Below are positions 1-64,000 of a stretch of 64,000 nucleotides of DNA, one piece after another. Numbering within the stretch: position 1 is the first letter of the stretch; every line of letters begins with the position of its first letter. The translations under genes and the position numbers were made by a program. The notes beneath the pieces are model-generated. The model was not told the DNA's origin. It saw only the letters and a program-made list of their open reading frames with translations, and did not search any database. Location: positions 160,001-224,000 of the forward strand of contig CAWVVV010000001.1 in assembly GCA_963933835.1 (NCBI GenBank), given 5' to 3'. Origin of the DNA: an uncultured Puniceicoccaceae bacterium. Its GTDB lineage: Bacteria; Verrucomicrobiota; Verrucomicrobiia; Opitutales; Oceanipulchritudinaceae.

Positions 1-1614
1 CAAACACCGGAAGATGCGGAACGCTTTTTAAAACCGCAGCTGCGGCGCTTAGGCGATCCTCTCGCGGTCGAAAATTTGCCCGCTGCGGTCGATCGTATTT
101 TGCAGGCAATGCACAAAGACGAATCGATCCTCGTCTTTGGCGACTACGATGTCGATGGGGTCACTGCGACAACCCTCATCGTGAGTATCCTCCAGCGTTT
201 TGGGGTGCGCCCAAAATTTGTCGTACCTCTGAGGCAAGAGGAAGGCTACGGGCTCTCAATCGCAGCCTTGGAACGCGCCCTAAAACGCGAAAAGCCCGAC
301 TTAGTCATAGCCGTTGATTGCGGAACGAGCAGCCGAGATGAAGTCGCCTGGCTCACCGAGCAAGGCATCGGCGTCGTCATCATCGACCACCACACGGCGA
401 AGGAGTCACTGCCCGAAAACGCGACGCTGGTGAACCCACACGTCCACGGTAATGAAGACGATGAATGGGTAGATCTCTGCGCGGTCGGACTGGTCTTTAA
501 AGTCGTTCACGGTCTGATAAAAGTCCTCCGGGAGGAAGGTGACGCGATCGCTAAGGAGATCGATCTTCGCGACTATCTCGATCTCGTTGCAATGGGAACA
601 ATTTCCGATCTGGTTCCCCTCCACGGCGAGAACCGAATCCTTGCCCACAACGGTCTTATATCGCTGAAGAACCCGCGACGCATCGGTCTACAAGCGCTCT
701 ACGAGGTCGCCGGCATGCAGCTCGGCGAGGAGGTTGATCCGTTCGACATCTCTTTCCGACTCGGACCAAGAATCAATGCTTCGGGCCGACTTTATGATGC
801 CGCTCGACCGATCGAGATGCTCCTCGGCAGCGACATGGCTACCTGTCGACAAACCGCGCAAGAACTCGACCGCTTTAACAAGGAGCGCAAAACCGTCGAA
901 GCGGCGATCGCTGAGGAAGCAAAAAAGATCGCGGAAGCCGAACAAGCGGACGCCGCGGGCATCGTTGTCTACAATCCCGAATGGCACACCGGCGTCGTCG
1001 GGATTGTTGCCAGTCGTCTGGTACAGCGTTTCCACCGCCCTGCGATCGTCTTTGGCTCAGATGGCAATGGTACCGCTAAGGGCAGTGGTCGGTCGATCAA
1101 GGGGATCGATCTTGTTGAGGTCCTACAACGATGTGAGACGCACCTCACGAAGTGGGGCGGGCATCCGATGGCCATCGGCGTCAGTGCAGAAGCCAACTCA
1201 ATCGACGCTTTCCGCGAAGCTTTCAAAGCCTCAATACTCGAATCTGTCAGCGGCGAGATGCCTGATAAGACGCTGCAGATAGACCTAGAAATCGAGCCAG
1301 CCGAATTGAGCGACCATCTCCTTAAAGAGCTCAGTCAGCTAGCGCCTTTTGGGCAGGGCAACCGGGAACCCGTCTTTGCTCTGACCGATGTTAAAGCTAA
1401 CGATGTCCGTCCCTTTGGAGGCGACAAACACCTACGCTTTATGATCAATCGGCCAGGCTTAGCTCCCATCAGTGGTATCGCTTGGAATTCAGCGGAAAAG
1501 CCACTCCCCTCCGGAACATCGGTTGATATCGCAGTGCGTTTCCACTGGAACAACTGGAAGGGTCGGCGCACGCCGAGCCTCACTCTCGTTGATTGGAAGC
1601 CCTCGGAGAACTGA
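1..1614 (+). CDS. recJ: ssDNA-specific exonuclease RecJ (N-terminus outside window)
   Basis: GDYDVDG, VDCG, IIDHH, GPRINASGR, GSGRS and GGHPMA DHH/DHHA1 motifs; frame open from base 1. Confidence 0.95.
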   Translation, partial: QTPEDAERFLKPQLRRLGDPLAVENLPAAVDRILQAMHKDESILVFGDYDVDGVTATTLIVSILQRFGVRPKFVVPLRQEEGYGLSIAALERALKREKPDLVIAVDCGTSSRDEVAWLTEQGIGVVIIDHHTAKESLPENATLVNPHVHGNEDDEWVDLCAVGLVFKVVHGLIKVLREEGDAIAKEIDLRDYLDLVAMGTISDLVPLHGENRILAHNGLISLKNPRRIGLQALYEVAGMQLGEEVDPFDISFRLGPRINASGRLYDAARPIEMLLGSDMATCRQTAQELDRFNKERKTVEAAIAEEAKKIAEAEQADAAGIVVYNPEWHTGVVGIVASRLVQRFHRPAIVFGSDGNGTAKGSGRSIKGIDLVEVLQRCETHLTKWGGHPMAIGVSAEANSIDAFREAFKASILESVSGEMPDKTLQIDLEIEPAELSDHLLKELSQLAPFGQGNREPVFALTDVKANDVRPFGGDKHLRFMINRPGLAPISGIAWNSAEKPLPSGTSVDIAVRFHWNNWKGRRTPSLTLVDWKPSEN

Positions 1615-1634
1615 GCTGGGCAGAATAAAGCGGC

Positions 1635-2000
1635 TTAGAGCTCGGTATATTTTTCCGAGCGTCCACGCGCCTTCTCAACCGGGTATTTTTCAGCATTCTG
1701 GATCAGCTTACGGTCGATCGCTTCAGCCAGATCAATCTGGGATGCGTTCGCAAACTGAAGAGCGTAGATGACCACATCAGCGATCTCTTCTTCGACACTC
1801 GTCCGGAGCCCTGGCTTTGTATCCAAGTTCCTACTCGCATCGCTCTCTGTCCATAGAAAATGCTCCATCAGCTCGCCCGCTTCCGCTGCCAATGCCATCG
1901 AGAGATTTTTAGGGCTGTGAAATTGCTCCCACTCACGCTCTTTCGCAAAAGCTAGGATGCGTGCCTTAAGTTGAGCAATTGTCGCGGATTCGTCTCCCAT
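1635..2000 (-). CDS. MazG-like nucleotide pyrophosphohydrolase (dCTP pyrophosphatase-like)
   Basis: REWEQFHSPKNLSMALAAEAGELME...EEIADV...NAEKYP. Confidence 0.9.
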   Translation of the reverse strand: MGDESATIAQLKARILAFAKEREWEQFHSPKNLSMALAAEAGELMEHFLWTESDASRNLDTKPGLRTSVEEEIADVVIYALQFANASQIDLAEAIDRKLIQNAEKYPVEKARGRSEKYTEL

Positions 2001-2013
2001 GCGACGAGGTTGG

Positions 2014-2898
2014 CTAAAGACGGAATGCAGGCAAGAGTTTCGCCATATTTTCGCCTAAAATCGCCGTATGAGCGGTTGAATCCAAGACTTGCTCATCCAA
2101 TTCACGTTTCAGCGATAAGATCGCCGGGAGCTTTTCTTTACGTGGATAGAGGCGCAGCGGATAGTCTGTGCCGAAGAGAATCCGCTCATGGCCATAGAGG
2201 TCCACGACATGCTTCCAAATTTCTTTTGAATACACGAGTGGGCTCGCTGCTGTATCAACAAAGCAATTACGCAGAGCTTTCCGGACACGGGGATTCAAAG
2301 CAAAAAACGGCAAGCCTCCGCCCCAATGGGCAAAGATAAAGGACACTTCAGGAAACTGCTCAGCAAGCCACACGTAGTCCATCAGAGGCGTCTCGACCCT
2401 GCCCGTATAGTCATGGCCCGCTGGTTCGGTGACATGAAGGTTGATTGGCCACCCGTTGTCCTGCGCCCATCGGCAGATCTCCAGCCACGCCTCATCTCGC
2501 AAACTAAAGCCCTGCGCCGTCGGGTGAACCTCGCCGATACCGCACAGGCCGAGGTCATTTGCTTCATTCAATAGAGCTAGGTTAGCGGCGGCTCCTGCGC
2601 TCGGCTGAACCGACGCAAAAGAAGCGAAGCGCCCCGGATACTTTTTCACCCTTCCCGCGAGAAAGGCGTTCTGTTCGCGGCAAGTCGCGATCTCCTCCCA
2701 ATACCAGCCGAGAAGAACGGCAAGGTCGACGTCTGCCTCATCCATCGAGGCGAGAAAGGTCTCCGCGCTCGCCCAGCCCTGTGGTCCCTGCGTGACCAGC
2801 TCCACCCAATGGGTTTCACCACGCTCCTGCCCCCAGCCTGCGGGGTCAGCAAGGGCTTCTGGCGGATAATGATGCGTATGGGCGTCGATCACTGGCAT
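2014..2898 (-). CDS. Amidohydrolase family 2 protein
   Basis: IDAHTH, GIGE, AHWGGG, ILFGTDYP. Confidence 0.85.
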   Translation of the reverse strand: MPVIDAHTHHYPPEALADPAGWGQERGETHWVELVTQGPQGWASAETFLASMDEADVDLAVLLGWYWEEIATCREQNAFLAGRVKKYPGRFASFASVQPSAGAAANLALLNEANDLGLCGIGEVHPTAQGFSLRDEAWLEICRWAQDNGWPINLHVTEPAGHDYTGRVETPLMDYVWLAEQFPEVSFIFAHWGGGLPFFALNPRVRKALRNCFVDTAASPLVYSKEIWKHVVDLYGHERILFGTDYPLRLYPRKEKLPAILSLKRELDEQVLDSTAHTAILGENMAKLLPAFRL

Positions 2899-2945
2899 CG
2901 CAATAGGCCTAAGAATGGGAGGATGATCAAAACCCTAGTAATGGC

Positions 2946-2974
2946 AAAAAAAAACCCACCGGAAGACCAGTGGG
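2946..2974 (-). terminator. Intrinsic terminator of rpsB-tsf
   Basis: Minus strand CCCACTGG-TCTT-CCGGTGGG followed by T9. Confidence 0.8.
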
Positions 2975-3016
2975 GCTCGAAACGAAACGTAAGTCAGGTT
3001 ACTCTAAAAATACTAG

Positions 3017-3607
3017 CTATGCCCCAATCTGGAAACGAGCGAAGCGCTTTACAACCGTATTCTCGCCGAGCTTAGCAATGAAGTTCTTGAGCAAGTCGTC
3101 GATTGTCAGATCTGGGTTCTTCACAAATGGCTGCTCGAGGAGAACATACTGCGAGTAAACCTTCTCGATTTTACCGGCGACGATCTTCTCAACGATGTTT
3201 GCTGGCTTGCCTTCCACTTGGCCGGCAGCGACTTCGCGCTCCTTCTGGAGGACATCCTCAGGGACCTCTTCGCGGGTAACGCACATCGGAGCTGCGGCCG
3301 CGATGTGCATAGCGATGTCGCGAACGAGACTCTGGAAGTCATCTGTCTTGGCAACAAAGTCAGTTTCGCAGTTCACCTCGAGGAGGACGCCGACCTTACC
3401 ACCCATGTGGATGTAAGAGTGGACGAGACCGTCAGTAGCGGAGCGATCTGCTTTCTTATCAGCAGAGGCCATCCCCTTCTTACGAAGGATCATGACTGCG
3501 TCATCTTCGTTCCCACCAGCTTCGGTGAGGGCTTTTTTACAATCCAATAGCCCCGCGCCGGTTTTGGCGCGCAGCTCAGATACCATCTTAGCGGTAATTT
3601 GGCTCAT
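3017..3607 (-). CDS. tsf: Elongation factor Ts (short form)
   Basis: ELRAKTGAGLLDCKKAL, EVNCETDFVA; downstream of rpsB. Confidence 0.97.
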   Translation of the reverse strand: MSQITAKMVSELRAKTGAGLLDCKKALTEAGGNEDDAVMILRKKGMASADKKADRSATDGLVHSYIHMGGKVGVLLEVNCETDFVAKTDDFQSLVRDIAMHIAAAAPMCVTREEVPEDVLQKEREVAAGQVEGKPANIVEKIVAGKIEKVYSQYVLLEQPFVKNPDLTIDDLLKNFIAKLGENTVVKRFARFQIGA

Positions 3608-3652
3608 TCTATCTATGTTCTAAAGGGACAATGTGAAAGTGTCTTGGTAGAC

Positions 3653-4474
3653 CTATGATTCCGAACTGAAAGTCTCTGGGACCTTTTCTTCGGTTTGCGG
3701 TGCGGCAGGATCGGCAGGAGCTACAAGCTCTTCAGTCGTGCTATCTGCAGCCTGAGGAGTGACTGTGCGCTGCTGGATAGCATCCTTTGCCTCACGGCGA
3801 GCAAGACCTGCTTGAACCGCTTCTGTGATGACATCCACAATAATGCGGACGGACTTGATCGCATCGTCATTACCAGGGATCGGATAATTAACGAGGAGCG
3901 GATCAGAGTTTGTATCAACCAGTGCGACGACTGGGATGCCGAGGCGGCGAGCCTCTGTCACAGCGATGTATTCGGTCTTCGTATCAACGACAAAGAGAGC
4001 ACCCGGCATTTCTTCGAGCCCGAGAATACCTTGAAAATTGCGATCCATCCGGGACATTTCACGGCGGATAGCGGCGACCTCCTTATTGTGCATCTTGCTC
4101 ATGGTGCCGTCTGCATCCCATGCCATGTATTTCTTATACTTAGCAATCGAGCGCTTCACGGTCGCGAAATTGGTCAGCGTACCGCCGAGCCAGCGCGTCG
4201 CAGCGTAGTGCATGTTGCAGGAATCCGCCGCTTCGCGAATAACTTCCGCTGCTTGGCGCTTAGTTCCGACAAAAAGTAGTGGCTTCCCAGAAGCAACGAG
4301 TTCTTCAACGAATTCGGCTGCTTTTTCGAGCCGCTCGTAGGTTTTCTCCAAGTCGATAATACTGATCCCGTGGCGGTGATCGTAGACGAACTTTTTCGAC
4401 TTTGGATTATAACGGCGAGTCTGGTGGCCAAAGTGGACGCCAGCATCGAGGAGGTCTTTGAGTGTAATATTCAT
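3653..4474 (-). CDS. rpsB: 30S ribosomal protein S2
   Basis: AGVHFGHQTRR, RWLGGTLTNF, PIPGNDD. Confidence 0.98.
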   Translation of the reverse strand: MNITLKDLLDAGVHFGHQTRRYNPKSKKFVYDHRHGISIIDLEKTYERLEKAAEFVEELVASGKPLLFVGTKRQAAEVIREAADSCNMHYAATRWLGGTLTNFATVKRSIAKYKKYMAWDADGTMSKMHNKEVAAIRREMSRMDRNFQGILGLEEMPGALFVVDTKTEYIAVTEARRLGIPVVALVDTNSDPLLVNYPIPGNDDAIKSVRIIVDVITEAVQAGLARREAKDAIQQRTVTPQAADSTTEELVAPADPAAPQTEEKVPETFSSES

Positions 4475-4483
4475 GTGTTTGAT

Positions 4484-4548
4484 CTCTCACGGGCACGGAG
4501 AGCAGACTGTATTGATTGAATCCCGCGAGACAGGTGCCGTTGCGGGGG
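4484..4548 (-). promoter_or_regulatory. Candidate structured rpsB leader (two hairpins with complementary loops)
   Basis: CCCGC/GCGGG and CUCUC/GAGAG stems; loops contain GGCAC and GUGCC. Confidence 0.4.
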
Positions 4549-4808
4549 TTGAGTTAATCTAGAATCGCCTAAGTACAAACGCGCACTTTGACGAAAAGTG
4601 GGAGAAAGTAGCCGCCTCAGGCCTCGTTACAAGGCTAAAGGGCCTACTTTTCGGAAAGAATCATTTCTACGACCCAAAGGCGTGCAGACAGGCTTGAGAC
4701 CGCCAATTAGACTTCCCAAGGACCACGAATTCAACCTAGCTCAAACCTAGGCATCGCTCGACCAGGCTCCTGCTTCGGCGCCTAGCGGCAATGCTGCTCA
4801 ATCCAGAT

Positions 4809-6092
4809 ATGAAAAACAGCTTTTATCAGGCCTTCGACTACGAACATATCGAGACGCGGCCGACGGATCCGGACGATCATCGCAATCCCTTTCAAATCGA
4901 TCGGGACCGCGTCGTGTTCTCCCCCACTTTTCGTCGTCTGCAATCGAAGACGCAGGTCTTTCAGAGCGGGGAGTATGACTTCTATCGCACACGTCTAACT
5001 CACACGATCGAAGTCGCCCACATCGCGCGTTCGATTACCGACTATCTCAACGACAACAGTCCGGAGTTCACATCAGACTTCAAAATTGACACTGATCTGG
5101 TCGAGGCGGTCGGCCTCGCGCATGACCTAGGGCACCCACCCTTCGGCCATATTGGGGAGCGAAAGCTGAACGAATTGATGCACCTGCACGGTGGCTTCGA
5201 GGGCAATGCTCAAACCCTGAGGATTCTCACTGAGCTCATTTATCAGCGAGGCGACCAACCCGTCGGGATGAAGAGCACGCGAGCCTTCCTCGACGGCGTT
5301 TTGAAGTATAAGCGTCTCTATGGTGAAGCGACCACGGGCGAGGGAGCCGCAAAGCAGTATCCAGACAACCACTTCATCTACGATCACCAGAAAAGCATCC
5401 GCGCTTTCGTTTTTTCAGGAGCGGAGATTCCTCACGAAGGAATCAATCAGATAAAAAGCATCGAATGCCAGATCATGGACTGGGCCGACGACACCGCCTA
5501 CTCGCTTCACGACATTGTCGACGGCATTCAGGCACGTTTCATCACGCTCGATAAAATTGAATCATGGAGAGACTTGCAGTCGGATTTGACCGCTATTCAA
5601 AAGCGAAAGCTCGACGAACTTCTCGAATCCATACGCAAGGGCTATTACGAGCCACGCATCGGCAGGCGGGTTGGAAAATACATTCATGCCTGCCGTATCG
5701 AAAAGTCTGATACACTGCTCTCAGAGTTCACTAACCGACACTGCTATCGCCTCTGTGTAGATTCTGAGATTGCTGAAGAATGCCAACTTTACAAAAGGAT
5801 CGCCGTCGACCTCATCTTCAAAAGTTCCCCCCTCCAGCAGATTGAATTCAAAGGGGGTCACCTCCTCGAAGGCCTCTTTAACGCCTTCACCGCTCACTAC
5901 ATCGAGCCCTGCAAGAGTCGACTTCGCATCCTCCCCAGTGCAATAGATCAACGAATCGTTGAGGAGCAGGATTTGGAGATTCGATATCGCATCATATGCG
6001 ACCATCTAGCGGCCATGACTGATACTGAAGCCCTTCGGATCCATCGACGCCTCTTCGATGCAGACTTCGCCTCCATCGCTGAGTTAACCTAG
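4809..6092 (+). CDS. dgt: dGTP triphosphohydrolase (HD superfamily)
   Basis: FRRLQSKTQV, RTRLTHT, AHDLGHPPFGH, FEGNAQ, ADDTAY; alternative start at 4791. Confidence 0.93.
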   Translation: MKNSFYQAFDYEHIETRPTDPDDHRNPFQIDRDRVVFSPTFRRLQSKTQVFQSGEYDFYRTRLTHTIEVAHIARSITDYLNDNSPEFTSDFKIDTDLVEAVGLAHDLGHPPFGHIGERKLNELMHLHGGFEGNAQTLRILTELIYQRGDQPVGMKSTRAFLDGVLKYKRLYGEATTGEGAAKQYPDNHFIYDHQKSIRAFVFSGAEIPHEGINQIKSIECQIMDWADDTAYSLHDIVDGIQARFITLDKIESWRDLQSDLTAIQKRKLDELLESIRKGYYEPRIGRRVGKYIHACRIEKSDTLLSEFTNRHCYRLCVDSEIAEECQLYKRIAVDLIFKSSPLQQIEFKGGHLLEGLFNAFTAHYIEPCKSRLRILPSAIDQRIVEEQDLEIRYRIICDHLAAMTDTEALRIHRRLFDADFASIAELT

Positions 6093-6111
6093 AAGAGCAG
6101 CAACCGTAACT

Positions 6112-6678
6112 CTAGTTTACGCTGGGGTCATCCGGCGCATCGACGATATAGCGCAGTTCAGGCGAAACATCGACAACGGTGTCACGCCAAAGCTGTCCAT
6201 CTTTAGACCGCTCAAGAAGTTCGCCCGAGACAGGCTGCACAAGCCATGCATTCTCGGTCAGTTCGCCTTCCACTTGTCCCTCTCCCCAGCCCGCATGGCC
6301 TAGATAGGCCCGCACGGTATAGTCCGGTTGATCCTCAAGAAGCGCGATCACTTGCTCTGGCGTTGCGCCAAAGTGCAGCTGCAGCGCATCACCACTATCC
6401 TGCCATCTCCAGGCCGCAAGGATGAGACCGTCGGTCTGAACAGGGCCTCCTTCAAAAACCGGCACATCGGCCAATATGCTTCCTTCATACTGCGATCGAT
6501 ATTCTGAAAGCACCTTACTCAGAGAACGGTTCAAGACCACACCGAGGGCTCCCTCCTCTTGGGTATGCTCCGAAATAAGGACCACACTGCGGCGAAAGTT
6601 GGGATCAATCAGCCCTGGGTGCGCTACAAGCACACGCCCACGCAGACTTTCAAAATTGGCTCTCTCAAGATCTCTCAT
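6112..6678 (-). CDS. YqgE/AlgH family protein
   Basis: DPNFRRSVVL, GALGVVLNR, GGPV, GHAGWGEGQ, W...P.DPS.N. Confidence 0.9.
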   Translation of the reverse strand: MRDLERANFESLRGRVLVAHPGLIDPNFRRSVVLISEHTQEEGALGVVLNRSLSKVLSEYRSQYEGSILADVPVFEGGPVQTDGLILAAWRWQDSGDALQLHFGATPEQVIALLEDQPDYTVRAYLGHAGWGEGQVEGELTENAWLVQPVSGELLERSKDGQLWRDTVVDVSPELRYIVDAPDDPSVN

Positions 6679-6693
6679 GCAAACAGTAATTCT

Positions 6694-7212
6694 CTAGAGT
6701 TGTTCGACCGACACACCAGATCCACTCAGCAGTTCGTTGACCAATGGGTCGTTCCGGTAAACATCGCGAAACTTGATTCGCTTAATCCCAGCGGCGGCGA
6801 GAATCTTCGCACAATTGATACAAGGGAAATGGGTCACATACGCGGTCGCGTTTTTGAGTGAAGCTCCGCGCCGTGCGGCGTCAGCAAGCGCATTTTGTTC
6901 GGCGTGAACGACCGCTTGTTCATGACCATCGCGTACCCGACTCTCGTGCGGAGCCCCGGGCAAAAAGCCGTTGTAGCCCGCGGCGATGATGCGATTCGCC
7001 TGTTCTCCACTCGATACAAGCACACAGCCCACCTGAAGCCTTGAACAACTGCTGCGGGTTGAAATCAAGAGAGCAGTGCACATGAAATACTCGTCCCAAC
7101 TTGGACGATCTTCCAGCTTTCCAGTGACCTCAGCCAACTGCTCAAGCAATGGATACTTAATCCCCTCAGGCACCTCTACGGGCGACTCATTAACAGCCAT
7201 CCTCGGAGACAA
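6694..7212 (-). CDS. dCMP deaminase (ComEB-like)
   Basis: RPSWDEYFM, GYNG, HAEQNA, PCINC. Confidence 0.9.
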   Translation of the reverse strand: MSPRMAVNESPVEVPEGIKYPLLEQLAEVTGKLEDRPSWDEYFMCTALLISTRSSCSRLQVGCVLVSSGEQANRIIAAGYNGFLPGAPHESRVRDGHEQAVVHAEQNALADAARRGASLKNATAYVTHFPCINCAKILAAAGIKRIKFRDVYRNDPLVNELLSGSGVSVEQL

Positions 7213-7313
7213 ATTTATGCAACCCGTCGGAGCAAACCCATTTCTTGAGGAAACGATCTCGCCTAAGAAAAGTGGTCATTGCAGCGACACTCCCCTCGCC
7301 CCTAACTAATGAC

Positions 7314-7870
7314 ATGAAAGCGATCCGATTCAGCCTCAACGCGCCCTATACGCTAGGATTTTCCGCATTGTCCGTCTTCGCTTTGCTAGCCGGCGTCGTC
7401 AGTGATCATTGGACAACGATGAACATTTTCAGCGTTGGCGATGACATGAGCTTCACAAATCCGCTGAGCTATATACGCGTTTTCTGTCACGTTTTAGGCC
7501 ATCAGGACCCGAGCCACCTCGTCTACAATCTCAGTTTCCTACTGCTCCTTGGTCCTATGCTGGAAGAGAAACACGGCATCTTTAAACTCTTTGTTGTCAC
7601 TCTCGTAACGGCTGGAATGACCGCCCTACCGATGCTTCTCTTGCCGGGAAACCTCCTTGGAGCCAGCGGGGGGTCGTCTTCGCCTTCATCATCATGTCGA
7701 GCTACACCCGTGCGTCCTCAGGGGCGATTCCCCTCTCGTTCGCGCTCGTCACCTTCCTCTTTCTTGGGCGCGAAATCTACCTGGGATTTAGTTCAGAGGA
7801 TACCGTCGCTCAATTTGCCCATATTCTCGGCGGAGGCGTCGGAGGCTTTTTCGCCGTTCGTTGGAAATAG
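7314..7870 (+). pseudogene. Rhomboid intramembrane serine protease, frameshifted at a G6 run (7668-7673)
   Basis: HLVYN and GASG in one frame; VVFAFII...QFAHILGG and TAG 7868-7870 in another frame. Confidence 0.8.
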
Positions 7871-7885
7871 GGCTCCCGCTTAGGT

Positions 7886-8542
7886 TTATAGCTGTGACGC
7901 AAGCCACGCTTGCAACGACGTCAAGTCGCTGAATTCCTTCCAAGCAAGCGCTCTATCATCGGAGCTCAGCCTAGCGAGATCAGGCACTAACACTGTTCGC
8001 AAACCCGCCGACACCGCCGATCGCAATCCATTCGGACTGTCTTCAATCGCGATGAGGAGATCCTTATCAATGCCTAGCTTTTCCTGCACCGTGAGGAAAA
8101 TCTCAGGATGTGGCTTACTCTCGGATACGTCATCTCCGCAGACAACAATCTCAAAAAATTCACTGAAACCTTTCTGGGCCAGCTTACGATCTGCAACTTC
8201 GCGACGGGTCGAGGTCGCGAGCGCGAGGCGAAGATTGCACTCACGCGCCCAGACAAGGATCTCACGAGCACCTGATTTGAGTTCTACCGCGCCTCCTTCG
8301 ACCAAGTCATCATACGCCTTTGTAAAGTAGTTCCAATGGGCTTCCATAGCCGATTCTGACCCCAACAGCTCTACCATACGGGCACGGCAACGGTGCGTTG
8401 CAAAACCGATCACAGATTCGGCGAAATTCTCCGGCAAGCCTTCCCCTATTGCCTCGCGTGTGCGTGCCCAGGCTTCAGCTGAGACACGTTCACTATCGAG
8501 CAAGGTCCCATCCATATCGAAAATTATACCCGTGAGCTTCAT
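7886..8542 (-). CDS. HAD-superfamily phosphatase (beta-PGM/CbbY-like)
   Basis: FDMDGTL, ATST, KPHPE, EDSPNG. Confidence 0.9.
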   Translation of the reverse strand: MKLTGIIFDMDGTLLDSERVSAEAWARTREAIGEGLPENFAESVIGFATHRCRARMVELLGSESAMEAHWNYFTKAYDDLVEGGAVELKSGAREILVWARECNLRLALATSTRREVADRKLAQKGFSEFFEIVVCGDDVSESKPHPEIFLTVQEKLGIDKDLLIAIEDSPNGLRSAVSAGLRTVLVPDLARLSSDDRALAWKEFSDLTSLQAWLASQL

Positions 8543-8630
8543 CTTCAGATCAATAGCTGCCAATGCGCCTTCACTGGCAAGACTGCTTCAAACCTTGTCG
8601 CAGGGCTCCACCTCTGCACATTCTACATCT

Positions 8631-9383
8631 ATGGCAACTCTTCAAGAAATCTGCGCCTTCTGTGATAAGCGCACTCGACGCTCCGATATCAAAGACTTCC
8701 CCGGCGCCGAAAACGGCCTTCAAATCGAGAATAATGGCAAAGTGAAAAAAATCGGCGCGGCCGTAGATGCTGGCCGCTTGCCCTTCGAAGAAGCCGCACG
8801 CCGCGGGATCGATTTTCTCATCGTGCACCATGGGCTCTACTGGAACGCTCCCTTCCCTGTAACAGGAAACAACTACACGCGTTTCAAAACAGCGATCGAG
8901 GCGAACCTTGCCGTCTACGGTAGCCACCTACCACTCGACGCACATCCTGAGATCGGCAACAACGCACTCCTCGCACGTGAGCTAGGCTTAGACAAAGTAG
9001 GCACCTTCCTGCCTTATGATGGCAACGACATCGCCGTCCTCGCCAAAGGCATCAGCAGTCGCAAGGTTCTACGCAAACGCCTCGAGGCCTTTTTCCCGCA
9101 TGTCACAGCCATCGAATACGGGCCCGAATATCTAAGCAACGTCGCTATCCTCACGGGTAGTGGACGGAGCACGCTTCCACATCTCAATGCCCAAGGCACA
9201 CATACCCTCATCACGGGCGAACTCCGCCAAGAGCACTTCAACATCGCCCAAGAAGAAGGCCTTAATCTCTATTGCTGTGGCCACTACGCCACTGAGACTT
9301 TCGGCGTAAAGGCACTCGCGGCTGAAGTCGCCGCGAAGTTTAACCTAGACTGGGAATTTATCGCGACGGATTGTCCGCTCTGA
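8631..9383 (+). CDS. Nif3/YbgI dinuclear metal-centre protein
   Basis: NGLQIE, VHHG, HLPLDAH, GNN, GHYATE. Confidence 0.93.
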   Translation: MATLQEICAFCDKRTRRSDIKDFPGAENGLQIENNGKVKKIGAAVDAGRLPFEEAARRGIDFLIVHHGLYWNAPFPVTGNNYTRFKTAIEANLAVYGSHLPLDAHPEIGNNALLARELGLDKVGTFLPYDGNDIAVLAKGISSRKVLRKRLEAFFPHVTAIEYGPEYLSNVAILTGSGRSTLPHLNAQGTHTLITGELRQEHFNIAQEEGLNLYCCGHYATETFGVKALAAEVAAKFNLDWEFIATDCPL

Positions 9384-9396
9384 TCGTTCCACATCC

Positions 9397-10432
9397 CTAG
9401 CGAAGCATGAAGGCCCAGACACCTGGGTCAGTCGGACCTGGCTCAACCATATAGGCCCATGTCCCCGTATCCAGAATGAAGATCCAGGGTGCAAACTTGA
9501 TCGATAAATAGCCAAGCCAGCTGCCTGTATTTGCCCATTCATTTTGAACCCCATCCAACTCAACAGGGTAACCTGCCCACGTCGAACCGCCTGAATCATC
9601 CGGCGCGGAAACAATAGCAAGAAAGCGGGCATCACGTAAATTGTTAGCCAATTCAGTCAGATTTCCACCGTCCAAATCACATTTTAATAAGCGCCAGTTC
9701 CCTTCAGTAATATAGAATTGGTCATTATAAAGCGTCAGACCAGTGGGCCGAGATAGACCGCTCAAAAGTATCGTCACATTAGAACCGTCCAAACCTGATG
9801 TAGAGAGCGTTCCAGCCCCCAAGTCCACCCAAAAGAGTGCCGTATCCGTGGCCAATATTCCATAGGGAATGGATAGATCGCCCCCCGTAATAAGATCAAT
9901 CTGATTACCGCCATCCAAATCCATTCTAGAGACTGACTTTTCTCCAAAAGAATACGTGTAGTAGATATATTGAGAATTCACAAAGATGCCCTGATTGGCA
10001 TTAGGGGTTGAATTTAATGTAACGACGCCAGTGCCATCCAAATTAGATCTCTTGATACCAGACCCAGACGTAATCCAATAAAGCATGCCATTGTATACTT
10101 GTATGGCTCTAGGGGTGCCAATTGTTGTTCCAGAACCCAATTCCACCGATGAGCTCCCATCCTCGTTCATGGAGTGAAGGCGCGAGTCGTTGTCCTGCGT
10201 AAAATAGATCTTGTCGTTCGCATAGGCGACGCCCCAAGGCCCCCCTAAATCCCCATACATCGCCTGCTGCAAGTTAGGGGTAAGGATTCATCTGATTGGA
10301 GCCATCTAAGTCCGCACGAACAATCGTGTCACTTGTGCTGTCCGCCCAAATGATAAAATCCGCAGAAACGATGTTTGAGCAGATTAGAAAGACAGTACAA
10401 AGCGATAGTAAAAAACTAGATTTCATATTCAT
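9397..10432 (-). pseudogene. Secreted YWTD/DUF5050-like beta-propeller protein, frameshifted near 10280-10290
   Basis: Signal peptide MNMKSSFLLSLC...IVRADLDGSN stops at 10274-10276; repeats (YW..., R.NLDG) continue in the shifted frame 9397-10272. Confidence 0.7.
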
Positions 10433-10567
10433 GAGGAGTGATTCAAACAGTTAATATTATTCTGACACGGGGCCGAACGAATTGATGCAACAGCGATAAG
10501 TATGACTAAACTAATCCTAACTGCGCTCATAATCGCAGTTCAATCAAACCAAAAAAAATGCATCCTA

Positions 10568-10701
10568 GAGGAAGAAATCCTGAATCTGTATTGCTGTGGT
10601 CACTACGCATCTGAGGCCTTTGGCATCAACACCCTCGCTGAAGAAGTTGCTAAAGATTCGACCAAGCCCGGGAATCCATCGCAACGAATTGCCCACTTTA
10701 G
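10568..10701 (+). pseudogene. Diverged duplicate of the nif3 3' end
   Basis: EEEILNLYCCGHYASEAFG...ATNCPL* versus EEGLNLYCCGHYATETFG...ATDCPL* at about 9251-9383. Confidence 0.85.
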
Positions 10702-10743
10702 ACGCCTTGCCATTCGCCAAGAATTCATCCAAACACACTCCTA

Positions 10744-11175
10744 ATGAAAACGATCGGCATCCTCAATGGACCTAACTTGAACCGACTTGGAACACGCGAG
10801 CCGGATGTCTACGGGTCTGCAACGCTCGCGGATCTCGAAGTGCTCCTACGCGAAGATGCAAGTGGCTTGGGCGTTAAACTGGAATTCTTTCAGAGTAATC
10901 ATGAAGGAGCGCTTGTTGATCAACTTCACACCTGGGCAGATGCTAAAATCGACGGCGTCATCCTCAACCTTGCTGCTTACACCCACACCAGTGTTGCCCT
11001 GCGTGATGCCCTTTCAGCAACCGATCTCGCAGCTATCGAGGTGCATATTTCGCATGTTTATCAGCGCGAAGAATTCCGCCATAAGTCACTGACGGCGCCC
11101 GTCTGCCTCGGTCTGATTACAGGGCTAGGTTTCGAAGGCTACCGCTCAGCTCTGCGCTTCCTCGCAGGACGCTAG
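10744..11175 (+). CDS. aroQ: Type II 3-dehydroquinate dehydratase
   Basis: LNGPNLNRLG.REP..YG, QSNHEG, THTS, EVHIS, REEFRH.S. Confidence 0.96.
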   Translation: MKTIGILNGPNLNRLGTREPDVYGSATLADLEVLLREDASGLGVKLEFFQSNHEGALVDQLHTWADAKIDGVILNLAAYTHTSVALRDALSATDLAAIEVHISHVYQREEFRHKSLTAPVCLGLITGLGFEGYRSALRFLAGR

Positions 11176-11336
11176 AGCGCACCGAGGAACTCCCATCAAG
11201 AGCGCTACTTTTGGGATTGAGTATCGACCTAGATTCATAGCTTCAGGGTCCGTAGCCGTCATTTAATTCTACCCCCTGAACGATGCAAAAAATAGTCCGC
11301 TCCCCATTTCAGTCCTCAGTAAAGAAAACTGTCAAA

Positions 11337-11421
11337 GGTAGGGATCGGCTGTCTCAGCCGTCCGCTCTGAGCGCCTAGTAGACCCCACCCCCACCGTCCC
11401 CTGGGGACAGGCGACCCTACC
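11337..11421. repeat. REP doublet (REPIN-like)
   Basis: GGTAGGGATCGGCTGTCTCAGCCGTCC and inverted GGTAGGGTCGCCTGTCCCCAGGGGACGG; GTAG followed by an imperfect palindrome. Confidence 0.6.
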
Positions 11422-11584
11422 AAAAACAGGTCAACAGTTGGAGGGACTTTTCTTGATCTCACCCCATCGTCCCCATCAAAGGATTCGTCTTTATTCGTGC
11501 GATTAGTGGACATCCTCATAGCATAAGACCCACAGAACGACTTCGACCCTTGATCTGCGCCACACACATTTCATCTTTCAACTT

Positions 11585-12265
11585 GTGCCCACCGAGACGC
11601 GTGAAGTTAGACCTTTTCCTGCCAAGCCCGGCCATGTCCTCAGCCCACAAGGCGAGATCCTAGCGATCCCCGAAGGCTGGGCATTGCTCGCACCCGGCGA
11701 TGCTGCCCTCAGTCGGCGCCTTAAAGCCAATGGCCCGACATGGACAGTGAAGCAGGCCAAAGGTCGCCGCGTCATCTCGCTCGGGATCTGGGCGCCCGCT
11801 GATCGCATTGAGGCGCTTCGCCAAGCACGCGAGTCAGAGAAGACGGATCCCAGCTATCAGAAGCAACTCGCTGCCGGCCGAGCCCGCCGCGCCAAGCAAG
11901 AAGAAGCCTACGGCGAAGACTTTAAAAATGCCGTCCTCAGCTACCTTAGTTTTCACGAAAATCACCGTGAGCTAGCGGGAAAGATGACCGAGCGTATCGT
12001 TGCCCACGCCATCCCTGTCGGCAGCGGCACGGTCGCTCGCACCAAACGCATACCGATCGAACAACGCGCCGAAGCCGCTACCATCGCTTGGATGCGTCAC
12101 CAAACAACCGCCTACGACACGATGCACATCCCCCGCATCAAAGGCCAACGTCGCGAAGTCCGCAGGAAACTCGCCCAATACTCGAAGCAACTTATTGAGT
12201 GTTACCGCCGTGGAGAGGCAACTGAGATGAATAACTGCCCTCTCCAAGCCAGCCTTATTACATAA
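11585..12265 (+). CDS. DUF2293 family protein
   Basis: PGDAALSRR, GIWAP, PVGSGTVART, AWMRHQTTAYD. Confidence 0.75.
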   Translation: MPTETREVRPFPAKPGHVLSPQGEILAIPEGWALLAPGDAALSRRLKANGPTWTVKQAKGRRVISLGIWAPADRIEALRQARESEKTDPSYQKQLAAGRARRAKQEEAYGEDFKNAVLSYLSFHENHRELAGKMTERIVAHAIPVGSGTVARTKRIPIEQRAEAATIAWMRHQTTAYDTMHIPRIKGQRREVRRKLAQYSKQLIECYRRGEATEMNNCPLQASLIT

Positions 12266-12350
12266 CACCCAACACTTACAAGCCGCTGACTCAATTTATC
12301 AGATCCGGCAGCTTAGGGTCAGTTTGTCTCCAAAGTCAGACTACAGTCAC

Positions 12351-13220
12351 TCAACCCACCAGCCCCTGCGCAAAGAGTGCACGCACCCGCGCTAGATCCG
12401 TCGCACTTGTCTTCGCGAGGAAACCACTTTTGTGAGCGAAGTGAACGTCGTCTTCAGCATCGATGCGGGTAAAATCGAGGCGGGCATCATCGTTGTGTCG
12501 GGATAGGCCATAACCTTCGCCGCGACGATCGGGCACAATTGTGCCGATGACAGGCGGGCCATCCGTGAGTTGTTGGATGTAGCGCCCGAGGCCCATGCCA
12601 GCGTCATCAGACATCGATTCTTTGCGCTCGAGAAAGAGGACGCGAAGGACTTCGCCAGCGTGCTCAAACTCCCACCATTGTGCCTCTTTTTCGATTGCTA
12701 GCATGCGCGAATGCATCGACTCGATGTATTCGAGCAGATCGGCACCGATCCAGCGCATGGTTTCCCAGAGAGTTTCACCGGGTTCAAGGCGCGTGGATTT
12801 GGCGAAGCGCCGCAGGAAGGTAACATCAATGGGTGAAAGGAGTTGGCCAAGGAGGTCGCGCTCAAAGCCAAATTGCCGCGCTGTTCCAATCGCTCCACGA
12901 CAATCGAGCCATTCGGCCATTTCGAGCCAGTCGCAAAAGGCACGCGCATCCTCGTAAAGGTCGAGTGACTGCAAAATAAGGGACAGTGCACAGGTCGGCA
13001 CATGATCGCGCGGAAACTGATGATGGTCGTAGTTGTTACGCTCAGGAGCGTGTTCGCCACCGACGTCGATCACTGCGATGGAGGCGTCCGCCACCTCTGC
13101 GTCGGTCGGATCGCGGCGCTCAATCGCTACTGGATTGCGGGCAAGAAAAACAGCGCAGGCGAGAAAGTCATCTTTGTGGGCTCCACCCGGGTGCGTTACG
13201 ATCAGTTCGATGTTGGACAT
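12351..13220 (-). CDS. MYG1 family protein (DHH-like)
   Basis: THPGGAHKDD, IDVGG, YDHHQ, FAHKSGFLA. Confidence 0.85.
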   Translation of the reverse strand: MSNIELIVTHPGGAHKDDFLACAVFLARNPVAIERRDPTDAEVADASIAVIDVGGEHAPERNNYDHHQFPRDHVPTCALSLILQSLDLYEDARAFCDWLEMAEWLDCRGAIGTARQFGFERDLLGQLLSPIDVTFLRRFAKSTRLEPGETLWETMRWIGADLLEYIESMHSRMLAIEKEAQWWEFEHAGEVLRVLFLERKESMSDDAGMGLGRYIQQLTDGPPVIGTIVPDRRGEGYGLSRHNDDARLDFTRIDAEDDVHFAHKSGFLAKTSATDLARVRALFAQGLVG

Positions 13221-13579
13221 GAGGAGCCGACGGTGGGGTCTGAGAAAATCGGCGCAATCCGAGAATACGCCAACCGCACCTCCCTCCCAAAAGAGAGCGA
13301 TCAAATGAAGGCGTATTTTCCAAGTCTCCGATCAAGAGAGGAGCCTCCCATAGGCTGCGACGGATTTCTTCAGAAACACCCATCGTTCAATGGCATCGAA
13401 CCCTGGCTCATCATGTACCCATTGAGAGTCAGGGTCAGCATGTTCAGAAAGGATACGGGCGCATTCAGTCACAGTCTCGTAGATTTAACGAAAAAACAAA
13501 ATCCCAACTGCAAGGATGAGGACTGGTCGATTTTCCACAATACTGGATCGCTCGATGCGATGCTACAAGCAGAGGAAAG

Positions 13580-13653
13580 TGGTGCGGGCGGCGGGAGTCG
13601 AACCCGCCTCTCAAGCTTGGGAAGCTCACATACTACCGATGTACTACGCCCGC
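13580..13653 (-). tRNA. tRNA-Gly(CCC)
   Basis: GCGGGCG acceptor stem, TTCCCAA anticodon loop, GTTCGA T-loop, encoded CCA. Confidence 0.95.
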
Positions 13654-13686
13654 AGAGGTTTGAGAGGTGGCAGCCTTCTCAAAAAA

Positions 13687-13771
13687 TGGTACCCGGGGCG
13701 GGGGTTGAACCCGCACTCCCGAAGGAATCGGATTTTGAATCCGACGCGTCTGCCAATTCCGCCACCCGGGC
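13687..13771 (-). tRNA. tRNA-Leu(CAA)
   Basis: GCCCGGG acceptor stem, TTCAAAA anticodon loop, long variable arm, encoded CCA. Confidence 0.95.
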
Positions 13772-13842
13772 ATCCAGAAGGGTTGAGAGTTGTGTATCTT
13801 TTATGCCTTGAGGCAAGGGAAAGTTGCACTAGGCAAATAGAC

Positions 13843-13877
13843 AAAAAAGCCACAACCGCTCGATGCGATTGTGGCTT
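13843..13877 (-). terminator. Intrinsic terminator downstream of the YceI gene
   Basis: AAGCCACAA/TTGTGGCTT stem plus T6 on the minus strand. Confidence 0.75.
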
Positions 13878-13906
13878 GGTAGAAATTTTCAAGGAAGCTT
13901 CTTACT

Positions 13907-14533
13907 TTAACGCGGTGAAGCTCCGGCAATGGATAGCTTGAGCTCAATATTTTCTGAAACCTTGTCGGTGTTTTGACCGGGCTTGATGCCAAACTCACTG
14001 CGATCGATTGAGAAGGTTGCGCGGATGACGAGGAGGTCACCCTCAACATCACGTAAACGTTCAGACAGGCGACCTGGGAGGTAAGTGAGCTTAATCGGGA
14101 CGGTGATGTCTTTGGATACACCCTTGAGGGTAAAAGTGCCCATCGCGTGAGCCTCATAGGTCATCCCACTCTTCTCTACCTGAGAGATCTCTTTTAGCTC
14201 GAAAGTGATTGCACCATGGTTGGCGGTATCGAGCCAACCATCACCGTGCATGTGCTCTTGCATCTTGTTATTCGTCACGGTGAGTGACGCCGCATCAACC
14301 ACGATCGTGCCCTTGGTCGCTTCCGGATGCATGGGATCAAACGAGACTGTGCCCGAAATACCGCTAGCACTCCCGCTGATCGACTCGAGGGGAGCATCGA
14401 GGGTAAAGGTGACGTTGTTTACACCTTTAGGGTCTTTAAAATCAAAGGAAGCAGCACCGCTGGCATGGTGGTCGGCAGGAAGCGAGGCTACGAGAGCCAG
14501 CGCTGAGAGGAGAATTGTCGCAGTCTTAATCAT
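13907..14533 (-). CDS. YceI family periplasmic protein
   Basis: Signal peptide; ESISG, G.FTLKGVSK.I, F.IDRSEFGI. Confidence 0.88.
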   Translation of the reverse strand: MIKTATILLSALALVASLPADHHASGAASFDFKDPKGVNNVTFTLDAPLESISGSASGISGTVSFDPMHPEATKGTIVVDAASLTVTNNKMQEHMHGDGWLDTANHGAITFELKEISQVEKSGMTYEAHAMGTFTLKGVSKDITVPIKLTYLPGRLSERLRDVEGDLLVIRATFSIDRSEFGIKPGQNTDKVSENIELKLSIAGASPR

Positions 14534-14575
14534 TTGAATCAGATTTTGAGTTAGAAGAGAAACAAGCGTAAGTAA

Positions 14576-14833
14576 TCAGGAGCCCTTGCGCCTGAAGAAT
14601 ATTCCGAGCGTGAACAAGACGACACCCAAAAGACATCCAGCCGCGAGCACTTCGAGGCCTGCGATGTAGGTCTCTTCATAGCTGATGCCTTCAATTCCCA
14701 AAATGGGGTCAACGGTTCGCACTTCGATGCGGTCCTTCGTCCAGCCCATGTTGAAATCGCCCGCTGCCCAAAGAGCAAACGTCGCCATCGCTGTCAGCAC
14801 TCCAGCGATTCGGAAGATAGGAGAAAGACTCAT
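14576..14833 (-). CDS. Small two-TM hypothetical membrane protein
   Basis: Two hydrophobic segments flanking GWTK...DPILGIE; basic C-terminus. Confidence 0.6.
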   Translation of the reverse strand: MSLSPIFRIAGVLTAMATFALWAAGDFNMGWTKDRIEVRTVDPILGIEGISYEETYIAGLEVLAAGCLLGVVLFTLGIFFRRKGS

Positions 14834-14925
14834 CAAGCAACATTCAGTGAGCGATTTGCCACAAAAGCGAACCCTCAAGGTTGTTTTATCCTGATAAGCT
14901 TACCAGGTGTTCTGATCGATAGCGA

Positions 14926-16173
14926 TTAATCCAACTCCGTCGGACGGACGACATCGGCCCCACCCTGACGGATCGCGCGATTGCGCAGACGCAAAGCCTG
15001 GAGGCGGATAAAGCCAGAGGCATCGTCAGGATTGTAATCACTCTTTACGCCTTCCATCGATGCGATGTTTTCGTCGTAAAGCGACAGGTCGGAACTGCGA
15101 CCCACGGTCGTCATATTCCCCTTGTAAAGCTTGAGACGAACGTCGCCGGTGACGGGCTCAGAGGCCTTGTCGAAGAAGGCTTGGAGTGCTTCACGCTCGG
15201 GAGCATACCAGAAGCCGTTGTAAACGAGCTCAGCGTATTTAGGAATGAGGCTATCGCGCAAGTGGGCGAGATCGCGATCCATCGTGAGGGACTCCATTTG
15301 CTTACGCGCATGGAGCAGGATGGTGCCCGCAGGGGTCTCGTAGACACCACGTGACTTCATCCCGACAAAGCGATTCTCGACGAGGTCGATGCGGCCAATG
15401 CCGTGTTTGCCAGCGAGCTTGTTGAGCGAACGCATGATGGCGGCTGGGCGCTGGGCTTCGCCATTGATCGCGGTGCAGTCGCCTTTTTCAAAACTGAGAG
15501 TGACGTATTCAGATTCATCCGGCGCGTCCTCAGGATCGACCGTGAGTTTATACATCTCCTTGTTGTCTGGAGTTGTCGGATCAAACCAAGGGTCCTCAAG
15601 GATACCCGCTTCGTAGCTGATATGGAGGAGATTGCGGTCCATCGAATACGGCTTTTTAGCCGAGGCTTCGACATCGATCTTCTGCTCATCGCAATAGGCG
15701 ATCATCTCCGTGCGCCCCGGGAACATTTCGCGAAAAACCGGCATGCGCCATGGCGAGATGATTTCGAGTTTAGGGGCGAGGGCTCCGTAAGTGAGTTCGA
15801 AACGCACTTGGTCGTTCCCCTTCCCTGTCGCGCCGTGGGAAACGGCGTCCGCGCCTTCCTTCTCAGCAATGGCGATGTGGGCCTTAGCGATGAGAGGACG
15901 CGCGATCGATGTGCCAAGGAGGTATTGACCCTCGTAGATCGCATTCGCGCGGAGCATCGGATAGATGAAGTCTTCGGCAAACTCATCGACGAGATCGAGG
16001 GTGTAGTGCTTGGAAGCACCCGTTGCCGCAGATTTCTCGGCGAGCCCATCGAGTTCTTCTTCCTGACCAACATCCGCGGCGAAGGTAATGATCTCAGCAT
16101 TGTAGTGGTTCTTCAACCAGCTGACGAGAACGGTGGTGTCGAGACCACCCGAGTAAGCGAGGACAATTTTCAT
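14926..16173 (-). CDS. argG: Argininosuccinate synthase
   Basis: [31 protein letters not shown]. Confidence 0.97.
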
Positions 16174-16197
16174 AGGGAAAGAATTAGAGAGAGCAGC

Positions 16198-17145
16198 TTA
16201 TTGAGTTAACTTTGCGACAATAGCCTTCTGGACGTGAAGCCGATTCTCCGCTTCATCGAAAATAATTGAGCGCGGATCATCGAGCACGGCTTGCGAGACC
16301 TCCTCCCCAGCATGCGCTGGTAGGCAATGCAGGAAGAGCGCATCCGACTTAGCCGCATTGAGAAGATCGAGGGTGACCTGATAAGGTTCCATCGTTTTGA
16401 GGCGAACTTCCTTCTCGGACTCATCACCCATACTCACCCAAACATCGGTGTAGAGCGCGTCTGCACCTTTCACAGCCTCAGCTGGGTCGGTTGTAAACCG
16501 GTAGGTCTTCGGCAAGCCCGCAGCTTCGAGGAGCGGATCGATTTTCTCAGACTCAGGAGCAAACTCAGCGGGTCCACATAGAACGATTTCCATCCCGAAA
16601 TGCGCCCCACCTAAAATCCATGAGTTCGCCATATTCGAAGCGCAGTCGCCAAAGAAGACGAGCCGCCGCCCTTTGAGCGAAGCGAAGTAATCCTCGCCCT
16701 TATCCGCCCACCGCTCCGCCACAGTAAAGGCGTCGGTGTAGATCTGACACGGGTGCAAAAGATCCGTCAGCCCGTTTACAACTGGAACCGTGGCATTCTG
16801 AGCGAGCTCTTCGACACTGGCATGGCTAAAGGTCCGGATGACGATACCGTGAACAAACCGCGAAAGCACTTGAGCAGTATCCGCAACCGTCTCACCACGG
16901 CCCATCTGGCTACCTTGCTGATCAAGGTAGAGCGGGTGTGCTCCCATTTCATGGAGCCCGACCTCGAAGCTCACGCGTGTCCGTGTACTCGGCTTATGGA
17001 AAATCATCGCCCAAGACTGTCCGGCGAGGATATCACGGCCAACAGTGGCCCGTTCAGCCTTCAGCTGGGCAGCGTGAGTGAAGACCTCCGATACTTCGGA
17101 GGTCGTAAAATCGGTCGATTTGAGAAAATCGCGCTTCATAGTCAT
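16198..17145 (-). CDS. argF: Ornithine carbamoyltransferase
   Basis: STRTR, HPCQ, WVSMG, HCLP. Confidence 0.96.
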   Translation of the reverse strand: MTMKRDFLKSTDFTTSEVSEVFTHAAQLKAERATVGRDILAGQSWAMIFHKPSTRTRVSFEVGLHEMGAHPLYLDQQGSQMGRGETVADTAQVLSRFVHGIVIRTFSHASVEELAQNATVPVVNGLTDLLHPCQIYTDAFTVAERWADKGEDYFASLKGRRLVFFGDCASNMANSWILGGAHFGMEIVLCGPAEFAPESEKIDPLLEAAGLPKTYRFTTDPAEAVKGADALYTDVWVSMGDESEKEVRLKTMEPYQVTLDLLNAAKSDALFLHCLPAHAGEEVSQAVLDDPRSIIFDEAENRLHVQKAIVAKLTQ

Positions 17146-18389
17146 ACTCCTTCGGGTAAAGCATTCATGCCGAGAACAAGGTCGATGATACCAACAGCGG
17201 CTTCAAGCTCAGCAGGGGAAACATTTAAAGGCGGCATGAGCCGGATCGCATCCGTTCCGCCGCGTACGGTTAATAAGCCACTCTCACGAAAGAGTCCCAT
17301 CCAATGCGACGGATCACCCTTCACGACGAGTGCAACGTGATAGCCCCGACCCCGTAGACCGGAAAGCTTATCAGAATGCCTTGAAACGAGTTCTTCCAAA
17401 GCAGCGTGCCATGGCGCCGACTGAGCCTGCACCTTATTCAGCAAGCCCTCGTCGTCGATAACCTCGAGCGTGGCAAGCGCTGCTGCACAAGCCAACGGCG
17501 TCCCGCCAAAAGTCGTCCCATGGCTTCCGGGCGTAAAGAGCTTCGCAGCAAAGTCGGAAAGCCAGACTGCTCCGATTGGAAAGCCGCCTCCGAGGCCTTT
17601 CGCCATCCCAATCGCATCAGGCTGAATACCTGATGATTCATAGGCGTAGAAATCACCTGTCCGGCCAATGCCACACTGCACTTCATCAATAAGGAGAAGA
17701 ACCTCCCGCTCATCGCAAAGCTTCCGGAGCCCTTGGAGAAATTCGGTTGTAGCGACATTGATACCGCCTTCGCCCTGAATCGTCTCGAGCATGACAGCAG
17801 CGGTCTCTTCATCGATCGCAGCTTCAAAGGAGGCAAGGTCGTTGAACTTCGCATGGACGAACCCAGGAACAAGTGGAGCAAAACCCTTTTGGACTTTCGC
17901 CTGTGGCGTTGCGCTCATGCCACCAAAAGTCCGGCCGTGAAAAGCGTTCTCTGCTGTCACTACTTTGTAGATCTTGCCCTCTTCTCCCCCAGCCTTCTCG
18001 ACGCCATAGAGCCGAGCGAGCTTAAGCATCGTTTCATTTGCTTCAGCTCCGCTGTTGCAGAAAAAGAGCTTACCCGAGCCTCCAGTCTTGGCGCAGAGCG
18101 CTTCAGCAAGAGCAGCCTGTTGAGGGATGTGGTAGAGATTACTCACATGCACGAGTTCCGCTGCTTGTTTTTGAACGGCATGGACCCATTTCGGGTGACC
18201 GTGGCCAAGCGCGTTGACGGCAATACCACTACAGAAATCAAGATAGCGGCGCCCCTCAGCATCCCACAGTTTCGTTCCCTCACCACGCACCAGCGTAAAG
18301 GGAGCATTACCGTAGTTGGAAAGCACATACGACGCATAGGCCGCTTGTGTTTTCTCCGAGGTGATTTTGCTCGCTGTGATTGATTTCAT
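17142..18389 (-). CDS. argD: Acetylornithine aminotransferase
   Basis: NSGAEANE, FHGRT, DEVQCG, AKGLGGG; arg operon context. Confidence 0.94.
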   Translation of the reverse strand: MKSITASKITSEKTQAAYASYVLSNYGNAPFTLVRGEGTKLWDAEGRRYLDFCSGIAVNALGHGHPKWVHAVQKQAAELVHVSNLYHIPQQAALAEALCAKTGGSGKLFFCNSGAEANETMLKLARLYGVEKAGGEEGKIYKVVTAENAFHGRTFGGMSATPQAKVQKGFAPLVPGFVHAKFNDLASFEAAIDEETAAVMLETIQGEGGINVATTEFLQGLRKLCDEREVLLLIDEVQCGIGRTGDFYAYESSGIQPDAIGMAKGLGGGFPIGAVWLSDFAAKLFTPGSHGTTFGGTPLACAAALATLEVIDDEGLLNKVQAQSAPWHAALEELVSRHSDKLSGLRGRGYHVALVVKGDPSHWMGLFRESGLLTVRGGTDAIRLMPPLNVSPAELEAAVGIIDLVLGMNALPEGV

Positions 18390-18397
18390 TTTAACTC

Positions 18398-19300
18398 CTA
18401 TGCTTCGGAACTAGGATCATCCTGCACGATCTCTGTTCCAATGCCCTTATCAGTAAAGATTTCTAGAAGTAGGCTATGGGGCAATTTCCCATCAATAAAG
18501 TGTGTCCGGTGGACCCCGCCAAGGATCGCCCGCTGGGCGCTATCAACTTTCGGCATCATGCCGCTACCGATCACCCCAGAGTCTTTGAGTGACTGCACTT
18601 CACCCATCCGCAAGGTCGAGATAAGGGTGGCCGGATCGCTTGGGTCTTTCATCAGGCCTGGCACATCGCAGAGGTAAACAAGCCGCCGAGCGCTCAAAGC
18701 GATCGCGAGATGGGACGCCGCAACATCAGCATTTATATTATAAAAATGACCAGTGTCATCGATTCCCACCGGAGAGACGACAGGAAGTTTTCCAGCCTTC
18801 AAGAGCGTCTCAACTTCAGTCGTTGTAACAGAATTAATTTTACCAACGAAACCGAGATCGACGGGGTTACCCGCGCTATCGTGACACAGCTTTTCACAGG
18901 AGAAAACGCTCTGTCCAAAAACGCCAACACCTGCAGCTCCGATCGTTTCAAGTTTATCGACGATGCCTTGGTTAATCACTCCGTTGAGCGTTTTCTCAAC
19001 AAGACCGACCGTAGCCGCATCCGTCACCCGCATCCCATTACTGAAAACAGGTTCGATCGCAGCCTCCTCCATTGCCCGAGAGATGGCTTTGCCGCCGCCG
19101 TGAACGAGCACGACATGGATGCCCACGGTTGAAAGGAAAGCAACATCGATCGCGACCCGCTCAGTAGCGCCTGGCTCTTCAAGAAACGAACCACCGATTT
19201 TAACCACAAAGACAGAGCCCCCAAAGCGTTGAAAATACGGCAATGCTTCGAGCAACACCTCAGTCTTCGACTGTAAATCTATGTCATCGAGCCTACTCAT
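18398..19300 (-). CDS. argB: Acetylglutamate kinase
   Basis: VKIGG, VHGGG, GMRVTD, NINAD, GMMPK. Confidence 0.96.
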   Translation of the reverse strand: MSRLDDIDLQSKTEVLLEALPYFQRFGGSVFVVKIGGSFLEEPGATERVAIDVAFLSTVGIHVVLVHGGGKAISRAMEEAAIEPVFSNGMRVTDAATVGLVEKTLNGVINQGIVDKLETIGAAGVGVFGQSVFSCEKLCHDSAGNPVDLGFVGKINSVTTTEVETLLKAGKLPVVSPVGIDDTGHFYNINADVAASHLAIALSARRLVYLCDVPGLMKDPSDPATLISTLRMGEVQSLKDSGVIGSGMMPKVDSAQRAILGGVHRTHFIDGKLPHSLLLEIFTDKGIGTEIVQDDPSSEA

Positions 19301-20547
19301 TATTCAGACCGGTTAAAGTTAACGTAGCCGTCTGTCAGGTCACTGGCAAAAAGCCGTGCACTGCCCCGGCCAAGCCCCATGTCCATCTCAATGATAAATT
19401 CTTTTTCCCGAACGACCTTCTTCCACTTCAGCTCATTCTTGCTCACGGGAAGGCCTTTAGCGAAAACTGGAACCGCTTTCTCACTGTCACTCACCCGATA
19501 GGCCAAATTCAGTTTCGCTTCGACAAGGTCGACTCCCGCATAACCAGCCGCATCAAACAGCCGACCCCAATTCGGATCTTGTCCAAACCACGATGTTTTC
19601 ACGAGGAGAGAGTTGCCTATCGTCCGCGCAACCTTGTCCGCATCGGCAGCGCTCCGCGCTCCGCTTATCCTCAACTCGACGACCTTTGTGATTTTTTCAC
19701 CATCGCCCACAATAAGCCGAGCGAGAACTTCGCATACGTAGTTAAATCCTGCTACAAAGTCTGCTTTTTCTTTCGGGCCAATTTTTACACCCGAGGCACC
19801 GTTCGCCAGCGCAATGACCGCGTCATTGGTGCTCGTATCACCATCCACCGTGATCGAGTTAAACGATGGTCCAACGCCTTCTTGAACAAGCCGCTGAAGC
19901 GCCCGTGCCGGCACCTTGGCATCCGTCGTAATAAAAGCGAGCATCGTAGCCATATTTGGCTGAATCATACCCGCTCCCTTAGCGATACCTGAGATCGTGT
20001 AGGAGCCTTGGCTTGTTTTCACCTTAACGGTTACAACTTTCCGTTTCGTATCCGAAGTTAGAATACAATCGGCTGCGCCTAGACCAATGACTTTAGTCGA
20101 TCCCAGATGCTGCATCTCAGGTTTGAGCGCCTTCAGTATCCGTTTAATCGGCAAAGTCCTGCCAATCCGACCCGTCGACGCGACGAAGAAGCTGCCTTCC
20201 GGCGCTTCGGTAAGATACTCAGAAGTCTTCGCCATCGCCAGCGCATCCACCTCACCCTGAGGACCCGTGCATGCGTTCGCGTTTCCACTGTTAAAGACAA
20301 TGCCATGGAAAGCGTTTTGCGACTTCAAGCGCTCTTGGCAGAGCCGAACCGGCGCCGCGACAATCTTGTTTTGGGTAAAGACAGCACCCGCCGAGCAAGG
20401 CAAGGCAGAGTAAACCATCCCAAGATCAAGGCAATCAGAGCCAACACCTCGGATGTCACTAGCGATTGAACTGCACAAAAAGCCCTTCGCGTCCGTGAGG
20501 CCACCGGGCTGCATATGAACAGTAAAAGGTGTTTTTGCCTTAGCCAC
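19300..20547 (-). CDS. argJ: Ornithine acetyltransferase / N-acetylglutamate synthase
   Basis: KGAGMIQPNMATML, DGDTSTND, DPNWGR. Confidence 0.96.
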   Translation of the reverse strand: MAKAKTPFTVHMQPGGLTDAKGFLCSSIASDIRGVGSDCLDLGMVYSALPCSAGAVFTQNKIVAAPVRLCQERLKSQNAFHGIVFNSGNANACTGPQGEVDALAMAKTSEYLTEAPEGSFFVASTGRIGRTLPIKRILKALKPEMQHLGSTKVIGLGAADCILTSDTKRKVVTVKVKTSQGSYTISGIAKGAGMIQPNMATMLAFITTDAKVPARALQRLVQEGVGPSFNSITVDGDTSTNDAVIALANGASGVKIGPKEKADFVAGFNYVCEVLARLIVGDGEKITKVVELRISGARSAADADKVARTIGNSLLVKTSWFGQDPNWGRLFDAAGYAGVDLVEAKLNLAYRVSDSEKAVPVFAKGLPVSKNELKWKKVVREKEFIIEMDMGLGRGSARLFASDLTDGYVNFNRSE

Positions 20548-21578
20548 TACTTGAGCCCTTCGTCTTCAGGCCAGCCGGCCAATAAATTTAAGATCTGAAT
20601 CGCCTGCCCTGAAGCACCTTTGATCAGATTGTCGATCACGCTGGTGATAACAAACCGCTTCGTCCGTGGATCAAAAACTGCACTCATCCGGCAATGATTG
20701 CTTCCAACGACGTGCTTCGTTTCAGGGAACGTTCCTGATGGGAGCACATCAACAAAGGCACTTTCACCGTATACGCTCTGCCAGGCGTCATAGAGAGCAT
20801 CGATGGAACCCTGCGCCTGTCCGACGATCGTTGTCTGAATACCTGCATGGACAGGAATGAGGTGAGGGGTGAATTGAACGAGAACATCGGTTCCGGCAAA
20901 ATCCGCCAACTGCTCTTCGATTTCAGCCGTGTGCCGATGGTTCGGTGCACCGTAGGCGAGCACGCTACCCTGCCGTTCACTGAAGCTGAAAAATTCTGTA
21001 GCCTTCCGCCCTGCGCCCGAGACACCACTCAGACTATTGATGATCAAGCCTTCGGGCGAAATCAATTTGTCCTTAAGAAGTGGATACAAAGGAAGTTGAA
21101 CACTCGTTGGGTAACAGCCTGGGCACGCTAACAGCTGGCTAGCCCGCCAATCGTCACCCCGATCCTCTGCGATCTCAGGCAAGACATACGGAACCCTCGG
21201 GAGCCATTCCTTTGCTGGGTGCTCAGCACCGTAATACGTCGCGTAGAGTTCAGGCGAATCAAGCCGAAAGTCAGCACTGAGATCTATAACTGTCTTACCC
21301 GCTTCCACGAGTGGGAGCGCGTACTCAGCGGCTACACCATGCGGCAAAGCTAGAAAATAGTGCGTGACCTCTTCGTTGGCTGCGAGTTCGTGCACCTCTG
21401 AGCTGACAAACTTCAGTTCCCTCTTGGGTCCAGCAACACCCGGCATGACTTCGTCCAACGTCTTGCCGATTTGCGAACGCGACGCGACCAGCGCAAGCTC
21501 AGCCTGCGGATGCCTCGAGAGCAGTCTAACCAGCCATTCCCCGGAATACCCGGTGGCGCCTATAATACCGACTTTCAT
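20547..21578 (-). CDS. argC: N-acetyl-gamma-glutamyl-phosphate reductase
   Basis: GATGYSG, DLSADFR, PGCYPT, DNLIKGASGQA. Confidence 0.96.
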   Translation of the reverse strand: MKVGIIGATGYSGEWLVRLLSRHPQAELALVASRSQIGKTLDEVMPGVAGPKRELKFVSSEVHELAANEEVTHYFLALPHGVAAEYALPLVEAGKTVIDLSADFRLDSPELYATYYGAEHPAKEWLPRVPYVLPEIAEDRGDDWRASQLLACPGCYPTSVQLPLYPLLKDKLISPEGLIINSLSGVSGAGRKATEFFSFSERQGSVLAYGAPNHRHTAEIEEQLADFAGTDVLVQFTPHLIPVHAGIQTTIVGQAQGSIDALYDAWQSVYGESAFVDVLPSGTFPETKHVVGSNHCRMSAVFDPRTKRFVITSVIDNLIKGASGQAIQILNLLAGWPEDEGLK

Positions 21579-21654
21579 GAGTAGAATCTGTGCTGAATAG
21601 GAAAAGCATATTGCTCAGAATATCCGAGCAAAACCGAAAATATGAGAGATCTGG

Positions 21655-21713
21655 AAAAAGAAAAACCCTTCCCGCAACATCGAGGGGTCGCCTCGAATCG
21701 CAGGAAGGGTTTC
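21655..21713 (-). terminator. Intrinsic terminator after rpsI
   Basis: AAACCCTTCC/GGAAGGGTTT outer stem, inner TCGAGG/CCTCGA stem, T-rich tail on the minus strand. Confidence 0.7.
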
Positions 21714-21739
21714 TCGAAATGCAATTCGTACTGAGACGA

Positions 21740-22141
21740 TTAACGCTTGGAGAACTGGAAACGCTTACGTGCGCCCGGTTGTCCTGGTTTCTTACGCTCA
21801 CGGCGTCGTGGGTCACGTTTGAGGTGGCCGCCCTTTTTCAGGTCGCCGCGGAGTTCAGCATCAAATTTCTCGAGGGCACGAGCGACACCGAGTCTAACCG
21901 CACCGGCTTGGCCATTGGGACCGCCGCCTTGAACTTTAGCAACAATGTCGAACTGACCGACTTTGTCTGCTGTTACGAGCGGAGAGACGGTGGTACGGAC
22001 GAGGGCCTCTTCATACATGTATACTTCGAGATCTTTACCGTTGATCTCGAACTTGCCGCTGCCGCCGGGAATGAGACGGACGCGGGCCGAAGCGCGCTTG
22101 CGGCGGCCGGTGCCTAAAAAGTGGGTGGTGGTTTCGCTCAT
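21740..22141 (-). CDS. rpsI: 30S ribosomal protein S9
   Basis: GTGRRK, GGG..GQAGA, ERKKPG..ARKRFQFSKR. Confidence 0.98.
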   Translation of the reverse strand: MSETTTHFLGTGRRKRASARVRLIPGGSGKFEINGKDLEVYMYEEALVRTTVSPLVTADKVGQFDIVAKVQGGGPNGQAGAVRLGVARALEKFDAELRGDLKKGGHLKRDPRRRERKKPGQPGARKRFQFSKR

Positions 22142-22151
22142 GGAATAAAAA

Positions 22152-22583
22152 TTACTTGGTTGGGAAGGGGAGCGGCTCTTGAGCGGCGTGTGGATGCTCA
22201 GATCCGGCGTAGGCCTTCAGCTTGCTCAGCTGAATGCGACCGAGGCGATTACGTGGCAACATACCACGAACGGCGTGCTCGATGATGTAGGTCGGCTTGC
22301 TTTCGCGGAAGTCAGCAACAGATTTGTAATACTCGTTACCAACCCAGCCAGTGTAGAACATGTACTTCTTGTTCTGTTCCTTTTTGCCCGTCACTGCGAT
22401 TTTGTCTGCATTGATAACAATGACAAAGTCACCGGTGTCGGTGTGGGGGGTGTAGGTCGGCTTGTGACGACCACGTAGGATGTTAGCGATCTCAACGGAC
22501 AAACGACCGAGGACCTTATCAGTAGCATCAACTACGTACCATTTGGGCTGAATTTCGCCCTTCTTTGCCAGATAGCTCTTCAT
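22152..22583 (-). CDS. rplM: 50S ribosomal protein L13
   Basis: WYVVDA...LGRL, KPTYTPH.DTGD, HPHAAQ. Confidence 0.98.
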   Translation of the reverse strand: MKSYLAKKGEIQPKWYVVDATDKVLGRLSVEIANILRGRHKPTYTPHTDTGDFVIVINADKIAVTGKKEQNKKYMFYTGWVGNEYYKSVADFRESKPTYIIEHAVRGMLPRNRLGRIQLSKLKAYAGSEHPHAAQEPLPFPTK

Positions 22584-22600
22584 GTGCGGGAAAAGCGGAA

Positions 22601-22629
22601 AAAGTGTGTATCGCCTGCGGGCCTGTCAA
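22601..22629 (-). promoter_or_regulatory. Probable sigma70 promoter of rplM-rpsI
   Basis: TTGACA-N17-CACTTT on the minus strand, 17 nt upstream of the ATG. Confidence 0.4.
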
Positions 22630-22695
22630 CCCATAGTTCATCCTGAGGACACTTTTTCGAGAGCGGGCGAAACGTAGCACTTAAGCGGATTCCTA

Positions 22696-23931
22696 CTAAG
22701 CGTGGCCCAGAATCTGTGCGATCTGCTCTACGTCTTTGTCGCCCCGGCCACTCAGGTTAACGAGCAAGAGCTGATCACTGCTCATTTTCGGTGCTTCTTT
22801 AAGGATGTAAGCAATGGCGTGCGTGCTTTCTAGGGCGGGCAAAATACCTTCCGTTTCACAAAGCACTTTGAAGGCATCGAGAACCTCTTCATCCGTCGCG
22901 TATGCATACGAAATCCGTCCTTCGTCACGGTAATACGCGTGCTCAGGTCCCACTGCTGCGTAGTCGAGTCCTGCCGAAATGCTGTGAGTGGGTAGAATCT
23001 GACCGTGCTCATCCTGAAGAACGAAGGTGCGGCAGCCTTGGAACACACCGAGGTTTCCGCCCGAGAAGCGCGCGGCATGCTCACCCTCACGAATTCCATG
23101 TCCTCCGGCCTCAACGCCGACAAGATTCACGGTAGGTTCGTCCAAAAAGTCGTAGAAAAAGCCCATCGCATTACTGCCACCACCGACACACGCGACCATT
23201 TCGTCGGGCAAGCGCCCTTCCATCGCGAGGATTTGCTCGCGAGTCTCTTCTCCGATGACCTTGTGAAAATCACGCACAATCATCGGGAACGGATGCGCTC
23301 CGAGAGCTGATCCAAGAATGTAGTGTGTCGTCCGCGAGCTCGCAACCCAGTCGCGCATCGCTTCGTTGACCGCATCCTTGAGTGTCTTTTGGCCCGATTC
23401 TGCTGCGACAACCTCTGCACCACACAGGCGCATGCGGAAAACGTTGAGGGCTTGGCGCTCCATATCGACGCTTCCCATGTAGATGCGGCACTTGAGGCCA
23501 AACTTTGCACATACCGTCGCGGTTGCCACGCCATGCTGACCGGCACCGGTTTCGGCGATGATTCGTTTTTTGCCGAGGCGCTTGGCGAGGAGAACCTGCC
23601 CGATGACATTGTTGATTTTGTGCGCACCCGTATGGAGTAAATCTTCGCGCTTGAGATAAATCTTCGGCCCACCGATACGCTCCGAGAGTTGCTCAGCGTA
23701 GGTCAACATCGTCGGCCGCCCGGCGTAGTTGCGAAGGTAGTAATCTAGTTCGCGCTGAAACTTAGGATCCGCCTTCGCTTCCAGGTAGGCTGCCTCAACA
23801 TCCTGCAAGCAGGTGTAAAGCGTCTCAGGTACGTAACAGCCGCCATAAGGACCAAAGTGCCCCCGCGCATCCGGCCACGACTCCTTGGTTAACTTTGACG
23901 CTTCAGACTCTACGTTCACCTTACTACTCAT
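22696..23931 (-). CDS. trpB: Tryptophan synthase beta chain
   Basis: [32 protein letters not shown]; no trpA adjacent. Confidence 0.97.
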
Positions 23932-24058
23932 ATCTATATGTATCGATCGGGCGAATCGACTCAACCCGGGGCCATTGAAAATTCATCGGCATCTTTTTCC
24001 TGCTAGATTCCTAAAGCAATCCCCATTTAGAAGGCTCAATACAAGCCTCCCGCCTGCC

Positions 24059-24562
24059 CTACCCATCCATGCGCTCTTCGATGTATTTGATCACGTCTTC
24101 AAATTTCGCGCTATTTGCCTTATTTACCCTGATCAGGCTTTGGTGTGCGTCGAGGGCAATTTTCGCGTGAACCGACTCGGTTTTTGTCTCACCACCGAGC
24201 ATTTCATATTTACAAGGCTCGAGTTCGGTTTCGCCGTTTAGATCGACATTGACGAGATGGTCGAGGCCTAGGCTTTGAACTGAATCGAGATTCTTCTCGT
24301 CGAGGTGGATCAGAGTCAGTTCTCCCTTATCTTTGAAGCCCGAAAGCTCAATGCCGGCACTGGCAAGGATGCCAAGAAAGGTCGAATCCATCCCTTCGCA
24401 GGCCCCTAAATCGACAACGAAGTTTCGCTTCCCTTGCCGAATCATGGAGTCAAAGAAGTCCTTGATCGGCGGCGCATTCTGGAAACACGCCCGCCCGTTC
24501 ACGACGAGTTGAACTGGGTCAGTATCAGCGTTTACTAAAAAAGCTGCTTTTGATTCGGGCAT
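24059..24562 (-). CDS. STAS-domain anti-sigma-factor antagonist
   Basis: VVDL..C..MDSTFLG. Confidence 0.85.
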   Translation of the reverse strand: MPESKAAFLVNADTDPVQLVVNGRACFQNAPPIKDFFDSMIRQGKRNFVVDLGACEGMDSTFLGILASAGIELSGFKDKGELTLIHLDEKNLDSVQSLGLDHLVNVDLNGETELEPCKYEMLGGETKTESVHAKIALDAHQSLIRVNKANSAKFEDVIKYIEERMDG

Positions 24563-24684
24563 CTGTGTTCAAGGGTAATGATTATACACTACGTATTTTG
24601 AATGGTCAGTCAAACCGAACTACCACTCGAATCACAAAAATTTAGAGCGCTTCAGCATAGGAAGTCTCCGATCAGCTCCTGAAC

Positions 24685-27459
24685 TTAAAGACTGGAAATC
24701 AAGTCCGTCCGAGGCGGAGCGAATTTAGTCAAGTTGATGCCATCCACCGCAGCTCTATATTCATCCATATCAGGAATTCTACCAAGGATCGCAGATAGAA
24801 CGACAACGGGAGTGGACGCGAGGAGCGACTCCCCTTTTTTACGATCGGAATCCTCAACGACTCTTCCTTGAAACAACCGTGTCGAGGTTGCCATCACGGT
24901 ATCACCTCTAGCTGCTTTCTCCTGATTGCCCATGCAAAGGTTACAACCCGGACGTTCGAGATACATCATGTTTTCGTATTCGGTGCGTGCTGCGTTCTTA
25001 GGTGCATCATCGTCGAAGACGAAACCAGAATACTTCTGCAACATCTCCCAATCACCTTCAGCCTTGAGTTCATCTATGATGTTATAAGTAGGCGCTGCCA
25101 CGACGAGCGGAGCCTTGAACTCCACTTTACCTTGTTGTGCTTCAAGGTTCTTGAGCATTTGAGAAACAATTTTCAGGTCTCCCTTGTGAACCATGCAGGA
25201 ACCGACAAATCCAAGATCTACATGCCTCTCGCCTTCATAGTAAGAGAGTTCGCGAATCGTATCGTGTGTATAGCGCTTAGAGACTTCTTCGTTATTCACA
25301 TCCGGATCCGCGATCATCGGCTGAACCACTTGATCCAAATCGACGACAAACTCCGCGGAATACTTTGCATTCGCATCCGGCATGAGCGCTGGCTTCGCGC
25401 CTGAACGAATATCAGTGATACGCTGATCCGCTATATCGACCAAGCCTTGTAAGACCTGCCCATCGTTATCCATGCCCTTCTCGATCATGATCTGGATACG
25501 CCCTTTCGCGATCTCCAGAGATTCAATCAAGGTCTCGTCCTGAGTAATACAAATGGAGGCCTTCGCCTTCATTTCGGCAGTCCAATCCGTGAAGGTGAAC
25601 GCTTGGTCGGCTGGCAGTGTTCCAATGTGAACCTCAATGATCCGGCCTTGGAAAACATTGTCCCCAAATTTCTTCAGCATTTGCGACTGCGTGGCATGCA
25701 CCACGTCTCGAAAATCCATGTGGTCTTTTAGGTCACCCTTGAAGGTGACTTTGACCGATTCAGGAATAGGCATGGTGGTTTCACCCGTCGCGAGGGCGAG
25801 GGCTACGGTGCCAGAGTCCGCTCCGAAAGCGACGCCCTTAGACATGCGGGTGTGCGAATCACCACCAATAATGATCGCCCATTCATCAACAGTCAGATCA
25901 TTCAGCACCTTATGGATCACATCCGTCATGGCGTGGTATTCGCCTTTTGGATCACGCGCGGTGATGAGACCGAACTTGTGCATGAACTGCATGAGGCGAG
26001 GAATGTTTTCCTGCGCCTTTTTATCCCAGACAGAAGCCGTATGACATCCAGATTGGTAACCGGCATCCACCGTCGGTGAGATTACAGTCGCGGCCATCGC
26101 CTCTAGCTCCTGAGAAGTCATGAGCCCAGTCGTGTCCTGAGAGCCGACAATATCTGCCCTTACGCGCACATCAGACCCGGCGTGTAAAACGACTCCCTCA
26201 GTCACACCAACTGCGTTCTTATTGAAGATCTTCTCGACAGCGGTGAGACCTTGCCCAGCATGCGAAATTTCTTTGGAAGGTGCAAAGACAGGCGCTACGT
26301 CGACGCCGAGAGTTTGGGCGGCGAAGCTCTGTAGTTTTTTACCAAATACAACTACATAGGAGCCACGGGCCTTGATGAATTCAACTTTTTGAGGCGTTAA
26401 GGCCGAAGAAATGTCCACCAGCTCTTGGTCGCCGTTATACAATTTCTTCTTCTTCGTATTGATCGTCAGCACGGTGCCGGTCGCGACCGAGTAGGCCTCT
26501 TCAAGTATTGGATCACCGTTCGCGTCCTTGACCGGGTTGCCTTCAGCATCGAGCTTCTTCACCCAGTTTTTGAGGTCGATGCCGATACCGCCAGTCACAC
26601 TGACCGTCGTTAAAAAGATCGGAGAAATGCCATTGGTCCCAGCAATAATCGGAGCAATATTGACGAATGGAACGTATGGGCTCGCTTGCTTACCCGTCCA
26701 GAGAGCCACGTTATTGACCCCTGACATACGAGAGGAGCCCACGCCCATGGTTCCCTTTTCGGCGATCAACATCACACTCTTGCCGGGATGCGCCTTTTGC
26801 AGTCCTTGGATTTCAGCTTGGGCCGCCTCAGAGATCATGCACTTACCATGCAGTTCACGATCGGATCGAGAGTGTGCTTGATTACCGGGCGACAATAAGT
26901 CGGTCGAGATATCGCCCTCGCCAGCGATGTAGGTAACCACATCGATTTCTTCCACAACCTCTGGAAGCTTGGTAAAGAACTCGGCCTTGGCATAGCTCTC
27001 GAGAACAGCTTTAGCGATGGCATCCCCCGCCTTGTAGGCAGCCTCGAGGCGACCTGTATCTGCCTCATATAGAAAAACTTGGGTCTTCAGGACCTCAGCG
27101 GCATCGCGTGCGATGGCTGCATCATCCCCAAAAGCTAAATCAAGGAGGACCTCAACGGAAGGGCCGCCCTTCATGTGGGACAACAACTCATAGGCAAAGA
27201 CAGGCGTAATTTCTTCGACGACCGACTGACCAAGAATGATCTCCTTTAAAAACGCTGCCTTCACATCCGCGGCACTCGTTGTTCCTGGTATAGTGTTATA
27301 GATGAAAAACTTCAGAGAATCGTCTCTGTGTTCATTGTTAAGATCTTTAACCTGAGTAACGATCTCACTTAACAGTTCACCGCCATCAATAGGCTTAGGA
27401 TTTAACCCTTGGTTTTTTCGATCCTCAATTTCTTTGATGTAGTCTAAATACAGGCTCAT
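24685..27459 (-). CDS. acnB: Aconitate hydratase B
   Basis: TDLLSP, GSSR.S, SQDTTG, GSCM, PGCNLCMGNQ. Confidence 0.95.
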   Translation of the reverse strand: MSLYLDYIKEIEDRKNQGLNPKPIDGGELLSEIVTQVKDLNNEHRDDSLKFFIYNTIPGTTSAADVKAAFLKEIILGQSVVEEITPVFAYELLSHMKGGPSVEVLLDLAFGDDAAIARDAAEVLKTQVFLYEADTGRLEAAYKAGDAIAKAVLESYAKAEFFTKLPEVVEEIDVVTYIAGEGDISTDLLSPGNQAHSRSDRELHGKCMISEAAQAEIQGLQKAHPGKSVMLIAEKGTMGVGSSRMSGVNNVALWTGKQASPYVPFVNIAPIIAGTNGISPIFLTTVSVTGGIGIDLKNWVKKLDAEGNPVKDANGDPILEEAYSVATGTVLTINTKKKKLYNGDQELVDISSALTPQKVEFIKARGSYVVVFGKKLQSFAAQTLGVDVAPVFAPSKEISHAGQGLTAVEKIFNKNAVGVTEGVVLHAGSDVRVRADIVGSQDTTGLMTSQELEAMAATVISPTVDAGYQSGCHTASVWDKKAQENIPRLMQFMHKFGLITARDPKGEYHAMTDVIHKVLNDLTVDEWAIIIGGDSHTRMSKGVAFGADSGTVALALATGETTMPIPESVKVTFKGDLKDHMDFRDVVHATQSQMLKKFGDNVFQGRIIEVHIGTLPADQAFTFTDWTAEMKAKASICITQDETLIESLEIAKGRIQIMIEKGMDNDGQVLQGLVDIADQRITDIRSGAKPALMPDANAKYSAEFVVDLDQVVQPMIADPDVNNEEVSKRYTHDTIRELSYYEGERHVDLGFVGSCMVHKGDLKIVSQMLKNLEAQQGKVEFKAPLVVAAPTYNIIDELKAEGDWEMLQKYSGFVFDDDAPKNAARTEYENMMYLERPGCNLCMGNQEKAARGDTVMATSTRLFQGRVVEDSDRKKGESLLASTPVVVLSAILGRIPDMDEYRAAVDGINLTKFAPPRTDLISSL

Positions 27460-27568
27460 TTTTCAGCTTTTGTTGTCTAAAATAAGCGAATGCTCTGCCT
27501 AAGTTGCAACCTCATATGCAACTGAGATGGGCGAAAAACCTCGGTTTTTTTCACCTAAGAATTCGAAG

Positions 27569-29836
27569 CTATTCCCCAACGAGCGGAGAAAACGGTCCAA
27601 GGTCGCCCTCCAGCTGGTAGTATGCAGGGGACGCTGATACGTCCTCAGGGGTGTAATAAATTGACTCACCCGTTCCTTCGACGCGCGAAACCGTCTCCCA
27701 AGTGACAAAATCTGTCGTCTCTGTAAGGGTGTAATATTGGTCCTTTTGACTGGAGAATACGAACGAGGTAGCGCCCTCTCGCAAGAGGCTCTCAAGGATC
27801 GGTTGCGCCTCAGCGAGATCGAAGAGAAAGACCTCTCCCGGATCAAAATTCCCTGTCCCCGAAGTCGATTCAATCGAAAATGCCGAGCTTCCGGTGATGG
27901 CGAGAGCACTTGTGGACTGCACTGTCTGGCTCGTATTACGAAATGAAATCGTGAGGACCTTCGTTACCCCATCCTGAGAAAGTGTCCCAAAATCAACCAT
28001 ACCTTCTGAGGAAGCTTCAAAGGCCGTCGATTCTGGCGGCAGAAAATCGATCCCGCGGACAATGATCAGATTGCCCACATCAGCAGGCAAACCACCCAAG
28101 CCGTCGCCCACCATTTCATTAACGATAAGATCAGGCACCCCATCGCCATCGATATCGCCCGAGGCTGCACTGTAGCACAGCGTATCCCCAGTGTTTCCAC
28201 CCACTGTTCCAAGCGCCCCCGCGAGCTGGGCGAGGCGCAGCTCATCCGAAGGCGGTAGATTTGCAGGCAGCAAATCGATCGCGTCGGGCCATCCGCCCGC
28301 ACGTCCGTATAGAATGCTGACGCTGCCGGCGCTAGTGCGCGTCAGGCCTTTTACGATGGGATTGTCATGGGGGTTACCGATCGCCAAATCCGCAAACCCA
28401 TCGGTATCGAAATCACCGTGCAGAACCGTATCTGAGCTTATCGCTCCTCTCACCGGTCCTTGAATGCGCGTCAGCCGCACCGCGTCCGGAGCATCGTCGA
28501 TCGAAAAATCCAACCCTCTCAAAAGTCATGCCGCGTAGAACACATAGCCTTCGCCTGCCGATGAACGCGCCAAAGGCGAGGCAACGAGGTCACCGGCGAA
28601 AAACTCGGGCAGTCCATCGCCATCGTAGTCTAAACCACCGATCAGTTCTTCTCCAAAGGAGCGATTGGCAGAGCCGCCATCAATCCGCGTATAGTCGCCT
28701 GGGGCCGAAGCATCGACTGATAGAGCGTAGCCCTCGGGCCACAGAGTGGGCGGAAAATTCTCGTCCCAAAGAATGAATACCGTGCCGTCAATACTGCCTC
28801 CCCTTGCCTCGCCTGTGCCTGACGGAGCACTGGGTAAGCGAATACCGGCACCCGCCCGATTAAGTGTTGCCGCGATAAGAATCTCGGCGCGCCCGTTGGG
28901 GTCCAAATCAGCGACCTGAACGGTTCCTCCGAAATGGTAATCGGCCGAATCCAACGGCGGCGTGATCCGCGCGACGTGTCCTTTTAGCACATCAGGAAAT
29001 GATGCGGTTCCAAATTCGAAGAGGTCAGCCAGTGGTATCGATACATTTGCCAAATGCCCGCCGCCCCGAATCACATAGCAGGCTCCACTGTTATTCGTAA
29101 TCGAAGTCCCAGGCGCGCCTTCTTCATCTGTTCCGACGAGAATGTCTGCCACTCCATCGCCCGTGATGTCGCCCGTTCGCATCCAGATCCCAAGGCGATC
29201 ATAGCTTTGTGGCCCCACGAAGGTCAGCGTCGAGATGAGCGGCGGCACATCCGATAAATCGAGGTAGTTCTGCTCTGAGCCCGTATTTAACGCAGTGAGA
29301 TCGCGAAGGCCTGCCGAACCGAAAACAATCGTTAGCCCACCCGCCCCGGGTCTAGCTGGGTTGGCTGTCGGGTGAGAAAAATTCTGGCGCGCGATGAGTA
29401 AGTCCCCAAAGCCGTCCCCGTTGACATCATCCATCCAGATCTCACTGCCCGTCGACTCCGAAGGCAGGGCTCCCGCGATATGCAAAATATCCGTGCGCGG
29501 AGCAGCGGCATCTTTCTCGATGGGCTGAACTGAGCCGCCGCCAAGATCATCCACGACGCGGCCATCGCCGAAAACAAGCGTGACGATTCCAGCGCCAGCT
29601 CGTCCAAGCGGATCGCCGAGGAACTGAGCGAACGCAGTGTCCTTGTAGCCATCGCCATCGACATCGAATCCACCACAGACAGGCACGCCAAAACGACCAT
29701 CATCAGTGTTCCCGTGCCCATAGACTCGCGTGAACGCTTTCCCCTCAGGTGGGTCCGCTAAGTCAATAACAAGCGCCTGCGCCGCCAAGCCGACAGCGAG
29801 GACACCTAAACTGAGAGCACTAAGGAGCGTTTTCAT
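27569..29836 (-). pseudogene. Secreted FG-GAP/integrin-alpha-repeat protein with an in-frame TGA at 28526-28528
   Basis: Signal peptide and repeated D.DGDG..D motifs; both ORFs are in the same frame (YAA*LLRGLDF). Confidence 0.8.
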
Positions 29837-29892
29837 GCAGACTGCCATTGATAGCGCAGAACAGAGCCCCCCACAAGCTCAGGTGACAGAGT

Positions 29893-30378
29893 CTAGGCCC
29901 CCAGAGCCGCTTTGATCTCGTCAAATGGCGGCAAAACAGAAGGCACATCACTCGACCAAGCGTAGGTCACCGTGCCGGACTCATCGACGATGAAGGCACT
30001 GCGTTTCGCCACGCCCTTGAAACTCAGTGCACCGGGAACGAAATCCGCATCCAGAATACCGTAGGCTGTGCTCACTTCTTTGTTAAAGTCACTCAGGAGG
30101 GGAATCGTGATGCCGGCCGACTTCGCAAATGCTTCTTGAGCAAATGGGCTATCCACACTGATGCCGTAAACGACCGCATTGAGTCCGGTGTAGTCGGATA
30201 GACCACCACTCACGGTGCACAGCTCTTCCTCACATGTGCCGGTGAAAGCGAGTGGGAAAAAGAGGAGTAAAGTCTTTTGCTTGCCCGCAGAATCAGCGAG
30301 CGAGATTTCATTAAGTCCATCTGCTGTCTTGGACTTAAGCGTGAAAGCGGGGGCGGTGGTTCCTGTTGAAATTGCCAT
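29893..30378 (-). CDS. Peroxiredoxin (AhpC/TSA, AhpE-like)
   Basis: FFPLAFTGTC, GISVDS, LLSDF, RSAF. Confidence 0.9.
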   Translation of the reverse strand: MAISTGTTAPAFTLKSKTADGLNEISLADSAGKQKTLLLFFPLAFTGTCEEELCTVSGGLSDYTGLNAVVYGISVDSPFAQEAFAKSAGITIPLLSDFNKEVSTAYGILDADFVPGALSFKGVAKRSAFIVDESGTVTYAWSSDVPSVLPPFDEIKAALGA

Positions 30379-30419
30379 AACTCAACAATTAGGAGAGTCA
30401 GAAGAGTTTGCGCAACTCC

Positions 30420-30582
30420 TTCTCTCACAATCCCACACAATCCCACCCCTACTCCCAGCCTTACTCTCAATCCCAATCTTCATCCTACTCCACACCCCAC
30501 ACCCAACCTGCCGTAAACGAGAACAAAAATTTGGATTAGAATTACGGCTGGATTTAGGAGTATAAGGAGGACAATGAGTAGC
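30420..30582. repeat. Degenerate low-complexity hexamer repeats with complementary halves
   Basis: aatccc/actccc/actctc/aatctt units followed by gattag/ggagta/gagtag units. Confidence 0.45.
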
Positions 30583-30640
30583 CATTCACACTTCTGGGCT
30601 TGAAATACCTCCGCGCCCGTTCTGCCATGCACTCACTCCC

Positions 30641-31822
30641 ATGGACTCACTTGCCATCCTGAAACAAAACACGATCGACCTTCACACCGAAGCCGACCTC
30701 AAAACAAAACTCTCAAGTGGTCGCCCTCTGCGGATCAAGCTCGGTGTCGATCCGACACGCCCCGATCTCACTTTTGGTCACATGGTGGTGTTTAATAAGC
30801 TGCGCCAATTTCAGGACCTTGGGCACGAAGCCATCCTCATCATCGGAGACTTCACTACCCTGATCGGAGATCCGAGTGGCCGTTCGAGCACACGCCCCGT
30901 TCTGACCAAAGACGAAATTCAATCGAACGCAGAGACATACATCGAACAGGCCTACAAAATCCTCGACCGCTCCAAAACAACCGTTCGCTACAACAGTGAA
31001 TGGTTCGACAGGATGGGCTTCGAAGACTGCCTTCAACTAGCGCGAAAAATGACTGTCGCCCGCATGCTTGAGCGCGACGACTTCGCAAAGCGATACGAGT
31101 CTCAAACCCCCATCTCGATCATCGAGTTTCTATATCCTCTTGTTCAGGGTCAGGACTCCGTCGAGATCGAAGCCGACGTCGAAATTGGCGGAAGCGATCA
31201 ACTCTTTAACTGCCTCGTCGGAAGGCAGCTTCAACGTGATGCGGGGCAAGAAGAACAAGTCGTCCTTACCCTTCCTCTCCTTGTCGGAACCGACGGCACA
31301 AAGAAGATGTCCAAGAGTCAGGACAACTACATCGCCTTCAACGACAGCCCGAAAGACATGTTCGGAAAGATCATGTCGATCAGCGACGAGGTGATGTGGG
31401 ACTACTACAGGTTACTTCTCCTGAAAACAGAAGATGAGATCACTGGCTTCAAGGCGGAGCATCCAATGAAGATGAAGAAGCAACTCGCCTCAGAATTAAC
31501 CGAAAAGATCCATGGCGAGGGCCGCGGCACCCATGAGTTGGAACAATTCGAAAAAGTGTTCTCTCAAGGCAAGCGCCCCGATGAAATGCCAAGCTTCAAA
31601 TGGAGCACCCTCGCCGAAGGCGATACTCAAACGCTCCTGAATATCCTCGGTTCGACCAATCTCTTTCCCTCCAAAAAGGAAGCCAAGCGCCTCATCCAAC
31701 AAGGTTCGATCAAGATCAATGACGAGAAAGTCACTGACCCGATGACGGCAATAGAGGCACCTGGCGACGAGGGCACGGTCATCCAAGCAGGCAAACGAAT
31801 CTTCTTCAGAATCGAAAGCTAG
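30641..31822 (+). CDS. tyrS: Tyrosine--tRNA ligase
   Basis: KLGVDPT.PDLTFGH, YPLVQG.D, GGSDQ, KMSKS, S4-like C-terminal domain. Confidence 0.97.
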   Translation: MDSLAILKQNTIDLHTEADLKTKLSSGRPLRIKLGVDPTRPDLTFGHMVVFNKLRQFQDLGHEAILIIGDFTTLIGDPSGRSSTRPVLTKDEIQSNAETYIEQAYKILDRSKTTVRYNSEWFDRMGFEDCLQLARKMTVARMLERDDFAKRYESQTPISIIEFLYPLVQGQDSVEIEADVEIGGSDQLFNCLVGRQLQRDAGQEEQVVLTLPLLVGTDGTKKMSKSQDNYIAFNDSPKDMFGKIMSISDEVMWDYYRLLLLKTEDEITGFKAEHPMKMKKQLASELTEKIHGEGRGTHELEQFEKVFSQGKRPDEMPSFKWSTLAEGDTQTLLNILGSTNLFPSKKEAKRLIQQGSIKINDEKVTDPMTAIEAPGDEGTVIQAGKRIFFRIES

Positions 31823-32149
31823 GGCTTAGAGCGAAGTATCGGGAATTCTGATACACTTTTGTTACAATTAGAAAAGAGCTCTGACTCTTTTTTTACGCGC
31901 GACGGGTGAGTCTATACAGAGATCGCTACTCGCTTCGAGTAAAGCTACTAGCTCGCTATGTGCTAATTACTTAGCGCCGACTCCCATTCCCAATGAACGG
32001 AGGAAGACAAGACGTTAAGGGTTCGTAAAAGAGGTGCCGAAGACGCCCGATTTGATTAAAAAAAAGCAAATTTAGAGTTCTGCTTACCCGTGAGCTAAAA
32101 CTATTACGGGAACACCGATGTGAGAGGCACAGATCAATCTTTCGCATCA

Positions 32150-33166
32150 ATGATATCCAAAAACATTCTCCGCTTACTATCCGCAGCCCTCACTGCTCTG
32201 GTAATGCCTACAGCCCTCAGCGCTCAAAGCGCCGCTTCGACACCTGCCGGATGCTTTCCGGTTCTTCTTCAAGCAGGCGCCGACAACGCGATCGGGATTC
32301 CCCTCCAACGCTCAGCAGGATTCGTCGGACGGATCCACTCGATCTCCGGTTTCGAGATCACTCTAGCAACGAGCGCTGGATGGACGCCAAACGAGCTCAT
32401 CGGAGCCAATGCCAAAAATGAGAAATATTTTTGTCAGATCAGAACGGGCGCCCTCGCTGGAGCGACACTTCCTATCATCTCAAATGACGATGGTAGCTTT
32501 ATGATTTCTCCGCAGAGCGAGGACATCACTGAGCTCCTGAGCGACGCCCAAGACGGCACGGGTGACGTCATCCTCGTCATCCCTTACTGGACACCGGAAT
32601 CCCTCTTTAACTACACCCAAGTCCCTGAGAACACAAAACTCATACTCCTCGAAAGCGACAGCACCGACGTTTGCGCATCGCTGGTCTATGCATCTGGGCT
32701 ATGGACTGACTTGCATGGCAACGACGCCAGCAGCTCAATTATCAAACGCGGCGAGGGGCTTCTCGTCTGCCTGCCTGCGAACACGGCAGACGTCCACCTG
32801 AATATCCTCGGCCATGTTCCAACAACACCCGAACGCTTCGTCTTCGATGCGGCTGACGATAATCAGGGCAAAGACGTCTTTTTCGCCCTCTCGCATCCCG
32901 AAGGCATAGCGCTTCAAGATGCTGGCCTCGAGCTTGATGACCGCACGATCATTTTCGCCTATGATGGAGCATCCGGATACGGCGGCAATCCTGCCGCAGT
33001 CTATACTTTCTACGAAGGCTACGGCTGGTTCGACGAATTGTTTCAAGCTGTCGACGCATCGATCGCGCTCGATCCCGGCCGCGCCTACTTCATTCGTGTC
33101 CCACAAGCTGAGCCCTACACCCAATGGGTTTGGACGCGGTCCCCCAACTACGTCAGCAGTATCTAA
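32150..33166 (+). CDS. TIGR02597-type secreted Verrucomicrobia protein
   Basis: Signal peptide, (T/S)TP.G, GIPLQR...F.G, VIPYWT...LF, C-terminal W....Y pattern. Confidence 0.6.
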   Translation: MISKNILRLLSAALTALVMPTALSAQSAASTPAGCFPVLLQAGADNAIGIPLQRSAGFVGRIHSISGFEITLATSAGWTPNELIGANAKNEKYFCQIRTGALAGATLPIISNDDGSFMISPQSEDITELLSDAQDGTGDVILVIPYWTPESLFNYTQVPENTKLILLESDSTDVCASLVYASGLWTDLHGNDASSSIIKRGEGLLVCLPANTADVHLNILGHVPTTPERFVFDAADDNQGKDVFFALSHPEGIALQDAGLELDDRTIIFAYDGASGYGGNPAAVYTFYEGYGWFDELFQAVDASIALDPGRAYFIRVPQAEPYTQWVWTRSPNYVSSI

Positions 33167-33232
33167 CTACTGCGCATACACTTTGCGAAATCGTTGATCC
33201 GATACGGGGAGGGTGAGACTTCCCCCTTTACT

Positions 33233-33261
33233 AAAAAGCCCTACACATGTGGGGCTTTTTT
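33233..33261. terminator. Bidirectional intrinsic terminator
   Basis: AAAAAGCCCTAC-ACAT-GTGGGGCTTTTTT between convergent genes. Confidence 0.85.
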
Positions 33262-33264
33262 GGT

Positions 33265-33993
33265 TTATTCAACGTTGAGCTCAGCCGCCGCAGCCTCGTC
33301 GACAAGCCAAGTGACTCGCGATGCGTATGCCTCGAGGAGCTGCACAGGATAAACATCATCAGGGCCTTCGAGCACTTCTTTGAGAACAGATGCTTTCTTC
33401 GCCCCCGTGACCGTAATCAAAATTTCAGCACACTGTCCAAAGCCCTCACGGGTAATTGTCAGGCGCCAACCTTTTTCAGGCACCTCGACACAAGCGAACA
33501 AGGCAGCGATTGGGCTTACAAGCAGGGTGCTTCCAGGAAAAATCGAAGCCGTATGCCCATCATCTCCCATCCCCAACAAACAGAGATCAAATCCATGGTT
33601 AGCGCCGTGGTTATCGAGCCAACGCTGATTAAAAACATTAGCCGATGACTGAGGGTCTACCGTCGTGATCCATGGATGTTTATTGATCTCAGAGACATCT
33701 AAGAAAGTGAGCATTTTACGGTCTGCGATGCCGAAATTGCTTTCTTCACTATCCAACGGAACCATCCGCTCGTCGCTCGCATACCACAGAACTTTGTTCA
33801 GGACTTCTTCGGAAAATGGCTTCGTTTCGGCCGCCCATTCATAAAAGGCTTTCGGGGTTGAACCTCCTGTGAGGCCAACTGTTTTCGTCACGCCGCTCGC
33901 TACTGCAGAAATCTTTTCAGCGGTGATCTGGAAAATCTCTTCGAGCGAACAGATTTTCACACTTCCATACTTTATCTCAAACGGGGCGCCCAT
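33265..33993 (-). CDS. pgl: 6-phosphogluconolactonase
   Basis: LTGGSTP, DERMVP...ESN, LGMGDDGHTASIFP, RLTIT. Confidence 0.93.
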   Translation of the reverse strand: MGAPFEIKYGSVKICSLEEIFQITAEKISAVASGVTKTVGLTGGSTPKAFYEWAAETKPFSEEVLNKVLWYASDERMVPLDSEESNFGIADRKMLTFLDVSEINKHPWITTVDPQSSANVFNQRWLDNHGANHGFDLCLLGMGDDGHTASIFPGSTLLVSPIAALFACVEVPEKGWRLTITREGFGQCAEILITVTGAKKASVLKEVLEGPDDVYPVQLLEAYASRVTWLVDEAAAAELNVE

Positions 33994-34050
33994 GTCGAAA
34001 GGCTCCTAGCTAACCACCGCCACTGGCAAGCGTCTTCTTCCGCAGCGCTC

Positions 34051-34923
34051 TTACTTCAGGAACTGAGCGATCTGCTGATGCAGCTCATCGCCACCATCTT
34101 CGAGCACATAGTGTCCACAATCCTGCTTCCAATGTGTCTGAGCTTCAGGAAAGCGTGCCTGCCACTCACGAAAAAAGGAGGCATTGAAACACCAATCGCG
34201 TCCACCCCAAGCAATCAGCATGGGCTTTTCGCGCAAAGAAGTCAGACCCTCTTCAACCTTCACTAGCCGATCATAGCTTGGGTGATTCTCATTCATCGGA
34301 ATGTCTTCGACAAAGCGTGCAATCGCGATGCGATCTGCCCAAGAGCGGTACGGCCAAAGATACCCATCCTTCAAATCGCGCGAAAGCGGTTGAACCGTTG
34401 TCATCCTTGTCGCTGGGCCAGCAAATCCATTCAGTCCACGGACGAGAAAGCGCCCGATGAAGGGCCAACGGCAGGCTGCGATGCGCAACGGCAGTCGCTT
34501 AGAACGAAAAGCGGCCGTATTCAAAACGACGATGCGCTCCACTGCCTCAGAAAGTTCCGTGGCAACGCCCATTCCGATCGCCCCACCCCAGTCATGCACG
34601 ACAATCGAGAAGCGTGTTAGGCCGAGCTCCTTTATAAGTCGTAATACGTTCTCAATGTGATCGGCGAGGCAATAGGACCAGTCTTGAGGTTTGTCCGAAA
34701 GGCCACAGCCAAGGTGGTCGGGAACAATCGCCCGCATCCCTTGATCCGCCACTGCGCGGGCGAGATCTCGATAGTAGAAAGACCAAGTGGGATTTCCGTG
34801 CACCATGATCACGGGATGGCCTTCGCCGACGTCGATATAGTGTTGACGCCCGCCAGGCTGGTCAATCCAAGAGGAGGAAAATGGATACAGGGCTTTGAGT
34901 GCTGAAGGCAACCCTTCGCTCAC
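34051..34923 (-). CDS. oleB: OleB-like beta-lactone decarboxylase (haloalkane dehalogenase fold)
   Basis: HGNPTWSFYYR, VHDWGG, GHYVLED; 4-nt overlap with oleA. Confidence 0.8.
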   Translation of the reverse strand: MSEGLPSALKALYPFSSSWIDQPGGRQHYIDVGEGHPVIMVHGNPTWSFYYRDLARAVADQGMRAIVPDHLGCGLSDKPQDWSYCLADHIENVLRLIKELGLTRFSIVVHDWGGAIGMGVATELSEAVERIVVLNTAAFRSKRLPLRIAACRWPFIGRFLVRGLNGFAGPATRMTTVQPLSRDLKDGYLWPYRSWADRIAIARFVEDIPMNENHPSYDRLVKVEEGLTSLREKPMLIAWGGRDWCFNASFFREWQARFPEAQTHWKQDCGHYVLEDGGDELHQQIAQFLK

Positions 34924-35975
34924 GCCTCGACTCCCATCATCATTGAGCTCAGCCCACTTCCGATGCCTAAGAGTGCGATTTTGTCACCCGTCTTCACAGC
35001 GCCTGCTCTAACCGCTTCTGCTAACGTAATGGGCAAAGAGACAGAGCCCACATTTCCGAGGTGCTCATAGGTTGTAAAATCCTTCGCAGGGTCGAGGCCC
35101 AGACGCTCAACAAGCTGGCGCTGATGCGAGCGACCCACTTGGTGACAGATAAAGCGATCGAGCTTTGTCTCAGCCCAACCAAAAGCTGCTTTAAATCGAT
35201 CCCAATTTCTCTCCGCCACCGCGAGCCCGGCATCAAGCAGAGCTTCAGCTTCGGTCAACATCTCTAATCCGTGCCCATCTACCTGACCTCCTTGGCAAAG
35301 CTTATTTGCGGACGAGTCGGTCTCAACAACTCCGCCGAGGAACTTCATGGCACCTTCCGGAGCATCATCTGCATGCGTGATGACACACGCCACGGCTCCC
35401 GCCCCAATCGTGAGATTAGCAAAGTACGGCTTGATCGTCTTTCGCGTGAAATGACCACCGAGCAAGGTCTTGATCGTATACTCAAGCAGCGGGCGACCAT
35501 TCTCCCCGGAGACGAGAAGCGCCCGTCGAATTTGGCCACTCTCAATCATGCCCGAAACCAACGTCAGACCGTTTAAGAACCCAAGGCAGGCATTCGAGAG
35601 ATCAAAAATCTGACACGTGTTCGCCAACCCTAATTGCCCGTGCACGTAGGCCGCCGTTGCTGGTTCAAGCCGGTCGCGACAAACACCACAGTGCGCAACG
35701 AGGTCGATATCGCTGCGGTCGCCACCCCACTCCTTGAGGGCTTTTTCGCCAGCCTCCGCACTTGCGGCAGAGGGCGCCCGGTTATCAGGCCAGAAACGGC
35801 GCTCGCGAATCCCAGTCATCAGTTCTAATCGGCCGAGAGGCAGCTTGAGGCGTTCGTAGAGGGCTCCTAAGCGCTCTTCAATCGTTGCGGAGCTCATGAC
35901 TTCCGGTGGGAAGACAGTGCCAAAAGAGGGAATGCGAACTTTCGAAAATCGAATCGCTTTAATCGCTGTAGCCAT
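34920..35975 (-). CDS. oleA: OleA acyl-CoA condensing enzyme (thiolase/KASIII fold)
   Basis: RD.LEPATA, DLSNACLGF, HQVG, GNVGSVSLP, GIGSGL. Confidence 0.85.
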   Translation of the reverse strand: MATAIKAIRFSKVRIPSFGTVFPPEVMSSATIEERLGALYERLKLPLGRLELMTGIRERRFWPDNRAPSAASAEAGEKALKEWGGDRSDIDLVAHCGVCRDRLEPATAAYVHGQLGLANTCQIFDLSNACLGFLNGLTLVSGMIESGQIRRALLVSGENGRPLLEYTIKTLLGGHFTRKTIKPYFANLTIGAGAVACVITHADDAPEGAMKFLGGVVETDSSANKLCQGGQVDGHGLEMLTEAEALLDAGLAVAERNWDRFKAAFGWAETKLDRFICHQVGRSHQRQLVERLGLDPAKDFTTYEHLGNVGSVSLPITLAEAVRAGAVKTGDKIALLGIGSGLSSMMMGVEA

Positions 35976-35976
35976 A

Positions 35977-36498
35977 TCAGTAAAGCCCTTCTATCAATTT
36001 AATGACGGTGAGACCATCTGCGTAATTTGATGATCCTCCGAGGGCAAAGTGGAATATTAACATAAAAAAGAGTCCTGCGCTAAAAAAAATCAATCCTCCG
36101 AAAACACCAGCTTTATGGAACCCATAAGTTTCCGTAATCAGAAACGAGACGCTTGGATCTTTCGGATCATAAAAGGCCTCAACGACTGCCGCCGTATTCA
36201 ATTTGTGATACAGATTCTCGTGGCCGCTTGCGGAACTACTTGAATAAGCGGGATGAATTCGACTGGAGGTATATAACTGCTTATTCACGGTGTAGTGATA
36301 AGTCACTTCCACTTCGTGGACAATGGCATCGCCATCGCTCGTATTGAGAAGCTCGCAGGCACTTAATTCTGCTTGGACCGTGGGCCAGCTCTGAGCTTCC
36401 TTCGCCTTCCGCACTTGGCTCAGCGCCTTCAGGCTAAGCCAAGTTCCAGCCAACATGAAGATTGAGCAAAAGGGGTAGACGAACCATATCAGCTTCAT
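35977..36498 (-). CDS. DUF3592 membrane protein
   Basis: TM, then SWPTV.A, V.Y.Y.V, V..YDP.DP..S.L, then TM. Confidence 0.75.
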   Translation of the reverse strand: MKLIWFVYPFCSIFMLAGTWLSLKALSQVRKAKEAQSWPTVQAELSACELLNTSDGDAIVHEVEVTYHYTVNKQLYTSSRIHPAYSSSSASGHENLYHKLNTAAVVEAFYDPKDPSVSFLITETYGFHKAGVFGGLIFFSAGLFFMLIFHFALGGSSNYADGLTVIKLIEGLY

Positions 36499-36532
36499 TT
36501 CTTGCATACCTTCCACATGTTCATATCCACCT

Positions 36533-37339
36533 TCATTCCGATTTCTCCGGACGCATCGCAAGGCTGACTGCTTCTTCGTCGAAGTAGTTCCAATCCATGC
36601 CGGCGTTTACCGTAATGCCCTGGGCATTGATCCCACTGCTTGCCGGGCTGAGCAGAAAAACGGCCGTATTCGCGACCTCCTGAGTGGTCAGAGCGCTTTT
36701 GCGCATCGTCAGTTTCTCCGCGAAGAGATAATTCTCCAGATATCCAGGGATGCCCGCAGAGGACTTCGTTTTCAGTGGGCCCGCGTTCACCGTATTGAAA
36801 CGGATGTCGCCGTATTTAGAAAACGATTTGGCGAGGAAACGGGTGCAGCCTTCGAGCGCGCTCTTGATCGGCGACATGTAGCCATAGCTCGAAGCCGTCA
36901 CATAGGAGCTGATTCCGATCGAAACAACCGAGGCGGTCTTGTTCAGGAGCGGTTTGAGCGCATTAGCCATCTCAACTAGAGAAAAGGCTGATATCTGCAT
37001 CGCTTGCATGAAGTGGCTGCGCGGCGTCTTCTCAAAGGAATCTGTGCCCTCGGTGTAGTTCGCAAAAGCAATGGAATGAACAAAGCCATCAAAAGGCCCC
37101 TGCGCCTGCAGTTCGCCAGCTAAACGCTGAAGCGAACCCTCTTCTTCGACATCGCAGGTGAAGCATGCGCGGTCGCCGAGGAGTTTTGACAGCGCCTCTT
37201 TGCGCGCTTCGCTGCGAACGCTGTAAACAACCGTCGCACCAAGCGCTTCGAGCGTCTGCGCGATCGCCCAAGCCACGCTCTTACGGTTTGAAACACCGAA
37301 GACGAGGAAGCGCTTACCCGCTAGCTGTAGAAACTCCAT
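36533..37339 (-). CDS. fabI: Enoyl-ACP reductase
   Basis: GVSNRKSVAW, VHSIAFA, ISAFS, YGYMSPIK, AGPLKT. Confidence 0.85.
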   Translation of the reverse strand: MEFLQLAGKRFLVFGVSNRKSVAWAIAQTLEALGATVVYSVRSEARKEALSKLLGDRACFTCDVEEEGSLQRLAGELQAQGPFDGFVHSIAFANYTEGTDSFEKTPRSHFMQAMQISAFSLVEMANALKPLLNKTASVVSIGISSYVTASSYGYMSPIKSALEGCTRFLAKSFSKYGDIRFNTVNAGPLKTKSSAGIPGYLENYLFAEKLTMRKSALTTQEVANTAVFLLSPASSGINAQGITVNAGMDWNYFDEEAVSLAMRPEKSE

Positions 37340-37382
37340 AGTGCAAAAGTCGTCGATCAGACCTCATCGGCAAGGGCGAAAT

Positions 37383-37826
37383 CTACCCTTCAGCCTCGAT
37401 CATCGCGAGGGCGAACTCGACTGTAGCCGTCACCTTGCCCTCTTTTTTGATCGAACCCTTCATGAAGTGGAAGCGCCCCATCGGCTCTTTGTACGTCACG
37501 GTGATTTCAATTTCGTCACCTGGCTTCACCATTTGCTTGAAGCGCGCATCCTGAATACGGGCTAGCACCGGTGCTAGCATTGAGGTGTCCCTCGCAGCAA
37601 CACCGAGCTTTCTAGACATGTAGACAGCAGCAGCTTGAAAGATCGCCTCGCACAACAGGACCCCCGGCATGATCGGATTGCCCGGATAGTGCCCTTGAAA
37701 CTGAGGCTCATCGCCACTGATTGTCCTCGTCGCCACAAGATGCTCATCATCCGCTTCAACGATCGAATCGATGAATAAGAAAGGCTCCCGGTGCGGAATT
37801 AGCGCCTTAATCTCCTCTTGATTCAT
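37383..37826 (-). CDS. fabZ: 3-hydroxyacyl-ACP dehydratase
   Basis: IPHREPFLFID, FQGHYPGNPIMPGVL.CE, F...VKPGD. Confidence 0.9.
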   Translation of the reverse strand: MNQEEIKALIPHREPFLFIDSIVEADDEHLVATRTISGDEPQFQGHYPGNPIMPGVLLCEAIFQAAAVYMSRKLGVAARDTSMLAPVLARIQDARFKQMVKPGDEIEITVTYKEPMGRFHFMKGSIKKEGKVTATVEFALAMIEAEG

Positions 37827-37890
37827 TAACATCCCGCCAAAGTGGAGCACTGACGCCGCACTGCACGCAAAAAGACGAATCCACGCGAAC

Positions 37891-39200
37891 TCATCGCATA
37901 AAACGGATCAACCCCTGCTTAAGCCCTCTCATTGTAGGGAACTGCTTGGCCCGAGGATCTTGAACCCAAATCAGAGCGACAAAGCCGCAGAAACAGAGCG
38001 AAGCCGCTGTTAAGGCCAAAGCTGGCAGACCACCCTGCACCCATAAAAACCGACAGAGCGTGCTCGCCCCGAGGAGGCCAAACATCGTCACCAAAGAGAT
38101 CATTGAGAGATAGCCTGCCTGCAGCTTTCGAGGTGTTAATTCCATCACCAAAGTATCCTTCCCTACGATCCAGATCATCTGACTGAACCCGTAAAAGCAT
38201 AAGCCAGTTGTGCCTGTAGCGGTGTTTCTACAAAAAGTGCAGCTATGCACGCCATCGCCAAAACGGTATATCCAAAGCCCAGTGTCGCCCGCCCACCCCA
38301 GCGATCACCGACAAATGCGGCACAGAGATTGCCCAAAGCCCAGCCACCCATTTGCCACATCGCTAGGACACCGAGGTAACGACTACCCTGCCCGAGCTTA
38401 ACGAGCAGATGCGTCGCATAGAACGGTGGCATAAGGAGAAACGCATGCACAAGAAGCACAGCTATGGTGAAGCATATACGAGAACGCTGAAACTCACCCG
38501 GACGATAAAAATGAACAAATGATTCCCGAATGCTCTGACGTTCCGGCGGTTCTTCCTCGACCGCTTGCTCTGGTTCAGTGGCAAAACCCAGAATTACCAT
38601 ACTGATCATGAGGCACAGCGCTGCGAAAAGGTGGAGGATACCATACCCTGTCGCGCCTGGGTGTGCCGACAGCACTCGCTCGATCACAAGACCGGCAAAA
38701 ATCCCTGTCACGCCACCAAACATAAAGCGAAAAGCGATATTCGACGCCCGGCGCTCAGCGGGCACCCCCATAATATACATCCGTTGCCAAGCGGTGAACC
38801 CCAATCAACCGAGCAAGCCGGAACACAAGGGTGTCAGGGCCAATATCGCTACCGTCCAAACAGGAGACGGCTTCGCTAAAACCAAAATTATGCCAGCAAC
38901 CAAATAGGGGGACCTCTGTAAAAAGCCAGTCCACAGCATATATGTCCTTAGTCTCGGCAACCGATCGATCAAACCAGCCGTCAGGACGGGGACCCCGAAC
39001 AGACCGATCACCATCAAGCTAGGAACAAAACCAGCCAGCCATAATGGCCCGCCTTCCTGCAAGATCACCGCCGGTAGAAATGTCTGCGCATTCACAAACC
39101 CCGCGCCAAAGACATACATCCCACCTTCTAACAGGTAGACCCCATAGTTTCTACGCTCCTCCCTCGATCGCATCCCCTCAATTCCTCCTTGATCCCTCAT
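37891..39200 (-). pseudogene. MFS transporter with an in-frame TGA (38805-38807) and a frameshift at a T4 run (38193-38196)
   Basis: Three consecutive hydrophobic ORF pieces that join into one MFS; GLIDRLPR and GDRWGGR motif-A-like segments. Confidence 0.8.
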
Positions 39201-39299
39201 CCGGCAAGGAAGAAATCAATCTCACTAAAATGGCTGCGGTTTAAAATTTCCGCATTGCCCCAAAGAACCAATACGCCTTCATCATCCACCATCCGACTT

Positions 39300-39374
39300 G
39301 TCCCCATAGTTCAACGGATAGAACAATGGTTTCCTAAACCGTAAATCTGGGTTCGATCCCCAGTGGGGGCGCCA
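39300..39374 (+). tRNA. tRNA-Arg(CCT)
   Basis: GTCCCCA/TGGGGGC acceptor stem, TTCCTAA anticodon loop, GTTCGA T-loop, encoded CCA. Confidence 0.95.
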
Positions 39375-40215
39375 TTTAATTATCCCATAAACTCAGCACT
39401 TGAGCCGTTTCAAAAAGAATCGCTTGGATCAAGCACACCCCTATAGAACCCCTTAAAGCAGCATAATAGCCGCCTTAAATGTTCTTAATTCGTTCTTAAC
39501 GATTCTTCAGCAGGCCTGAATTGCCGCATTGCTCCTCGCATCCTACTTCCAATGTGTTTTGGCCGATGGAGAGAGCGGGGTTCGAAATCAGTTTAAGTGC
39601 TGATAAACAGTGACTTGCAACGCTACTATGCGGGTTCGGGTGGCGTTGGGTTGCGGGGAATGTGCGTAGGATTGCACTCAGGATGACAGGAATTTGGCAG
39701 GAGGTTGGTGGGAAAACAATGGAGCAGGAACTGCGCTCGGACGTGGAGAGAATCGCTGATGCGCTGTAAAAGCAGGATCATCTTGCCTGACCATTGTTAA
39801 ACGATCATCAATCGAGCATGTTCTATCATATCCGGCTGTTATGCCGTCATCATCTGTGCTTCTCGATTGCTTGCTTTGCTCTTTTGACCGCCACATGCAT
39901 CGCGGTCGATGACGCCGCAGGAATAGATCCCGAAACTTTGCAGGCCGCAGAGCAGGGACACGCCGACGCTCAATATAATCTGGGCGTTGCCTACAACTTT
40001 GGCAATGGCGTCATCAAAGACTACGAAACGTCCTACATGCATTTACTTCTGGCGGCAGCACCGGGTAACCAACAGGCTGCGGAATTTGGTGATAAGATTG
40101 AACTCAAATTGACCCCTGAGGCTATCTCCCGAGCCCAGAAGGCAGCATCTGCGATGCTTGAAGCAATCAAGGCACGCCAGAACGCCGAGTAGCGTTCCAA
40201 AGGCTCTATATCGGT
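39375..40215. mobile_element. Possible decayed genomic-island remnant at tRNA-Arg
   Basis: Non-coding tract with a GTTCTTAA direct repeat, an orphan tRNA-3'-like 20-mer at 39567-39586, a SEL1 gene and a clipped neighbour; no integrase. Confidence 0.35.
39818..40192 (+). CDS. Small secreted SEL1-repeat protein
   Basis: AAEQGHADAQYNLGVAY..G.GV.KD; LTPEAISRAQ tail. Confidence 0.75.
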   Translation: MFYHIRLLCRHHLCFSIACFALLTATCIAVDDAAGIDPETLQAAEQGHADAQYNLGVAYNFGNGVIKDYETSYMHLLLAAAPGNQQAAEFGDKIELKLTPEAISRAQKAASAMLEAIKARQNAE

Positions 40216-40558
40216 TTTCAGCTTTAGGCGTGTCTTTTCGAATAAATTGAACTGCGCCTGTCTCACCGCTGATTTCAACAGCTTGGCGCGTTGCCTCTGC
40301 AGTCATCATGATAACTTTGGCCTTGGGATCTTCGCCCAAGATTTCTTTGAGGGCAGAGAGCCCATCGAGAATAGGCATGTTGATATCAAACAACGCCAAG
40401 TCCGGGCGATACTCTCGATAGAGTTCGACGCCTTCCTTGCCATTGCCTCCTTCGACGAATTGCTCGATACCCATGTTTTTTAATAACATGCGGATATAGA
40501 GCCGGACGTGGGCTTCGTCATCTACGATGAGGACCGATTGCGGTAACGACTTTTCCAT
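40043..40558 (-). CDS. CheY-like response regulator, C-terminus probably disrupted
   Basis: LIVDDE, DINMP..DG, MMTA, FIRK; the tail overlaps the convergent SEL1 gene by 150 nt. Confidence 0.75.
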   Translation of the reverse strand: MEKSLPQSVLIVDDEAHVRLYIRMLLKNMGIEQFVEGGNGKEGVELYREYRPDLALFDINMPILDGLSALKEILGEDPKAKVIMMTAEATRQAVEISGETGAVQFIRKDTPKAENRYRAFGTLLGVLACLDCFKHRRCCLLGSGDSLRGQFEFNLITKFRSLLVTRCCRQK

Positions 40559-40690
40559 TGTGCTCCTCACCTATACCGGAGCTGCACGGAGTAGCCTGAG
40601 ACTTTTTTTACACTTTTAGCAATCTATCTGAAATGGAGCGTTCGTAGCTAAGGCTTACAGCCCAAAAACCCCTCAAATTCGCGCCATTTC

Positions 40691-42838
40691 TCACTGTTCG
40701 ACAAATGAACGATAACGTTTCCGCCATTCTTTGAGTTTCTTTAGATATGCCCCAGGATCGTAGGGGCACGTCACCGGATCGAAATGTTCGAGCGGATGGG
40801 CTCGCTGCCAGTCAGCTGTCTGTCCCTTGGATCTTGGCCCGATGAAGTAGCTCACCTTGTCGCCTGATCGAGGGGTGGGTTCAATCTTGAGCGCCACTTC
40901 GAGCGACGCCCGGCGCGGCTTTCCACCTGCCGCAATCTTCTCAGCATAAGCACTTGGGTTCATACTCAGGTATTCGCTCTTAAGAAGGCGCACCACCGGC
41001 ATCGAGCTCTCTTCAATCTGCTCAGCAAAGCGCTGCCAACACGTCAGCACTGGTTCATCCTCTAACCCTAGAAGGTGCGAAATCAAGTGGTGCGTAAGAT
41101 CCTTCAGAAACGGCTCCGTTGCCCGTGATCGCAGCGCCGAACCTCTTACCCGAATCTGGTCTCCCTCACGCAGAGCATAGTTCTTCGCCTTGTAGCAAAA
41201 CATCCGCTCATAGCGGCCATCGAATTCCAGTTCGATCCCTTCGGGCAGGGTCGCTTGCGCAGCCGCTAGAAGCAACTTTGGTGCCTCGAAGTCATCGCCC
41301 GCCTGCACATAGAGCCCATCTGTGTCAGCCTCTAGGACGGAGTGGCCGTTCTCCTCAAACCAAGCAATGAGTCCCTGAAGAAGCTCCCGACCACGCAACG
41401 TCACCTCGGCCGCAAGATCTCCGTCCGCAAAACGTGCGCCTGCAAACCCCAGATACCCATAGAATGAATTGATCAGGATCTTAAAACTGTTTTGGCGCGC
41501 ATCAAACTCAGCTTTCACCGCAGGATCCGTCGCTGTCCGTGCCTTCTCCTTATACTCTAGGCGATAAGCTCGCAGCTCTTTGAGCAAAGGAATCATCGCC
41601 CCAAGACTGTCATTCACTGGGTCACGGCCGATCTGGATAAGCAGGCTCGGGTAGAGTGATGCAACGTCGAAGTGTAGGACATTTTCGAATACACCTTCGC
41701 CAAACGATTTTGAAAATCCTCCAGCAAACGGAGCTACCCCGCCCGGGATTGAGAGCGCAGCTTCACCACGGAAATACTTCTCCACCATGAGGAGATCTAC
41801 CTTTGCACCGGTACCGCGCAGCAAGGCTTCTTGGAGCAAAATCGGAAAACTCTGACACTGAGCAACGTAGGTCGGAAGAAGACGGTCTGCGAGACCGGCA
41901 GTCTCACGTAGGTCATCGGCAAGGTAACGATCAAAAGCCTCTGGGTCTTCGCGGAAGGCATCCTGGATTTTGTCTCCCGGTAGATAGGTGCGATCATCAC
42001 TCTCCGTCGTGATACCAAAATACTGAGCGGCCACCTTTAGACCATAGCTCGGCAGATCGCGCTTAGACACGTCCCAGAGCTGAAGGGCCATGAGCGTATC
42101 GACAACAGTGCGCCCTGGTATGTCGCAGCGCAAAAAATCAAGCTGTCGCTCCGCAACGCGCTGGCGACTGGATCGAAAGCGCGCGAGCTCGCCCTCACGC
42201 CCCCACGCCATTTTCACCCGGTAGCGCCGGCAGCGGGTGCGGAGATATGCCAAGTCGAAGTTAAAGATATTATGCCCCTCGATCGTGTCTGGGTCTGCCT
42301 CTTGCAGAGCCACGTCCAAGTCCTTGAGCAAGTTGAGCTCGGCAGCATCACTCTCCTCTTCTAGACGTAGAATCCGCGGCGACTCTTCATGCGAGAAACG
42401 TAGTCCAATCGCTAATACACGATCGCCCGGTCGAGTGGCATCAGGAAAATTATACGGAGGTGTTGTCGCGACTTCGATATCGAGTTGGCACCGACGCAGT
42501 TCAGAAAAGCGCATGCCGCCAAAGAGCCTCTCTCCGGAGCGTAGGAGCCATTGCTGTTCGAGCGGTTTGACCACCTCGCCAGAGCGCCCAACCGCCTTAA
42601 TCCCTTCTTTCGCCTCCGCGACGGACGAAAAATCAACGCGGCTATCGAGCTCGCCCTCGCCTGCCAAGGGCACCGCGTTCCCGGGTATCTCGGCCGCGAG
42701 TTCAGATGCGCACCAGAGAAAGGGTCTAAAGGCTGCCGTCTCAATCGACGTCGCTCCAGCGCATTCACCACGCCGAGCGACCTTCATCTGGTCGTCACTA
42801 TCAATCCATAGGCCAACGATTGGAGCCGATTCACTCAT
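40691..42838 (-). CDS. polB: Family B DNA polymerase with 3'-5' exonuclease
   Basis: LDIE, GHNIFNFD, YLADD; FDVASLYPS, KILINSFYGY, ADTDG. Confidence 0.9.
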   Translation of the reverse strand: MSESAPIVGLWIDSDDQMKVARRGECAGATSIETAAFRPFLWCASELAAEIPGNAVPLAGEGELDSRVDFSSVAEAKEGIKAVGRSGEVVKPLEQQWLLRSGERLFGGMRFSELRRCQLDIEVATTPPYNFPDATRPGDRVLAIGLRFSHEESPRILRLEEESDAAELNLLKDLDVALQEADPDTIEGHNIFNFDLAYLRTRCRRYRVKMAWGREGELARFRSSRQRVAERQLDFLRCDIPGRTVVDTLMALQLWDVSKRDLPSYGLKVAAQYFGITTESDDRTYLPGDKIQDAFREDPEAFDRYLADDLRETAGLADRLLPTYVAQCQSFPILLQEALLRGTGAKVDLLMVEKYFRGEAALSIPGGVAPFAGGFSKSFGEGVFENVLHFDVASLYPSLLIQIGRDPVNDSLGAMIPLLKELRAYRLEYKEKARTATDPAVKAEFDARQNSFKILINSFYGYLGFAGARFADGDLAAEVTLRGRELLQGLIAWFEENGHSVLEADTDGLYVQAGDDFEAPKLLLAAAQATLPEGIELEFDGRYERMFCYKAKNYALREGDQIRVRGSALRSRATEPFLKDLTHHLISHLLGLEDEPVLTCWQRFAEQIEESSMPVVRLLKSEYLSMNPSAYAEKIAAGGKPRRASLEVALKIEPTPRSGDKVSYFIGPRSKGQTADWQRAHPLEHFDPVTCPYDPGAYLKKLKEWRKRYRSFVEQ

Positions 42839-42903
42839 CCTAAAAACCTACCGAATATTTGCCCTCACGCAACCGCCAAGACGGATCATTACCAACATAT
42901 TGA

Positions 42904-43443
42904 TCAAGATGAAACGTAGTCGCTAAACTCATACATTGCGGGGTCTCATTCGGGCGCTTGACGTTTTTTCAACCAGCGTGAGACGCGCTCCTTCGCTCCA
43001 CCTTCACCACTCTCTGCCCCATCCCCGAAGACATCATCTCCATCCCCGTCGAGGATGTCGCCATACTGTTCTTCGAGCTTCTCGGGATCTTCGCCTCGTT
43101 CAAGACGTTCGACCATCTCTCGCATTGGGCCCGGTAGCTTTTCGCCCGTTAGATCACTCATCCGGCGCATGAGCTGTCCGAGTTGGCGTGGATCTGGGTT
43201 CTCTTCGTCGATGCCTCCCATCTCACTTTCAAGTTGGGCCATCGCAGCCTCCATTTTCGGATCATCAGAGTCAGCGTCGCCCTCTTCTCGACCTGTCGTA
43301 ACAGCGAAACTTGAGACCTGGCGCTCCATGAGCGCCTTCGGGTCATCGGGGCAGCGTGGCGTCTTGTCGGTCGAGCTGAGACTACGAGCGAAGAAGCTGT
43401 AGATCTTGTGCGTATCAGGGGAGTAAAACTCGTAGATCGGCAT
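42904..43443 (-). CDS. FmdB-like zinc-ribbon regulatory protein, probable premature TGA at 42946-42948
   Basis: MPIYEF start, acidic helical domain; frame continues APE*DPAMYEFSDYVSS*. Confidence 0.65.
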
Positions 43444-43472
43444 GAGGCAATCGGAACGCTTTCGGACAGAAG

Positions 43473-43994
43473 CTAGCGCAACCCACCTTGTTGAAAAATC
43501 GTCGCAATAGGCAGGAAGAGCGCAATCACGATGGTCCCGACGATTACGGCAAGAAGGACGATCATGATGGGCTCAATCATGGCGGTCAGGCCGGAGACAG
43601 CTGTATCCAGTTCTTCCTCATAGGTATCAGCGATGCGCTCGCACATTTCACCGAGCTGACCCGTTTCTTCCCCTACCTCGACCATACTCGGAACAAAGGC
43701 GGGGAACACTCCGGAGCGCTCTAGCGGGCGGGCCAAGGTATCACCATCTTTGACTCGCTCACGGACGTCATCGAGCGCCCGTTGAACAACCGTCTGCCCG
43801 ACGACATCTCGCGATATTTGAAGCGCATCCAGAAGAGGCACCCCACTTTCGAAAAGCGTTCCAAAGGTGCGAGCAAAACGGCTCACGGCGAGTCGCTGGG
43901 AAAGTCCTTTGGCCAGCGGTAGACTAAAGACCAAGCGATCCCAAAGCTCCTTGCCGACTTTACTCCGAAGAAAGGACTGACCGCCGACAATCAA
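43473..43994 (-). pseudogene. C-terminal half of a PilC/GspF platform protein
   Basis: RFARTFGTL..SGVP, MVEVGEETG.L, IEP, IALFLP; in-frame TAG four codons upstream; first T2SSF domain absent. Confidence 0.8.
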
Positions 43995-43999
43995 CGCGA

Positions 44000-44686
44000 C
44001 TAAACTCTATAGGACAAATTCACCTTAAGCCCTAGGCTGTGCACAAGCCTCTCTAAGTCTTCGGCAAGTGGGATTGTCCAGCGTGTGCCTTTTATCCCAA
44101 CCACCGGAGGGATGCTCAACTGATAGGCATGCAAAGCGTGACGGGGATGCTCTGTGGAGGGTTCTGTGCGATACCATTTTTCTCCGACGACGGCATGTCC
44201 GAGATGGGAAAGATGGATACGGATTTGATGGGTACGGCCCGTGTGCAGGGTCGCACGCACAAGCGCATGACCCTGCGCGCGACCTATGACACAAAATGAT
44301 GTCCGTGCTTCTTTTCCGTCAGCACAAACGCCTAGATTATTCGGGCTCAACTCTCCGATTGGAAAGTCCGCTTCCATCGTCTCCCATTCAGGCTGCCCCT
44401 CTACGACGGCGAGATAGATCTTCTGCGTCTCTGGGGTACTCCAGCGAGCCTTGACCTTTTTCACCAGTGCTTTTGAGCGTGTAAACAAGCACACGCCGCT
44501 TGTGTCGGCGTCGAGTTGGTGGAGCGCCCAGACCATCGTTCCAAAGTGCTGGATGAGATGAGCCTGCACGCAGTTCTGATCGTCCAGCGTGAGGCCCGTC
44601 GTTGGGAGTCCCGGTGGCTTAGCGACAACAACGAGGTCGCCATCAAGCTGATGGATGAGGTCCGCTACGTTGTGACTACCGAGCAT
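44000..44686 (-). CDS. RluA-family pseudouridine synthase
   Basis: KPPGL, HQLDADTSG, KIYLAVV.G, TGRTHQIRIH, LHA. Confidence 0.9.
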   Translation of the reverse strand: MLGSHNVADLIHQLDGDLVVVAKPPGLPTTGLTLDDQNCVQAHLIQHFGTMVWALHQLDADTSGVCLFTRSKALVKKVKARWSTPETQKIYLAVVEGQPEWETMEADFPIGELSPNNLGVCADGKEARTSFCVIGRAQGHALVRATLHTGRTHQIRIHLSHLGHAVVGEKWYRTEPSTEHPRHALHAYQLSIPPVVGIKGTRWTIPLAEDLERLVHSLGLKVNLSYRV

Positions 44687-44962
44687 GGCTCAGTTGATCT
44701 CAACGCTGAACACGCACGTCAAGCGGATCGAAGAGAAAAGCGGCAGCCAAAAGCGCGAGCTATATACCCAGACCTACCGAATCCAGTAGCTCTGAGCTAT
44801 TCGACTCCAAAGCCGCACGCGCAAATTCGTTCGCAATATGTCCACAGGCAAGAATGCCCCATTGGGTTTTCCCATTCATCAATAAATTGCCAAAAGGCGG
44901 ATGCAGGAACGGGGGGCCTGCTTTCTAGCTGACAGCACCCACCATCCAAGAATGCTAGAGAA

Positions 44963-45199
44963 ATGAGCACGCACGAGAAAAAGTGGATCGCAGACTTACA
45001 ATCCAAGGGGGCCACCACTGCCGCACAAAAGGATGCTCTCGCTAAAATCGGCGACTATATGGAGGAATCTTTTATTCTCAACCTACCCCCTTCACAGGCT
45101 TTGCTCAAAGGCCTCAAAGCATTCGCGAAAAAACCCAAAACAGCCACCGCCCTGAAATCGGAAGCAAACCGACTGATCAAAGCCTACCAAACCCAGTAA
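44963..45199 (+). CDS. Small basic hypothetical protein
   Basis: 78-aa ATG ORF filling an intergenic gap, with helical composition. Confidence 0.45.
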   Translation: MSTHEKKWIADLQSKGATTAAQKDALAKIGDYMEESFILNLPPSQALLKGLKAFAKKPKTATALKSEANRLIKAYQTQ

Positions 45200-45309
45200 C
45201 GAGCGGCCTGATTTTTAGGATCGCCGAAAAGCTAAAATAGGCTATATCCCCTGCATACTGATAAATCTGTCCATTTGTCACACAGTAGCCCCAAACCCGC
45301 CATTTCACG

Positions 45310-46544
45310 ATGTTTTTACAAAATCCCCTCCCTGCCTTCCTGCGTCTTATGACCTCTTCCCAGGGTGTCGTCCTTGCAAGCATCTGCTTGCTCCCATGCC
45401 TGCTCAACGCGCAGTTCACGACGGCAAGCAACGCAACTGGGCTCACGATCACTAGTTACACCGCTGGGGGTGCTAACGTCGTCATCCCAGCCACAATCAA
45501 CGGGCAGGCGGTGACGGGAATCGGAGGAGACGCCTTCCGGGAGAATTTAAATATTACGAGCGTTACCATTCCCAATTCAGTCACTTCTATTGGGGTCCAA
45601 GCCTTTTTATTCTGCAGCAATCTTGGCAGTGTCACGATTGGTAATAGCGTCGAATCAATCGGCAGTGCGGCGTTTTTAGGCTGCACCAGCCTGAATAATG
45701 CAGTGCTTCAAATAGCCTAATAACGATCGGCGACCTCGCTTTCCGTGAGTGTTCCAGCCTAACGAGTATCGTCATACCAAACAGCGTTACGACAATGGGA
45801 GATCAAGTATTCTCCACGTGTAGTAATCTCGCCACCGTAGTTATCGGTGATAAGGTCGAAAGCATTGGCGAGTTTGCTTTTCATAGCTGTGTCAACATGA
45901 GCTCGGTCACCTTCGGCAGCAGCATCACAAGTATCGGTAAACTTGATTTCTTCGACTGCGATTCACTCACTGTCGTAGCGCTCCCAGATAGTGTCACCTC
46001 GATCGGTGAAAGCGCATTCAATGACTGCTCGAACCTCATCAATATCTCGACGGGTGAAAGTTTGGTCGATGTCGGTGATGCTGCCTTCAATCTTTGCACC
46101 CAACTTCAAACCGTCACATTTCCCGCCACCCTTGAGACGATCGGTGAATCTGCTTTCGCCTTCTGCGTGAATCTCGATAAAATTTATGCCGCCGGTAACG
46201 CTCCCGCTTTCAACGAATTCAACACCTTTGCTGGAGCGGAAGCCGCAACCGTCTACTACTTCGCCGACACGAGCGGCTGGGGACCACTCCTCGGCACCCT
46301 ATCGACGGAAGTGCTCCCAGAAATCGTCACCACCGATGGCAACTTCGGAGTGAGCAACAATGAGTTTGGCTTTACCGTTGTCGGGGATGCAGGACAGGAA
46401 GCAATCGTCCAAGTGAGCACAGACTTTGTCTCCACGAGCTGGGTCGAAGCAGGTCGGATCGTTTTAACGAATGGCTCCGGTTTCTTCGTTGATGCCAACT
46501 GGACCGCGCTGTCTGGCCGCTACTACCGCATTGTCTGGCCTTAA
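45310..46544 (+). pseudogene. BspA-type LRR_5 surface protein, frameshifted near 45709
   Basis: IP.SVTSIG..AF..C..L repeats continue across a 1-nt deletion (CTT CA AAT AGC CTA ATA ACG ATC GGC). Confidence 0.85.
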
Positions 46545-46570
46545 AGAGGGATCAGCGAGGTCTTAGGCAC

Positions 46571-47704
46571 TCAGCTAGAAGGCGTCTCATCGTCCTCTTC
46601 CCCAACATACATGCAGTCGCGATATTCATCAGCTGAATAGGCAGACTGTCCCCAGTGCCATGTATCCAAGTCATACCAATGCTCTGCGCCAATTGTCATA
46701 TCGAGGATATCGCCGGCCTTTAAGTCGATTTGCTCTGTGCGTAAGACACGATAGCCCCAATGGGGTGCTCGCCCCGAATCGATGGGACTCGTTGAGAGGA
46801 CGAGGTCCTCATCAACGATCGCTTTGAAATATACGGCATAGCCATCCATTCGGCCCGCTTTCACGACCGCTGAAGCTAGGCTCATTTCGAGCGGCAGCTC
46901 ATTCTCACGCAGCGTATGTAGATCGAAGCTGAGGAGTGGGACAGGATCGCAGAGAAAGTGCTCAATGAGAGACTGATCCGTCTCGGGAAACACGTAGTAG
47001 CCAGCATCTTGTGCCTGCTTATCTTTGAGCGGACTAAAATCGAAACCCTCGACGTTGAGCTCCCAGATATAGGGGACGACTCGGCTATCCCTAATTTGAA
47101 TCGGCTCACAGTAGAGCTCGAACCGGGCGGGTAAGATTCGACCACCCTCTTTGAGCAAGCGGTCGCGAAGATCCGTGACATTCGCCACCATATCCTCGTC
47201 AAAAAGGATGTCTCCCATCTGCTCGTGAAGGATGACGTCGACCCGCTCATCGAGCTTGAAGTCCTTACTGTGAATGTCGTGAAACTGAACCCCTTCGATA
47301 CCATTGTGCGCAGCGAGGGCTCTCGCGTGCTCGATGATATCAGAGTGATCTAGGGCGTGGATCTGCGATGCCTTTTGCCACGAAGCGAAGGCGGAGAGAA
47401 TACCTGTGCCCGTCCCCAGATCGATCACCCTGTCACCCTCATGAATGTGCCTCCGAATCATCTCCCGGTAGAAATTCATCCGCGGTTTATCCGCTAGCAT
47501 CTGCTCCTGCTCACCAAACTGAGCAAAGACCCGCTTATTGTTCTCCGGATAGGGGTCTTTCTTTTTCGGAAGCTCTAAGAGGTCTTCCTCTTCGATATAG
47601 GCTCGGCGCTTCTTGGCCTTAAAGCCTTTCTTCTTTTCCCGAGCAAAGCCATCGGCCGCATTGGCCGAGTTTTTATCAGACTTCTTTTTAGATGAGTGCG
47701 CCAT
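46571..47704 (-). CDS. Protein arginine methyltransferase (PRMT)-like SAM-dependent methyltransferase
   Basis: EQMLAD..R...Y, VIDLGTGTGIL, VDVILHEQMGDILFDEDM (double-E loop), LKEGG.ILP, NVEGFDFS, STSP...PHW. Confidence 0.85.
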   Translation of the reverse strand: MAHSSKKKSDKNSANAADGFAREKKKGFKAKKRRAYIEEEDLLELPKKKDPYPENNKRVFAQFGEQEQMLADKPRMNFYREMIRRHIHEGDRVIDLGTGTGILSAFASWQKASQIHALDHSDIIEHARALAAHNGIEGVQFHDIHSKDFKLDERVDVILHEQMGDILFDEDMVANVTDLRDRLLKEGGRILPARFELYCEPIQIRDSRVVPYIWELNVEGFDFSPLKDKQAQDAGYYVFPETDQSLIEHFLCDPVPLLSFDLHTLRENELPLEMSLASAVVKAGRMDGYAVYFKAIVDEDLVLSTSPIDSGRAPHWGYRVLRTEQIDLKAGDILDMTIGAEHWYDLDTWHWGQSAYSADEYRDCMYVGEEDDETPSS

Positions 47705-47731
47705 GGATAAGGGTCTAAGTAATCGTATGAA

Positions 47732-48679
47732 TTAATTCACTACGTTCAGGACAGCTTCAATCTCGCTGCGCTTGGGCGCAGATAGTTGAGCACCGGGAAC
47801 CGTCACCGAGTGGGCGGCAGCAGCATTCGCAAAGCGGACGGCATCTTTCAAATCGCTTCCCTCCGCTAGGGCAACCGCGAGAGCCCCATTGAACACATCC
47901 CCTGCTGCCACTGTATCGACGGCGGCGACTGCAAATGCAGGGACTAGATAGCATCCATCAGCCTGCGACACGAAAGCCCCTTGATCACCAAGGGTAAGAA
48001 CGATCGTCTCGACGCCACGCTTTCGCAGGGCGGACGCAGCACGCTCGGCATCATCGACACTCTTAATAGCAATGCCTGTCAGCAGCTCCGCTTCGGTCTC
48101 GTTGGGGGTCAGGATCGAAACCATTCTCATCAACGAATCTGGGAGCGACTGGGCAGGCGCTGGGTTCAGGATAAGACGGACATTCTTCTCTCTCGCGAGT
48201 TCAGCAGCCGCCACAACGGTCTCTAGCGGCACCTCAAGCTGGAGAAGTAAAACGGAAGCCGTTTCAAACGCAGCAGCCGATGCGACCACATCGTCGGGTG
48301 AGAGCTGAGCATTCGCGCCGGACGCAACCCCGATTGAGTTTTCTCCCGTCTCTGCGACAAAGATCAGCCCGACACCTGTCGGTGTTTTAGAATCACGGAC
48401 AACAAATGATGTATCGATGTCGTCGGCCTTAAATCCTTCGAAGATTTCGTCACCATGGTGATCGGCTCCGAGACGCCCAACGAAAGTCAAATCCGCTCCA
48501 GCGCGCGCCGCCGCCACAGCTTGATTCGCACCCTTACCACCTGGACAGGTCAAGAATTCACCGCCTAAAATCGTCTCACCAACCTTCGGAATACGCTCGA
48601 GATAGATCGTCATATCCATTCCGGAACTCCCCACGACAAGGACCTTTGGTCTAGCTCCGTCAGAATGGCTCATGGGCAA
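47732..48679 (-). CDS. rbsK: Ribokinase
   Basis: GGKGANQAVAAAR, LNPAP, PNETE, DTVAAGDVFNG. Confidence 0.95.
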   Translation of the reverse strand: MPMSHSDGARPKVLVVGSSGMDMTIYLERIPKVGETILGGEFLTCPGGKGANQAVAAARAGADLTFVGRLGADHHGDEIFEGFKADDIDTSFVVRDSKTPTGVGLIFVAETGENSIGVASGANAQLSPDDVVASAAAFETASVLLLQLEVPLETVVAAAELAREKNVRLILNPAPAQSLPDSLMRMVSILTPNETEAELLTGIAIKSVDDAERAASALRKRGVETIVLTLGDQGAFVSQADGCYLVPAFAVAAVDTVAAGDVFNGALAVALAEGSDLKDAVRFANAAAAHSVTVPGAQLSAPKRSEIEAVLNVVN

Positions 48680-48745
48680 AAAGAAGTATCAATAAGCACA
48701 CTCCAGTCGACTTGAAAAGACTGCTCGTCGCGAAGATCGCAACGC

Positions 48746-49432
48746 CTATGCCTTATCCTGCTCCGGGGCAGAATCATTCCGAATATGGCGGGCATCTTCT
48801 GCTGTTTTGAAGTAGATCACTTCCTCGGCCAAGTTCGTCGAATGATCGGCAATGCGCTCGATAGACTTACTGATAAAGATGAGGTCGATACAGCTATCGA
48901 TATCGTCAGGGTCATTTTTCGCAGTTTCGATGATGGCGCGAATGTTTGCTTTGTTCAGTTTATCGACGGCAGCGTCTTCGTCGAGAATGGCACGTGCACC
49001 CTTAGCATCCTCATTGATGAAACAGAGGAGCGCACGATTGATCATGTCGAGCGCTTGATTCGACATCTTCTCGAGCTTGTAAAATTCCTTTTGGACACCC
49101 TTACGATTTAAGATGCGGCGGGTCTTTTTAGCGATGCTCTTAGCTTCATCTCCGACGCGTTCGAGGTCATGTGAGGCCTTAATCGCAACCGTAATGATCC
49201 GCAAATCTGAGGCTACCGGAGAGCGAAGCGTAAGGTATCGTGTCGCCTCCAAATCGATCGTGAGCTCGAGGTCATCGATTGCGTAGTCTGCAGCAATGAC
49301 GGCTTCTGATAGCATAATCTCATTTTCGAGAAAGCCTCTCATTGCCTTGCGCACGGCTTCAACGGCCAAAGAACCCATCAGGGTAATATGTGAGCGAAGG
49401 GTTTCTAGTTCAGAATGAAAATATCGATCCAC
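48746..49432 (-). CDS. phoU: Phosphate signalling protein PhoU
   Basis: PVASDLR, DLERVGD, ERIADH..N.AEEV. Confidence 0.95.
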   Translation of the reverse strand: MDRYFHSELETLRSHITLMGSLAVEAVRKAMRGFLENEIMLSEAVIAADYAIDDLELTIDLEATRYLTLRSPVASDLRIITVAIKASHDLERVGDEAKSIAKKTRRILNRKGVQKEFYKLEKMSNQALDMINRALLCFINEDAKGARAILDEDAAVDKLNKANIRAIIETAKNDPDDIDSCIDLIFISKSIERIADHSTNLAEEVIYFKTAEDARHIRNDSAPEQDKA

Positions 49433-49504
49433 GTTCTAAAGGGTATGAGTTAAACATGTATTAGGTCCAAGCCTAATTCTTTCGCACTTTAATGATGAAC
49501 ACAA

Positions 49505-50293
49505 TCAACCGAAACGCCCAGTGATGTAAGCCTCGGTCTGTGGTAACTTCGGTCTCATGAAAATATCATCCGTAGGTGAATATTCGATCAATTTGCCGAG
49601 ATAGAAAAAAGCCGTGTTTTGAGAGACCCGAGCAGCCTGCTGCATATTGTGGGTAACGATGACGATGGTGAACTGATTCTTAAGCTCATGTATCAGTTCT
49701 TCAATACGACCCGTCGCAATCGGATCGAGAGCTGAGCATGGCTCGTCCATGAGGATGACCTCTGGCTTATTCGCGATCGCCCGAGCGATACAGACTCGCT
49801 GCATCTGACCACCCGAGAGGCCGAGGGCACTTTGATGGAGGCGGTCCTTCACTTCATCCCAAAGAGCGGCTCCCCGCAGGCTTTCTTCGACGATGCGATC
49901 GAGGTCAGATTTTTTCGTGCGACCGGCGACGCGCAGTCCATAGACGACATTTTCATAAATCGACTTTGGAAATGGGTTCGACTTCTGAAAGACCATCCCA
50001 ATGCGCTTACGCAGCGAAATAACTTCCAAAAGTGGATTGAAAACACTTTCGCCATTGATCCGTATATCACCCTTTGAATTGGCTCCATCGATGAGGTCAT
50101 TCATACGGTTGATACTGCGCAAAAGAGTCGATTTTCCACAACCAGAGGGGCCAATGAAGGCCGTTACTTGCTCCTTTGGAATATCGAGGTTGATATCATA
50201 GAGAACTTGGTTCTGCCCATAGGAGAAATCGAAGTTCTCGATTTGGATGAACGTCTCCGAGTCTGAAGCGGTATTTGAGGAAGTCGGTTCCAT
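49505..50293 (-). CDS. pstB: Phosphate ABC transporter ATPase
   Basis: [40 protein letters not shown]. Confidence 0.97.
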
Positions 50294-50297
50294 GATA

Positions 50298-51941
50298 TCA
50301 GAAAGTGCTACTGGTGTATTTGCGACGGAGGCGATTACGGATGATGATCGCGCCAAGATTCATCACAACGACAAGAGCAATGAGGAGCAATGTAGTGGCG
50401 AAAACGATCGGGCGGGCGGCCTCAGAGTCCGGGGATTGAAACCCTAAGTCATAGATATGAAAACCGAGGTGCATGAATTTGCGCTCAAGGTGAGCAAAGG
50501 GGTATTCACCATCGAGAGGAAGGCTCGGAGAAAGCTTTACCACCCCAACGAGCATGAGCGGTGCGACCTCCCCTGCCCCACGGGCCATCGCCAGGATAAG
50601 ACCGGTAAGAATCCCTGGCGTCGATACGGGAAGGACAATACGCAGAATCGTCTGCCACTTAGAAGCACCACAAGCGAGAGAGGCATCGCGCACGCCTTGG
50701 GGAACTGAAGCAAGGGCTTCCTCGGTCGCGACAACGACGACCGGCACCGTCATTAGGGCCAAGGTCAAGGACGCCCAAAGAATGCCTCCGGTTCCAAAGG
50801 TCGCGGTTGGCAATTCATTACTAAATAAAAGCTGATCGAGGGTTCCGCCAACGAAGTAGACAAAGAACCCGAGGCCAAAAACGCCAAAGACGATCGATGG
50901 CACACCTGCCAAATTGTTCACCGCGATACGCACACCCCGAACAAAAAGCCCCTGCTTAGCATATTCCCTGAGATAGATGGCCGCCAAGACACCAAAAGGC
51001 ATCACCGCGGCACTCATCAGAACGGTCATGACAAAGGTTCCAAAGATAGCAGGGAAGATGCCTCCTTCGGTGTTCGCCTCACGTGGACTGTCGCTGAGAA
51101 AGCGCCAGATTTCAGCGAAGAAAAATCCTATTTTTTGGAAGAGACCCAACTGGTTGGGTTGGTGGACCCGAATGAAATCTCCGAGCACTTGGCTTCGAAC
51201 TTCACCCGACGGAAGTCGGAAACTCAGACTGCCCACCTTCTGTTTATTACGCAGTTGGCGCGCTTCCGTTGCGAGGACCTCATAGTCTACCTGAAGGGCA
51301 TCGATTCGTCCATTAATCGATTCAATTGAAGCACTGTCACCTTCTGTCTCCAAGCCACGTAAACGCTGACGCAGAGATTTCATCTTATGGTTAATCTTCC
51401 CGATCCGCTTTTTCTCCAATTTACGGATGGCTACACGACGATCATTAACGCTATCGAGAGCGGCTTCCAAGCGGACAACGAAATCAGCATCATCAACCAA
51501 GACCGCGGCGCCCTGCTCGGTCTTAAGCTCCAATGGATAAAAAATCGCGTCACCATACTCCATCCGCTCAGCGACAAAGATGTTTGCAGGGTTACTTACT
51601 TCTAAAATATCAGCCTCGTCGATGTAGTGAAACATCATCCCATAGGTATCTTTATTACCTACAAAGAGCTGCCATTCTTCACCGATCGCATTAGTTTTTG
51701 CCTGCTTCTTAGCAATTGAACCGGCAAGGACGCTACTCCCACTCAAGGCATATTGAGAATCTTCACGTAGTTTAATTTCCACTACAGGGTGTGGCCAAAA
51801 CACGGTAATCCCTTGCCAGAAGACAATCCCCAGCAGGCCGATAACCATGAGAATCCCTGTAGCGAGACCTGCCGCAGCGAGCCATACTTGAACCTCTCCC
51901 TTCGGGCGGGCCTTAAAATCGAACTGAGTCTTTGATTCCAT
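50298..51941 (-). CDS. pstA: Phosphate ABC transporter permease (extended form)
   Basis: [36 protein letters not shown]. Confidence 0.95.
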
Positions 51942-51961
51942 TGGAAAACGTAGTGGTCAGA

Positions 51962-54247
51962 TCAACCAGACACCTTGTAACGATCACGGAGCTTTTGGCG
52001 GAGGAGTTCGGCCAAGGTATTGATCGTGAAAGTGAGAACAAAAAGAACGAAGGCTCCAAGGAACAGGGTGCGATAAAGAGTGCCGCCATGCGGTGCTTCA
52101 GGAAGTTCGACTGCAATATTGGCCGAAAGGGTCCGCATGCCGGTGAAGATATTCACATCCATGATCGCGGTATTCCCAGTCGCCATCACTACGATCATCG
52201 TCTCTCCGACGGCTCGGCCGAGGCCGATGATCAAAGCAGAAAAAATGCCTGCGGCAGCCCCTGGCAAGACGACCCGCATCGTTGTTTGCCAACGACTAGC
52301 ACCCAGCGCAAGGGAAGCTGAAACAAGATTTCTCGGGACGTTGGATAGTGCGTCCTCGGCGATGGTGAAGATAAGCGGAATGACGGCAAAACCCATCATG
52401 ATCCCGACGACGAGCGAATTACGCTGTTGGTAGCTTTCACCCGAAAACTGTGACCACCAGAGTCTAAAGTCTGCGGTCTTCGTCCCCGTCGCTGGATCGA
52501 CTACGTTGAAGACAAGGCCTTCGAAAGCAGGTCCAAGTTTCCAACCCACCCAGCCAGCAACAAGCAAGATGGGTAAGAAAACAACGAATTCTGAACCCGA
52601 GGGAATAAGGACACGGATGTTAACGGGAAAACGATTCCAGATGTAGCCGACAAGGCTCGCCGTTCCGACGATGGCAACGATGAGGAGAATGAATGAAGGC
52701 ACCTGATTATCTAAAATCGGGGCGAGCCAGAGGGCTCCTAAGAAGCCCAGCACGACCGAGGGCAATGAAGCCATAATCTCCATCGTCGGCTTGATCACTT
52801 GTTTCAAACCAGGGCGCAGAAATTGTGAGGTATAAATTGCGGCGAGGAGAGCAATCGGCACGGCAAATAGCAATGCGTAGAAGGTGCCCTTTAGCGAACC
52901 ACTGATGAGGGGGATGAGAGACAGCTTCGGCTCGAAGTCGTCCGTGCCGCCAGTTGATTGCCAGGTGTATTTCGCTTTTCCCTGCCCTTCATACCAAATC
53001 TTGCCGAAGAACGCCCGGATGCCGGCCTCAGGATGAGGGTCATCAAGCACTGATATCTCAAGTTCACCCTCTTGAGATAAGACGAGGATTCGGTCGTATT
53101 TCTCACCGATGAGCATGTCCGCGAGAGGAGCGTCGAGGGTGCGCTGCCAGCGGACTTTTTCCGTCGTGGCATAGCGCAATGAGAGCTCGGCACCGTCGGT
53201 GACAAGATAGGCCTTATTTCGAATACTCGCCTTGAAATTAGTCGCACCCGTGGAGAGCGCAACGAGGCTCTTTGTTTGCACGAATTGCAGTCCCTTCTCA
53301 GGAGATGGCGTCAAACTGAAGATGGCGTTCTCACCCGTTGCCGAAGTCAGGTTTAGTGAAACGGCCCCTTGCAGAAAATGCATCGAAGCAAGCGTCCCCT
53401 CAGGGAATGGCTGGAAGAGCTGCTCAAGCGTCCAGACACTACCCGCTTGGCGGAAGTAGGCGATGCGGTCATCTACGAGGCGGGCGACGAGCTCTTGCCC
53501 ACCGGTGCCAATGAGCAAATCGACCGGCTCAGAAGGCAGGCTATCGGTGAGGTCGAAAGTCTTATCCTGCTTAAAGGTCCCTGCCCCAAAAAGACTTCGC
53601 TTGCGGACATAGGTGACGAGTTGAAGGGTGCTCACTCCACTCAGTGCATCTTTAGCTATGACCCCCACCGTGCGCCGAGAATCGCCGGTATTAAAGGAGA
53701 TCGCTTCGATCGCTCCCTGCCCTGATGGGTGCGGAGATGCCGCTTTAACGGAGGATGTAACGGTCCGAGCAGCGTCAGGAGCAAAGATTGGCTTGTATGT
53801 AACTGAGACTAAAACGGTGCGACCGTCGCTACTGCCAAGGAGGAGCTCCTGATCCGTTTGATGATAGTCCCATGAATGAATTTTAAAATCTGCCGGGATG
53901 GGGAGGGAAGCGGTTTCTGTCGTGCCCCCCGCTACATCGACCCATGTGATGTCTCCGCCAGCCGAGATGATGAATGGGCGCTCGGTCCACTCGTCTGATC
54001 CGAGAATTATAGGATCGGCAATATCCGTCCGAATTTCCGTCAACGGGCGCACCGACGGTGCCTGAAAGAGCGGAAGGACTTCGGCAAAGATGAAAAAACA
54101 GATCCCAAATACGGCAAGGATGACTCCAACGCCTCCTACGACAATAAATCGGCCCATTAGCCGATCCATCCTCAATATGCCTTTCGAAACCGAAAAACGA
54201 TTGGGATCAAGCTCTCTAGGTTGATTCGATGGAGATTCGGAATCCAT
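51962..54247 (-). CDS. pstC: Phosphate ABC transporter permease with large periplasmic domain
   Basis: WQSTGG.DDFEPK.SL.PL, KPTMEIMASLPSVVLG, GRAVGETM. Confidence 0.93.
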   Translation of the reverse strand: MDSESPSNQPRELDPNRFSVSKGILRMDRLMGRFIVVGGVGVILAVFGICFFIFAEVLPLFQAPSVRPLTEIRTDIADPIILGSDEWTERPFIISAGGDITWVDVAGGTTETASLPIPADFKIHSWDYHQTDQELLLGSSDGRTVLVSVTYKPIFAPDAARTVTSSVKAASPHPSGQGAIEAISFNTGDSRRTVGVIAKDALSGVSTLQLVTYVRKRSLFGAGTFKQDKTFDLTDSLPSEPVDLLIGTGGQELVARLVDDRIAYFRQAGSVWTLEQLFQPFPEGTLASMHFLQGAVSLNLTSATGENAIFSLTPSPEKGLQFVQTKSLVALSTGATNFKASIRNKAYLVTDGAELSLRYATTEKVRWQRTLDAPLADMLIGEKYDRILVLSQEGELEISVLDDPHPEAGIRAFFGKIWYEGQGKAKYTWQSTGGTDDFEPKLSLIPLISGSLKGTFYALLFAVPIALLAAIYTSQFLRPGLKQVIKPTMEIMASLPSVVLGFLGALWLAPILDNQVPSFILLIVAIVGTASLVGYIWNRFPVNIRVLIPSGSEFVVFLPILLVAGWVGWKLGPAFEGLVFNVVDPATGTKTADFRLWWSQFSGESYQQRNSLVVGIMMGFAVIPLIFTIAEDALSNVPRNLVSASLALGASRWQTTMRVVLPGAAAGIFSALIIGLGRAVGETMIVVMATGNTAIMDVNIFTGMRTLSANIAVELPEAPHGGTLYRTLFLGAFVLFVLTFTINTLAELLRQKLRDRYKVSG

Positions 54248-54397
54248 AGTGGGTTCAACAGTTCGGCTAAGGCAATGGGTTGATCTACCAAGGACAAGTC
54301 TGGAAAAAAGAAAGTGGTCGACGGAACCGGCCACTTGCTCAAAAAACCACGTTCCTAGAGCTACGTAAGAGGCTCAATGAAACCCGTGAGTAAAACC

Positions 54398-55360
54398 CTA
54401 TTCGAAGAGTGCGATGATCTGCTCAGCGTACTCATTCGTTAGAGGGAAATAGCCATCTTTGACGACGATCTCCTGCCCTTCTTTGGAGAGAACAAACTTC
54501 AGAAACTCCATTGTTAGAGCATCCAGCGAGCCGACGGGGGATTTGTTCACATAGACATAGAGGAAGCGGGCCAATGGATAGTCCTGAGTGAGACAGTTCT
54601 CGTAGCTCGGATCAAAGATGGCGTCTTCAGACTCACCTAGGCCAAGGACTTTAACGCCAGAAGTGCGATAGCCGATTCCAGAGTAACCGATGCCGTAGAT
54701 ATCGCTTGATATCCCTTGAACAACCGCAGAGGAGCCTGGTTGCTCTTTTACGGTCGAGCGGAAATCACCCTTTGAAAGTGCGACCCCCTTAAAGAAGCCA
54801 TAAGTACCAGAAGCACTGTTACGTCCGTAAGCGGAGATGCCGTGCTGAGCCCAACTGTCTTCCAGTCCAAGATCTCCCCAGGTGTCGAGCGCAGTGCCAC
54901 CCCGTTTGAAGGTGTTGGAGAAGATACTGTCGACCTGCTCTAGAGTGAGGTGTGTGAGGGGATTGTCCTTATGCACATAGACCGCAAGGGCATCGATCGA
55001 GACAGGAATCGCGGTCGGCTTATAACCAAAGCGCTCTTCGAATTTATCTTCTTCAGTCGGCTTCATGGCCCGACTCATCGGCCCCAGCTGTGCCGTTCCT
55101 TCAATCAAAGCAGGTGGCGCCGTCGAGGAGCCCTTCCCTTCGATTTGGATGTGCACATTTGGATAGATCGCTTGAAACGATTCCGCCCAAAGTGTCATGA
55201 GGTTGTTCAAGGTATCTGAGCCGATGGAGTCCAAGTTCCCAGAGACCCCTGATACAGGGCTGTAGCTTGGCAGGCTAGGGTCTACTTCGATAACAGCCGC
55301 AGCTGGGAGGCAAAGGGCCAGTGCGAGCCCAGCGGTGAGGATACGAATAGGTGATTTCAT
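54398..55360 (-). CDS. pstS: Phosphate-binding protein
   Basis: GSDTL, GKGSSTAPPAL, GRNSASGTY, YPLARFLY. Confidence 0.95.
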   Translation of the reverse strand: MKSPIRILTAGLALALCLPAAAVIEVDPSLPSYSPVSGVSGNLDSIGSDTLNNLMTLWAESFQAIYPNVHIQIEGKGSSTAPPALIEGTAQLGPMSRAMKPTEEDKFEERFGYKPTAIPVSIDALAVYVHKDNPLTHLTLEQVDSIFSNTFKRGGTALDTWGDLGLEDSWAQHGISAYGRNSASGTYGFFKGVALSKGDFRSTVKEQPGSSAVVQGISSDIYGIGYSGIGYRTSGVKVLGLGESEDAIFDPSYENCLTQDYPLARFLYVYVNKSPVGSLDALTMEFLKFVLSKEGQEIVVKDGYFPLTNEYAEQIIALFE

Positions 55361-55417
55361 TAATCGAATTGAAGTGAGTTTCAGATACGGACAATGGCCT
55401 GCTCTAGCCACAGATAC

Positions 55418-55444
55418 GTGAAGAACAGGTGACTATATGGTTAA
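55418..55444 (-). promoter_or_regulatory. Pho-box-like site upstream of pstS
   Basis: Minus strand TTAAC-N6-GTCAC-N6-TTCAC, 11-bp period. Confidence 0.65.
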
Positions 55445-56778
55445 AAGAGGAGTTGGAGACGGGAGCGAACACTATTGATCGTCGCATCGCCTTGGCTACC
55501 GGTGAGATTATCTGAGTAGTTAGCCCACTCATAACCGAAACTGAGCTTGATGCTGTTTCCTTTGATCAACCAGTCGGCGCCAATGTAATAGGCTTCAGCG
55601 GTATCGAAGAGCGCTGCTCCGTTTTCAGGTGCGCGGCGCATCGTGCTACTGATGTCAGCGCCAACACCGCCATCTGCATCGAGGAAGGACACTCGACCGA
55701 CAAGATTGATACTTGGATTCAGATTAAAAACACTTGTGAGGTAGAGCGCCTGAGGTTTCGCATCGCCCGAGGCAGTCGCATTTTCGAAGACACCACTCAG
55801 GTATTCGAAATCGAAACGAAGGGCCTCAAACTGGGTGCGGGCGAAGACTCCCCAAACTAAGTCCGTAGATCCATCGACGCGCTGATCAGGTATCCAACCA
55901 CCGTTCGCACCGAGTTCAAGATGTGCGCCTGAGACCTCCCCTGCCCAGCTTGTCCGAGCCCAGATGGCGATCTCATCGTTTTCAGATCCAGATGCGACAA
56001 CACCTTGGGACGGATTCGTCAATGCGAGGCTGAAAGAAACTCCAGAGTCATAGTTGCCATGCAAAGTGATCCCTGTGTGACGAGCGCCATAATCAAGCTG
56101 CTCTGTAAAATAGCGGGTTGCGATCGAGCGCTCGACGGCCGGAATCTTCGATGAAGAAGTCGTTTCCTCTATACCAAAAGGAGTCTTCTGAAATCCAAGA
56201 TCGAGTTTGTGCTGATCAGAAAGCTTAAACGATACGAGTGCCTTTTCGAGCTTACCGTCACCATCTGCATTTGACCCAAAAGTAGCGGTCAGACTGCCCG
56301 TCACCTTGGGGCCGATATCTGCCGAAACCCCCAAATAAAGGCGGCGAAGAAAGAGATTAAGTTCATCATCCGGAGAGGCGGCATTTCCATAATCCGTGCT
56401 CAAATAATCCATCTGTGCATGAATGCGGCCACTGATAGTGATCGAATCTACAGCCTTGTCCTTCGCTTTCACGATGAAGCTAGGTTGCTCCGCCGCTGGC
56501 GCTGGAGCAAGCGGTGCCGTCGCCGGTGCACTCTGCGTCGTGTTTTTTAGGCCGAAGGCCTGTTCTTGGGTGATCGCGCCATTACTGACGAGAAGACTGA
56601 GGAGAGCAGGATCGATCAAACCACTCTCCGTTGTCTCGATTGTTCCAGCCTGCTCCGACGTAATCACGTTGTTGCTGACGAGCAGGTCGAGGAGAGCCGA
56701 ATCTGTCGCTGCATGGACGCATGAAAGCATCGAGAGGCTGAGAAGTGCCAAGTAGCTCTTAGATTTTTGGTTGTTCAT
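55441..56778 (-). CDS. Outer-membrane porin (OprO/OprP-like)
   Basis: Signal peptide, F.RR.YLG, K.PFG.EE.TSS....ERS, terminal RLQLLF; upstream of pstS. Confidence 0.75.
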   Translation of the reverse strand: MNNQKSKSYLALLSLSMLSCVHAATDSALLDLLVSNNVITSEQAGTIETTESGLIDPALLSLLVSNGAITQEQAFGLKNTTQSAPATAPLAPAPAAEQPSFIVKAKDKAVDSITISGRIHAQMDYLSTDYGNAASPDDELNLFLRRLYLGVSADIGPKVTGSLTATFGSNADGDGKLEKALVSFKLSDQHKLDLGFQKTPFGIEETTSSSKIPAVERSIATRYFTEQLDYGARHTGITLHGNYDSGVSFSLALTNPSQGVVASGSENDEIAIWARTSWAGEVSGAHLELGANGGWIPDQRVDGSTDLVWGVFARTQFEALRFDFEYLSGVFENATASGDAKPQALYLTSVFNLNPSINLVGRVSFLDADGGVGADISSTMRRAPENGAALFDTAEAYYIGADWLIKGNSIKLSFGYEWANYSDNLTGSQGDATINSVRSRLQLLF

Positions 56779-56869
56779 GAGATTAGATTACAATGTTCGG
56801 CAGACTGATTCAGATGGCACACACAAACACTCAACAAAAATCTACTATGCACCTGCAAACGTCACCTTG

Positions 56870-56897
56870 GTGACATGAACGTCACGCCTTCGTAACA
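56870..56897 (-). promoter_or_regulatory. Pho-box-like site upstream of the porin gene
   Basis: Minus strand TGTTAC-N5-CGTGAC-N5-TGTCAC, 11-bp period. Confidence 0.65.
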
Positions 56898-56947
56898 AAA
56901 CTAGGCCTGAATAGGCGATCCGTCGTGTGGACGGGCCATCCACATCC

Positions 56948-56980
56948 AAAAAAAACGCCGACCTCTGAAGAGGCCGGCGT
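56948..56980 (-). terminator. Intrinsic terminator after the TonB receptor gene
   Basis: ACGCCGGCCTCT/AGAGGTCGGCGT stem plus T8 on the minus strand. Confidence 0.85.
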
Positions 56981-57010
56981 CTATAAAAACAATTCTGAGC
57001 TAGAATAAAC

Positions 57011-60000
57011 CTAGAATTTCAAAGCACCACCGATGCTGATCGCGTAGTTACGATCGTTGTCGATTTGTGGGTTTTGCGGATCAGCCGTAAGGTCGTATTC
57101 GATCTTATTTGTAGCTGAATCGTATTCAGCAAATGCAACTTCGGAAGTGAAGCTGAACGGAACTTCAACCGTATGACCCCAATCATCGTTGAGCAAGTTG
57201 AGGAAGTTCTGCACACTGACCCAGAGCTCAAACTCAACGCGCTCAGTGACCATGAAGGAGTGAGCGAGACGGATATCAACCCGGTCGATCCAGTCACTTA
57301 CGCCTGAGTTACGATCCACGGTAGAGCCACGGTATTCCCGCAGCCCTTCTTGGCTATCGATGTAAGCAAAGAAGTCAGCGATCTCTGTCGCACTACCGTT
57401 CAGTGTCACACGTGAGTCATTAGCGCTTGAGGGAACGTAAAAGAGGTCATTTCCGGAGCGGTCGTCGTTGTTGTAGTCCCCATCAAAAACATAGCTATAG
57501 GGGCGACCACTACGACCTTCATAGACCATCGAGAAGATAGACTTGTTACGGTCGTTCCATTGCTTCTGGTAGGCGTATTGAACAAGAATACGGTGACGGG
57601 TTTCGTAGTTGGACCGAGACTCGACTTCTTCATTGCCATTGAAGATCGCGCGATTTCCGTAATTGGAACCAGCAGTGGAGCTCGTAACCGAGCTAACATC
57701 CGAAGATTCGCCATAGGTGTAGCTCGCGCTGAACGACCAGTTGTTGATCATTGGACGAGTCAGTGCGAAGCTCACGTTGGTGGCTTCACCCTTATCAGTG
57801 TTCCTTAGGTTGTATACTTCACCGTAATTACCGTTGAACCAGTTATCACCATCGTAATAGGCGCGACCATCTGGAGTCGTATCGATTGGGCTCAGATTGA
57901 GGTTCTCAACATAGATACCCTTGTTCGTCCAAGTCTGGAGCGCTTCAATCGTGAAGGTGAGGTTGGTTGATGGAATCTCAATATCGTAAGCGACATTTGC
58001 CTTCCAAACAGAAGGAAGCTCGAATGCGCGATCGATGAGGTCAACCTGACTTCCGCTAGGGCTAGCCACCTCAATGATTGGGCTACTTGGATCGAATTCG
58101 TTGTTCAGGTATTCGGTCAGTGTGATGCCTCTAATGACAGTAGTGCCGTCAGATTCAAATCCACGATTATCATATGCACCGGTTTCGTAATCGATCACCG
58201 AAGTCGTCGCACCGTTGTTGCTGAAGGCGTTCGAGAGATACACCCCAGGAACGCGCCCTTGGAAGAGCCCGATCCCACCACGGAATTGCTGACGCTCCTC
58301 TGAATCGAGGTCCAATTTGAATCCAGCACGCACTGAGAACTGATCCTTACCGTCGATCGTGTTCGTATTATCAAAACCAGTCAGACCACTTTGGGTCGTA
58401 AAGGTGGAGTTAAAGGTATTGTTTGCTGCGGGTGTTTGATTCGTGCTGAATTCATCTTTACGGATACCAAACAATAACTCCAGTCGCGAGTTCACTTGCC
58501 AAGTATCTTGAACGAATAAGCCTATGCCAGTGTAGTCCGAGCCCGCTGCAATCGACTCACCGGCGACACCCGTTTTACGGGCCATGAACGGGTTGGGGGA
58601 ACTGAAACTCTGCCGGATTATATCGTCATCAATAATCTGCTGCAAAGTTTCGAATTCAATATCACCATACACATCTTGGAGGAAGAGGTTTTCAAACTCG
58701 GTCTTTTCGTAATCGAAGCCTGTCACAATGGTGTGCTTACCCAGATAAATGGTTGCAGCTCCTTTGCCCTTCAATGTTTTCGTTGCGAGTTCATTGGCTT
58801 GGCGCGAGTCTTCAGAGCCGAAGAAAAGCTCAGCATTGGTTGAAGACGAGCCGTCTGCCGACGTGCCAGGGAATTTATCGATGATGATTTGCGGGAACAA
58901 GTTCGGGTCGTTGTAGGTCGGGGCCTTGTCGAAGGTGTCACGAGCCACACTGAACTCAGTTTCGACCACGTCGTTCCAACGGCTGTTTAACTGCGTCGCA
59001 AACGCAGTACTCTCAAAGGCATTCGTATAATAATGCGACTCCAAGGATGTTTCACCGAAGTCATCATACTCACCAAAGAGCGGCTCAGTCGCTTCCGTTT
59101 CAGAATAGCGAACAGTGAGGCGGTGCTGGTCGTTAATCACCCAATCGAGCTTCGCGAGAATTTTTTCGTCTTCTTGAGTCAGCGCTCCTGCACTGCCCCA
59201 GCCACCTGGATCATAACCCGTCGGGTAGGCCGTGGTTGAGAGGGTCGTCAGATAGTCACGCAAGCGCTGCACTTCAGCAGCATCAGGAATGAAGCCTGGG
59301 CTTGATGCTTCGCGCTCGATCTCAGCCTTCTCATAATTAACAAAGAAGAAGAGTTTATCCTTAAGGATCGGACCACCGAGGCTGATTCCATAGGTGTTTG
59401 ATTCGTATGCTGGACTTGCGCCCGTGCTAAAATTATCGGCGCGCAGACTGTCGTCTGAATAGAGGTAGTAGAGTTCACCCTCGAATTCATTCGTCCCGCT
59501 CTTTGTTACCGCATTGATCAGAGCTCCAGTGAAACCGCTACTGCGCACATCGTATGGTGAAACAGATACGCTGAACTGCTCAATCGTGCGGATAGGGAAA
59601 GGATTCAGAAGGGGAGGAAAGCCGGTTGCTTCGAGACCAAACTGGTCGTTGAGGTTAACCCCGTCGACTTGAACCGAGTTTTGGCGGAAGTGCTGGCCCG
59701 CTGCGTTGATTTCTAGGCGCTCTGGGTCCATGATCGCGATCAATGGATTTAAGCGAACGATATCAGCGATGTTCTCGTTGATCGAAGGGGTGATCTGAAT
59801 GGCTTCGCCAGCAATGACTGATCCCGAGCCGAAGCGATCGGAGTCGAAAATAGTGGCCGGGCGGGCATTCACTTCAAACGGCTCGAGTTCAATGACGTCA
59901 TCAGATGAGTCGAGGTTGGTCACGATACGAAGCGTTTGCGAGAGGCTAAGAACAATGCCATCCTCAATCGTCGAACGGTGGCCTCTGCTCGAAACCAAGA

Positions 60001-60247
60001 GCGAGTAGGGACCACCAACACGGAGACCCCCGAGGGCGTAGCGACCGGAAGAATCTGTCGTAGTGGTGTAAGAAGTATTTGTAGGAACGAAGGTGAGGAG
60101 GACCTCAGCTCCGGAAACCGAGCTATCGCCCGATACGACGCGTCCACTAAGGGCGGCCGTGGTCGATCCTTGACCGTGAACAGCAGCGGCAAAGACCAAC
60201 ATAGACATCAGAGCCAAGGCTCTTCGCATGTTTTGATTTAGTTTCAT
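57011..60247 (-). CDS. Oar-like TonB-dependent receptor with N-terminal carboxypeptidase-regulatory-like domain
   Basis: GLRVGGPY, ND.FGL, PYDVR.SGFTGA.INAVTKSGTN, LGGPI.KDKLFFF, terminal F. Confidence 0.9.
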   Translation of the reverse strand: MKLNQNMRRALALMSMLVFAAAVHGQGSTTAALSGRVVSGDSSVSGAEVLLTFVPTNTSYTTTTDSSGRYALGGLRVGGPYSLLVSSRGHRSTIEDGIVLSLSQTLRIVTNLDSSDDVIELEPFEVNARPATIFDSDRFGSGSVIAGEAIQITPSINENIADIVRLNPLIAIMDPERLEINAAGQHFRQNSVQVDGVNLNDQFGLEATGFPPLLNPFPIRTIEQFSVSVSPYDVRSSGFTGALINAVTKSGTNEFEGELYYLYSDDSLRADNFSTGASPAYESNTYGISLGGPILKDKLFFFVNYEKAEIEREASSPGFIPDAAEVQRLRDYLTTLSTTAYPTGYDPGGWGSAGALTQEDEKILAKLDWVINDQHRLTVRYSETEATEPLFGEYDDFGETSLESHYYTNAFESTAFATQLNSRWNDVVETEFSVARDTFDKAPTYNDPNLFPQIIIDKFPGTSADGSSSTNAELFFGSEDSRQANELATKTLKGKGAATIYLGKHTIVTGFDYEKTEFENLFLQDVYGDIEFETLQQIIDDDIIRQSFSSPNPFMARKTGVAGESIAAGSDYTGIGLFVQDTWQVNSRLELLFGIRKDEFSTNQTPAANNTFNSTFTTQSGLTGFDNTNTIDGKDQFSVRAGFKLDLDSEERQQFRGGIGLFQGRVPGVYLSNAFSNNGATTSVIDYETGAYDNRGFESDGTTVIRGITLTEYLNNEFDPSSPIIEVASPSGSQVDLIDRAFELPSVWKANVAYDIEIPSTNLTFTIEALQTWTNKGIYVENLNLSPIDTTPDGRAYYDGDNWFNGNYGEVYNLRNTDKGEATNVSFALTRPMINNWSFSASYTYGESSDVSSVTSSTAGSNYGNRAIFNGNEEVESRSNYETRHRILVQYAYQKQWNDRNKSIFSMVYEGRSGRPYSYVFDGDYNNDDRSGNDLFYVPSSANDSRVTLNGSATEIADFFAYIDSQEGLREYRGSTVDRNSGVSDWIDRVDIRLAHSFMVTERVEFELWVSVQNFLNLLNDDWGHTVEVPFSFTSEVAFAEYDSATNKIEYDLTADPQNPQIDNDRNYAISIGGALKF

Positions 60248-60507
60248 AAGGAGTTTAGTTTGCTGGGGGCAATGTGGGCAGTCCGTGAACAAATGAAGCC
60301 TGCACACTCTGTAAATCCATCGATGGGGGTTAAGACACTCATAAGCCGTAATAATCTGGCTAACTTGTTAGGGCCTAATACCCATAATAATTCATTAAAT
60401 CGGAGCGCGCTGGAGCCATAGCGATCTTACCGCTGAAGAGGGGGCTTTAGAAATCCTCGAACAAACAAAACGCTCGGCATTGGCACGAGGATTGTCACCA
60501 AAGGCTT

Positions 60508-61941
60508 ATGGATTTTGCGGACATTGTTTCGAAAGTGAATGAGATCATCTGGAGTCCCCCACTCGTCATTCTCTGTATGGGCGCTGGGGTTTTCTTCACT
60601 TTCGCCACCCGTTTTGTGCAGGTGCGCCACCTCCCAAGCCTTTCGAGGGTGCTTTTCGGGAGCCCCGCGTCTGCTCAGGGAATCAGTTCCTTCCAAGCCT
60701 TCTCACTCGCCGTCTCGGGTCGGGTGGGAACGGGCAACATCGCCGGTGTCGCTGGAGCGATCGCAGCTGGTGGGCCCGGGGCGGTGTTCTGGATGTGGCT
60801 GATTGCTTTTGTCGGCTCCGGCTCAGCTTACGTCGAAGCTGCCCTCGCGCAGATTTACAAGAAGAAGGTCGACGGCCAATATCGAGGGGGCCCCGCCTAC
60901 TACATCGAGAAAGGCATGAAGACGAAGGTCTACGCATCGGTCTTCGCCGTTGCGACGATCATCGGCTGTGGCCTCTGCCTGCCGACCGTGCAGTCGAACA
61001 GTATTGGCGAGGCGATGGCGAACGCCTTTGCGATACCCACATGGGTTAGCGGCGTCGTGGTCGCGCTTGGGATCGGTCTCATCATCGTTGGAGGGATCAA
61101 GCGCATCGGGCTCGCGGTGCAGATGATCGTTCCCGTCATGGCGGTCGGCTACATGCTCGTTGCCCTCGTTGTGATCGCGATGAACATCACCGAAATACCC
61201 GCTGCTTTTGGACTTATTTTTAGGAGCGCCTTTGGGATGGAAGCGACGTATGGCGGGATTGTCGGCAGCGCGATCGCCTTCGGAGTAAAGCGTGGCATCT
61301 ATTCAAACGAAGCAGGTCAAGGCACCGCTCCGATGGCAGCCGCAGCAGCAGAAGTTGAACACCCTGCTCAGCAGGGGCTCGTCCAAGCATTCTCGATCTA
61401 TTTCGACACCTGGATGGTCTGCACCGCGACAGCGCTGATGATCATTTCCACGGGAAGCTACAATGTCCTCGACGGCGCCGGAGGCTTTTTACGCGAACAG
61501 CTTCCCGGCATCACCGACGGTCCAGCCTACACTCAAGTTGCGGTCGACAGCGTCATCCCAAATTTCGGCGGGGCCTTCGTCGCCATTGCCCTCCTCTTCT
61601 TTGCCTTCACCACCACCCTCGCTTACTATTACTACACCGAAAACAACGTTGCCTACCTCATCCCTGAAAAGAGCAAGTGGCGCAAACCGGCCTACGCCGT
61701 CGTCAAATTAGCCTTTCTCGGAGGTGTCGTCTTTGGAGCAGTGAACAGCGCCAGCCTCGTCTGGCAGCTCGGTGACATCGGCGTAGGCCTGATGGCATGG
61801 GTCAACATCATTGCCATCCTCATCCTCACGAAACCCGCTATTCGCTGCCTGCGACACTACGAGGCACAGCTCAAAGCCGGCAAAGAACCCTCATTCAAAG
61901 GTTCTGACATCGGTCTTGAGGATCTCGACCACTGGAACTAG
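60508..61941 (+). CDS. Alanine/glycine:cation symporter (AGCS)
   Basis: RVGTGNIAGVA.AI..GGPGAVFWMW, GGPAYY, RGIYSNEAGQG. Confidence 0.95.
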   Translation: MDFADIVSKVNEIIWSPPLVILCMGAGVFFTFATRFVQVRHLPSLSRVLFGSPASAQGISSFQAFSLAVSGRVGTGNIAGVAGAIAAGGPGAVFWMWLIAFVGSGSAYVEAALAQIYKKKVDGQYRGGPAYYIEKGMKTKVYASVFAVATIIGCGLCLPTVQSNSIGEAMANAFAIPTWVSGVVVALGIGLIIVGGIKRIGLAVQMIVPVMAVGYMLVALVVIAMNITEIPAAFGLIFRSAFGMEATYGGIVGSAIAFGVKRGIYSNEAGQGTAPMAAAAAEVEHPAQQGLVQAFSIYFDTWMVCTATALMIISTGSYNVLDGAGGFLREQLPGITDGPAYTQVAVDSVIPNFGGAFVAIALLFFAFTTTLAYYYYTENNVAYLIPEKSKWRKPAYAVVKLAFLGGVVFGAVNSASLVWQLGDIGVGLMAWVNIIAILILTKPAIRCLRHYEAQLKAGKEPSFKGSDIGLEDLDHWN

Positions 61942-62064
61942 GCCCTAGAGTATAACGACCATAGAAGCCCAGTAGATAACAGGGCGGACGGATATCTGTA
62001 GCCCTACTCTGCTTTCCTAGATCGACTCTGCCCTCCGGCACCCCTCGCTGACACCAACAAGCAA

Positions 62065-62083
62065 TATGACAATTTTGTCACAA
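62065..62083 (+). promoter_or_regulatory. Pho-box-like site upstream of the VTC-domain gene
   Basis: ATGAC (62066) and GTCAC (62077) 11 bp apart; also reads as the inverted repeat TGACAA-TT-TTGTCA. Confidence 0.45.
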
Positions 62084-62161
62084 ATAGATTGAGAATAAAT
62101 TCACATTCTGAGCCAATAATCCCCAACATGAAGTCCAAGCGGGCTTTGGGAACAGTGGGCC

Positions 62162-62941
62162 ATGGTAAATTTTCAACGCAATACAGTACAAAATAATCAG
62201 CTTGAGTCTTATCTAAAAGACTTCAGCCGTGTCAGCTTAGATGAGATCAAGAATGTCGAATTGATGAATCGTATCGACTCAAAGTGCTGGTTCGCAGTTG
62301 AGCTCTTGCCCGCTATCCTCACCGAGATCGCCCCCTACTACGACCTCCTCGCAATCGAAAATGAGTCAGTCCAAGTCTACAAAAACACCTACTACGACAC
62401 TGTCGATGACACCTTTTACCTCGACCACCAGAACAGCCGTGCAAAGCGGGTAAAAGTAAGGAAACGTGAATACGTTGGTTCCAAGCTGCAATTCCTTGAA
62501 GTAAAACATAAAACAAACAAGGGCTTAACGAAGAAACGCCGAATCGATACAGCATCCAGCACGTCAGATTTTCCTGAGAATGAAAGAGACTTCCTCAACC
62601 GATTTATCGAGGAATCGCCTGAGAGCTTAGATGCGGTCCTTCAGAATCGATTCAACCGGATCACCCTAATACACAAGAACCTCCAAGAGAGGTGCACGAT
62701 CGATTTTAATCTCACATTCATTCACGAGGACAGTAAAACCTCCCTCAAACAGCTCGTCATCATCGAACTCAAACACGGCGTCCGTGGCGTCAAAAGCGAG
62801 CTATCTCGTGCCTTAAAAAGCCACCGTATTCCCTTCAATGGCTTTAGCAAATACTGCCTTGGCAGAGCACTCATGGAACCCAATTTGAAACAAAATCGCC
62901 TAAAACATACTTTATTAGAGATCAGGAAGATCCAAAGTTAA
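62162..62941 (+). CDS. VTC-domain (polyphosphate polymerase-like, CYTH/TTM fold) protein
   Basis: LMNRIDSK, Y.NTYYDT, R.KVR.R.Y, FLEVK.K, ER.TID, IIELK, FSKYC.G. Confidence 0.85.
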   Translation: MVNFQRNTVQNNQLESYLKDFSRVSLDEIKNVELMNRIDSKCWFAVELLPAILTEIAPYYDLLAIENESVQVYKNTYYDTVDDTFYLDHQNSRAKRVKVRKREYVGSKLQFLEVKHKTNKGLTKKRRIDTASSTSDFPENERDFLNRFIEESPESLDAVLQNRFNRITLIHKNLQERCTIDFNLTFIHEDSKTSLKQLVIIELKHGVRGVKSELSRALKSHRIPFNGFSKYCLGRALMEPNLKQNRLKHTLLEIRKIQS

Positions 62942-62943
62942 GG

Positions 62944-63588
62944 ATGGAAACAATCACTACACAACTCATGGAATTTCCGCTCCAACTTCTCGTTCACCTA
63001 GCGTCACTCTTCGCCGTCGTCTTCTTTCTCTATCAGAAAAAAATCGGGAGCAAAGAATTCTGCTTTAGCTATGTCGCTATTGGAGTCGTTGTCTTCGCTC
63101 TCTGCTTCCTCCTCGAACGCGTAAAACTCGAACTCGGCTTCGCCCTCGGGCTTTTCGCGATTTTTGGTATCATCCGCTACCGAACGATCACGATCCCGAT
63201 CAAGGAGATGACCTATCTTTTTGTCATCATCGGCATCTCCGTCATCAATGCACTCTCGGATGAGTCGATCAGTATCCTCCTCCTTTCGTCTGCGAATGCG
63301 GGTATCTTTATCTGTCTAGCACTCCTCGAAGCCTTTTTGGCCAAAAGCAGTGAACGCTCGATTCTAGTCCGATACGAAAAGATCGAAAACCTCCAAAAAG
63401 ATCGCCGAGATGAACTCATTTCAGACCTCGTAGAGCGCACTGGCATTGATGTAAAAAGCGTAAGGACTGAAAGTGTTGATTTCCTCCGAGACACCGCCGA
63501 CCTCCGCGTCTACTTCGAAGACCAACCTCAAAAACCAGAGACCGTAGCCGATGCGCCTTCTGCTCTTAGCTCTTATAGCGACAAGTAA
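62944..63588 (+). CDS. DUF4956 membrane protein
   Basis: LGFALGLFAIFGIIRYRT..IPIKEMTYLF, DL.ERTG. Confidence 0.85.
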   Translation: METITTQLMEFPLQLLVHLASLFAVVFFLYQKKIGSKEFCFSYVAIGVVVFALCFLLERVKLELGFALGLFAIFGIIRYRTITIPIKEMTYLFVIIGISVINALSDESISILLLSSANAGIFICLALLEAFLAKSSERSILVRYEKIENLQKDRRDELISDLVERTGIDVKSVRTESVDFLRDTADLRVYFEDQPQKPETVADAPSALSSYSDK

Positions 63589-64000
63589 TCCCCTCGCTGC
63601 GGCCAATCGCATCTACATCGGGAGCAGCCTATCGACAGAGTTCTTAGAAGGCCTCGAATTCGAAGTTGCACCTGAGTGGAGATCAGAGCCGAGCAGTAAC
63701 ACTGAGAAATATCAGGCGGACATTTCTCTATCCTACGAGCTGCTAAAACAGCTCAAGCTGGGCATTGGATATCGTATTGGAACGACGGATACAGATGGAG
63801 AGCGCTCAGATCATGATCGCTACAATTTAGATACAAAATACTCACTGAAATGGGAAAACCTGACCACCCAATTGCGCCTACGCTATACGGATGGAAATGA
63901 TGAAGAAGGCGAAGACAAGAAATACATCCGCTACCGCGTAAAGTTTACTTACAACCTCAAGGAGCTGAACCTAAGCCCCTACATTGCATACGAGTATTAC
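63551..64000 (+). CDS. DUF2490-like outer-membrane beta-barrel (runs off window; not in ORF track)
   Basis: MRLLLLALIATSNPLAA signal peptide; alternating beta strands, GYR, RLRY, RYR.K..Y, PY..YE. Confidence 0.7.
   Translation, partial: MRLLLLALIATSNPLAAANRIYIGSSLSTEFLEGLEFEVAPEWRSEPSSNTEKYQADISLSYELLKQLKLGIGYRIGTTDTDGERSDHDRYNLDTKYSLKWENLTTQLRLRYTDGNDEEGEDKKYIRYRVKFTYNLKELNLSPYIAYEYY

What the first reader, a model, noticed from the sequence alone, without database searches (positions are those of the whole stretch)
46571..47704. Intact eukaryote-type protein arginine methyltransferase in a bacterium
Seen: the 377-aa ORF follows the PRMT1 layout along its whole length. FAQFGEQEQMLADKPR matches YAHFGIHEEMLKDEVR, motif I is DLGTGTGIL, and the double-E loop EQMGDILFDEDM matches EWMGYCLFYESM. 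The dimerisation arm W..NVEGFDFSPLKD matches WENVYGFDMSCIKD, and STSP...PHW matches STSP..YTHW. PRMT1 motifs are recalled from memory. Established: this Rossmann + arm + beta-barrel architecture defines PRMTs, which are characterised almost only in eukaryotes, and PrmA lacks these elements. Both Met residues linked to type I product specificity appear retained, while the N-terminal YFxxY motif is missing. Inference: an uncharacterised bacterial arginine-methylation enzyme acting on its own or host proteins. It is intact while neighbouring accessory genes decay, which suggests selection.
Basis: partly seen in the sequence, partly recalled or inferred. Interest (0 to 1): 0.82.

Follow-up and report, generated by a model that had tools for sequence, protein, structure and literature searches.

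The report
Bacterial PRMT-family arginine methyltransferase gene
This intact gene in a marine verrucomicrobial genome encodes a real relative of the eukaryotic protein arginine methyltransferases, but it belongs to a large, untested prokaryotic branch of that family rather than being a one-off eukaryotic import.

Summary
It is a true PRMT-family protein. The best PDB sequence hits are PRMT2/1/8/6/3 at E 4e-25 to 1e-21, Pfam PRMT_C scores above its cut-off, and the AlphaFold model matches PRMT3/6/2/1 at TM up to 0.81 over 314-346 columns. The two double-E glutamates, both type-I methionines, the His-Trp loop and the SAM-binding residues are invariant in 24 bacterial relatives. It is not PrmA.

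It is not unique. There are 123 50%-identity clusters at E<=1e-30, relatives occur in many prokaryotic phyla and some archaea, and JGI already labels many of them PRMT1. The tree groups by phylum, so this is not a recent eukaryotic import. The gene is patchy: 11 of 401 phylum genomes have it.

No conserved neighbour was found. GAR-tract proteins in the genome, including uS5, are plausible substrates, but a co-occurrence test was negative. Verdict: new member of a known kind. The biochemistry is untested, and I found no paper on this branch.

The parts
46571..47704 (-). Complete PRMT-family gene, 377 codons plus stop (stop codon 46571-46573)
   Evidence: ORF list; PDB phmmer hits to PRMT2/1/8/6/3; Foldseek hits to PRMT structures
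47564..47704 (-). Residues 1-47: Lys-rich N-terminal tail, predicted disordered. K+R is 31% over the 51 residues that precede the conserved core.
   Evidence: pLDDT below 50 over residues 1-47. The tail is shared only with the two closest relatives P0002 and P0003. Other verrucomicrobial homologs carry an LQRLS..RPRLAAW segment instead.
47447..47551 (-). Residues 52-86: N-terminal helices that cover the SAM pocket in PRMTs. They hold the family-invariant Y52-x3-N56-x3-F60 (where eukaryotes have YFxxY), M69 and R75.
   Evidence: Helices 52-60, 63-71 and 73-86 in the model; invariant columns; alignment to PRMT1 8dur
47120..47446 (-). Residues 87-195: class I Rossmann SAM-binding domain, including motif I DLGTGTGIL (95-103, nt 47396-47422) and the acidic post-I residue D119
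   Evidence: Pfam Methyltransf_31 over 87-195 and Methyltransf_25 over 93-188; D95, G97, G99, G101 and D119 invariant
47189..47227 (-). Residues 160-172: double-E loop HEQMGDILFDEDM, with E161, E170 and M172
   Evidence: Aligned to SEWMGYFLLYESM of PRMT1 8dur; H160, E161, Q162, M163, G164, D165, E170 and M172 invariant in 24 sequences
46691..47116 (-). Residues 197-338: PRMT_C region, meaning the beta-barrel with the inserted dimerisation arm (arm roughly 205-245, nt 46970-47092)
   Evidence: Pfam PF22528 at 32.7 bits over 197-338; strands and two short helices (224-229, 234-237) in the model; Foldseek alignments of 314-346 columns to PRMT3/6/2/1. The arm limits are approximate.
46754..46771 (-). 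Residues 312-317: RAPHWG, the counterpart of the THW loop (here P-H-W)
   Evidence: Aligned to THW of PRMT1 8dur; R312 to G317 invariant
46574..46678 (-). Residues 343-377: family-specific C-terminal W343..W349xW351 strand, the Y.A.EYRDC segment shared with Puniceicoccales-type relatives, and an acidic tail
   Evidence: W343, W349 and W351 invariant, tails variable; strand 349-356 and helix 358-365 in the model
45310..46544 (+). Context only: convergent BspA-type LRR_5 gene split into two ORFs by a 1-base frameshift near 45699-45714
   Evidence: Both ORFs hit PF13306. The repeat continues in the other frame across the junction (my reading of the sequence).
47732..48679 (-). Context only: intact pfkB-family sugar kinase. 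Its stop codon ends at 47732, 27 bases upstream of the PRMT start codon on the same strand. It lies downstream of phoU, pstB and two permeases.
   Evidence: Pfam PfkB at 252 bits. No promoter-like or terminator-like site was found in the 27-base gap. One RNA-library contig spans 47580-47735.

Best explanation
The gene encodes an active, SAM-dependent protein arginine N-methyltransferase of the PRMT family. It belongs to a prokaryotic clade most like the type I enzymes (PRMT1/2/3/6/8).

Inferred mechanism, by homology. SAM is held by motif I (D95, G97, G99, G101), by the acidic D119 and by R75, under an N-terminal helix carrying Y52, N56 and F60. The substrate guanidinium is clamped between E161 and E170 of the double-E loop, next to H315-W316. 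M69 and M172 shape the pocket as in enzymes that make mono- and asymmetric dimethylarginine. The enzyme probably works as a head-to-tail dimer through the arm inserted in the beta-barrel.

It most likely acts on the bacterium's own proteins. The best candidates are glycine-arginine-rich tracts of RNA-associated proteins in the same genome: the N-terminal extension of uS5, a DEAD-box helicase tail and an RRM protein tail. The disordered Lys-rich N-terminus may tether the enzyme to RNA or to acidic partners.

Shown here: family membership, fold, and conservation of the catalytic residues. Inferred only: activity, product type, dimerisation and substrates.
For: Sequence: 63 PDB sequences match at E<=0.01. 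Type I enzymes rank first (PRMT2 4.4e-25, PRMT1 7.8e-24, PRMT8 2.5e-22, PRMT6 1e-21, PRMT3 3e-20). PRMT7 (1.1e-17), CARM1 (6.5e-17) and PRMT9 (about 1e-10) follow, and no PRMT5 appears among the 60 listed. Pfam PRMT_C is above its cut-off.

Fold: the model has pLDDT 78.3 and pTM 0.73, with most 10-residue blocks of the core above 85. The best Foldseek hits are all PRMT structures: E 1.2e-23, TM 0.70-0.81 normalised by target, 314-346 aligned columns, 22-27% identity.

Conservation: E161, E170, M69, M172, H315, W316, R75, D95, G97, G99, G101 and D119 are invariant in 24 relatives whose identity to the query runs from 82% down to 50%.

Selection and descent: relatives at 35-64% identity occur in many phyla, and the gene tree clusters by phylum.

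Candidate substrates: uS5 with an RGG tract at about residues 61-109 ahead of its Pfam domains, a DEAD-box helicase with an RGG tail (393-454), and an RRM_1 protein with a GAR tail. In eukaryotes the N-terminal extension of uS5/Rps2 is methylated by Hmt1 in yeast and PRMT3 in mammals (PMC13627120, passages read).

Weak hint of expression: three contigs at least 99% alike, from two marine metatranscriptome runs of one study, lie inside the gene.
Against: No activity, product or substrate has been measured for any member of this clade, as far as I could find.

The one substrate test I ran was negative. Five PRMT-lacking genomes of the same family (G005, G006, G008, G017, G018) have uS5 aligning from query residue 4-14, which includes the GAR extension. 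PRMT-bearing G204 and G045 align only from residues 95 and 115. GAR tracts therefore exist without this enzyme.

No neighbour gene is conserved across 82 loci, so context gives no clue to the substrate.

The eukaryotic YFxxY motif is replaced.

The RNA contigs could come from DNA carried over into the libraries.

A characterised bacterial arginine-guanidino methyltransferase, SznE/StzE, acts on free arginine rather than on protein (PMC11705231, passage).
Confidence: 0.6

Rival explanations
1. It methylates free L-arginine or another small guanidino compound rather than proteins, as SznE/StzE does in streptozotocin biosynthesis.
For: A review passage describes SznE/StzE as an arginine-guanidino methyltransferase that makes N-omega-methyl-L-arginine (PMC11705231). 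A preprint passage reports using SznE to find a related enzyme in another gene cluster (PMC12637814). The double-E clamp would bind a free guanidinium just as well. The gene is accessory and patchy: 4 of 201 order genomes and 11 of 401 phylum genomes have it.
Against: Neither the window nor the relatives show a biosynthetic cluster. The window's neighbours are phosphate transport, a sugar kinase and an LRR pseudogene, and no neighbour recurs across 82 loci. The whole PRMT_C barrel and arm, which in PRMTs builds the peptide groove and the dimer, is retained and conserved. I could not compare the protein with SznE itself because no tool gave me its sequence.
Confidence: 0.12
2. It has the PRMT fold but a different acceptor (lysine, another residue or a nucleic acid), or it is a non-catalytic binding protein.
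For: Identity to characterised PRMTs is only 22-27%. The N-terminal YFxxY motif is replaced by Y-x3-N-x3-F, and THW reads PHW. No member of the clade has been assayed, as far as my searches found.
Against: All residues that make a PRMT arginine-specific (two Glu, His-Trp) and all SAM-binding residues are invariant across 24 relatives. That is hard to explain for an inactive protein or one aimed at a different acceptor.
Confidence: 0.1
3. It is a secreted effector that methylates proteins of a eukaryotic host. The Lys-rich N-terminus would act like a nuclear localisation signal.
For: Residues 1-51 are 31% K+R, with runs such as KKK and KAKKRR. The genome is small at 1.94 Mb. Bacterial methyltransferases that target host chromatin exist, and predicted Legionella PRMTs of unknown function are mentioned in a review (PMC10117894, passages).
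Against: No signal peptide or secretion context was seen, and the only nearby secretion gene is a T2SSF fragment. Near-identical RNA-library contigs come from runs labelled marine metagenome. The Lys-rich tail is confined to three close relatives, while the enzyme core is conserved in free-living lineages of many phyla. No match was found on plasmids or phages.
Confidence: 0.05
4. About origin: the gene is a recent transfer from a eukaryote.
For: The family is best known from eukaryotes, and within this bacterial order the gene is rare (4 of 201 genomes).
Against: All 150 listed hits in the 1.84-billion-protein library score at least 119 bits, against at most 91.8 bits for any PDB PRMT. Named relatives are prokaryotic. 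A starred clade (SH-aLRT 99) holds 37 of the 38 rows labelled Verrucomicrobiota. The 38th, L030, is a wrongly called ORF. GC content around the gene is ordinary for the window (0.53 against 0.47-0.58).
Confidence: 0.03

Closest known systems
Type I eukaryotic PRMTs (PRMT1/Hmt1, PRMT2, PRMT3, PRMT6, PRMT8)
   Same: The domain order is the same: N-terminal helices, Rossmann SAM domain, beta-barrel with inserted arm. Also shared are motif I GxGxG, two Glu nine residues apart in the double-E loop, Met at both positions tied to type I products, and the His-Trp loop. Fold match reaches TM 0.81.
   Different: Identity is only 22-27%. YFxxY is replaced by Y52-x3-N56-x3-F60, SEWMGY reads HEQMGD, and THW reads PHW. 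There are clade-specific C-terminal Trp residues (W343, W349, W351) and a Lys-rich disordered N-terminus. The host is bacterial, with no histones or spliceosome, and activity is untested.
PRMT7, CARM1, PRMT9 and PRMT5 (other eukaryotic PRMT types)
   Same: PRMT7, CARM1 and PRMT9 are also detected by sequence, at E 1e-17, 6.5e-17 and about 1e-10.
   Different: They are weaker matches than the type I enzymes. There is no tandem duplication as in PRMT7 and PRMT9. PRMT5 does not appear among the 60 listed hits.
PrmA (bacterial ribosomal protein L11 methyltransferase)
   Same: Class I SAM-binding core. The Pfam PrmA match covers residues 83-168. NCBI has named some members of this clade '50S ribosomal protein L11 methyltransferase'.
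   Different: Only the Rossmann core matches (PrmA profile positions 155-240 of 296). The prmA equivalog model scores 35.1 bits against a cut-off of 183.15. From general knowledge, PrmA lacks the double-E and THW loops and the PRMT barrel and arm.
SznE/StzE arginine-guanidino methyltransferase (streptozotocin pathway)
   Same: It is a bacterial, SAM-dependent methylase of an arginine guanidino nitrogen (PMC11705231, passage).
   Different: It acts on free L-arginine and sits in a biosynthetic gene cluster next to SznF. No such context exists here or in relatives. I did not test sequence relatedness to the window's protein.
Predicted Legionella PRMTs and M. tuberculosis Rv1988
   Same: These are bacterial proteins that a review proposes or reports to methylate arginine (PMC10117894, passages).
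   Different: Both are discussed as host-directed factors of intracellular pathogens, and the Legionella proteins are listed with unknown function. I made no sequence comparison. The window's organism shows no sign of that lifestyle.

Membership tests
PRMT family (Pfam PRMT_C plus class I methyltransferase core) | Class I Rossmann SAM-binding domain with motif I GxGxG, an acidic post-I residue and an Arg that binds the SAM carboxylate | tested here: met
   Pfam Methyltransf_31 and Methyltransf_25 are above their cut-offs. D95-L-G97-T-G99-T-G101, D119 and R75 align to the PRMT1 8dur counterparts and are invariant in 24 relatives.
PRMT family | Double-E loop: two glutamates that clamp the substrate guanidinium | tested here: met
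   HEQMGDILFDEDM aligns to SEWMGYFLLYESM. E161 and E170 are invariant.
PRMT family | THW loop (His-Trp next to the active site) | tested here: met
   PHW at 314-316 aligns to THW. R312-A-P-H-W-G317 is invariant. Thr is replaced by Pro.
PRMT family | C-terminal beta-barrel with inserted dimerisation arm | tested here: met
   PF22528 scores 32.7 bits (cut-off 27) over residues 197-338 and 33.6 bits in the genome search, with 0 of 14 control genomes matching. Foldseek gives TM 0.70-0.81 over 314-346 columns to PRMT3/6/2/8/1.
PRMT family | Head-to-tail homodimer through the arm | not testable with these tools
PRMT family | SAM-dependent methylation of peptidyl arginine | not testable with these tools
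   This needs an enzyme assay. I found no report for this clade in ten searches, nine of them aimed at the question and one on PRMT3/RPS2.
Type I PRMT (asymmetric dimethylarginine-forming) | Met at the two pocket positions (M48 and M155 in rat PRMT1; numbering recalled) | tested here: met
   M69 aligns to the Met of HEEML and M172 to the Met of YESM in PRMT1 8dur. Both are invariant. The product type itself is untested.
Type I PRMT | N-terminal YFxxY motif of the first helix | tested here: not met
   The aligned positions read N56-K-R-V-F60. The clade instead has invariant Y52, N56 and F60 at i, i+4, i+8 on a predicted helix.
PrmA (L11 methyltransferase) | Full-length match to the prmA equivalog model, including the N-terminal substrate-binding domain | tested here: not met
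   TIGR00406 scores 35.1 bits against a cut-off of 183.15 and matches only residues 86-168.
SznE-like free-arginine methyltransferase | Location in a biosynthetic cluster with an SznF-type partner | tested here: not met
   The window's neighbours are pst/phoU, a pfkB kinase and an LRR pseudogene. No neighbour recurs across 82 loci.
SznE-like free-arginine methyltransferase | Closer sequence relation to SznE than to protein-directed PRMTs | not tested
   No tool gave me the SznE sequence, and I did not type sequence from memory.

The most novel reading that the evidence does not exclude
Bacteria have a working PRMT-RGG system of their own. On this reading, the prokaryotic PRMT clade asymmetrically dimethylates glycine-arginine-rich tracts of RNA-associated proteins. 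Candidates here are the N-terminal RGG extension of ribosomal protein uS5, a DEAD-box helicase tail and an RRM-protein tail. That would mirror Hmt1/PRMT3 acting on eukaryotic uS5. The clade also has archaeal members, one labelled Sigynarchaeota (Asgard), so it could represent the stock from which the eukaryotic type I PRMTs arose.
Probability: 0.25. Interest if true: 0.75.

Novelty: new member of a known kind. Interest (0 to 1): 0.45.

Why it matters
As I recall it, PRMT reviews usually treat arginine methylation by PRMTs as a eukaryotic invention. This gene is a well-preserved example of a large prokaryotic branch with every catalytic residue in place. The branch has cultured members by record title: Litoribacter ruber KCTC 22899, Puniceicoccales CK1056, two Opitutaceae isolates and Methanoculleus nereidis. 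That makes two questions directly testable: whether bacteria and archaea use PRMT-type arginine methylation, and on which proteins. The same genome also holds RGG-tract RNA-binding proteins, including a uS5 whose N-terminal extension recalls the methylated extension of eukaryotic uS5. That gives concrete peptides to try first, although my co-occurrence test did not link them to the enzyme. The case matters less as a discovery in this particular window, because databases already recognise the family.

Tried and rejected
1. Conserved neighbourhood. I called ORFs in 82 loci (80, plus the window and L002) and clustered them. My caller failed to assign the PRMT ORF in 11 loci. The largest non-PRMT cluster occurs in 10 loci, and only small lineage-specific pairs recur next to the gene. 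No operon partner emerged.

2. uS5 co-occurrence. This was negative, as described in the Against line.

3. Domain fusions. Of 12 long representatives, only P0168 has an extra Pfam domain (NTP_transf_5). The other extensions have none. The 927-aa frame in L040/G402 is a spurious upstream extension of the open frame.

4. Mobility. tblastn found no match in 72,556 plasmid records or 50,697 phage records at E<=1e-10.

5. Promoter and terminator scan of 46300-49700. It found 2 promoter-like sites against 2.2 expected, none placed to serve the gene. No terminator lies between the kinase gene and the PRMT gene. The scan was uninformative.

6. Complex prediction for the homodimer was unavailable.

7. 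Taxon names for distant representatives. Of 20 looked up, only two clusters carried a taxon: Candidatus Raymondbacteria and Candidatus Sigynarchaeota. I therefore could not label eukaryotic rows or build a tree that includes eukaryotic PRMTs.

8. RNA evidence. Only three contigs of about 155 bases from one study were found. They do not prove transcription.

9. NCBIfam. No model reaches its cut-off.

10. Earlier scan notes. Nothing was on record near this place.

11. Literature. PMC7641849 (passages) turned out to be irrelevant.
Full report
**Observation.** One search lists a 377-aa ORF at 46571..47704 on the minus strand, starting with ATG. GC content around it (0.53) is ordinary for the window, which ranges 0.47-0.58.

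**Family membership by sequence.**
- Against Pfam the protein hits generic class I methyltransferase models and PRMT_C (PF22528) at 32.7 bits, cut-off 27, over residues 197-338. The PrmA match covers only the Rossmann core, residues 83-168.
- No NCBIfam model reaches its cut-off. The prmA equivalog scores 35.1 bits against 183.15.
- phmmer against all PDB chains gave 63 sequences at E<=0.01. The 60 listed are PRMTs by name, apart from one unnamed chain. The order is PRMT2 (4.4e-25), PRMT1 (7.8e-24), PRMT8, PRMT6 and PRMT3, then PRMT7 (1.1e-17), CARM1 (6.5e-17) and PRMT9 (about 1e-10). No PRMT5 appears.
- The printed alignment to a PRMT1 (8dur) pairs FAQFGEQEQMLADKPR with ysHFGIHEEMLKDGIR, IDLGTGTGIL with LDIGCGTGIL, HEQMGDILFDEDM with SEWMGYFLLYESM, and PHW with THW.
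- By the rat PRMT1 numbering that I recall, these are M48, R54, E144, E153, M155 and H293. In the window's protein they are M69, R75, E161, E170, M172 and H315.

**Fold.** AlphaFold2 on a 24-sequence alignment gave pLDDT 78.3 and pTM 0.73. Most 10-residue blocks of the core, from about residue 70 to 360, are above 85, and residues 1-47 are below 50. Foldseek against the PDB returned only PRMT structures at the top: PRMT3 2fyt (E 1.2e-23, TM 0.79), PRMT6 5e8r, PRMT2 5fub, PRMT1 1or8 (0.78) and PRMT3 3smq (0.81). Alignments span 314-346 columns at 22-27% identity.

**Conservation.** In 24 bacterial relatives, 82% to 50% identical to the query, the invariant residues are E161, E170, M69, M172, H315, W316, R75, D95, G97, G99, G101 and D119. 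Three features are specific to the clade. An invariant Y52-x3-N56-x3-F60 sits on the first predicted helix where eukaryotes have YFxxY. The double-E loop reads HEQMGD and the His-Trp loop reads RAPHWG. Three C-terminal tryptophans are invariant.

**The N-terminus varies by lineage.** The window's protein and its two closest relatives have a Lys-rich tail, 31% K+R. Most verrucomicrobial relatives, including the one in same-genus G002, carry an LQRLS..RPRLAAW segment instead.

**How common is it?**
- The word-indexed search found 857 proteins at E<=1e-5 among 4411 candidates. The best 120 are all at least 53% identical. Where named, they come from Puniceicoccales, Oceanipulchritudo, Opitutaceae, Opitutus or Horticoccus. 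JGI calls many 'protein arginine N-methyltransferase 1' or 'type I protein arginine methyltransferase'. NCBI calls them class I methyltransferases or, wrongly, L11 methyltransferase.
- The exhaustive search of 1.84 billion representatives found 6528 proteins at E<=0.001, 3240 at E<=1e-10 and 123 at E<=1e-30. All 150 listed score at least 119 bits, more than any PDB PRMT (at most 91.8 bits).
The 80 kept include, by record title, Verrucomicrobiota, Chloroflexota, Ignavibacteria, Planctomycetota, Acidimicrobiia, Nitrospira, Litoribacter ruber and the archaeon Methanoculleus nereidis.
- Of 20 distant representatives looked up, two carried a taxon: Candidatus Raymondbacteria and Candidatus Sigynarchaeota.
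- PF22528 matches in 0 of 14 control genomes.

**Distribution near the window's genome.** The genome is 1.94 Mb in 10 contigs and 97% complete.
- Among the 40 nearest relatives searched, only G002 has a true homolog (60% identity). The other four genomes with matches matched only the methyltransferase core, at E 9e-7 to 6e-4.
- In the order, 4 of 201 genomes at least 85% complete have it.
- In the phylum, 11 of 401 have it: the window's genome, 9 of 35 in family f22, and one 28%-identical relative in f57.

**Gene tree.** I built a quick IQ-TREE of 76 rows. I dropped the 11 loci without an assigned ORF and three loci by length (L040, L053, L085). Two rows, L030 and L076, are wrongly called ORFs with branch length 10 and should be ignored. 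A Verrucomicrobiota clade with SH-aLRT 99 holds 37 of the 38 rows so labelled, and the 38th is L030. The window's protein sits in a starred subclade with Oceanipulchritudo and Puniceicoccales CK1056. This fits descent within the phylum with many losses. It argues against a recent eukaryotic origin. Nothing similar lies on plasmids or phages.

**Context.** The gene is the last in a same-strand run of two permeases, pstB, phoU and a pfkB kinase, 27 bases after the kinase. It converges on an LRR_5 gene. That LRR gene is broken by a 1-base frameshift, and the T2SSF ORF at 43473-43994 has only one T2SSF domain, where I recall full-length family members having two. Across 82 loci no neighbour is conserved, and fusions are uninformative.

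**Substrates.** A scan of the genome's ORFs for RG-rich windows found uS5 with an N-terminal extension of about 119 aa holding an RGG tract. It also found a DEAD-box helicase and an RRM_1 protein with GAR tails, and Rho and PNPase with R/G-rich segments. In eukaryotes the N-terminal extension of uS5/Rps2 is methylated by Hmt1 or PRMT3 (PMC13627120, passages).

I tested whether the bacterial extension travels with the enzyme. It does not. PRMT-lacking G005, G006, G008, G017 and G018 have the full extension, while PRMT-bearing G204 and G045 align only from residues 95 and 115. The GAR proteins therefore remain candidates by motif only.

**Expression.** Two marine metatranscriptome runs from one study hold three contigs at least 99% alike, at 46597-46753, 47102-47255 and 47580-47735. 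The last crosses the start codon. This is a hint, not proof.

**Literature.** Nine searches aimed at this question found no paper on this clade. A tenth was on PRMT3 and RPS2. A review mentions predicted Legionella PRMTs of unknown function, and Rv1988 (PMC10117894, passages). SznE/StzE is a bacterial arginine-guanidino methyltransferase that acts on free arginine (PMC11705231 and PMC12637814, one passage each). It is the main functional rival. Subscription journals are not covered, so an existing description cannot be excluded.

**Verdict.** The claimed rarity is not. This is one intact member of a broad, database-recognised but apparently uncharacterised prokaryotic PRMT clade. I rate it a new member of a known kind, with moderate interest.

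Noticed in passing
G000:C2:375897-376703 (+), outside the window: Ribosomal protein uS5 is 268 aa. It has an N-terminal extension of about 119 aa holding a long RGG/GPGRGG tract ahead of the two Pfam S5 domains. The extension also occurs in same-family genomes that lack the PRMT gene. It recalls the methylated N-terminal extension of eukaryotic uS5.
   Followed up: yes
G000:C6:67468-68832 (-), C6:95318-95860 (-), C1:47787-49940 (-), C1:339608-342025 (+), C6:100889-102680 (+): Five more proteins carry glycine-arginine-rich tracts. A DEAD-box helicase has a C-terminal RGG tail and an RRM_1 protein has a GAR tail. Rho has a long N-terminal insertion with a G/Q/R-rich run. A PNPase-like protein has an R/G/D-rich C-terminus, named from its sequence only, without a family scan. 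A 597-aa protein has no Pfam match.
   Followed up: partly
window 45310-46544 (+): A BspA-type LRR_5 gene is split into ORFs of 136 and 249 aa by a 1-base frameshift near 45699-45714. It is either a pseudogene or an assembly error in an A-run.
   Followed up: partly
window 43473-43994 (-): A 173-aa ORF holds a single complete T2SSF domain and abuts a pseudouridine synthase gene. I recall full-length family members having two such domains, so it looks like a remnant.
   Followed up: partly
window 50298-54334 (-): The two phosphate-transporter permease genes are unusually long, at 547 and 790 aa. Each has a large N-terminal region ahead of its BPD_transp_1 domain.
   Followed up: no
window 40691-42838 (-): A 715-aa family B DNA polymerase (DNA_pol_B plus exonuclease domain) lies next to a response-regulator gene.
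   Followed up: no
P0265; L060:3921-4817: The clade has archaeal members. One protein is labelled Candidatus Sigynarchaeota (Asgard). One gene lies in Methanoculleus nereidis YWC-01 and groups with an actinobacterial sequence in the tree.
   Followed up: partly
L049:6001-6915: A genome bin titled Pseudomonadales carries a 51%-identical copy that is sister to the whole Verrucomicrobiota clade. This could be transfer or a mis-binned contig.
   Followed up: no
alignment A1 columns 40-95; L002 and most loci L009-L052: Most verrucomicrobial homologs share a conserved N-terminal segment (LQRLS..F.A.RR..W..RPRLAAW) of unknown role. The window's lineage has swapped it for a Lys-rich tail.
   Followed up: partly
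window 42946-43443 (-): A 165-aa acidic protein starting MPIYEFYSPD has no Pfam match at E<=0.001.
   Followed up: no
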